Shown one piece after another: positions 1 through 54,454 of a stretch of 54,454 nucleotides of DNA; within the stretch, counting starts at the first letter, position 1, and each line of letters opens with the position of its first letter. Below the pieces are notes generated by a model. That model had not been told where the DNA came from, made no database searches, and worked only from the letters and a program-made list of their open reading frames with translations. The translations under genes and the position numbers were made by a program. Source of the stretch: Pelomyxa schiedti (taxonomy: Eukaryota > Protista > Evosea); NCBI GenBank assembly GCA_020536535.1, contig JAHLWZ010000897.1:1-54454 (forward strand), written 5' to 3'.

Positions 1-531
1 TGATTAGTGTTTAATTGTTATTTGTTATTTTTTTCGTGGTTATTCAGAAACAAGCCCCGGTGGGTCTCGTGCCCCTCCCTCAGTTGCTAGCCCGAAATTG
101 TTTGTTATTGATTAACTGGCCAATCTCTGAGAAGAGGCCAGGAATGGGAGAGGTACTCCAGGGCCGTTTTCTCGCGGAGATACTCGTAGAGGAAGAAGAT
201 GCGATTGGCTGAGGTGAAAGTTGGCCCAGGACCAAACTGCCTGTTGGAGGAACCGAAAATCCCCGAGGCTCCTTCTCCTAAAAATAAAAATCGGTGCTGC
301 AACGCATCGGCACTTTTCCCCTGCCCACCCGGTCCATCCAAACCCATTTTTTGCCCACAGAACCACCAAGGGATCAACGAATTCTCCAACAACAAGAGAA
401 CAACCAACAGGGAATACAACTAAAACCAACCACCCTACCCCCAACAACTTCTTCAATAAGAAGTTCCCTATTGAGCCCGTTACATCGTCGTCGTCGTCGT
501 TTTCGTCATCTTCATCGTCATCGACATTCTG

Positions 532-3500
532 ATGTCATCGCCCCAGCAGCAGCCACACCTGCACGGCCCCGGCGGCGGGCCCCTCGTCACCCCGCCCTCC
601 CCCGTCCCCTCCTCCTCCAAGTCGCATTCCTCCTCTTCGCACTCGCACGGCAGCAAGCACCACGGCCACGACCGCGACAAGGGGAACACCACCACCACGG
701 GGGGGTGTAGCTCGTCTTCGCCGTCGTCGTCCCCCACGATGGGCAGCAGCCCCAGCCCCCACCACGTCCACCACCCGCCTCTTCCTCCTTCTCCATCCCC
801 CTCGCCCTCCCCATCCTTTTTCCCTGCCCCCCCCGCCCCGGTGCCCATCTCGGCCACCCTCACCGGGGGCACGGGGGCGGCCAATGTCGTGTACACCAAC
901 CCCGCGACGGTCCCGACAACCGGGGTTGTGCTGCTGGTGCAATCACAGCCACAGACACAGTCACAATCGCAGTCGCCATCGCAATCGCATTCGTCGCTGT
1001 CGTCGTCGTCGGGCACTATCACTAGCGGGGGCGGGCTGGGTGGTGTGAGCCAATCGACGAGGGAGTTGTCATCATCCGGGCCATTGCCATCATCACCTGC
1101 TACACCTGCTGCATCCACATCAACAACAACAACATCAACAACCACTACTACTACTGGTACTGGTTATGCAAATGGAAGCAGCAGTGGCAATAATGCAAGT
1201 GGTACTACAGGTTATGGTGGAATAGGTACTTCCGGTGCGGCGAAGAATGCTGTATTCGTATCTGGTGCACTGCCTTCAAAGGGGGCTCCTATATCGACTT
1301 CAGCGATTCTCAAGGCACTGGTGATGGGTGGTGCTGGAGGAATGGGTGTACTGACTCAAATAAGGCCTGTCTCTGTGTCTGGTTCGTCTACTACCACCAC
1401 AACTGCCACTGCACTGAGTTCTGACAATAATGATACCGCCTCGAGTACTGCGCTGCCGGGGTCTTCGGTGGCAAATTCCTCCGCTGCTGTGGATGTTCTG
1501 GAAGATGATCCTGATGATGTGGTGGATATTGTTACAAAGCCTGTATTGGTTGGTGCCCCTTTTAACAATTTTTTTAAAGGATTTATGAGTTTATAGTCAA
1601 GGCAAGCCTCAATCAAATTCCTGTTGCGCTCTATTTCCGGCCAAGGGCCTTTGGGTGACGCAAAGAGGTTCTTCATTGACAATTCTATAACACTTCTATG
1701 GTGCAAAGATTTACACACACACCCCGTTATGGTGAAAATATCTGATGATGGTAAAGTGGTACTCACACCACCTGAAGGTTTTTTCCCGAGAGCTCTTTCC
1801 TATTTTTACCACTTCGGTCCAGGTGTTCCTGGTGAGACTGAATACATCCGATCAGATGATATGGATGTAATTCCTGGTCAATATAATAAAATATTTGATC
1901 TTGTAAGAATGCGGGATCGCCTGGATTGTAGTTTCAGTTTATATTCCGCCATGTACCACTTCCCAATACTCGGTCCCCTTACTTGAGATAACAGTCACCT
2001 CCAGGCATTCCTATCATTTTGTTGCTCGCACAAAAGAGCAATGCGTATCAGTTGTGCAAACCCTCACAAAGCTAGCCAATGCCTCTCGCCCCCCACTTCC
2101 TGACGCCTACATTTTTGTTGAGAAGTTCTGGAGACAAGCAACAAAAACCTCCAATGTGATGTCATTTGACGAAACAAGAAAACTCCTTAAAGAAATGCGA
2201 GTTTCCACTACCAGAAAAACGAATTAATTTCTCTTCAGGAATTTCAAGCCCACCAAAAAGCTTCTGAGGCGCAGACTTCAGGTTTCCGTTTATCTACCTT
2301 TTCACGATGTCGATGTTGAGATTTATCTTTCACACTAGGAATACTTTGGAGATGAATCACCTCTTGGGATAAGCAAGTTCTGTGTTTTGATATATGCCTT
2401 GATGAAGCGTCAGGAGATCGAGGATATTTTCAATGGTCTAACCAAGTTAAGCTTCCTCAGCCTTAAAGATTTAATCGTGTTCCATTCCCGTGATCAGCAG
2501 GTTTATTCATCTTGTGCATTCGGTGCATTACCAAATTCAAAACTAGGAAAGTGGATTTAACTCCGCTGATGCAGCCCTAATTATGAAGCAATTTGGTAAT
2601 GTTGTAGAAGAGGACATGCCTACACCCACACCGGCCCCCACTTCCGCAAGGACTTCTGCTTCAATCTCCCAGGCTCCAAGTGCGCCCCACATGGAACTTC
2701 TACTCCACGGTTTTGAGTCCTACTTGTTGTCTCCAAAAAATCAACTCATGAAACCTGGGCACAACACCTTGCACCAAGTTCTCCATATTCCCTCCATAAA
2801 AGGAATGGCTAACTTTTTAAAGGACATGACTGCCCCCATCAACCATTATACAATTGCTGCCTGCGAAAAATTACCTTCCAGCGATTCTTACCTAATTTTA
2901 TTTCGATACAGCTGTGCTCGATATATAGAAGGTTCCTAAAAACACTTCCTTTTTTTGTTTTAAACCCGAAAAAGTTGAGGTACTTGATTCTGATGACCCT
3001 GCAACTGCAGTTCCAATGACACACTTCGGCAGATTCCAGGATTTCATTGGCCTTGTAGCTCATCACGCTTTCACAATTACTCAGTAGTAGTCATATCCCC
3101 TTTTCCTTTTTCATAACGGAATCTCTCAGATTCCCACTAATTCTAAATTTGATAATCAAATGCTCTGCCAAACATCAGGTAATAACTCTTTTAAGTATTT
3201 GGTATTCTGACTGTACACAACAGCTTAAGGCAGCAGAAATTTTAGAAAATACCCTTGGGACTACTCTTCCCCCAGCTCTTTGGAAGACCCACCCTGCACT
3301 TCGATTCTTACCCTCTCCTCATCAGTTACAAAACAACATCTTATTGATGGTATGGAATCTTTCTTTTGAAAGTTTTTTTTACAACCCCAGGGGGATTATG
3401 ACACCACAGAAAAAGCATTAGGAAATTTATTCTTTTTCCACAGTCACAGTTTTGACTCGTTTCAACAAATGAGTAACTGTTTCCTCATTTCATTTCTTGC

Positions 3501-5975
3501 CTTACACAGAGAAAGGCAAAAAAAAACCTTGGGACACCTTAGTTGTGACCAGCAAGAAGGCCAAAAAATTGGAACCTTCCCTTCTTTCGGAGTGAGTGTG
3601 CTCTTAAATGTGATAATATTAATCTGCCTCAGGATAAGCCGTACCTGCCTGACTATTGTCACCTATGTGAAGAAAAAAGGACCTTTAGCTACACCAAAAT
3701 GCAATCCGTCTGTAATGTGCACAAGGTTTCTTTTCTAATTTTATTAGATGCCCCTTCTGGTCCCAAGGAGCGTCCATAGTGTCTCTTGATTACTTTCATT
3801 TTGCCGACGTACTCAACGGTACTTTTTCAAAAACACTCATATCACTAAACGTACTAGGAATGTTTATGTTCAATGGACTGTGTGGGTACATAAAAAAGCC
3901 GTGGTTTTGCACCCGAGATGCATCTCAATTTGAGGAAGTGACACCAACTCCTTCAATTGAGACCAACATTGTTACCAATCTGTCTGTTGAAGTATGAACG
4001 ATTTCACCTCCATCCTCTTACCTGAGCCAGATTTTGAGCGCAAGGGCACTTCCAAGAATGTCCAGAAAAAGTGACCACACAGCTACACCACATGTTGAAT
4101 TAGAAGTATTTGGTGTCCCTCCAGATTGCAAAACGCAGAAAACCAAGCCCATTCGTATGTAGGAGCTTCCTTTTTTCCCCTCATTTTTATCAGGGAACAA
4201 CGGTTTTAATCCATCGTGGTACAAAAAGCAGGAGCCATTTACATTTCCTCTGGCAATGAGCCACTTTGCTGTATTACAAATTAGGTATCGTGGTGGTACA
4301 CTATGCACCTCACTCATGAATTCCAGAGTCATGGATGGAGATGAAATATTAGCACAATATGCACTACCCGTGAATAGTATTCGTCCTGGTAATCGAATTA
4401 TAAGACTTTCAATGCCAAACGGGAAAGGGGATTTACCCCCTCTATGTACACTCTTTGTCAGGTATTTTTCACTGTTGTATAAAAAGTCCCTCATGCACAA
4501 AAGAGTGAATCTTGATATCAATAAAGCCGCAAAAACTCCGAACCGTGATATTCTTAGCTCTTTGCCAATGGTACATTTCCTTTATTGTTGCATCCCTTAC
4601 ATAATCCCAGAGTGCAATTGCCATCGGGGAATCCACTCCCTGCGTTGCTACTGTTTTCAGTCCTGACAGTGATGACTTCTTACCCCAAACCCACACAAAT
4701 ATACTGTGTGCGCATAGTATCTCAACTTATCCTCTGGATTTAGAGACCCACCAGAAGGTATCGCAGCCGAGTTTCCCTTCACCCATCTTCTCATCACTTA
4801 GATGGGAAGCCCAATATGTGACTACTACTGCACCCACTTGTTTACAGATCACACTGTTTTCTCTCTCGCCGATGGATGTATGTAGGGAGCATCATTTACA
4901 TTATGGCATATACTTTTTTTTTTCTTTTTAGGTAACTGGGGAAAGGCTCCACGCTCAGCAGCTAAGAAGTCATGTTTGACGTTCGTAAAATTCGTTAATG
5001 AGCACATTACGTACGTTTTCCTGCAAACATCCACTTATTTACTGGAATACAGAGGCCAACGTCATGTTAAGGCAATTGGATCTCTCCTGGTGGATGCACT
5101 TATCGCCGCAAACAGAAGTATTTCTTCTGGCCTGCAGTTAACGTATGGCTAGTCCCAATACATCCGAATACTACTAACGGTTACAAGGGAAGACCCAGGA
5201 ACAACAACTTTCATTGGAGGTGTTGTTCTCCCCATACTGTCCGAGGAAAGTGCTTCCAGAGATGATTTCCAACCTAGTTGGAGTTGCATCCTGATTTCTC
5301 TGGGTGACTGCAAGGTTTATTTCCACAGATGTTTCCAGATATCACTGATCCTGGTTTTCCCAGGCGTTTTGCTATAAGCAAAACCAAGTGCTCACCGAAA
5401 TTGCTGCGAATAACACCTTCAGCAGGTTTTCTGCAGATGCAAGCGATCCTGGAGGGAGGCTGGGACCCTACATCGAGAATTCCAACCCCGACCTCAGGAA
5501 CTTGTATGTTACATGCTTTGACGTGCAACCTGGCGACATTATCATTCTTGTCAGGTGACCTACCCCCACTTATTTAGATAGGATTAAATTATCTGGCATT
5601 AGTCCACTAACGCGAGGTTTAGTGATGGCGTTCATGATAACTTGGATGCACATTCACTCAATGTCGAGCCGGGACATGTTGAGCCTCTACTCTTGGAGTA
5701 TTCAACATGGGATCAAGCACTCAAAGCTCTTCCTGAAGTGGCACAAGCTGCTCGCTCCAAATTTATGTAAGAGCCCAAAACGCAAATTTGCTATTTACTT
5801 GAGAATTCACCCCTTTCATATACACAAAAGGCTGACGAAAATGAAAGAAATCATCAGACCAGAAGCTGGAGTGTCCTGTAGTTCAATTGTAAATAACCTT
5901 CTACATCACTCCCATCAAATCACAGCCACCAGCAGGTATAGTACCGGCAATATCAACTCATTCAAAATTGTATAA
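532..5975 (+). CDS. Phosphoinositide phospholipase C-like protein (low-complexity N-terminus, PH, EF-hand-like, degenerate X/Y, C2, C-terminal extension); multi-exon
   Basis: Exon peptides DMTAPINHYTI (X-box start), FPLILNLIIKCS, PSPHQLQNNILLM, GMFMFNGLCGYIKKP (Y-box end), PHVELEVFGVPPDC and NNGFNPSWY (PLC-type C2). The 3' end is approximate and could belong to a separate gene. Confidence 0.8.
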
Positions 5976-6301
5976 TGGCAGCTTAAAACTTAAAATAGAT
6001 CAATTCTAAAATAGTGAGAGTGCCTACTTACCGGTACTCCAAACCAAAAAATAGGGATTTCATGGAGCAAAACCCACGGAAAAAGCTTGTACAGAATTAT
6101 GCTCTATACCCGGGAAAGCTAGACCACACTACTTGTGTTGCGTTTGTTGTGGGACCAGTCTCAAACGGTTTCCATCTCTAAAAATTACTGCAACAATTTA
6201 CACAAGTGCAGGGAGTTGAGTACAAAAAGAAGGAATTCTGCAACTTTTTCTTTATTGCACAGTTTTTACGTAAAAGAAGGTTTATAGTGTGTTATGTTTT
6301 T

Positions 6302-7533
6302 TCATTCCAAAGCAGTGTGGGGTATAAGATAGCTAAGATAGACATCCGGAGCACTAACAGCAATAACGGCGTAGGAATTCTTCTTCAGAACTGGAAGAAT
6401 CATTGGGAATGTGTAGTATGAGGAATGCACATACGGAGGTATTGGCTTGTGGGTGACACTGTGAAGGACTGAAGAGCTTTGCGGAGGTTTGCAATGTTCA
6501 CAGAGACTGCTGTGTGATCGGGTACGGAAGAGGGTGTTATCTTGTCGGTGAATACTGTTGTTGTATTTTATGTTACATTGTTGGAGTGGGTGTGGAAAGA
6601 AGAAAATTACGCAAATCAAGCTTCTGGTACCAAACTGTGGCACTTGCAGAGACCCCTCGCACCTGAAGGGCTAGTGCTCGACTGGAGAACCCGTGCATTG
6701 TGACACTCATGTTGGTTAGGTTTCTTAATCTCTCAACCACGGAATAAAGTGCTTTAAGCTCGGGTAGTGAAATTTGAATCTGAAGGAGTGTTATTTGATT
6801 TGCAAATTATGGAAGCTCACTTCGGGGTCTGTTATAATCGGCGGAGCAACTTCAAGGAGTTTAGTAGGCCTTAGAATAGTGACTTGAATGTCTTGCTGCG
6901 TTGCATTACCCTTGTGGAAGGTAAATTATTGTTTGAGTCAGCAAATTGTCTAGACATTCGGTGCGGCAGTAAGTCTCAGCATTGGTATTCCTCCATTTTT
7001 CATCAGCCGAAAGGTTAGTTGCTAAGGGGTGGTTATGAAGTTGGGTTTTTTTCCTCCCAGACATACTGGTGCAGCTTTGACATTTTGTATAGCTTTCTCA
7101 AGAAGGCGGACATTCAGTATCCAGCCAATCCTTTTGTCTTCTGTGACACCATCAATGATAAACTCCTCAAATAACCTAGACTGTGTGCTATTTAGTTAGT
7201 GTGAGACAAAACAAATACACATATATATATACACAGATACTAATGTTTATGTTGCTGTTGATTGATACATACGGTTGGGACTTCGCACCACACAGCCAGG
7301 GAGGTACTTGTCTCGACAGGAACAGTCATCATAAGCACCGTGGGTGTTATCATCATCGTGGCCATTTTCTTAACCTTGCCGACGCATCGGCACAGCTCTA
7401 TTATGGGTGAGGTGCGTGGTGGGTGTGGCACACAGGTGTCGATAGCTACGGTGCCTAGCCACACTACGACTTATGGGACAAAACAAGTACGTGACAGAAG
7501 CATGAAGTCCACTATTTGCGCACGGAACCGCAT
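6302..7533 (-). CDS. HUS1: Checkpoint clamp (9-1-1) subunit Hus1; multi-exon
   Basis: Starts MRFRAQIVDF. Exons SLAVWCEVP, LFEEFIIDGVTEDKRI, ISLPELKALYSVVERLRNL and the C-terminal DVYLSYLIP follow Hus1 motifs in order. Confidence 0.8.
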
Positions 7534-7600
7534 CCTTTCTTAGCTTCAACGTCGACTGTAGTGAAGTACAGAGTTAAAGAAGAGAAAAAAAAAAAGTATT

Positions 7601-7683
7601 CGACACCAGCAGGATTTGAACCTGCGCCTCCGATGGAGAATTGATTTCGAGTCAATCGCATTAGACCGCTCTGCCATGGTGTC
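7601..7683 (-). tRNA. tRNA-Ser (anticodon CGA)
   Basis: GACACCA/TGGTGTC acceptor stem, A-box TGGCAGAGCGG, anticodon arm ATTGA-CTCGAAA-TCAAT, long variable arm, T-arm GCAGGTTCAAATCCTGC, then a T-run terminator. Confidence 0.95.
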
Positions 7684-7782
7684 TTGAGGATGTGTGTCCT
7701 CTGGCTCCTCATGTCACCTAGAGCAGGTCAAGTTTTCTCCCAATTTTTGGGGTATTTTCTTTTTTTGTTTTTCTTTCCGCAA

Positions 7783-8210
7783 ATGACGACGGGGGCATCA
7801 GCTAGGTAAGCACTCGTACACACCATTGGGTTCTCATTGTGGGATGCAGTGACGCCGAGCCGCCAGCCTACGTAGTCGACGACAGTGGTAGCGTAGCAAC
7901 GGGCACCGAGGAGCACTCCCATAATAGCCACCACCACCGTCATCATCACCACGGCGATGACGCCGACACCTCCCACAATCCCGACTCTGGCTACGTGGGC
8001 AGTCACAACGACGTAGAGAAAAACCACGAGGAAGACACAGGCACTGACAACAAAGGCACGAAGAGGAGGAGGTGGCCGTTGTTGTACACACAGTATTTCG
8101 TGAGGGACGCACTGGGGTTCTTTATTCTGGGAACCATCAACAACATGGTCTATGTCATTATTAACTCTTCGGGTCAAAGCTTGTATGTAGCTTCTTTTTT
8201 CTTTTTTTTT

Positions 8211-8256
<46 letters not shown>

Positions 8257-10144
8257 TTTTGCTTTTTGCTAGGGTTTTTTCCCTTGTTGCTTTTAAAATG
8301 CACTCTCACTTTGGAGTTGGTGTCTAGGTGTAGCTATTTCAGGAAGGATGATTGGATTGGGGCTATTTTGTGGTGTAACATTGCGCTGGGATTTGTTGCA
8401 AGGCGTAAGTTAGCACTTGACTTATCTTTCCCCATTAACATGCACATTTTCTTTTTCCTCCCTGTAGTTGTAAACGCCTTTTTCCTGGAGAACACTTCCC
8501 ATGGTAAGCGGTTCATAGCATTTGGTGCCTCCACAATTGCAGGTCTGATGGCGTTGTAATAAACCACAAGCCAACTCCTTCTTTAGGCATACTCATGATG
8601 ATAATATCAATGTATGCTGACACTGACGGGCAGCACGACGGGTTTTTCATTCTATGTCTCATTGGTATCATATTTGCTGGAACTGCAAGCAGGCAAAAAT
8701 ATACACTCATACTTCATGTGCCCCGCGCACCCCTGGATTCGTTTCGTCTGCACACAACCAACCAACACAAGCAATTGATTTCCTTTATCCAGTTTTGGCG
8801 AAAGTGTTGCTCTAGGGTTTGCTATTCTACTACCCCTCAAACAAGACGGAATGGGTTGGGAATTGTGAGAATATTCACATAACTCTTCATTCTTCAGGTA
8901 TCTTAAACATGGATTCCCTCCTGAACTGGTTACTGCATGGTCATCTGGTACTGGTATGGCTGGAGTTGCTGGATCTGGAATCTACTTGATTCTCCAGGCA
9001 GTGGAACTGGATGACAGGTGCCCCAGAAATTTTGTTTGTTTCTTCTAATGCCCTCCAGATATACATTCATGGCTCTCTTGCCACTTCCTATTGTTTACAT
9101 CTTAATGTACTACCTGGTCATCAAAGTTCCAGATAAAAAACCTGCTCATCAAGATGAAAAGTCTCCTCTCCTTCAAGACCCACCAATAAATGGTTTCTTT
9201 CCAACTCATCTCTGAGATTATATTTGACTGAGAGCCAGAAGTTCCAGAGGATACAACTGAAACAAAGAAACAAAGAATCTGGAGGTGCTTTAAGCTGTCA
9301 CTCTACTATGCAACCCAGGTCACAGTTTATTTTTGCTTAATGTGATTGACCAAGACTAGCTTTTCCTGGTGTATATGTTTGAATATGTGGCGAGTACCGG
9401 TGCTGCTGATCGTTCACAAGATGTAGATTTCCACTACAGTGACAACTGGTTCATAGTCAATTCCTATGTCATTCTCGGGTTCTGTTACCAAGTAATTCGC
9501 ATTCCCTGGTTTCGTCTCTCAAAAACCCCTAGATTGGAGTTCTAATATCCAGATCGTCCCTGATTTTGATCAAAATCAAGTGGGTGGAAGTACTCACAAT
9601 TCTTCAAGGGATTAATGCTGTATTTTGGGTGCTACTTGCGGAGGTATTTCTTTACCAAGTAACTATCAACCCAACAAAATGCAGTTCAAATTCATGGAGG
9701 GGGATGTTTGGATTTGGGTGCAGTTTGTTCTAATGATTTACTGCGGACTGCTTGGCGGAGCCATGTACGTGAATGTTTTCTACCTCATTCTCCACGATGC
9801 CAAGTACCCTGACAAGGACCGGGAACTGTGTGCAAACATCACCATATTCGCACAGACAATCGGTAACCAATTCCCACATGCCCCATCACAAGCAAACCCT
9901 TCTATGGCATAAAACCCATTTATCGCTAAGTACCGTACACTTAGGAATCACCTGTGCATCATTGATTGACATCGTGTTTGATAACTTCCTGTGGCCGGAG
10001 CCTCTATACTACTCGTCTCTTAGTAACTCCACATCCATGTACCTTTCTGCATCCACATCATCAGCCGTGGGTACACTGCCTTGTGCACAATCCCTTGTAT
10101 TGTGCATGTCACTCGCTATTGGGGTCCTACACCTTCTACTCTAA
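7783..10144 (+). CDS. CLN3: Battenin / CLN3 family lysosomal membrane protein; multi-exon
   Basis: [48 protein letters not shown] and [13 protein letters not shown] are CLN3/Btn1 motifs; multiple hydrophobic segments. Confidence 0.9.
8195..8253 (+). repeat. Intronic poly-T tract (41 uninterrupted T at 8213-8253)
   Basis: Seen directly, inside a CLN3 intron. Confidence 0.9.
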
Positions 10145-10311
10145 CAAAGCAAAACAACATAAATTAAGAGACACAACTTTCTCTTGTGGATTAACTGGGT
10201 TGTATTTTTTTTGAAATGCATGACACATACAACTTTGGCTAGGCACAATAATACAAAACATGGAGGGGTATCTAGCTAGATGTGGTAATAGTACTTGTAC
10301 TATGTATGAAC

Positions 10312-12116
10312 TCAGGATTTTCCGCCGGGACCCGCAAGCTTTGATGGATGTGGTGTTTTGGCAATAACAACGGACCTCTGTTGTGATATTCCAATTCTGC
10401 CACCTTCTCCCTTCTTGTCTGTTGGTTTGAGAACCTTTTTGTGTTAGTTTCATCAGTTTTGCTGCGGTTGTTTGTACCTGGAAGGAACACATCAGTGTTT
10501 CGTCTACACTCATCATTGCACCGGCGTTGTCAAACTCGCCACAGTAGTTTGGCGCACTGAATATGGTAACAAGTTGCCTTCTGGCAAAGAATTCGTAGCC
10601 ATCCTCCACTACCTTCGTTGTTCGTTATGAAATGAAAAGAAAAGAAAAAAAAAGAGTGGAATACCTGATGGGCCCGACAAACGAGGTCAAGGTCATGTTT
10701 CTTGAGGAATTGTGCCACAATGTCACTACCGAAAACATAGCTTACTCCCCGGTCAGTATTTGCACCCCAGCCTTGTTTGCCCCTGTCAGGATCACTCCAT
10801 AGTAAATCACATAGAAGACCCGAGTTTGGTACGTCGGTGGGTCTCATTATCTGCCTCATATTGAATCTAGAGGAGTGTAAGGAGCGAACGTACACGCGTT
10901 ATTTGATCCATGGCTGAGAGATCAGGACTGAGTCCACCATGCATACAAAAGATCTTTTCGTCAACGATGGCTGCGATAGGGAGACAGTTGAAACAATCGG
11001 TGAATACTTTCCACAGTTTGATGGTGTATCTCCGTTTACCTTTTTGATAGTTAGTGGAAAAAGATTCTACATAACAGTTACATTCATCAAAGAACCCGTA
11101 AATCCTGTTGATTGAGGCACATTCATGGTTCCCTCTGAGAAGGAAGAAGTTTTCAGGGTATTTGATTTTGTAAGCAAGGAGAAGTGATATAGTTTCCAGT
11201 CCTTGTTTTCCTTATGTGGGTGAATATATATTTCCTCACATTTCTGAGAAACAGGTACCTCTGTCGACGTAGTCTCCTGTAGAAACGAGTTAAAAGTACG
11301 GAGTAAAAAGTGGAGTCATACCAAGAAACAAATAGTTTGATGTTGGGGGGAATCCTCCTTTCTCAAATAATCTAAAGAGGACTATGAAAATATATTCAGT
11401 AAGAGAAAATGACTCACTGAAGTAGGTCCGAAAATTGACCATGTATGTCACCTAGTTTTGTTTAATTGGTCACCGATTTACACCATTTTCAACAAACAAA
11501 CCCATGATTTTCAACGGGGCATCCAGTTCCAGCAAAGCAGGTTGCGACATGAAAATTTCTCTACTCTTCAAGCACAAATACCTGGCAGTGGTTCATGTTT
11601 GAAAATGAAAAAAGAAAACAAAAAAGAAAAAGAAAAAAAAGGAAAAGGAAAAGGAGGCTTGGAATTGACCCAGTGAAGTGATGTATATACTAACCTTATT
11701 TCATGCTCAGTCAAGTGCACAGGCTTTCCAGGCTTATTAGGCACAAACGACGACAGCCTCTGAATGATGCTGTCCACATCGACCTCTCCACTCTCGACTC
11801 CCATAAGTGTGCCGACCCCACTCCTCGTGGCCGTCCCGCTACTAGCCGCCGCGGCCGCGCTCGCCGGTTGCGCCGCCGCCGCCGGTGCCGCCGCGTCGCC
11901 CGAGCCCGACGACGGCGCGTCCGACGACGCCGAGGGCGGGGGCGGCGACAGCGGCCTCTTGGGCTTCGTGGCTGTCATTTCCTCGTCGTCGTCATCGTCG
12001 TCGGCGGCGGAAGACGACTGCGGGGGTGGGGGAGACGGCGCCCTGCGCCCCGGCGACGCCGCCGCTGCTGCTGTGGTTGTAGGATCCGCGGTGGTGCTGC
12101 TGCTGCTGTCTGTCAT
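10312..12116 (-). CDS. PPP1C: Ser/Thr protein phosphatase PP1 catalytic subunit with N-terminal low-complexity extension; multi-exon
   Basis: [40 protein letters not shown] and the PP1 signature [14 protein letters not shown]. Confidence 0.95.
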
Positions 12117-12315
12117 TTCCTTTTTTGATCGGATCTCGGATGGGCTGCGGTTGTTTGAGGTGTCGCCTGCAGCGGTAGCACGACGTCACCACCAACGAAA
12201 AAAAAATTCGTTTTCTGAGCAGGCACTTTTCGCCGTTAGTGGAAACGAGAAAAAACCAAAGAGCGAGAAATGAGCAAAGGGAATTTGTGTTTGTGGGCGC
12301 CACATCGGGGTAGTG

Positions 12316-15668
<3,353 letters not shown>

Positions 15669-16334
15669 TCAAAATGCCTTTTGCCTTGTTTGTTTGTTTT
15701 TTTCCTGTTGTCACACTCTGTATATTGTTGATGGATGTGGGGGGGGTGGTTCTACAGTTATCGGCGGGACAAATTAGACACACTCAATCAATCGGGACAA
15801 AGTCGGTTCCACGACTACGTTGAAAAAAATTCTATTAAAAAAAAAACCACGAAAATGAGAGGCAAAGAATGGAGAACCCAGACCCCAACTAACCTTTTTT
15901 TTTGTTTGCTCCTCCTATATTTTTGTATTACACTCTCCACTCACAACAACAACACCGGATCTACGTGCGTGTGTTGGTTGTTGTTGCTGTTGCTGCGTAG
16001 TTGTTTGGTTGGTGTCGCGTGGTGGCGTATCGTCACGCGTTGGATTTTTTTTTTCCCGGGTTTTCTTTTTGGCAGGTGCTTGTTGGTTTGTTTTCTCGGT
16101 TTCTCGTTTGTGCGTTCAATGAAAAAGCGAAATGTTGTTCTTTCTTTTTCAAACAAACGTGATGGTGATGGCGGGCAGTGATGCCTCATCTGCTATTTGG
16201 TGTTGTTTCATTTGTTAGTTGGGGGGGTGTTGCTCCCTCAAAGGTAGATGTAGTTGAGTGAGCCCATGGGGGGTGTGTTTGTGGTTGGAGTACAGTTAGT
16301 ACTTCTTGTTGGTAGGGTGGAAGCTTGGTGGGGT

Positions 16335-17201
16335 TTATGTACTTTTCCCATGGGAGAAGATGGACGAGGTGTCAAGCCAGTCGCTGCTGGGGTTGTTCAG
16401 GAAATCGTCAAAGTCGAAGAGTTTCGTGCAAAGCCCTGGGGTGTCGCCAACAGTTGTATTCGAGTGTGAGTGCATTAGGTGAGTGAGGTGCTGAATGAGA
16501 GGGGCGGTGTCTTGGTTGAAAGTTACTTGGTCAGAGGGCAATATCTACTTGGTGAGTTAACTCGACCGTTTGTGCGGGTATTTTTTTACCTGCATTGCAA
16601 ACTCTGGTGGGTCCCGGGAAGCGCGAGTATTATCAATCTGTGGGGCACTTAGTTCATTTCAACATAAATTAATTTATGTTAAAAATGTGATTAATGCACC
16701 ATTCACATACACGGATAATGCACGAGAACCCGTTTGCTATAGATATTTTGCGTGCGATTTCCTCAACGGGAGCAGGTGGTACGCCACGGTCTCTTTCAGG
16801 GGAAGTAGCATAGTACACTCCAACTATGACAAGCTCTTTTTCAGCTCCATACTTCTCCACCTTTTAAAGATACAATTAATATCACTAAATAGACAAGTCC
16901 CCCCCCCCAATGAACAGTGACCCCAAACAACAAGAATTTCCGAAATCAATAAAAAAGAAAAAAAAAACCAATGCAAACAGAAGACACAGCGCACCAAGTT
17001 TAGAGCCATTTCGAGGAAGGGAGCCAGCACCCTCCCGTGGAACAACGGCACCACGTCCACCACGCTCACTGCAACCGCTCCCTTCTTCGACGACCTGGCG
17101 CCCAAGCACGCTCCCACAATCACGTCCCGCGGGTGTTTGTACGCGTGCGCCATCGCCCGCGCGTACGAACGAGGCTCGACCGAAACAGTAGCACCACTCA
17201 T
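16335..17201 (-). CDS. EMC8: ER membrane complex subunit 8/9 (UPF0172, MPN-like); multi-exon
   Basis: SYARAMAHAYKHP..IVGACLG, DVVPLFH, LEMAL, IVGVYYA and the C-terminal LFDFDDFLNNPSSDWL. Confidence 0.88.
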
Positions 17202-17381
17202 CACTCACACCTGATCAAAAATTATGATCGAATTCTGATTGGCTCAAGGCTGTTGCTGACTGATTCTTGTAGAATCAGCATGTCTCTCTTCTGAAGCCAA
17301 CCACTCAAAGTTGTCCAAGAGTTTGGTTTGATGCGAAGGTTACTTTATGTCCATAGGTTTTTTACAAGCATTTACAATGTT

Positions 17382-19917
17382 TCACACACTGCTTTTGTGC
17401 TCAACACCTTTTGAGATCTTTTGGAGGGCATCCTGGGCAGAAAGCCTGTCAGCCTTGTTGTCTTTCATCATTTCAATAAGCACAGTCACAAGCAACGTGG
17501 CAGATGCATCGCTGGACTCCACAGCAGCAGTGCACCCCGTGCATGCAGGAGCTACCGAGGAAACAGCAGGCACGGGACCCAAGGACAGGGGGAATGAAGC
17601 CCGCAAGGTCTCCGTGCTGAAGTGGCAGCGGCTGCACGCCTCGGAGCCGATGAACTTGTTGGATGCGGGCAGCAGGGCGTCGTAAAGCGCGAGGGCCAGC
17701 GAGAACGAGTCGCACTTGGAGTAAGAGAATGTGCCGTGGCCGCCGGCCTGGGCGAACCTGCATAGCTCAGGGGGCACGGCCCCGGGGAGCCTGGGCGGGG
17801 GCACCGGGGCGGAGGGCTGGACTGTGACCTGGAGTCCCGCCGCGTCACCGGCAAGGACGGCCTCGCCAAAGTCGATGAGGGTAAGCCTCTTGGACTGCTC
17901 GTCAACTACGATGTTCTGGTCGGTGATTCCTCTGTGATTTTATTAGATGACTGTTGTTTCTTTTGGCGTTGGCGTTGGCGTTTGCGCTTCTGATTTGGAG
18001 TGTGGAATGGAGAGAGGAGAACCTGTGAACTATATGATGAGACTCGAGGTGAATGATTGCCGATAGGCCTTGCGCAAGGATTCTAAGTGCTAATTGGGCC
18101 TTGGCCTCGGGGCACTGAGACAACAGGAACGACGACAGCGGAATGCCACCCCAAGGCATGAGGATCACGAGTGACCTGATTCTCTCCAGGTTCGGGTACG
18201 CCAGTTGATCAGCAGCAGCTAGCATAGCCATATATTCCGTCGGTAAACTACAGGTTCGTGTTGTTATTGTTTGGTTGTCCGGCAGTTGGGGGCCTTACCC
18301 TGGCACAACAATGGCTCCAAGAGGGTGAACGATATTCTCGTGACGGGGGAAAGATGACAGTGTGACACACTCGGCCATGTACTTCCGCCTCAGAAGAGTT
18401 TGTGTCTGTTCGCCTCCATCCCAGTTGAAAAGGACCTTCATGACCATTGCAGTTTTGACCGCGCTGTTGTGCGGTGTGTACTGCACCCTGAAAGCCGCAG
18501 CACATTGGCCTACCCCCAGTAGTTTCTCCACGGTGAAGTTACAGATATTAGCCGAAATAAGAGATATCATTGTGTCAATGGTTCTCTGTACAACACTGAT
18601 GAGTTATAGAAAAGCGACGCGTATATATACCAAATATCTTTGTTTTTCAGCCTCTTCCCGAATCCTTTCTTCATTTCGGAGCTGTTAAACAATCAAATGA
18701 ACGTCAACAGAAAATTCACTTTTATACCTCTTCATTGCTATTCTCCATCTGGCTCATGAGAGCTTCGTTTTCGGTTTGGAGCTGATATTTTAAAGATTAG
18801 TATTCTGCTACTCCAAAGGAGGTTTACTGACCTGGCGTTTCTTTCTTTCCAAGTCTTCCAGATGGGTCCTTAGAGCCCCCACTTTTTGTTCCAGTTCATC
18901 CCGCCGTTCATGCAGGGGCACATAAGGCCGGAACTTGATAAATCCCGCAACCACCTTCGCGGCGCCAGTGTGGCCGATGTTGGCAGCCTTCTCCAGCCAC
19001 TCCATGGACTGCATCATCGACTGCCGGACGCCGCGGCCGTCCCTGAGGCACACCCCAAGGTGGAACATGGCGATGGGGTCCCCAGCACTCGCGCCCTTCT
19101 CGAACATAACCGCCGCTCTCTGCTCCGCCGCGCCGCCGTTCCGCTCCGCCTGCTGCCTGCACAGGAGATGGTACAGCAGCCCAAGCTCTCCAAATGCCTC
19201 GCGGCCTCCGTCGCAGTCCACGGCGTCCGCGAACAGCTGCGCCGCCCTGTTGGCGTCCACGCGGACGCCGCCGGCGCCCACCGCGTGGCACTCGCCGAGG
19301 AACACCATCGCCCTGCCTCCGCCCGCCGCCGCGGCCAGGCTGAGGATGTCGACCGCCTTCGCTGCGTCCTTTGGAGCCCCGCATCCGTGGAGGTGGCACC
19401 AGCCGAGGTACGCGAGCGCGTCGACGTCCCTTTTTTCTCGGGCGGCGGGCCACAGGAGAGACGTGGCGGTCTCGGGGTTCCTGTCGACGCCCTCGCCGTG
19501 CAGATAGCACAGGGCCAGGCATATGTCGCCGAGCCAGTGCGATCTTTGCTTCCGTATTTGCCAGAACAGGGAGACTGCCCTCGCCGCGTCTTTCTTTACG
19601 CCCATACCGCTCTGGTAGCACCGGCCGAGGTTGCACATCGCGGGGGCGTTCTCCATCTCGGCAGCTCTTTTCCATAGATCCACGGCCCTGTGTGGGTCTC
19701 TGCGACACAACCCGTTGGCGCCCTTGAAGTACAGAACCGCGATTTTGTTGAGGCCACTACCGCTGTGCGCCTTCTCGAAATTCTGCTCGGCCAGAGTGAT
19801 GTCCTGCCGGACACCATGATCCCCGGTGAGGTGCCACTGGGCGAGAAGCAGAGAGGCCTTATCGTCCCCTTGGATGGCCTTGTCCATCACATCGCAGGTC
19901 GAGTCTGTATTTCCCAT
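17382..19917 (-). CDS. Sel1-repeat + coiled-coil + PINK1-like pseudokinase (copy A); multi-exon
   Basis: MGNTDS start; Sel1 repeats (AMCNLGRCYQSGMGVKKD); kinase motifs LLGVGQCAAAF, VMKVLFNW, HENIVH, HRGITDQN, DFGE, PPEL and YSKCD. Confidence 0.85.
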
Positions 19918-20119
19918 CTCTCGTCCTTTTTTTTTTCGGGAAAATGCAACAAACCAAAATTTTTGGCGTTTAAGTGATGCCGACAAGTTGGCCCTAGCAC
20001 AACTTCCATGATCCGAGTTGTCAGACAACCCAAGTTGCTTGTGTGTCGCCCTTGAATGCACCGCAACCCCTTTTTTCTCACTGTTGTGAAAAAACCAGTA
20101 AAATAGTCTAAGTGACACT

Positions 20120-22914
20120 ATGGGCGACGCCAACAGCTTGTACAACCGCGCTTGCCTTGCCAAAAACCCCGAGGTGGCCGTCTCGCTGTTGCACCAGGCA
20201 GCGGGGCTCGGGTCCGCGGACGCCATGGCGCGCCTCGGGTGGTGCCACTTCAGCGGGTCCTGCGGGGTCCCGAAAGACATGTGCCACGCATTCACGTGGT
20301 TCGTCAAGGCCAACCACCCGCTGGCTGACCTGCCTCGCCAGGCACTACAAGTACGCTGGCGACATGTTCAGTGCCCTCACTACTTGGGAGATACTGGCGG
20401 ACCAAATGGGCGACCCCGCAGCCACGTGCTGCGTCGGGTGGTGCTACCAGTTCGGCCTGGGCGCCGAGAGAGACGTGAGAAGGGCGGTGGGCCTGTACAG
20501 AAGGGCCATGGGCCGCGTCGAGAGCTCCGCCGTCGCGGCCATGCACATGGCGATATGCCACTTGCACGGGGAGGGGGTGTATAGGGACCCTGCTATCGCC
20601 GCAACGCTGCTGCTCTCGCGAGCGGGAGAGAATGTGGACGCGCTCGCGTACCTTGGCTGGTGCCACCTCCATGGCTGCGGGGTTCCGAAGGACGCAGCAA
20701 AGGCGGTTGACATCCTCAGCAGGGCTGTGGCGTCGGGCGGAGGCAGGGCAATGGTGTTTCTTGCTGAGTGCCACGCGGTGGGCGCCGGCGTCTGCTTGGA
20801 TGACAGCAGGGCAGAGCAATTATTCGCTAAGGCTGTGGACTGCGATGGAGGCCCCGAGGCATTTGGAGAGCTTGGGCTGCTGTATCATCTCCTGTGCCGT
20901 CAACAAGCGGAGCGGAACGGCACCGCGGCCGAGACGGCGGAGCAGAGAGCGGCGATTATGTTCGAGAAGGGCGCGAGTGCTGGGGACCCCATCGCCATGT
21001 TCCACCTTGGGGTGTGCCTCAGGGACGCCCGCGGTGTGGAAAGGTCGCTGCCGCGGTCAGTGGGATGGCTGGAGAAGGCTGCCCGCATCGGCCACAGTGG
21101 TGCTGCCAAGGTTCTTGCGGGTTTCTCCAGATTCCTTTCCGGGATTCCATTGGCGGCAGCCAGCAGTGTTGATAGGAAGGAAAGTGAGTGTGAGGCAGAA
21201 CTGGAACTGAGAGAAGTCGAGGAACTGACGCAAAGAGTTCCAGAACTGACGAAGCAGGTGGAGGAGGTTACGAGATCGATTTCAGTGGTGAGTGTGTTAA
21301 ATAGCCAAAATCCCGCAAACAACAAAACACAAAAGTCAGAAAACAAAAGCATCAAGTGCAATAAAAGCAATTCTAACGACATTTGTTTCCAGCTCGAAAG
21401 TCAGAATGTAGTGCTGCAATATCAGATAATGAAGAGGGCGACGATTGACATCATGAGAAAAGAAATATCTGAAAGACACAAGGTGAGTGTGACGCGGCAT
21501 TCTCTCCAAAATAACATCTGCACCGCAGTCCATCATTGACACAATGGCATCCCTTATCTCAGCGAACATTTCCAATTTTGAAGTAGAAATACTCCTGGGA
21601 GCTGGCAGCAATGCAGCAGCATTCCAAGTGATATATCCCCACAATACGGTCAGAACCCCAATGGTCATGAAGGTCATTTTCAACTGGGACGGAAGCATTA
21701 ATCAGAGGCAAACCCTTGTAAGGAAGAATTACATGACCGAGTGTGTGATACTCTCGCTGTTCCCGCGTCACGAGAATATCATTCACCCTCTCGGAGTCAT
21801 CGTTGCGCCAGAGTGAGACCACATCCCCCTTCTTTCAATGCTAACCTGAATAACGGTGCTTGCAGGTTGCCGGCGCACTTTATTGAGAAGATCCCACCTT
21901 CCATGAATGTGTATCGGGAGCTGTCACGACACAAGACACTTGCGATCCTCATGCCTTACGGTGGCATTCCGCTGTCATCGTTCCTGTCTTCTCTGTTGGA
22001 AGTGACACCCGGCAGGAAGGCCCAAGTGGTCCTGGAAATACTTGTGCAAGGCCTATCGGCAATCATGCACCTCGAGTCTCATCGCGTAATTCACAGGTTC
22101 TCCCCTACTCCCTCCTCGCATCAATGCACCAGTTCGAAGTAACCCGGCAAAAAAAAAAAACATGGCAACAAACACAAAAACAAGCCACAAACAAACAAAT
22201 AACATAAACCACAGAGACATCAAAGAGGACAACATTCTGGTAGACCCAGATTCCAAGAGGCTGACCCTCATCGACTTTGGCGAGGCCGTGGTTGCCAATT
22301 CCGGCAACGATGCGGCGGACCTCGAGGTCACCCTCCAGCCCTACGATTCCGCGTGGGGCAACATAGGCACCATGCCTCCAGAGCTGAGGCTGCTCGGTGC
22401 GGCCCAGGCCCGGGCCCCTGGCGGCCACAGCACCTTCTCTTACTCCAAGTGCGACTCGTTCTCGCTGGCCCTCACCTTTTACAACGCCCTGCTGCCCGCA
22501 TCCAACAAGTTCATCGGCTCCGAGGCGTGCAGCAGCGGCCCATTCAGTACCGCAACCCTGCTGGCTTCGTTCCCCGTGTCATTCTGTAATTGTTCCCCGG
22601 CCGCGGCCTCTGCCACGCTGTCAACAACAAATAAAACCACCATGACGACCACCACATCGACGATAAGCGGCGGAGGAGGCACTGCAAGCGTGGTCACGAC
22701 CACGAGCAGCACAACCACCACCACAACCACCGCGACCACGTCTACTCCCGGACACCAACAACAACATCATCATCCAGAGGATCAGGCTCATGGGAACCAT
22801 GGGGAGGTGATTGTGACTGTGCTTGCAGGGATGATGGATCCCAACAGGAGCTCCAGGGTCTCTGCATCTGACGCCCACAGCATGCTCCGTCCCTATCACC
22901 ATCACTCCTCGTGA
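20120..22914 (+). CDS. Sel1-repeat + coiled-coil + PINK1-like protein kinase (copy B); frame shift or cryptic intron near 20300-20341
   Basis: MGDANS start; Sel1 repeats; kinase motifs LLGAGSNAAAF, VMKVIFNW, HENIIH, HRDIKEDN, DFGE, GNIGTMPPEL and YSKCD. Confidence 0.85.
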
Positions 22915-23353
22915 CATCACAAGCGACACCATACCATCTGGCAACCTGAGTTGTCCCCCATTGTAATAATAATTAAAAAAAGCCATTCTACTGTGGCTGT
23001 TGTGTCTGTGATACACTTTGGCCTGTGTTGGCATGTGGAAGCTGTGTGCTCTTGGCTTCCAAGTGCCAAGAACACCTGACTGTTTGGAGAGGTGTTTATT
23101 AAATGAAATGAAAGCACAGAGAAGAGAAAACGCACAAGGGGTTTTTTACGCGAAAGAGTGATCAATTAGAGCCGCTTCACCTTTTCAGAAAGCGCTGATT
23201 GACAATCAACGGTACTTTACGTCTAATTCGCAGGATTTCGCAAAATGTTGGGCTGTTGGGCGTTTCATAAGACCAAGAACCAACCAACAAGAAACAAAAC
23301 CCCAACAACCACTCAACAAGCACCCTTTTTTATTTACTCTATTTGACTAAACA

Positions 23354-24831
23354 ATGTCGGCCACTTTGTGTCATACCGATGGTACTACCAGGCTTGATAG
23401 TTGCCGCGCCAATGGCAACAATGCAAACAACACACCAGAGCAGGTTTTGGAGTCAGCCCACCAGCAACCACACAACCCAAAGAGGAGGAGGACACTTGCA
23501 TGTTGTGGCACTCAGGTTGGTGATCATGCTAATACCAGAAAACCTGTTACGGTGTCGGAATCATCAGTCAACCCATTGCTGGATACTGAGGCACAGTCTG
23601 TGCCTGGGCAGTCGGGGTCAACTGTTGTGTTGGATTCTGAGGATGTTACCACCCCGGCACCGAGCTCGCCATCAATTACAGCCACAGAGGCATGTGATGT
23701 ATCCACTGAAAAAATGCCGCCTGGAAAAGAGTATCCTGGGTCAGTAGAGCCACGCAGTCCATGGATTGGCACCCCCGAAGGCCCTCAGAAGTATGACTCT
23801 CAGGTGTACTTATTCTGCTTCCATGGTCGTGGTGGAAACCACACTGGTAATATTCTTGTTTGAATGTATTTATTATCCTATGTTCATTCCAACTGAGAAG
23901 ATCACCAGATTTCAAAAAGTGGCATACCTGGACTGGTAGTTCTACGCTTGTATGTGCTGTAGAACTTCCGGGACATTTTTCTCGTTACAGTGAACCTCTC
24001 AGAACAGACTTCGATCGACTTGTCAAGGTGTGTTCAGTAGTAGTAGGATGACCCCTTCTTACCTCAAGCAGGAAGTTGCCTCTGCTCTGATAAACTTCAT
24101 TGATAGGCCTTACGCAATCTTTGGGCACTCCATGGGGGCACTTCTTGGCTTTGAAGTTGCAAGAGAGATGAGACGCATAAATCCCAATCTAGCAGAGCCC
24201 TTGGCATTCTTTCTGAGTGGCCGAAAAGCTGTACATCTTCCAAATTCAGAGGAAAAGCTGTCGGTAATAGAAGACCCTCTTGTATGTATTTTTTTGCTTG
24301 GTAGGTATTTGTTAACAAATTGCAGGAATTTGCCAAAGCGTTGTCCGCAAAGTATGAAGATCAGGCCTTAACAAAGCTTATCAGAGAAAAGCCGGAGTCC
24401 ATACCCGCACTTATATCAGGTTTTCAGTCATAATGCCAATGCCAGTAACCGCATTCCTATAGTTGCCAAAGCAGATACACGTGTATCTGAAGGGTACACA
24501 TTCCACATTGACAGCACAACGCCATTCCACTGCCCAATACATACATTCCTTGGCGCCAATGACAAGACCCTATCAGTGTCAGACTTGGGCCCGTGGCAGC
24601 TTCACACTCTGCAGCCCCTCGTTGGCCCACTGTTAATGTATGTATAATTACTAAATTCACACAACTCCACAGCGAGTCTATACAAACACACACAAAAAAA
24701 ACAAACCCAATTAACAAACACACAGAGGAGGCAGCCACAATTACATGGTGGACAATGAAAACAACCACACAGTTGCTTCAGCAGTGGATTCCACCATCCA
24801 GGACATTCTCTCAAGCACAACACTCCTGTGA
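23354..24831 (+). CDS. Type II thioesterase (GrsT/OLAH-like alpha/beta hydrolase); multi-exon
   Basis: LFCFHGRGG, AVELPGHFSRYSEP, PYAIFGHSMGALLGFEVA (GxSxG), FFLSGRKA, LGANDK and GGSHNY (catalytic His). Confidence 0.88.
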
Positions 24832-25005
24832 TCCTGTTGGCTCATACCTATGTGGATGAGCACCACTGTCTCCAAGCTAAAAACTCAGCCCTAGTCCTTC
24901 TTCAATCTATTTTTTCCCCCTATTTTCAAAAGAAACGATCAAAGCTGCTGAGATCTTTAGGAAAAATAAAGAACCCAGCAAAACCGTAAGGGAAAGAGAG
25001 AGACA

Positions 25006-27455
25006 ATGAGCGACGAGGAGGAGGACAACAACTTCTACGCGGAGGACAGTGGCGGCGAGGACAATGGCGACGACGACGGTGGCGACGACGGCGGCGACGG
25101 GTTGGACGACGAGGAGCGCGAGCTCGAGGAGGCCTTCGCTGCCGCTGCCGAAGAAGCCGAAAGCGACGCGACCAGGACGTCGGTCACCGCCGCCGCGGAT
25201 CGCGCCCGCACCAAGGCGACGTCGTCCTCATCCAAATCGGCTGCAGTTGCCCCGTCAGCAGGTGCTGTTTCATCAACTACGACTAGTAGTAGTAGCAGTA
25301 CTGGTGGGGGTGGCGGGGGCGGGGGGAGGGGGAGAAGAAGGGCCATGTCGGTATCTTCCATGTCTGAGGCTGACTTGGTTACTGAAATCGACGAAACTGT
25401 ACCCCTTTTTTTTTTTTTTTTGTTATTTTTTATCGTTGGAAATTCATGTCCTTTTTTTTTTTGTTTTTACAGACAGCGGAAATAAGTGAGGTTCTTTCTG
25501 TTTCAAATGACATGGCAGCTGCTTTGCTTCATCACTACAAGTGTGTAGTTTTTAATTAACTGAATTATCGCACACCACTCATGCAAACTAAAGGTGGAAT
25601 AAAATGAAATTGCTTGAACTGTTTCCTGAGAACCCAGATAAAGTGTGAACCCTCCTGTTCATTACATATTTGTTTACTTGCCTTTTTTTTTTTTTTTTTT
25701 CCCTTAGATAAAACGCGAGGCGGGGCTGACGCACTCTCAGACCACACCAAATGTTTCTGCATCCACCAAAAAAGTACGGCTCCGGATTTTCACTATCCCT
25801 TTTGACTGGTTTTCTACCTTTAGGTTAAATGTCCTGTGTGCCTTGACGATGTACCTCCGGCCAATACATTTGCACTTGGTTGTGCACACAGATACTGTAA
25901 ACCCTGTTTATCCATGTACCTACAGGTAACACTCGATCCCATCTTAATCATGTTACACTCTCGATAGAGCAAAGTCGCCGATGGCGTCGTAACTATTAGA
26001 TGTGCATTCCCACGGTGTTCAACTGTTTTCCTTACCTCCACATTACAACGGCTATTACCAGGTAACAAAAAAACGAAGAACCCAACGCTCTCAACTTATG
26101 TTCGAAAAAGCGGAAATATTCCCAAAACTCCAGAAGAATGTGGTGAAGTCTTACATATCTGAAAATCCTCACGTTTTCTCCCTTTTAAGCATCTTTCAAG
26201 GTACCTAACACAACTCTCAGATGAAGCCTTGCCCATTCCCAGGGTGCCCCAGTATTTCTCATGTAGAAAGAATAACAAGAACTGAGCCTATAACTTGTGC
26301 GGCGTGCAGTTTTACTTACTGGCATGTCAATTCCGTTTCCCTGAAACATCTTATTTTTGTCCAGTTTCCGTTGTAACGACCACAGCATTGGTGACCATCA
26401 ACCAGCAACGTGTGCCATGACCGAGGCATGGATCGCCAAAGCCACTGATCAAGCTGAGACTGTCACCTGGCTTATGGCTAACACAAAGAACTGTCCCAAG
26501 TGCAGGAGCGCAATAGAGAAAAATGGTTGTTTTTCCCGGTATCTTTTTATTTGATAGTACTTAGACCGAAATAGGTGGCTGCATGCATATGACCTGCCGT
26601 AAAACTGCAGGTGGTTGTGGGTATGAACCTGGCTCCCATATTCTCGCATTTAAAAGTGCTGTACAGTCATGAGTTCTGTTGGTTGTGCCGTGGGCCATGG
26701 TCCGAGCATGGTTCAGCAACTGGTGGGTACTACAGCTGCAACAAATATGATGCTTCCTCAGCAAAGAAAGAAGACCTGAAGGTTCTTCCCTTTGTTCATT
26801 ACAAAAGAATTTACCCTGCAACAGTCTGCAGATTTGAAAACTGAAATGGAGCACTATATGTTCTATTACCACCGCTATGATGCTCACCAAAAAGCCAAGG
26901 TTAAATATTTGCCCCATTCGCAGTAAACGCTCACAGTGTATCAGAAAATTGCACAGGGGCAGCTTGCGAAGTGCTCGGAAAGAGAACTTGCACTTGCAAA
27001 AACGATGGATATTCATAGTACGGACACCAAATTTCTGTACGAAACTGCTGAAACACTTATCCATGTATGGTCAATTCAACCCAGCCATTGGTTTTTTTCA
27101 CCGTTAGCCAGTGCCGGCAAGTTCTGGAGTATAGCTATGTTTTTGGTTTCAACCTCCCCAAGACTAGCAGGGAGAGGGCCCTGTTTGAACACCTACAGGA
27201 GGTGAGTTTATACAAATTCCCTGCTTACTTAATCGTTTCCCAGGATCTTGAGAAGTACACAAACCATTTGACGGAGTTGTATGAACAAGACGAGAGGAAG
27301 AAGGACTACCAGGCTGTTTTCAAATGGAAAGAAGAAGTGACAAACTACATGCGTGTTACACTAAAGGTAATCCAACACCACCAAGTGCCAACTGACACCC
27401 TCCACAGTTCCTGTCAAACTTCAACGCCGGTGTTGCCAGTGGACTTACCGGGTGA
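25006..27455 (+). CDS. ARIH: Ariadne-family RBR E3 ubiquitin ligase; multi-exon
   Basis: Acidic N-terminus; RING1 [15 protein letters not shown]; IBR CPFPGC..CAAC..YCFRC; RING2 [29 protein letters not shown]; Ariadne helix YMFYYHRY and [11 protein letters not shown]. Confidence 0.93.
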
Positions 27456-27709
27456 TGCCGTTACAAACAGCACCAATCACACATTAACCCGCATATAATC
27501 CTTGTAAGTGTGTCTGTCACTAACTTATATCCATAAATTCAAAGACACTAGAACCACCGTTCACCCCCTTTTTTCCATCTTACCTTTTATCGATAAAGGC
27601 AACCATCAACATCCCCTAAGGCAGTTTCAACAACTTCGAAATCTAAGGAAAAAAAACCCGTTTTTCGATGCAACAACAAGGATGAGAATTAGAGTTCCAC
27701 AAATGACAG

Positions 27710-30601
27710 TCACAAGGGTGTGTTTGCGCTAGCACTCGCCACAAATCGCCCTTGTGTGGATGAGTGTATTAATCTTCTCTCTGAGCTGTTTGTTGTTTTT
27801 GTGAAAGACATATCTCTTGCTCTTGTGTTTTTAGGTGGTTCAAGAACTACAGCCCGGCCGAAGTGTGAGACTACTACTTCGATGACGGAAACTAAATAAA
27901 AACCAAAGTACGGGAATATTGCATTGGGTATGAATCCATCATAGTAAGGGGTGTCACCGCGGCTGCAAGCGATGACAGTGCCTGTGTGTGGGTGCAGGGT
28001 CACATGGTCACCACACAACTCATCATATGAAGCTGCTGAATCGGTGCTCGAAGTGGTGGCGGTGGGATTGGAATCACCAGGAATAATCGCAGCAGTGCCG
28101 CCGGTTCCGTTTGCGTTGATGCAGCATGAGTAGTGGTGCCTGTGTTTTTGCACGGGAGAATGGTGGGGAGGAGGAGGAGTAGGAAGGTGGTCTTGTGATG
28201 TTGCCGGTGTTGGTACGGATGTGGAGAGGAGCTCGACACCAAAGGAGTGATGGTTGCGGTTGTACTCGGGATTGTGGGGGAACCATGACGCGGTGATGGT
28301 ATCGTTGCTGAGGTTGATGAATACTGCAAGCTGGTGAACTTGGGTTACTGTTGCCGGTGCGGATTCGGGACTGCTGATGTGATCGGACTCGGCGCAGGAG
28401 GATAGGGTGTAGGCAATGAACCCTTTGCTTGGGGGTGTGAGTGCGGGGTGAATTATGTTGATGCATGTAGCGGAGCTGAACGTTGTTGGAAAGGTTCTCC
28501 TGAGATGAATGAGGTTGATGCAGAGGTTTAACAGTGAGCCGGGATCCTTGAGTTGTGCTTCGGCATTACTGGTCACTGGTGAAAAGAAGAGATTGGAACG
28601 AGGGGTGATTTTACCAAGTCTTCCAATCGCTTCTTAGGGGTATCCATGGAGTTCCGGTGGTGAATCCAGCCTGTGGCATGTTTCCTACCCACGGAAATGG
28701 TGTTCTTCCCCTGTCGCGGCAATAGTAGACTCCTGGTTCTGCTAGCCATGCAGGATCCTGTCACTGTTTTAGAGTTGACGCGGGAATATTGCTCTACCTT
28801 AATCATAGAGTCAGGGAAGTCCCCATCTTGAAGTCCCAATTCGTCACCATTATAGATGAAGCAAGTCCCTGGAAGGGTCAATTCGAGCATGGTTACAGCG
28901 GCCACATTGGGGCCCACCCGTGAGGCTATGCGAGACCTATCGTGACAGCCAATGGTCCAGTTCGGGGCTGGTGTGGGCCACTCTGTATTTGGTTTGTCCG
29001 GTTCGAAAGGAAATTAATGCTGAACTTACTTGGGCCTGAGCGTTTCTTCAACTCTAGTATGCCAGCAATATATTCCTCAATTGTTGCTTCTACATGCTCT
29101 GGGTTGACAACAGAATCAACCAGCGACATATTCATGGGTAGATCGCATTCATCATAGTCATAGCGCTCAGTAATGTAGTCTTCTGTCTCGTCTCCTGAAT
29201 TGTTCTCATCGAATTTGGCATAACTTTCGCTTGTCTTGCACTGCCAAACAATCGGCGCACCATAAAAACTTATCGCTGTCTCTATAGGGTACCATAGCTC
29301 ACCCATCAACACTTTGTCCCATCCGTGAGATGCAACAACACGTCGGAATCCTTTTATAACATCATGAACCTGATACTGTGAGTACACAGTAACCCACTCA
29401 GAGGACACCTAACCTGAGGGAGATTTTCTGTTCCTGTATGGAGAAGTCTTGAAGTAGAAATCATCCCTGGCTTCCAGTCTGGGTTTATTGGTTCATCTTG
29501 CAACTGGTCATCCTTGCCAGATATTTTAGAAAAGCGTGCAAAGAGGATGTGTTTACTTTGACTAAAAAGCCAATTGCATCCAGCCTAAAACCATCAATTC
29601 CAAGGTCCATCCAGTCGTGCATTAAAGCGTGCATAGCGTGAACCAGCCCTTGGCATCTCCAGTTGAGATCTGGTTGCTCTGGCGTGAACGAGTGCATATA
29701 ATACTGCCCTGTTCCAGAATCAAACGTCCACGAACTTTTTGCTGTGCCAAATGATGGAATCCTGAGATGATTAGATCTCAATTTTGATAGTGGATCGTTA
29801 CCAGTTGTTAGGAGGCCCACCGGTGGGACTAGGATCAGCCCAAATGTACCAATCTCTGAAAGGGTTTTTCCTTGAAGACTTTGACTGCTGAAACCACTTG
29901 TGAGAAGCAGAAGTGTGGTTGGGCACCCAATCCAGAACTACAGCAATTCCCCTCGAATGCGCACTTTCACAGAGTAACTCAACATCCTTCTTTGTTCCAA
30001 ACCTAGTTGAAATGAGTGCAATATTGGAGGAAATTTAAATGAATCCGTGAGTGTGCGGAACCTAGGATTGACTTGACCGAAATCGGTAATATCGTATCCA
30101 AAATCATAGAAAGGAGACTCATAGATTGGGTTAAGGTATATACATGACACTCCAAGTCTCTGTATCAAACAGGGAAATTAGAAAACGAAAAAAATACAAT
30201 TCCCCAAATACACATACATGTATGTAATCCATGTTTTTGACGATTCCCATAATGTCGCCCCAGCCGTCGCCGTTGGAGTCACAGAAGCACGCCGGGGCTA
30301 TCTGATACACGACGCCCCCGCGCCTCCACCAATTCGACGTCGGCGATGGCATCATCATTCCCCCCTCCTCGTCCTCATTTTCCCCACTCCTCGACATCCC
30401 CCCCTCTCCTCCTCCTCCTCGTCCTCCTCGTAGTCGCAGTCGTCGTTGTGTTTCCTCGTCATCGTCCTCACTCCACTCGTGCCCCCAAGACTCGTAGTGC
30501 TCCGCCTCGGCTTCTTCGTCGCCGCTGTTCCCATTATTGCGTGTCCCCAGGCCCAGCGATGCGTCTGTGCATCTATTTTGTACTGCTTTTGTTGCGAGCA
30601 T
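27710..30601 (-). CDS. GH13 alpha-glucosidase / oligo-1,6-glucosidase-like; multi-exon
   Basis: WWRRGGVVYQIAPACFCDSNGDGWGDIMGI, DFGYDITDF, WVPNHTS, QPDLNW, IDGFRLDAI, GELW, CHDRSR and LPGTCFIYNGDELG. Ends are approximate. Confidence 0.92.
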
Positions 30602-30763
30602 CGGTGCCGTGTCCGTACGTGAAACAGGCAAACCAAGGCACCACAACCCACAATTTGCAAGGGTACTACCCTTACGCTACATTGACTCATCGGCTCCGTC
30701 GTTGCTTTCAAGAAATCAAAAAAATTTTAAAAGCAAACGTAAATAAAGGTGTTAGAGTAATGA

Positions 30764-33700
30764 TCAAGGTAGTGATTGTGGTGGTGTGGATTGGATGAGG
30801 ATGTCAGGTGGTAATGTGAACTCATCCAGGCTCCATGATGGTCCCTCCACTCCTCCTGTGTTTGTGTTGTTAGTAGCAAGATACAAAACAGCCATCAACA
30901 CAGACATACATACCATTTGGGGTCAAGTCAGTGAAAGAGTCACGGCAAGCTAGCCTGATGTGCTCGCACGTTGCCGGATGCGGAAGTTGGTAGAACCCGG
31001 TGATTCCTTCGTCTCTCCTGGTGGGTGTTAGATACTAAGAAGTATGCATTATATTAATAGTAGTAGTCAGTAACCTTGCGGAGGTGACGGCTTCCTGGAG
31101 TGCAAAGAATACTGATGCTCCAAGGTAAAACGGCGTCTCGCCGATGCCCTTTGAGGACAGGCATATAAAGTTTCTGGGATGACTTGGGAACAGTGAAACC
31201 CGGAAATCTCGCGGTACATCACAAAAGGCTGCAGCGATACCGGGGAGTTGTTGTTATTCCTTTTTGTTGCGATTTGGGAAGGATGATACCAGGAACTTTG
31301 TAAGTACTAGGACCCTTTGTGTGGATATTCCCGTCCCTCAAGGTAACAACTTCCTCTGTTGTGCACCATCCTTGACCCTGGAGGAACGCCCCTTCAACCT
31401 TTTTTACGGATTGAGTCATAAAACAGGGGATTGAGACCAACCTGACCAATGTCAATAACTGGGTTTATACTCACCCCAGCATCTACAACTATATCTGACC
31501 GTAATACTGTATGATCACCTTTTCATATGTGAAAAAAGATAAATTTGACTGAGTCTATACCCGTCAATACGTCAATTTCAACTTCAGAACAAGCGGCGCC
31601 ATAGACATGGTAGTAATAAGGTGATCCGTGAACTTGAGTGAATCCACGTGCGGATAGATCTACACGTCCAAAATAAGCTTTTTCCACTAGCTAGATGAAA
31701 AGTAAAACTGTAGGTTAAACAGAAGCAAGTTTTGGGCCAAATGCGGCTTACCTTCCCCCAGGAAAGACTAGCAGCTTCTGACCCAAGTGACTGCTTAAAT
31801 GTAGAAAGCCTATTTTTCAGAAGAGAACACGCATGGAGGACGGCTCGGCCATTCAGGTCTTTTAGCTGAATTCATATTCGAAAAGAGGTGAAGAGGGACT
31901 AGGTTACCGGCCCCAGATGATGCAGCAGTTGATGTCGCATTAGGAACCTTGTCGGTTGAAGTCTCACCAACATGAATGTATTCGATCGGAACATCAAGTA
32001 CAGAAGCTGCAATCTTTAAAAAAAAAAGGTGAGTGCTACTACTGAATGGACAAATCCGCACTTGTGCCATTTTGGTGTGCAAGCCTTGACCAATTTCACA
32101 GCCCCCATGGGATATCATAACAGATCCATCTGTGTAGATGTTCACGAGTGCTCCTGCCTTTGTTGGGCCACTGAATCAGCACAAAGATAAAAAGTAAAAG
32201 AACGGACCTGGTTCAAGAATTCCTCTGAATACCCCACTGTCTGCAGAGTTGGAAGAGTAGAAATTCCACGCTTTGAAAACCGGTGGGTTGCGTTGTAAGT
32301 TTCGATAGCAATTCTGATCTTATCCGTTAGTCCATTATGGTACCAAACTGACTGCGGTACTGTCTGGTTCGGAAGTCACTCTTTTCAAGTAACGAAGCCC
32401 AGATCGCTGGAAGTGTGAAATCAGTGAGTTGTTGGTTATAAAGAGTCAGTTGCCCCTCTCTGTAAAAATTCACTTCCTGCACCATGGGTATAAGTGGGAT
32501 CTTAGTTCAAGTTTGACATACCCTGATCCTTTCTGGGGTAGTTCCGAGAACAGATGCCACTTTACAAACCGCTTCTTCTAGTGTGGCGAGTGCTTGTGGC
32601 GTTCCGAAACCTCTAAAACTATCCAGTGCAAAAACAAGGGTTAGCGCGATAATTTTTTGCTCACATACGCTGTGTTTGAGGGCCTGTTGGTTCTCATAAC
32701 ATGTCCAGTGGCCTTTACATTGGGAATATAATATGGTCCTGGACAGCATTTTATTGACCTGAATATGTTTTTAAAAAACCGAGTGGGTACACCATAAAAT
32801 ATACAGCATACTGCTCCATAACGGAAGGAGACCGATCACAGGAATAGCCGGCATTTGAAAAGAAGTCCACTTCATAGGACAGAATTTGGCCAGAGGAGTT
32901 GAAACCCATCTTATACTTTCCTAGGTAAGGATGGCGATTCCCTATTTGTTTCAATGTGTTATTTACATTATGCCATACAAATTTATGTTATGGTTTGTTT
33001 ACCAGTTATAGACATGTCAACATCTCTGTCCACTACGAATTTTGTTTGCCTGTTCAGAATGGTAGCAGCCACAGCACAAGCGGAAGCAATGAAACCATTA
33101 CGGGTTTCTTTGCCCCCAAACCCACCTCCCAGTTGTGTGCACTAAAAGGTTTTAGCCACTGGCAATTTATTGTATTTTTTCAGTTTAATAATACCTTGAC
33201 ACAAATTTTGGAAGAAGCGATACCACAAGTAGTACTTATGAGGCTCTGGATTAGTGACGGGTTTTGTGTTGTAGACCAAACTACTATGCCTGAATCCAAA
33301 TTTGGAAGCACAAGAGTGGCATGAGGTTCGATGTAAAAGTGTTCCTGGCCGCTAATAGAGACATCACCTGAGGTCAATCATTTGTACACTAAAACTTTGA
33401 TAAACACTGACCTGATATTATCTGTGATGCTTCTTGAAACCCCAAACTAACATCTCCACGGGAAATCACCAAGGGTTCGCAGAGAGTACTATTTAATTTG
33501 ATTGCTTCCTAGTGTGTAAGGTTGAATAAGCAGGACTGATAGTGAGAAAATGATGTAACTTCAATTGTGAGTATTGCAGGAAGTGATTCATAGGTAACTT
33601 CCACCAACTTAGCTGCGCGTCTAGCGATCTGCTGTGTTGTTGCCACAACGATTCCAATAGGGTATCCTGAAAAAGAAATTGGCCCAGATTTGTTGAATCC

Positions 33701-36522
33701 CATATAACAACCTACACATAGAACTTCACGGGAGGCGAATAGTTCTTCATCAGCAACAACAGGCCCACAAAGGTTTGTTCCTGGAACATCCTTACTGGTA
33801 AAAATTGCAATAACGCCTGGCACTGATAGTGCTTTCTGTTTATCGATTGAACTATTATGAAGTTAGGCATTTTGAGTGTATGTATGTCAACATTATTAGG
33901 GCGTGCGCCTGTGAACTCTGTATGAAGGCAGCGTGAACTACATCAGCACAATTTACATCGGCAGTGTAAAGTGCTAAAAAATATCCATTTAATTGAAATG
34001 CGACATTGGAAATACCTGAGCCTGTTACATGTTTTAATGAGGATATATGAGGTAGAGGTGTGCTCACAATAGAGTTGCCACTATAGGAAAAAGGGGTAAG
34101 ATTGCAGAACTATTTCTTACAACATCATACTTTTTCTCAACCAATTCAAAGTTAACCTCTGAAGACTGCAAGCCGTAGCAATCAGGAGGGGATACTAAAC
34201 TGGGTGGAAGTGATGCTTGACCATAGAGCTCAGTGTAAGTACGAATAAAAAACTTGTTATCAGTTACAAAATAAAAAAAGGGCAATTATGACACCTTAAA
34301 AAAGAAACCCCTGCATAAAGCTGATCTAAACTCAGTCATTCCTCCAGGAGCGTCCAGTGAGAGGTTAATTTCATTGGCGAGATCAGTATAAACACTCGGC
34401 AGCACAGAGCTATTCCACTGTTGACCAATCATTTTGTTCGATGTCCTTTTGGCCCTATAGATTTGGTAATAAAAGAGGAAGGAGATGAAGATGCGTACAA
34501 TATGGGGCTGCTAGACACACCAGAAAATGAAAGAGAGCACTCTGACACCTGGAATTCAGGTTCCATTTGGGGAAGGACAGGTGGTTTGGCAGAGAAAAAT
34601 CTTGTATTGTGAGGGAGAGAGCTTTCACTGGTATTAATCCAACGAATTCCTCTCATGTCTGGTTGGTTGCCAGTGTTTGTGGGTATAGAATGTCTTTCAG
34701 AGTGAATCTCAGAAAGAATGACACGAAAGGCGCAGGAAACAATGGCTATATCACTGCACTTTCTTCGGGATTGCTTGTACACTCCCACAAACTCATTTTT
34801 AACGGTCAAGGGAAATCCTTATCAATTGATTAGGCATTCCTTTAGAAATGCTGAAAGATACTGATGGTTGTAATCACTTCACATGGTAGGAGTGAAGTCT
34901 TTCTGTAGCCTGTGATAAATTCAGACACAGGGACAAGACGCTGACTTGAAACTGATTGGATTTCCAAAGTTGCCCCCTGTTTCAAGGTTACTGAAATTAT
35001 CAAGAATAACTTTTTCTTACAGTAGCAAGAAGCAGGGGGCATATATCCGATACAGGACTAGCTGTGGCAATATTACCTCCTATTGTTGCAACATTGCGAA
35101 TTTGGCAATTTCCAAACTTTTTTATAACTTGTAGTAAGGCCTGTACAGATTGCGTCTTGTGCGCCTATGTATCGGTCTTAAATTAAACAGTATTCGCAAG
35201 ACCAACAACCTCTAAACCTGAAATCAATTCTGGTAGGACTTGTTCCAAAACAGATAGTGTAGTGGCACTGCCTATTGTAAGATACTGGGAATCCAATGTA
35301 ACCTTTATCGCTGCAGTGAGCTGTGTTTTTCTTGGAAGGCAAGACGCACACAATGTAACTCAGTCACTCTTGAAACACATATAATAACAGAGTGAGCTAC
35401 AGGATCGGAGAGAATGGAACCAATTCCAATACTGGTATTTCCAGAAATTAATGTGCTTTGAGGAAATTCGGTCTGTGCTAAAAGATTGAGTATGAAGAAA
35501 GGGAGATAAGAGGCCAACTCGTAATTGAATAAGCGCTCTTAGATCTGTGGGAAAGAACCATCGGCGTCCATCACCACTTGTGGCGCACCAGGGTTCACTT
35601 ATTGCTTGCTTTAGAAGCTCTTCTGGCACTTTCTTGTGGGGCGCGTTACAACCACAACTACTGTCTTCTATATCACCCAGTGAGGAATGGATCTCAGGTG
35701 ATGCAACACGATGATCACTTGATTTATTTTCTGGTGTAGCCAGCAGCTAAGTAAAAATCAATGAAAGGAAGTAATTTAGGATAAAAAAATACCCTTCTAG
35801 CAGCTTGAATTATGGGTCTGTATCCAGTGCACCGGCACAGGTTCCCATCCAAATGGGAGTCAACGTTGTCAGCAGAAGAGGTACCAGACAGAGCAATTGC
35901 ATGCATTGCCATTACCATCCCCGGGGAACAAAACCCGCATTGTGTGCCTCCACCATTAGCAAGTGCAGTCTGAACAGGAATAAGGTGAAGGAGCCAGCAC
36001 AATTTACATCAAGATAACCTGGATGGGATGGAGCGGGGCATGGCGACTAGGCTTCCAGTCGGATAGTCCCTCCACAGTAGTAACATGCATACCATCCACA
36101 AACATAATAGGCATTAAACAAGAATTGACCGCCCTATGCCTACAAAAAAGACAACAAAAAAACCCACCCATAAGTCAAAAACATTGAAGATCTTCCATCC
36201 ACATCACAACTCCCAGCTCCCACGTCACACGCCCACGCACAGACACTCACACGACGCAGCGCAGGCCGCAGTCCCAGTAGGTGAGGACCACGGTGCAGCT
36301 GCAGCAGTCGCCCTCGCCGCAGCCCTCCTTGGCCCCCGTCAGCCCCCACGCCCCCCCGCCCGCGGCCCCCCTGAGGTGGCTAAGCAGGGACAGCCCCCCG
36401 CTCCCGCCCCCTGTGCCTGTGCCTATGCCCCCGCACGGCACCTCCCGCAGCTGCCCGTTGACCCACACTCGCACGCACTCGCGGACCCCCCCGCCCTGAT
36501 GTTGCCTTGTTGTTGCTGCCAT
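30764..36522 (-). CDS. XDH: Xanthine dehydrogenase / aldehyde oxidase family molybdoflavoenzyme; multi-exon
   Basis: Fe-S motifs [23 protein letters not shown] and [12 protein letters not shown]; FAD domain [13 protein letters not shown]; Moco domain [35 protein letters not shown] and SKGIGETP. Confidence 0.93.
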
Positions 36523-36615
36523 CGCTTGTTCCCCGTACAAAGGAATGAAGAAAAAAAAAAGGAGGTGATGGAAACCTCTCTATCGAACTGGTTTTGATGC
36601 ATGCATTAATTTGAT

Positions 36616-38159
36616 TCAGGTGCTGTCGTTGCCTTTTGACTGAAGAATACCGAGTTGGGCAATTGAATTGGCATGACCGAGGTTGGCAGCCCTCAGCCAC
36701 AGTCTCATTGCCTCGTGTATGTCCTTGGAAAACCCATCAATTCCTTGCCGGTAACGAAATGCGAGGTTGCACATTGCCTGTACACTGCCGCCATCAGCAG
36801 CCCTCTGGTACAGTATCATTGCCTTGTGGGCGTCCTTGCCAACGCCATCACCCTTGTAATAGCACACACCAAGGCTGCACATTGCCCCGGCATGACCAGC
36901 GTCAGATGCCCTTTGGTACAGTTGCACTGCCTTGTGAAAATCCTTGCCAACACCGTCGCCATTGTTATAACACCAACCAAGGTTGCACATTGCCTGTGGG
37001 TCACCACAATCAGCAGCCCTCTGGAACAGTGTCACTGCCTTGCGCATGTCCTTGTCAACGCCTTTGCCATCGTAATAGAAGGAACCGAGGTTGGAAGTTG
37101 CTTGGGCATCGCCAGCATCAGCAGCCTTCTGCCAGAGTGCCACTGCCTTGTGAATGTCAGAGTCAACACCTTGACCATGTTCGTAACACATGCCAAGGAT
37201 GCACATTGTTGCGGAGTTACCAGTATCAGCAGCATTCTGCCACAGTGCCACTGCCTTGTGAAAGTCCTTGTCAACACCGTCTCCATTGAAATAACACAGA
37301 CCAAGGTTGCACATTGCCTGAGCACTGCCAGCATCAGCTGCCTTCTGGTACAGTGCCACTGCCTTGTGTATGTCCTTGCCAACACCACCAACACCGTGGT
37401 CATAACATAGGCCCAGAGATGTCACAGAGGAAGCACTCCAGAGAATCTGACCCACAGAGCAATTGATCATGAGGGGACTGGTGCTGTGCTCATCACCGCG
37501 TGATGTTGCTGTGGATGCTGCTGGCATCTTTGTTGCACCACTCATTTCACTAAAAATGTGTGCTGCTGAAGATGAACTTGGGTGGTTGCCTGTCGGTGAT
37601 GAACAGCAATACAGCCTCCACAGGGCAACAAAGTGCATGCACGACCACGAATGACCCAAGCCCTGTTGATGAGGATTATCAACATTGGCTCTCGAAACTG
37701 CTGTTGACACAAGGTCAGCCCATTCAGCAATCACTGCTGTTTTATTGCGGCTAGCATCGTGCTGGTCTGATGTCGCATTGATGTGACTCAACACACTCAC
37801 GCAATGTGCTCTCATTCTCAGTGTTGTGAAGGAGATGGCGCGAGAGAAAGCCCGAGACAGGCACGGTGGAATGTGATGATGAAGTGACACGTGGTCGTTG
37901 ATGACACAACGGAGGCAAACAAGGAACAACAGACCAGGCAGGTAATCGCATTCATCATCTTTTATTTGTGCTGGGTTGGATGAAAACGAATAAATGAAAA
38001 CGAAATAATACACAGACTATGATTGATACTGCTGGTCTCGGCTTCAAAGAGGGAGGAAGCATTTGCAACGAGAGCAAGGGCAGAGTCAATGTTTCCCACT
38101 TGCAACTCAAAAAGTGCCCTCATCATCGCCTCGTTTCTTCTTGTGTCGATCGCACTCAT
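36616..38159 (-). CDS. Sel1-like repeat protein (about 7 tandem 36-aa repeats)
   Basis: Repeats of AMCNLGLCYxxGDGVDKDxxKAVxLxQxAAD in the 465-aa ORF; probable short 5' exon MSAIDTRR and an intron near 37970-38015. Confidence 0.88.
36690..37410. repeat. Tandem ~108-bp repeat array encoding Sel1 units
   Basis: CAGTGCCACTGCCTTGTG-like and GGTTGCACATTGCCTG-like motifs recur at 108-bp spacing. Confidence 0.9.
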
Positions 38160-38561
38160 CGAGGAGCCGGCCGTCCCTGGTTATTGATGTTCTGTTGTGC
38201 AGAAAGTGAGTAAAGGTTGTTTGTTTTATCATCACGAGGTTGTGTTGTTGATTTTTCGACGGCACCACCACTCACCGCGTGCGGACCCCTGTCGCTGGTT
38301 GGGATTCAGTAATTGTCTTAAAAAGCGTTATTACTGTTGCTTGTTTGGTGACCTACGCGTACGAGGCGTAAGTCACACCTTTCGAGAATTACGATTGATC
38401 CTTGTTCACAACTGATCTTAGCCCATCCGCCCTATTGTTTGAGAGGCAACAATCCGCAGCTGTGTTACAGTTGAAGCTCACCAACCCAACTTGAGTGGTC
38501 AGATGCCGAAAACAGGCCAACTTGTTTGTTCTTCTTCGATGATGAAATAGTTTAAACGAAA

Positions 38562-40259
38562 ATGTCTCACGAAGACAACGAAGAGCGAAGTTGCGGTTAC
38601 GACATTGACGACAACGACGACCCATTACAAGAAGAACCAGAACAACAACACGCACAAGCACCACCCTCAAAAAAAGGAAGAACAACAACAAAGGAGACTG
38701 CCCAAACAACAAGCTCAAAGTCAAAAGAAACACAACAAACAACACCCAACATCGGAAATGGCCCAATCGATGACGTCCCATTATCGCTACCACAACGACA
38801 GAGACGACGTGCCCCTGGAGAAACGAACCCAAAGTCAGAAGTAACAAAACCAAAACCAAAAAACACAACAACAAGGAACAACAACCAAGTTCAGCCAATT
38901 ACACCACAACCCCATGCATTTGACCACCTGCAGCAACCCCTGCAACTCCCCCTTCATGCCTCTGTGTCCCTTAATGCACGGGACCAGTTCGTTTCTTTGT
39001 TGATGGTGACACACCCTCGTTGTGGCCAGCACAGCTCTGTGTCATTGCTATTGCCAGCAGTTTCGACCTCACTCTCATCAATGTCATCAGAGTTGCCGCC
39101 ACAACAACAGCAACAGCAACAACGAGAGTATGACCACCGCTTGGCTATCAGGCTGGTGTGGGAGTACTGTAACGAAGTGAGCAGGCTATTTTGTGTTCCT
39201 CTGGTGCTTCCGACATGCAAGTGCGTGGCCCAGTTCAGTGTTTCTGCTGCTTTGGGCTCAGCCATTGGCGGAATGCGCTGCGTGTGCGCAACTGTTCCTG
39301 GAAGGCACGCTGTGATTGCAAATCACAGGAACGTGGTGGAGTTTCAACTTAAAGTGGCTGGCTTCTCAACGTCGTACCACCTCAGTAACATTGTCGATAG
39401 CGCCAAGAGCTGTGTTCTGTTGAATACTAATGTAGGCTCTTCCGTGTACAACAATGCCAAGTGGTTTGTGTACTTCCGGCCAGGGGGCCGGACACTTGGA
39501 ATTGCCAACACCTTGTGGGAACCACAACCAAACCAACATATCAACTCCCCCACAGTTGAGTTTCCAGTGGTGGAATTATGCGGCAAATCTGAGCGCGAAA
39601 GCATTTTCTTCAGCCAAACATACCCTGATGAGGGTGTGGTGTGCACCATAACTAACATTCCTGGTGGGACAGACTACATTGTTGCTTTGACAAAGCTTCA
39701 ACTTGAGCGAAGCTGGTCAACAAAAAAGTTGACCGTGCTGAGTTCCACCAGGTTCCAAGCCAAAGTTGACAGGGTCTATGCATCCCTTCTTTTGTTCAAA
39801 AAAGCTGGAGCCATGGCCTTCATTCTATGCGGTTGCAGCACGCCTCAGCCTGAGGGTGGAAGAAGGCTTATTTTCCAAGTCGATGAGGGTGCAACCACTG
39901 ACAGCACTGACACCACCAATTCAGTGCCTGTTTTGTTGCCCATGCAACAAATGCTAGATAACGAATCAGTTAGTGTCTCCCAGCTGAGTAGCTCACTGTT
40001 TTGCACTGTCTCTATACCTGTTGTTGAAATATGGGACATCAACCACACCACCACAGGGAGGTCCCTGATGATGATAGAGCTGACTGGACCAGGTCATAGC
40101 CTGGTTGCAGAGGGTGGCCTGTTCATCTGCAGCACCAGGCTGCGCGGGGGGGAAGCCACTGTGGAAGTGACTGACCCATTGACAGGAGCACAAATTCTCA
40201 CCATTTCTGGCATTAGGTCAGCAGGTCACATCCACGATACTGTGTCTTCATGGAGGTGA
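38562..40259 (+). CDS. Intronless hypothetical protein (565 aa)
   Basis: Uninterrupted ATG-started 565-aa ORF; disordered N-terminus, an ARDQFVSLLMVTHPRCG segment, and a beta-rich C-terminal half. Confidence 0.75.
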   Translation: MSHEDNEERSCGYDIDDNDDPLQEEPEQQHAQAPPSKKGRTTTKETAQTTSSKSKETQQTTPNIGNGPIDDVPLSLPQRQRRRAPGETNPKSEVTKPKPKNTTTRNNNQVQPITPQPHAFDHLQQPLQLPLHASVSLNARDQFVSLLMVTHPRCGQHSSVSLLLPAVSTSLSSMSSELPPQQQQQQQREYDHRLAIRLVWEYCNEVSRLFCVPLVLPTCKCVAQFSVSAALGSAIGGMRCVCATVPGRHAVIANHRNVVEFQLKVAGFSTSYHLSNIVDSAKSCVLLNTNVGSSVYNNAKWFVYFRPGGRTLGIANTLWEPQPNQHINSPTVEFPVVELCGKSERESIFFSQTYPDEGVVCTITNIPGGTDYIVALTKLQLERSWSTKKLTVLSSTRFQAKVDRVYASLLLFKKAGAMAFILCGCSTPQPEGGRRLIFQVDEGATTDSTDTTNSVPVLLPMQQMLDNESVSVSQLSSSLFCTVSIPVVEIWDINHTTTGRSLMMIELTGPGHSLVAEGGLFICSTRLRGGEATVEVTDPLTGAQILTISGIRSAGHIHDTVSSWR

Positions 40260-40390
40260 AAACATTTGGGTTACTTAGAAGTAACCGTCTCATTGAATTC
40301 CGTTTTTGTTCGAGACAACTTTGCTTTTGTCAGCCCTCACCAGGCCCATTGACCTGTCAGAGGAAGTCGATGGTTCGGGGCCGTTGATTT

Positions 40391-43300
40391 ATGGAGCCAT
40401 CAAATAAACCGGCGGATCGGATGACGACGCAGAACAGGGCAGACGGGGCCGAGTGTACCACCGCCACTGAGTCCTCCTCCTCTACGTCGTCGGCGGGAGA
40501 TGGGGACAGGGGACCCGCGGGGGCCAGCGCCGCAGCCCCCACCAGCACCGGCACGACCGCGGGCGCGGGGGTAACCGGCGACCACCACCAGCAGGCGGTT
40601 GAGAGCAGTGCCGCACCCCGCGGGGGCGACGGCGCCGAGGGCGAGGGTGGCCGCGACGACGCGGACGAAGCGGAAGAGGACGACGAGGACGAGGGCGAGG
40701 ACGGGCCCGAGGGGGGCGAGGGCGAGCAGGGTGGGTCGGCAACCGCAGGTGCCACGAGGAGCACGGCGGCGGGGGGCAACAGCCACATTAAAGTCGAGGA
40801 CAGGGACGAAGGGGAAGGGGAAGGGGACGAAGGGGATGGGGAGCAGGAGGGGGACGGGGAGGGGGACGGGGAAGGGGAGGGGGAGGGGGGCAGGGGGGGC
40901 AGCAGGAGGGAGCACAGCAAGGCCAAGTTGTACACGCTGGAAAACAGCGAGTGGGTGGACCAGGGCACTGGCTTCGTGTCCTCGGGTGTCGACATGGTGT
41001 GTATGTCGTCTGTATCTGTATTAGTTGATATCGCAAATGCCACACAAACAAAAACACGCACTTTCGAAGGATACCGATGGACTTTCGATTCTCGTGCATA
41101 GGGCCGACCAGAGTCTCCTCCTCAAGATACAGGTTTCTACAGATCGAATATACAATGTGGAACAAGGTTGACATTACTTGACAACTTATTGTAACTTACC
41201 ACATTTCAAGAAAAAGTTATGGTGTGGTGTGATCCCAAGACTAAGAAACAACTCTCTCTAAGCTTCTTAAATCCCAGGCGTTGCCAGGAAATAATGTTCC
41301 AAATAACACTGCATTATATCCTCTTACAAGCACTAGGAGCGAGATACAGCAATTTCATGACAAATATGAGCGTGCTCTCAAAGTTGGGGTTCGCAAACCC
41401 AGCAGGCAGATTCCGTTTGTAAAATATACAGAAAAAAAAGGACTTGGAAATGGCGATGATGAAGATGAGGTCAGCAGCACAGGGAAGAGGTGATCACAAG
41501 CTGACCCAAGATTGAAAAACCAGGATGATGAGGAAGATGACGACGATTGCGACGTTGATTTTCCCTTGGCGCAGCGTGGACAAGTGCAGCCTCCTGCCAG
41601 TGTGGCGCCACTTGATATTCCTGCACCCAGTATGCAGAACTTATCAGAGTTGAGAGAGACAATTATGACTGCTTCGTGTGATCCCTTGATCAAACCATCA
41701 CTTATCCAAAAACTATCTGATCACGTAACCTCAAAGTATGGATGTAAAATAAATATAACCTTGTGGTGCAGGATTTTATTACACAGCTCTACAAGATCTT
41801 TGGAGAATGTGGAGATTTGGAATATGAGGCTGGTTTGCAAGAGTTGTGTCGTATTTTCAAGTTTGTAGGTATAAATGTTGCAGGGTCCTTTCATTTATCT
41901 TACTTTAAAAGCTCTCCTTGGTGATCCACGCATATTAGCAGTGTTCTTCTCATCAGATAATATTGATAAAACTATTGCGGCGTTTGAGTGTTTGCCTCTA
42001 TAACTTTGGTGTGCGACTACTAACCAACGTTCAGGTGATCCCGATTTACCAGAAGAATGCCGTGCTCGGCATCGCGATAACCTTGCCACTAAAGTGTTCA
42101 AGGAACCTGTTCCGTTTACTGATGCCCGTGTGGTATCTCTAATTCACTATACAAGTAAGCTGTTGTACTCAAGGGATGTGGTGCTAGCCAGGTGGTATGC
42201 AGTTGAACTTGTGATACTTTCATAAGTGTATCCAGGGTGATTGATGATGGCACGTACAGTTTACTGTCAGGGATGATACTCTCCAATCAGCAGGAAATAG
42301 TGAAGAAGATAAGTGCTGACACTGAGTGGCAATCAACAATGTACATCACATATCTTGGTAACTCTCTGACAGTCACAGGATCAAGAAGTTACTTTCCTCG
42401 AAAGAATCCAGTGAAGAAAGGCAGAATATTCTCCTTTTTTTGCAGGAGCTCTATAATCTTTCCAAACAAACAGTGATGAAAGAAAAAACATTTCTTATTG
42501 GGTGCCAAAGATCATTTCAAACAAGTGTAAGTCTCACATTCTCCAACAGGCAACTTTTCTATCAAGATCTCCTAGGTGGACTCACAAAGAGCTTATCTGA
42601 TGGCAGTGCACCGATTAGACTTGCTACGTAATATCACCTTCATGCACTCAAGTTCTAACTAGACACCCATGGTAGTGTTGATCTGATTACTTCCACTCTC
42701 CTTTATGATTCGAATCTCATCAGAACTCTGATTTTGTCTCAGGCAACCAGTGGCCATCCTTTTATGGCTGAATTAACTACAAGGTGCATAGGAAAACTCT
42801 TTCATCTCAACTCAACCACTTCTAGGTTATTGACAGATGATGACCCTGGCCTGATTGCAGCAGTAGCAGACATAATAAAAAGCATTTTTGACCCGGAGGT
42901 GATGATATTAACGGGATTTGTGAGTTCCATTGTTTTTTTTTCCTTCCCTTACTCCTTCAAGCCTTCCAAAGACAAACTAGTTCTTCTGCTCTACAACAAT
43001 TTCTTCCTAGATATTTGCTCTCCTCTTGGCACTTCACCCACTGTTCATCTCCATGACCAAAGTAGGTCCTTAGAATGGTACCGGCATCTTACGTTTATTC
43101 AGGGCAAATCAATGCGTCCAATAAAGATGCAATTATTAACAGTGTAGTGGAGTTAATTTGCTTTTGTATCTCAAGACACGGACCCCTAGCCAGACCTTAT
43201 GTCCTCAATACGGAAGTTATCAAACAAATCCCTTCTCTCATTGGGAGTGGACAGAAACATCTCGTCCTAGGTAATTAAGCCTACATTCTATTCTTTAACC

Positions 43301-44484
43301 TGTTGCTAGCTGGAATCAGACTATTCAGAATATGCCTAGGCACAAAGGATCCAACCTATGTCAAATACCTTGTAGAACATAGACTCTACGACCCCCTGCA
43401 TCAGATTCTTATGCAAAACATCACCAAAGACAACCTTATCAATTCTGCTGTAGTGGACGCACTTAACTTCTGCCAAAAAGTATGGAAGAACCGCATTTAA
43501 TGCTAATAATGATATCATACAGGAAAACATTAAAGAAATGGTTGCATATATCACTACCAACTATCGCGCGGAGTACAGCAGTATTCAATATGTTGATACC
43601 TTCTCCAAAGTTCTCCTGCGGCACAAACAGAACATAGAATATGAAGTGTATGTCCCGAAAGCAGCCAACAAAAATAACTTTGGTAAAGCCGCGGTACAGT
43701 ACCACGTTCCCAAATGGAGAAGCCAAAAAGTAATGCCGAAGAGCACCAAAAAGATAACCCGACCAACTCCAATGAGCCACCTTCCCCAATCCAAACAGTG
43801 TGCAATCCCAAGAAGAAGGTTCCAGGACCCTTGGAAAGGAAAATGGCAAAAGAGAAGAGGGCACATAAAGAAAAGAATACTTCACACCTCCCAACAACGG
43901 CGTCAGCCAGTGCTGCATTTTCCGAGGTATGCACAGACCACTGCAAATTCAATTTTCCCAGTACTTATCCACACGCAAAGTCAGTACCCTCTGACCCAGA
44001 TGACCTCCTGGCCTGGGCACTTAGAGAAGACAGCCAAGTAGAACCACTCGCCGGCCGCAAGCGGACCAGGAAATACCCGTACCAAGAAGATGAAGAACCA
44101 TCACCGGATACCTCCGAAAGCAATGCTTCCGCTACCACTACATCCAGCACACCCACATCCACATCATCTTGCACAACAAGCACATCCGCCAGCCTAAGTA
44201 CAAGTACAAACACAAACAAAAACACCACAGAACCGGACCCGGCACAGCGGCACAGCACACCCCCTGAGTGTGACCGCGATAGCGGCCGTGAGCCCAGAAC
44301 ACCCCCCCGAAAACACCCTAAAACAAACGCAAGGCCTCCCACTCCAATGCCAATGAAGCACCTCCCTTCCGCATCAACAACCACCACAACAACACCTACT
44401 ACTAATACACAACAAAATACCACCGAACACACAGAACCAGACTCCACCACAGCTAACACACAAAAGCAAGAAGAACAAGAATAA
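40391..44484 (+). CDS. PPP4R3: Protein phosphatase 4 regulatory subunit 3 (SMEK/Psy2-like); multi-exon
   Basis: EVH1-like AKLYTLENSEWVDQGTGF, LSLSFLNPRRCQEI, DPDLPE..RHRD, LLYSRDVVLAR.IDD, ELICFCISRH and DNLINSAVVD. Confidence 0.85.
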
Positions 44485-44670
44485 CAGCCTCCTAGCCTTA
44501 TCTCGTCCAAACAACCGAATCGTACACAACCAATACAATACACATCAACAACCCCACAGCCCAAAGTACTAGTGGGAAAAAAAAAAAGGCTTCACTACAA
44601 AAATTGACTGTGATCATAATTTGTTTTTTTTAGTTTTTCCTTCTTTTAAGTGCATTGTGAATAGGGGGTT

Positions 44671-47101
<2,431 letters not shown>

Positions 47102-47488
47102 TATGAACAAAAAAAACACAATCGTAAGAGACATAAAATAATTTGACGGGGACCCAGGGCGGTCAACTGCACAATACAACATACTATTGTACAGTATGAT
47201 ATTATATAATACACACCGGTGACTGGTACAGTCCTAGTTGACGTTGCTGCCATTTACTTTGCTTATTTCCACCAATCACGCCCTCTTGGTTTTTTTGTTT
47301 TTGTTTTTTGCTTTTCTGTTTTGATTTCGGCAGAAAACCGGTTGAAGAGGTGACACTGTGACACCCCCACATCACCTGAGACCTGTCTGATAGGTCAAAA
47401 AGCAAAGAAAAAAACCCAACATAGAAAGAAAAGAAATTTGTCTTTGAGACTGTTTATAAAACAACAACCTTGGGGAGGTGAGTGAGGA

Positions 47489-50400
47489 CTAGACATTGTG
47501 GGACCCGGGTCCGGGAGTGTTTTTGACTAGGAGGGACTGTTTGAGGGCTTCAATGTCGGCGAGAATCTGCTTGTGTTTGTCCACTTGACCCCATGTTTCA
47601 TACAGCGAAAGTAGGTTCATGTACCTGGGTGTTTTGGGTTGTTAAAACAGGTGTGATTGTGACAGTAACTTACTACTATTATAACGATTGATTGATTGAT
47701 TGATTGATTGGGTTGTTTGTTGTTGTTATTGGAACCTGTTGAGGACGTGGGGGCTGTCATCACCTAGTAGTTTGCGGGACATAGCAACACCTTCTATGAA
47801 TAACTTCTCGGCCTTGAGGTAGTTCATTTGGCTCTTGTATACTTGGGCTAACCTGTTTTGGTGTAGTGTCATTAATCATCAACACCGCTTTTCTGTTCCG
47901 GTTCTATGGAATATTCAGAGAAATACCCATTGAGGTTCTCGGCAATTTCAGGATGCTCGGTACCATATGCCTCTCTGTTTATTTCAAGTGCGCGGACGTA
48001 CATTCCTTCTGCACTGGTCTCTGTATCGAATATAATAAGTGTCCAATTCTAGGGTAATTGATAGAATATTACCATCATATCCAACAAACTTTCCCTGTGA
48101 GCGGTAGACCTCCGCCATATAATTCAGAGTGAGTGCTACATTAGTATCATTTGGTCCAAAGGATGCTGTGTTGATTTCCAGTGCTCTGGCATGGAGGGCT
48201 GCCGATTCGTCCAAATTACCACGTTTCTTTTCGACCTGTTGAAAGTGAAATGACTTATAAATGAGTTCATTGTGACCTGCCCCAATCCATTCAGGTCGGC
48301 AGCCAAAAGTGGATGGCTGTCTCCTGCATCAGGGGTAAATATTCCATTTACTCGGACTGGTAGTTACCATATAGTCTCTGATTTAGGTCAAGGGCTGCCT
48401 GAAAGCACTCTGAGGATTCATCCAATTTCCGCCGCTTTCTGTGTATGACACCTAATTCGTGCAGCAGTAGAGCAACTTTGGGGTGCTCAGACCCAAATAC
48501 TTGTGCAAGTTTAGGCCATGTTAATGGGGAAAAAGTACCTTTTTTAATAATCTCCAAAGCCTGTGAAAAATATTCGAAAGCAGTGTCAAATTGACCCAGT
48601 TTCCTTGCAACAAGTCCAAGATTTGTTAAATTATCCGCCACCTTGTGAGCTCTCAGTAAAAAACACTGTAGTGAAAGGCAACCTCTGGGTGGTCCATCCC
48701 GAAATGTGATTTGTTTATTTTCATTGCTTGGTTGTACATTTCATTTGCATCTCTGTACTTTCCTTTATGTGCATAGATACTTGCAAGAGTATTTAGGTAC
48801 AAGGCAACTTTAATATGTTCCTAAAGACTCTGAGCTAAAGATGAAGTAAAAGTGCGTGATACAGGGTTGTAGACTGTTTTGATTATCTGTATTGCTTGCT
48901 GCACCAAGGCCTCTGCGCGATCAGTCTCGGAAAGTGCTTTATAGACTAAAGCAAGGGCATTTAAGTTTTCAGCAACCTAAAACCGTTAGGCCTGCATCGT
49001 AGCAGTAACACACCTCAGGATGTTGTGTGCCAAGGTTTGTTTGATTGATTCTCAGTGCCCTTTCATACAACTCTTACAGTTGTGAGTAATGTATGCAGGA
49101 ATAGAAGTACACACGGGTAGCAGCACTCCAGTTCGCAAACTTTCTTTGAAGATCTGCTAATGCTGTGCAAATCACTGCACACTATTTGGAGCAGTCGGTT
49201 ATTTGTAGTTATGTTTAAGTGCGCAAACTTTGATGTGCTCAGTTCCAAAAATTGACTCCATTGTGGAAAGAGCCTCTTGATAAAGAGGAAGTGCTTCTTT
49301 ATATTGCCCTCTATCTTTAAGAACTTGCCTGAGTTTTTTTAAGCTGGTTGCAAAAAAAAACATGTTCTGGAAGTACCCCAAATTCGTCAGGCACTCAGCG
49401 ACATGTGGGTGAGCATTTCCAAATGCATTTCTATCTATTTCAAGGCATCTTCTGTACAACTCCTCTGCTTTTAGATGGTGTGCTTCCTTGCGATAACAAT
49501 CAGCTAGAATCTAACAGCAGAAGGTAAGATGAGTCAACAAGAGAAATGGCAGCACAGAAATGTATTTGCTGACTGTCGGATGTGATGGACCTAGCCGATT
49601 TTCGGCAATTTCGATTGCTTCGGTGATAAGTTTTTCTGCACCCTCATATTCACCCTCTTTTTTTAGAATGAGTGCTAACAATCTACCAGAAAAGTAAATG
49701 CATGAAGTACAAATTCCGCACATACGCCATGCTTTGAGCTCTATGTATACGGCCAGCATTTACCCGCTTTCTCATCTCGTACGCTTCTTGTGCCATCAAC
49801 TTGCCCTGGATAGTGTAAGAATCTTCCATATGGAACAGAGAGCTACTTGTGGGATATTGGCCTGCTGGACGTACATCTGCGCCATCTCGTGAGTTACATC
49901 TGCAACATCTCTGCATTCACTGCCTTTCAGCTGCTTAGTTTTTTCCAATACTTCTGCCATAACAGTGATAGCCTCCTAAGGAAATCAGTGGGAATGGGAA
50001 AAATTAGGAAGGCCAATACTGAAATAACACCGCTTTCCGAAAGGAACAAAGCAAGCTTATATTGAATGGTTAGGATTTCTTCATTGGTGGCTGTGTGGCT
50101 CCTTTGAAGAGATTCCAGACTGCTTTTGTAACAGGCCACAGCACCTCTGTTATCGCCACTTACTCCCCACCACCTAAACAGATCATATTTCTGAATGGAA
50201 ATTAGCCTTCGATAGAAAGAGATGTAGGTACTTACATCACTATCGTTGTACAATCGAACAAGTACATTTATATCCCCCAAAAAAGTTCTCATCCCTTCTG
50301 CATCGGATGTGATCTCCAATTGATATGGATATTCATACAACTTGCGTGGTGATAGGGGTTGAGTGGAGAAATAGAGTGTAATCTTTCTGCGGTAACCAAG

Positions 50401-53216
50401 GCGGACCTCATCATTGGGAACAAATAACTTCTCCACTGCCTGTGATATGTATGGGAACACAAGAAACTACTGGTTCTCAAAAATACCTGTCGCAGGAAGG
50501 AGTGAGAGAGATCTAGAAGCCCCGATTTATTGAGAAGTATTTCACTTGCAACGCAGGAGAAATTATTCCACACCGCGGGCTGTATACCTAGCATTCCAAC
50601 GATTTCTTCTTCTAACAAACCATTCCTGGGGTAGCAACGTCAAACCTCTTCCTCCAAATTGTGAAACTGGGTACCTTGAAACGAAAAGTAACGAAAATGT
50701 GTCTTGTACAATCGTCGGCCACAAGGGTGTGTTGTAATCGTGTTGCCACTGAGTAAGAACTTTCACAAATAATTCTGGCACACTCGAGCTCTACATATAG
50801 TTACATACTGCCACCTGAGAAAGTGGAAAGGTACTTCGACATATCCTGCAATCGTCTTGGATAGGTCAGAGAAGGATCCATGAACTCTCACTTGTTCCAA
50901 AATCGTCCGAAGAAAAATTGGACTGGAGGTAAGTCTGCACTGCAAAAGCTGAAAAATCTACTTTTCGTCACTTATGCAGCGCTATCACCAATGTGTTGTT
51001 ACCTCTTGTTCTCCAAGACGCTTTGAGTACAAGCCCAAGTACTCGTGGATGAGCTTTCTTCTCTCTACGTCACTGAGGGGTTCTGTGCACAGCTGGGGAT
51101 ACTTCCTCGACACAAGGTTGGAGTACGGTGTTGTACCCATTCTGGCTGAAACTATGACACGGAAGATTTGGGGAAATTCTGGAAGGGACCGACTTAGTTT
51201 GTTTCAACTAATAATTGAGGTAGTACCTACTGGAAGCCACAGCAAATTATGCGCCTTGGACTCAAGGTGATCGAGTCCATCAAGTATACAAACAATTTTA
51301 CAGTGGCGCTTCGTTGCAGCAGAGGCACTTAACTTGATCCACTGAGGGAGTTCAAACAAGATCAAGTCTTGTTGAGTGCTCAAATCCTTTTCCAGAGAAA
51401 AATAAGTCTTGAGGGATTCTATGGATGATAGTAAGCATTACATTGCAGAAAAGAGGGGCAAAACCTTCTAGCCGATACACGACCTTATGCACTTCAGGAT
51501 CACTTAACTCGATGAAGTGGAAGAAAAGAAAGTCTTCTGATGGAGTGCTAAGTTGATGCTGCTCTTCAAGGTATTGGTGAATCCAAGAAGCCAGCATTGA
51601 AGATTTCCCTATATGAATCACTACATTGGCAAGATGGAAATAAATCTCACCAGACCCAGAGTCTCCAGTTATTACAAGTGGTAGAGTATTATTTTCCTTT
51701 AAATGCCGCTCAATTACATTATTGTATTCATAACGCCCAATGTATGCCTGGGATCTCATTGAGGCAAACAGAGTGTGAACAGCAACAGCAGCTTGCATGG
51801 GAGAGATAGTTGCATTAGTGGGAAAATCTCGTTCAATCAATGCCAAAAGATCACTGAGTACAAGCGAAGCAAACTCATCTGGATTGTTATAGTTGTCACG
51901 AACGGGCAATTTACTGCCCCGAATTCGAGCTTTGAGGTCCTCAAGCTTGGAAGAGAATGTGAGACTGTAAATGAGAATGCTTCCTCTTTACCATGTCCAG
52001 AGAGACAGGGTGCTTTGAACGAAATTTCTTTTGTTGCTCAATGGTGAGTCCGTTGACATATGCGGGGTTTCTAAAGTAGAATAGGCACCCAGTAGCATAC
52101 TTCGGGTGAAACAGTGCGCCATAAAGCATTTCCTGAAGAAGAATTAGGTGCAGTGCCACAAAAGAAAATACAACAAGTTCAGTGATGGATCTGTCTGTAT
52201 AGTGCTCTAGCCAAGGAAAATCTTGTTCGGCCTGCCTGAAACTCTCTTCTAGAACCTTGTCTGAAGACGGAGTAAACCAGCAAGAATTTAAGCTTTACGA
52301 ACCTGGAACATCAGTACTTTTCTGTGACCACCCATACCTTGAACCCAGAAGCCCAATCATGTAAGGGCGGCACCTATCAATCTGCAGCACATAAGAACCC
52401 CCGGAAGAGAAGATATTGAGGTACCTCTTTAAGACAGATTGAAATAACTTTGCCTCCAGAGGCATCGTCGCCAGTGATGCCCCACCGGAAATCTTATGTC
52501 TTATAAGTTACAAAAAAAAAACCAGTCAACAGCTGGGAATTGTGGATGTATACCAACATCAACAAAGCTAATTCCTTTCTCTCCACACACCTTTCTCACT
52601 TCCGGGAATACCTTTTTAACCAGTAGTAGCCTCTCCGCCTCCATATCTCTATATATTAATAGAGTCATATAAGATAAGGGCCCTACCCCCACAACAAAAA
52701 CAAAAACAAAAACACCAACACTCCCAACCCACAATTCACAATACACACACCACCCGGCGCAAATATCAACCCACAAATCACATACTTTAGGGTTGACGAC
52801 ACGAACAGCCTGATTCTCCTTCCCCCGGCGGCATTGGTGGCCAGCCTGAGGCTCCTCTCCACGTCTTCCTCGGCGGGCTTGTACCTGTACTCGGCCACGA
52901 CCACCGGCCCTGTCCCATCACCCCCGTCCCCCTTGCCCCCCTTCCCGCCGCCGTACTCTCCATTTCCCTCTGCGTCATCATCCTCATCGTCGCCACTTGT
53001 CGTGGTCGTTGCAGCAGCAGCCGCAGCCGCAGCCGCGGCGGAGGTGGCAGCCAACAAGGCGGCCTGCTGTTGCTCCTGGTCGGCGACCTCGGCCATCCTG
53101 GTGTCGTACTCGTCCTGCTGTATGAACCCTGAGGACCTGAGGTCGTCGAGGGACGCCTTGAGGTGCTGCCGCTGCAGCATCATCATTCGGTTGTTCTTGC
53201 TCTTGTTGCTGCTCAT
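47489..53216 (-). CDS. NPHP3/TEP1-like protein: DUF4062 + NACHT-like P-loop NTPase + long TPR array; multi-exon
   Basis: IRLFVSSTLKDMEAER, DFRWGI, CLKEIDRCRPYMIGLLGSRYGW, Walker A GDSGSGKS, Walker B VCILDGLD, and many kinesin-light-chain-type TPRs (HPHVAECLTNLG, HPKVALLLHELG). Confidence 0.88.
47687..47710 (+). repeat. (ATTG)6 microsatellite in last intron of the TPR gene
   Basis: Seen directly. Confidence 0.85.
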
Positions 53217-53955
53217 TCGAATCAAACCCCGGGAGGTTGTGGCTTGAAGAGTTGGGATGTTGCTTGATTGTGTCTCTTGGTTGTTGATGAGACGAAAAAC
53301 GAAAAACCAGGAAATTTCTCATTTCCGTTGGGTACGGGAGACAAAAAAAAAACCGTATTGGTTGTGATCAGTGTGTCTGCACTTTAATCAGTTAGTTGTG
53401 TCATAGGGGGCAGCAGAACTCATCACAGTATGTTGGATGAACCGGGATGCCATTTGGAGAGAAGCTCAAGCAGATGTCACTTTTGAAGAATTATGGGTTT
53501 GACTGGGTGGGTTTGCAGAATGGTATTAGCTGTAAGAAACGGGTACCATGCGTAGGTTACGAAACTTCTTGTAAATATTCGGCCGCCTATTCTAGGTTAG
53601 TTGTAAACTGCGGTACTAATGTGCATAAGTTACAAAGCTGAAGAACTGGTCCCTTTCATCAAGAAAAACAGCAGTAAACGAGACTTGACTTTCTTTTTGT
53701 TAGTGTTTGTAGGGCCAGATAGCTTTAAAGTGCAGTTCAAATAAGTAATTGGCGGAAAATCTGCAGTGCGCAGTTCTTTCTTTCACTATATTAGGGGATG
53801 GTAAATTGAGTGTGAAGTTTGTACCTTTTCTGAGTTTACCACGATGCAATACGAACCGTTAGTAATAAACCTGAGGAAGATTCCTGTCTGAAAGACAGAA
53901 CAGTGTGTTTTCCGGATGAACTCATTAGCAGTAGAGGTAATTGGAATACAAGTAC

Positions 53956-54035
53956 AACCGTAGTTGCCGGGAATCGAACCCGTAACAGCAGCCTGGGAAA
54001 GCCGCTATGAATCCATTTCACCTAACCACCACGGC
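53956..54035 (-). ncRNA. Aberrant tRNA-Gly-like element (8-nt anticodon loop, extended acceptor stem); functional ncRNA or tRNA pseudogene
   Basis: A-box-like TAGGTGAAATGG, perfect B-box GGTTCGATTCCC, and anticodon arm GCGGC-TTTCCCAG-GCTGC resembling tRNA-Gly(TCC/CCC). Confidence 0.7.
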
Positions 54036-54454
54036 ACCATGACCAGAGAGGTGTGTCGGGAACGTGAGATCGAACTCGTTGCGTTCTCTTTTTTTTTTTG
54101 TTTTCTCCCTTGCCATCACATTTGCTCAATGGGAGGAAACGTCCGCTCCTGAGACTTCTCAGATTCAGGGTGTTGGCCTTGGCAAGGACACTGGCTGTGG
54201 TTCTAAGAGTCTTAGAGGTTCCTCCTTCAAGTGCCCAGATTTTTGAGAAACACGAATCTGTGTGGTACTTCGTAGACAGCTACGCCGTTGTGACAAATAC
54301 AGATCGTGCAAACAAGTACCCGTTTGGTGTTGCAGTAGCGTCGGTACAAGTTGGTTATGGGACAGTGCAAAAGCAAGGAAGAACCACACGACGGTGAGCC
54401 CGAGGAAGATGACGACGACGAGAGGAGAGGTAACCCCTAAAGGAAACATGCACA

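Follow-up and report, generated by a model that had tools for sequence, protein, structure and literature searches.

Pseudokinases that have lost the Asp of the HRD motif but retain a nucleotide-binding N-lobe are represented by HER3 (HRN) and the JH2 domain of the JAKs (HGN). Catalytic and non-catalytic kinase domains also occur in tandem within a single protein, as in the plant tandem kinase resistance proteins and, again, the JAKs. Head-to-head sensor/helper pairs, for their part, are known from plant immunity, where they are formed by paired NLR genes such as RRS1/RPS4. Here, we describe two paralogous multi-exon genes, copies A and B, which lie back-to-back on opposite strands of a 54,454-nt contig from Pelomyxa schiedti (JAHLWZ010000897.1; hereafter the window). 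An earlier note, made from the sequence alone, had proposed that the two encode a co-regulated, membrane-anchored heterodimer in which a dead kinase (A) regulates a live one (B).

Comparison with described kinases and gene pairs

To judge from solved structures, the best relative of the B kinase is PINK1, which makes up the 12 top PDB matches by phmmer (E 1.9e-11 to 8.7e-7), with non-PINK1 kinases starting at about 3e-6. Likewise, the top ten Foldseek hits of the B structure model are all PINK1 (E 2.6e-12, others within one order of magnitude), and a YSKxD motif after the APE-like PPE is common to PINK1 and the P. schiedti family. When the profile covered just the C-lobe exon, the match to PINK1 was weak (E 0.002). 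Unlike PINK1, however, the P. schiedti family has no mitochondrial targeting or transmembrane N-terminus, and instead carries Sel1 repeats and, in the structure model of B, a continuous 69-residue helix ahead of the kinase. Moreover, the gene is not an orthologue in single copy, the genome having about 90-120 copies. The family is PINK1-like, and is not PINK1.

Copy A is reminiscent of HER3 and JAK JH2 in that it has HRG, yet keeps the Gly-rich loop, β3 Lys, αC Glu, and DFG, together with a constrained N-lobe; the likeness is one of sequence features, with homology ending at the kinase fold. As for tandem kinase-pseudokinase proteins, the P. schiedti family has its own in P0047 and P0048, where domain 1 contains DIKEDN and DFG and domain 2 contains DIKESS and GFG. 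A and B, too, bring together live and dead kinase domains of one family, but they are separate genes on opposite strands rather than one polypeptide from one strand. The dead second domains of the tandem-kinase genes form one clade, and the dead domain of A arose independently of these, inside a clade with B and the paralogue on contig C1775.

With RRS1/RPS4-type pairs, A and B have in common a divergent orientation, a short common spacer, and one non-canonical partner. In contrast, the protein class is a different one, no such pairing is seen elsewhere among the paralogues, and B is frameshifted. The parallel with plant immunity goes no further than resemblance. Lastly, P0008 and P0028 are bacterial Ser/Thr kinases that carry Sel1 repeats at their C-terminus, and combine the same two domain types, though in reverse order with the kinase first. 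Their kinases are ordinary Hanks-type, with only ~36% identity over 56 residues, and the Sel1 match is at the repeat level only.

Organisation of the locus

The coordinates of the two genes and their features are collected in Table 1. With the ATG of A at 19917 (minus strand) and that of B at 20120 (plus strand), the spacer amounts to 202 bp, which agrees with the ~200 bp first read for a diverging paralogous pair; by orientation and spacer, then, A and B are a head-to-head pair. Contigs from three DNA runs bridge this adjacency, spacer included, while RNA contigs leave 19783-21310 (the spacer and the 5' part of B included) without cover.

Table 1. Features of copies A and B in the window (positions as numbered from its first nucleotide).
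Feature	Position	Strand	Remarks
Copy A gene	17382..19917	-	6 exons: Sel1 repeats, then a helical linker and an HRG-bearing kinase-like domain
A exon 1	18832..19917	-	MGNTDS start, Sel1 repeats (E 9.7e-41, 4 stretches), helical linker begins
A exon 2	18728..18781	-	54 nt, helical linker; joints 18781/18832 and 18681/18728 in X4
A exon 3	18631..18681	-	51 nt, helical linker; joints in X4
A exon 4	18299..18585	-	Kinase N-lobe; Gly-rich loop, β3 Lys, and αC Glu retained
A exon 5	18023..18247	-	Hinge up to His-Arg of catalytic loop; alignment, joint 17931/18023
A exon 6	17382..17931	-	C-lobe, from Gly replacing HRD Asp to stop codon
GGA (Gly) codon at HRD-Asp position of A	17928..17930	-	Same in DNA contigs and cDNA contig
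A arm of inverted repeat in Sel1 region	18930..19425	-	Gene-conversion tract paired with 20634-21135
A/B spacer	19918..20119	.	43% GC, between both ATGs; candidate shared promoter
Copy B gene	20120..22914	+	5 exons; P0001 in the public annotation, 802 aa, 'sel1 repeat family protein [Pelomyxa schiedti]'
Broken reading frame, B exon 1	20299..20341	+	Public model excises 43 nt as intron
B arm of same inverted repeat	20634..21135	+	Gene-conversion tract with 18930-19425
B exon 3	21529..21812	+	Kinase N-lobe
B exon 5	22215..22914	+	C-lobe (DIKEDN, DFG, WGNIGTMPPE), Thr/Ser-rich tail; Pfam Pkinase on exon
HRD-Asp codon of B (GAC)	22216..22218	+	Loop reads HRDIKEDN

Several Sel1 repeats (Pfam PF08238), scoring above the cut-off, are found in the first exon of each copy, with E-values of 9.7e-41 for A (137 bits, four stretches) and 9.1e-27 for B (38.9 and 93 bits on two frame pieces). 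The kinase exons are homologous as well (N-lobe 73% and C-lobe 64% identical), and the intron that splits HR|D occupies the same position in both genes. Of the architecture initially ascribed to each copy, the Sel1 repeats and the kinase are present in both, as is a long helix where a coiled coil had been read, but the MGxxxS start of B is out of frame. The PROSITE N-myristoylation pattern (PS00008) calls for a Met-Gly start and a small residue at position 6, with a charged residue disfavoured at position 3. As a sequence pattern, MGNTDS of A fits this, whereas MGDANS of B has Asp at position 3 and, in addition, is not in the frame used by the remainder of the gene. Of 16 annotated paralogues with Sel1 repeats and kinase, no more than 3 begin with Met-Gly.

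Part of the Sel1 region forms an inverted repeat whose arms are 83-89% complementary. Within this tract, nucleotide identity is 0.86-0.99 between A and B, as against 0.73-0.82 between B and C1775 in most windows there; outside it, B is nearer to C1775 than to A. The helical linkers are the least similar part of A and B (~50% nucleotide identity), and their division into exons is not the same. Judging from these identities, A and B are a local inverted duplicate that was partly homogenised via gene conversion.

Run X4, which is of the cDNA type, has GT..AG joints and tails of the Smart-seq2 template-switch oligo, and both genes are transcribed in this same library. Here, introns 1, 2, 3, and 5 of A and introns 2, 3, and 4 of B are confirmed by joints, and intron 4 of A by a loose end.

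Copy A is a probable retained pseudokinase

The earlier sequence reading of A holds. The catalytic loop is HRGITDQN, with both the catalytic Asp and the loop Lys lost, and the codon at the Asp position is GGA, rather than GAC, in the X4 cDNA contig and in DNA runs X1 and X2 alike. The HR|G splice junction is also found in the cDNA-type contigs, and A is transcribed and correctly spliced, giving an intact open frame of 2253 nt (750 codons) over six exons. Its activation segment is altered to SAPVPPPRLPGAVPPEL, where the family has WGNxGTxPPE, though the alignment still places a catalytic-loop Asn and DFG in the protein. Moreover, 12 of 44 family-conserved C-lobe positions are changed, the highest count among 73 copies. 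When A was scanned exon by exon against PF00069, only the N-lobe scored (15.8 bits), and no Pfam kinase match was found for exon 6 alone. Neither was A found in the public protein set within the length ranges searched.

For our purposes, a pseudokinase was defined operationally as lacking at least one of the β3 Lys, HRD Asp, and DFG Asp. Since the HRD Asp (now Gly) and loop Lys are gone and the P+1/WGNxGT segment is degenerate, A is a pseudokinase by this definition, and probably a retained and inactive one. That A might instead be a still active atypical kinase using another acidic residue, such as the Asp at +3 of HRGITDQN, draws on this Asp and on the preserved β3 Lys, αC Glu, loop Asn, and DFG, but is extremely unlikely given that the loop Lys, WGN, and the GT of the P+1 loop were lost together with the other C-lobe changes, and that constraint is relaxed precisely in this lobe.

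Phylogenetically, A, B, and C1775 make up a single clade (SH-aLRT 99), and the terminal branch leading to A, at 0.50, is the longest (median 0.057). Three-taxon Nei-Gojobori estimates, to which gene conversion and high dS (values reaching 1.0) add uncertainty, gave dN/dS values on the A branch of 0.15 for the N-lobe, 0.82 (0.59-1.22) for the C-lobe, 0.51 for the whole kinase, and 0.58 for the Sel1 part, and of 0.21-0.45 on the B branch. In a neutral simulation, the C-lobe of A stayed free of stops in only 0.5% of runs. Neutral evolution of A, which would have counted against the proposed pair, is therefore not what we see overall. Rather, constraint appears to be relaxed in the C-lobe of A, with the N-lobe strongly constrained.

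Copy B carries a frame break

As the earlier note had it, B reads HRDIKEDN, with GAC in place and splicing at the intron equivalent to that of A. Against PF00069, B (P0001) scores 58.5 bits (cut-off 31.7), which places it in the kinase-like superfamily. What did not hold up is a clean open frame from the MGDANS start. This frame stops at 20582-20584, with the remainder of exon 1 in the +1 frame, and alignment with the closest paralogue, on C1775, where a single frame is open, shows that B is missing 2 nt relative to it after position 20314. At the position of the break, contigs from three DNA runs match the window sequence.

The public B model removes 43 nt at this place as an intron, one with 67% GC (28-52% in the nine other A/B introns, seven of them joint-confirmed) and shorter than each of those nine. 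Furthermore, the excised 43 nt still code for residues conserved in paralogues, and the splice is without RNA support, with RNA cover absent at that place. We flag this GC-rich 'intron' as an annotation artefact that hides a frameshift. Because the 5' piece of B still shows a dN/dS of 0.48 against C1775, the frame break would be recent.

Family census and neighbour orientation

In the P. schiedti genome (52.4 Mb, 5337 scaffolds; PMC8887013), the C-lobe exon of the Sel1-repeat/PINK1-like kinase family matched at 121 places and the N-lobe exon at 146. Catalytic loops of about 90 different kinds could be recognised, of which ~78 are canonical and ~13 lack the Asp of HRD, the catalytic Asn, or the Asp of DFG, and broken copies with stops are present on C343, C604, and C742. 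In other fusions, this kinase is joined to ankyrin, Ras/Roc-type, MORN, and SH3 domains. A protein search found the family in no species besides P. schiedti.

Among ~20 contigs carrying at least two family genes, a tight head-to-head arrangement was found for A and B only, and of these two A is intact and B is broken in frame. Neighbours are otherwise nearly all on the same strand (C343, C20, C1387, C10, C392, C40, C164, C460, and C130), the opposite-strand cases being a fragment on C1377, genes on C356 that are separated by over 5 kb, and two intact-looking genes placed tail-to-tail on C786. Dead copies elsewhere stand alone, in same-strand arrays, or as the second domain of tandem-kinase genes. 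Live/dead divergent pairing across the family, as could have been anticipated from the earlier note, is thus not borne out by the genome-wide check; the outcome is essentially the lack of live/dead pairing that the note itself had named as refuting.

Origin and fate of the two copies

The explanation that we favour, and consider fairly probable, is an inverted duplication in a fast-turnover family that left A as a retained pseudokinase and B frameshifted, with the layout as a by-product and not the mark of a dedicated pair. A local inverted duplication within this large family of Sel1 repeats, long helix, and PINK1-like kinase would have been followed by divergent fates of the two copies. A would have lost its catalytic Asp, loop Lys, and WGNxGT P+1 segment, with C-lobe constraint relaxing, while retaining an open frame, expression, the Sel1 array, DFG, and an N-lobe with its Gly loop, β3 Lys, and αC Glu. 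From this retention, A would most likely be a non-catalytic scaffold or binder, and not a dead gene. B, on the other hand, would have kept all catalytic motifs and its transcription, and gained a recent 2-nt frame break behind the first Sel1 repeat, which could make it a young pseudogene, leave it with a product from a downstream start, or have it rescued by the unverified 43-nt splice. The divergent arrangement of the genes, and the Sel1 tract that they have in common, would then be by-products of inverted duplication and inter-arm gene conversion.

Some observations sit uneasily with this favoured explanation. An expressed, open, and partly constrained A lies within 202 bp of a catalytically intact-looking B, as the members of a functional pair would, and both are present in one cDNA library. 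In addition, since P0047 and P0048 combine kinase and pseudokinase in one protein, live/dead cooperation is plausible in this family.

Alternatively, both copies may be decaying, A as an early-stage and B as a freshly frameshifted pseudogene, with residual transcription. The C-lobe of A, whose dN/dS interval includes 1 and which is the most degenerate of the 73 copies, is compatible with this, as are the absence of A from the public protein set (length ranges searched), the frameshift in B, and the stops in the three broken copies. Yet we deem it unlikely, given the 750-codon frame of A over six correctly spliced exons, dN/dS values below 1 for its N-lobe and Sel1 part, and the rarity with which neutral simulation yields a stop-free C-lobe alone.

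A dedicated pair of the kind that the earlier note envisaged would have a bidirectional promoter, with dead A regulating or guarding live B in a heterodimer formed through helix and kinase, and with Sel1 repeats sensing a ligand, which might come from bacteria or symbionts. Consistent with this are the short spacer, transcription of both genes in one library, constraint on the open frame, N-lobe, and Sel1 array of A, and gene conversion holding part of the two Sel1 arrays alike; the tandem kinase-pseudokinase genes, moreover, show that selection keeps live/dead combinations in the family. Speaking against it are the singularity of this arrangement, with all other neighbours except three on the same strand, the lack of a divergent live partner for other dead copies, the broken exon 1 of B, and the dissimilar helical linkers with their different exon structure. 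We find such a co-regulated pair unsupported and regard it as distinctly unlikely.

A further, speculative and very doubtful variant has A as a trans-acting pseudokinase partner with a shared bidirectional promoter, gating B-type or other paralogous kinases as a two-gene version of the family tandems. Were this true, an amoeba with obligate prokaryotic endosymbionts would have independently evolved live/dead kinase modules analogous to plant tandem-kinase immune receptors.

Implications for the family

On the favoured explanation, the locus would be a fairly ordinary product of gene-family turnover, and its main value lies in what the family shows. For the public record, copy A is apparently missing from the protein set, and the annotation of B carries the frameshift-hiding 'intron'. 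More broadly, in an amoeba that is anaerobic and whose mitochondria are reduced, an apparently undescribed PINK1-like kinase has expanded to ~100 copies, with Sel1, ankyrin, Ras-type GTPase, and other modules as fusion partners. Catalysis has been lost repeatedly in this family; ~13 of about 90 domains are affected, among them the dead second domains that form one clade. Copy A is a clear-cut and young case of such loss, and with B or C1775 as a closely related live copy for comparison, it may offer a convenient pair for probing what a PINK1-like fold does without catalysis.

Sequence features and expression of copies A and B

Copy A reads as a pseudokinase, as the earlier note had proposed, and this reading is supported by evidence from sequence, expression, and selection. 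The window is a eukaryotic contig, with a GC content of ~63% in its exons and 28–52% in its short introns, and here the two Sel1-repeat/kinase paralogs diverge from a spacer of 202 bp between their start codons. The joined exons of copy A give an open frame of 2253 nt (750 codons); these were joined for the reading-frame check and variant classification, while the Pfam and homology searches with copy A were run exon by exon. Sel1 repeats were identified in exon 1 of copy A (Pfam E 9.7e-41) and, as two frame pieces, in exon 1 of copy B (Pfam E 1.1e-9 and 9.1e-27). Moreover, the N-lobe exons of the two kinases share 73% identity and the C-lobe exons 64%, and an intron falls at the equivalent position of both genes, within the Arg codon of HR/D (the slash marks the intron). 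Downstream of HR, copy B continues DIKEDN...DFG...WGNIGTMPPE and copy A GITDQN...DFG...PPPRLPGAVPPE. The pair anatomy and motifs of the earlier note stand, and its codon coordinates are exact (GGA at 17928–17930 in copy A, GAC at 22216–22218 in copy B), apart from a frame break in exon 1 of copy B that the note missed. Two protein searches did not find copy A among public P. schiedti proteins of 275–1403 aa; spliced and transcribed, it may yet be unannotated.

Features of the divergent genes and of other open reading frames (ORFs) in the window
Feature	Position	Strand	Basis or content
Copy A start ATG	19917-19915	-	gene model
Copy A exons	19917-18832, 18781-18728, 18681-18631, 18585-18299, 18247-18023, 17931-17382	-	gene model and joints
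Copy B start ATG	20120	+	gene model
Copy B exons	20120-21287 (exon 1), 21393-21482, 21529-21812, 21866-22096, 22215-22914	+	gene model
182-codon ORF	11568-12116	-	weak match to Ser/Thr protein phosphatase N-terminal domain (E 1.6e-5, just under the Pfam cut-off)
465-codon ORF	36616-38013	-	seven Sel1 repeats (Pfam E 6e-70); kinase exon absent nearby
565-codon ORF	38562-40259	+	no Pfam match; divergent from the 465-codon ORF, ~550 bp between

The region is covered by four public sequencing runs from one study, of which three are DNA-like and the fourth (X4) is cDNA, as judged from the exact skipping of predicted introns with GT..AG ends and from a terminal reverse-complemented Smart-seq2 template-switch oligo. 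Joints in X4 confirmed introns 1, 2, 3, and 5 of copy A and introns 2, 3, and 4 of copy B, while the splice of copy A intron 4 is matched by a loose end. Among these is joint 17931/18023, which makes HR/G and bears out in cDNA the junction that the earlier note had predicted. The Gly codon of copy A is identical to the window in the cDNA contig and in DNA contigs of runs X1 and X2, and on the strength of this agreement, a sequencing error or allelic variant was rejected as the source of GGA. Transcription and the modelled splicing are thus shown for both genes, and the Gly is genuine. Cover by cDNA is absent over 19783–21310, comprising the first 169 nt of copy A, the spacer, and the whole of copy B exon 1. 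Here, contigs from three DNA runs span the spacer and cross the head-to-head junction without differences, so the adjacency is not an amplification chimera, and an assembly artefact was likewise rejected. Between runs, there are 6 non-synonymous and 5 synonymous variants in copy A and 6 and 3 in copy B, counts too small to decide anything. Over 17300–23000, contigs of X3 and X4, which come from different single-cell libraries, carry 25 single-site differences from the assembly and a 3-nt deletion at 22756; both genes are affected, and the variation is allelic or between cells.

A frame break in copy B

Read from MGDANS, the frame of copy B meets a stop at 20582–20584, and the rest of exon 1 lies in the +1 frame. 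In the closest paralog, on contig C1775 of the P. schiedti genome (G000), the homologous place is read straight through in one 457-codon frame, and the DNA alignment of the two shows a 2-nt gap in copy B after 20314. At the break, contigs of three DNA runs match the window and cross it without differences, and a frameshift arising from assembly or amplification was rejected on these grounds. The public annotation of copy B, P0001 (802 aa, "sel1 repeat family protein [Pelomyxa schiedti]"), drops 20299–20341 as an intron; this 43-nt intron conceals the frame break and is probably an annotation patch. A short real intron, be it these 43 nt or 46 nt from 20296, was judged unlikely, since the stretch is exon-like with 67% GC, falls below the 45–118 nt of the nine other introns in A and B (28–52% GC; 7 of 9 confirmed by joints), and still codes for residues conserved in the one open frame of C1775. 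The break would be recent, given that the 5' piece still has a dN/dS of 0.48 against C1775. Copy B may be a young pseudogene, may be rescued by the 43-nt splice, or may be translated from a downstream ATG, in which case its product would lack the Met-Gly start and the first repeat.

Kinase family and likeness to PINK1

Genome G000 comprises 52,367,397 bases in 5337 contigs, and was described as 52.4 Mb in 5337 scaffolds together with Smart-seq2 single-cell transcriptomes (PMC8887013). It holds 121 matches to the C-lobe exon and 146 to the N-lobe exon, with the counts for the family being lower bounds. When solved structures were searched with the whole annotated copy B kinase, the best twelve hits were all PINK1 (E 1.9e-11 to 8.7e-7), with the next kinases following from about 3e-6. 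An AlphaFold model of copy B residues 325–700 (mean pLDDT 86.8) has a 69-residue helix and then a kinase fold; in Foldseek, PINK1 again took the ten best places, with other kinases within one order of magnitude. Both by sequence and by fold, PINK1 is the nearest solved structure to the copy B kinase. This relation is clear only with the full annotated kinase, and single-exon structure searches are uninformative: the C-lobe exon of copy B alone had no match among solved structures, and a paralog ORF with a retained in-frame intron matched PIM-1 weakly.

A protein search returned 46 relatives, 45 of them from P. schiedti, in which the partner domains are Sel1, ankyrin, Ras/Roc-type, MORN, SH3, or a second kinase. 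In public proteins P0052, P0054, P0055, P0059, P0064, P0081, and others, a PINK1-like kinase is fused to ankyrin, Ras/Roc-type GTPase, MORN, SH3+CS, or CNH/Vps39-like domains, and several of these fusions carry misleading names ('3-carboxymuconate cyclase', 'calmodulin-dependent protein kinase', 'vesicle fusion protein'). A description of the family was not found in the literature on Sel1-kinase fusions of Archamoebae and other amoebae or on PINK1 combined with Sel1, and the P. schiedti genome paper (PMC8887013) does not mention a PINK1-like family.

Evolution of copies A and B

Copies A and B form one clade with the C1775 paralog (SH-aLRT 99). In the C-lobe tree, the terminal branch of copy A is the longest of 73 copies (0.50 vs a median of 0.057), and at 44 positions with at least 90% conservation, copy A deviates at 12, copy B at 2, and C1775 at 3 (median 1). 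Three-taxon Nei-Gojobori branch estimates, which are approximate and carry bootstrap intervals, gave copy A a dN/dS of 0.51 (0.37–0.73) over the whole kinase, 0.15 (0.07–0.32) in the N-lobe, 0.82 (0.59–1.22) in the C-lobe, and 0.58 (0.41–0.84) in the Sel1 repeats plus linker; by region, the copy B branch gave 0.21–0.45. Moreover, only 0.5% of neutral simulations at the C-lobe dS of copy A were without a stop codon. Taken together, these values argue against a neutrally drifting pseudogene, an outcome that the earlier note had named as refuting its proposal. On these estimates, the catalytic half of copy A is under relaxed constraint, as would be expected of a pseudokinase with its nucleotide-binding lobe and repeat array preserved.

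The A/B pair is a mosaic. Over most of the gene, copy B is nearer to C1775 than to copy A and has the same exon structure, the linker being one 90-nt exon in both and 54 + 51 nt in copy A. Midway through the Sel1 array, A-B nucleotide identity is 86–99%, where most windows give 73–82% for B-C1775, and the A/B stretches are inverted repeats of 150–200 nt. Such local identity, above that of B-C1775 and within inverted repeats, points to gene conversion between the arms.

Catalytic loss and gene arrangement across the family

For our census, catalytic-loop exons were collected from about 90 distinct copies, of which ~78 have D-I-K-x-[DA]-N with DFG and ~13 have lost a catalytic residue (HRD Asp, catalytic Asn, or DFG Asp). 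The HRD Asp is lost in copy A and on contigs C343 (NIKEDN), C762 (EIKGDN), and C1372 (NFKQGK), the catalytic Asn in DIKESS, DIKENR, DIKGDT, and DIKGDS, and the DFG Asp in GFG and GFS. At locus L010 (G000:C942:31388-34834; ORF 1375-2685, minus strand), with Thr in place of the catalytic Asn (DIKGDT), the HR/D intron is in frame and stop-free, and the whole kinase can be read as one 436-codon ORF.

The earlier note had proposed A and B as a candidate live/dead sensor-executor pair, membrane-anchored, and had named a genome-wide search for other such divergent pairs as a check. Recurrence was not borne out: neighbors on multi-copy contigs are mostly on the same strand (C343, C20, C1387, C10, C392, C40, C164, C460, and C130), and opposite-strand neighbors elsewhere occur on three contigs, namely C786 (tail-to-tail, two canonical copies), C356 (more than 5 kb apart), and C1377, which was rejected as a second head-to-head pair with its minus-strand copy being a C-lobe fragment only. 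Among contigs with at least two family genes, the A/B locus is the sole tight head-to-head pair found. Since this layout is without recurrence, copy B as the supposed live partner is frameshifted, and the two proteins are least alike in their helical linkers, the expected dimerization element, the paired reading is not supported and we consider it quite improbable. As for membrane anchoring, it is putative and rests on the Met-Gly start, which is found in 3 of 16 annotated paralogs and is out of frame in copy B.

One clade of the family consists of five dead domains, each the second kinase domain of a tandem-kinase gene. The tandem paralogs P0047 and P0048 carry DIKEDN and DFG in domain 1, against DIKESS and GFG in domain 2. 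Two PINK1-like kinase domains are likewise found at tandem loci L029 (G000:C1756:1-3345), L135 (C1632), and L030/L052 (C1404), with domain 1 live-looking (H-K-D-IKEDN, DFG) and domain 2 dead-looking (DIKESS or DIKENR, GFG). As the second domains group into one clade across five loci, the dead domain seems to be retained. Judging from these tandem-kinase genes, combinations of kinase and pseudokinase are indeed kept in the family, but inside a single protein.
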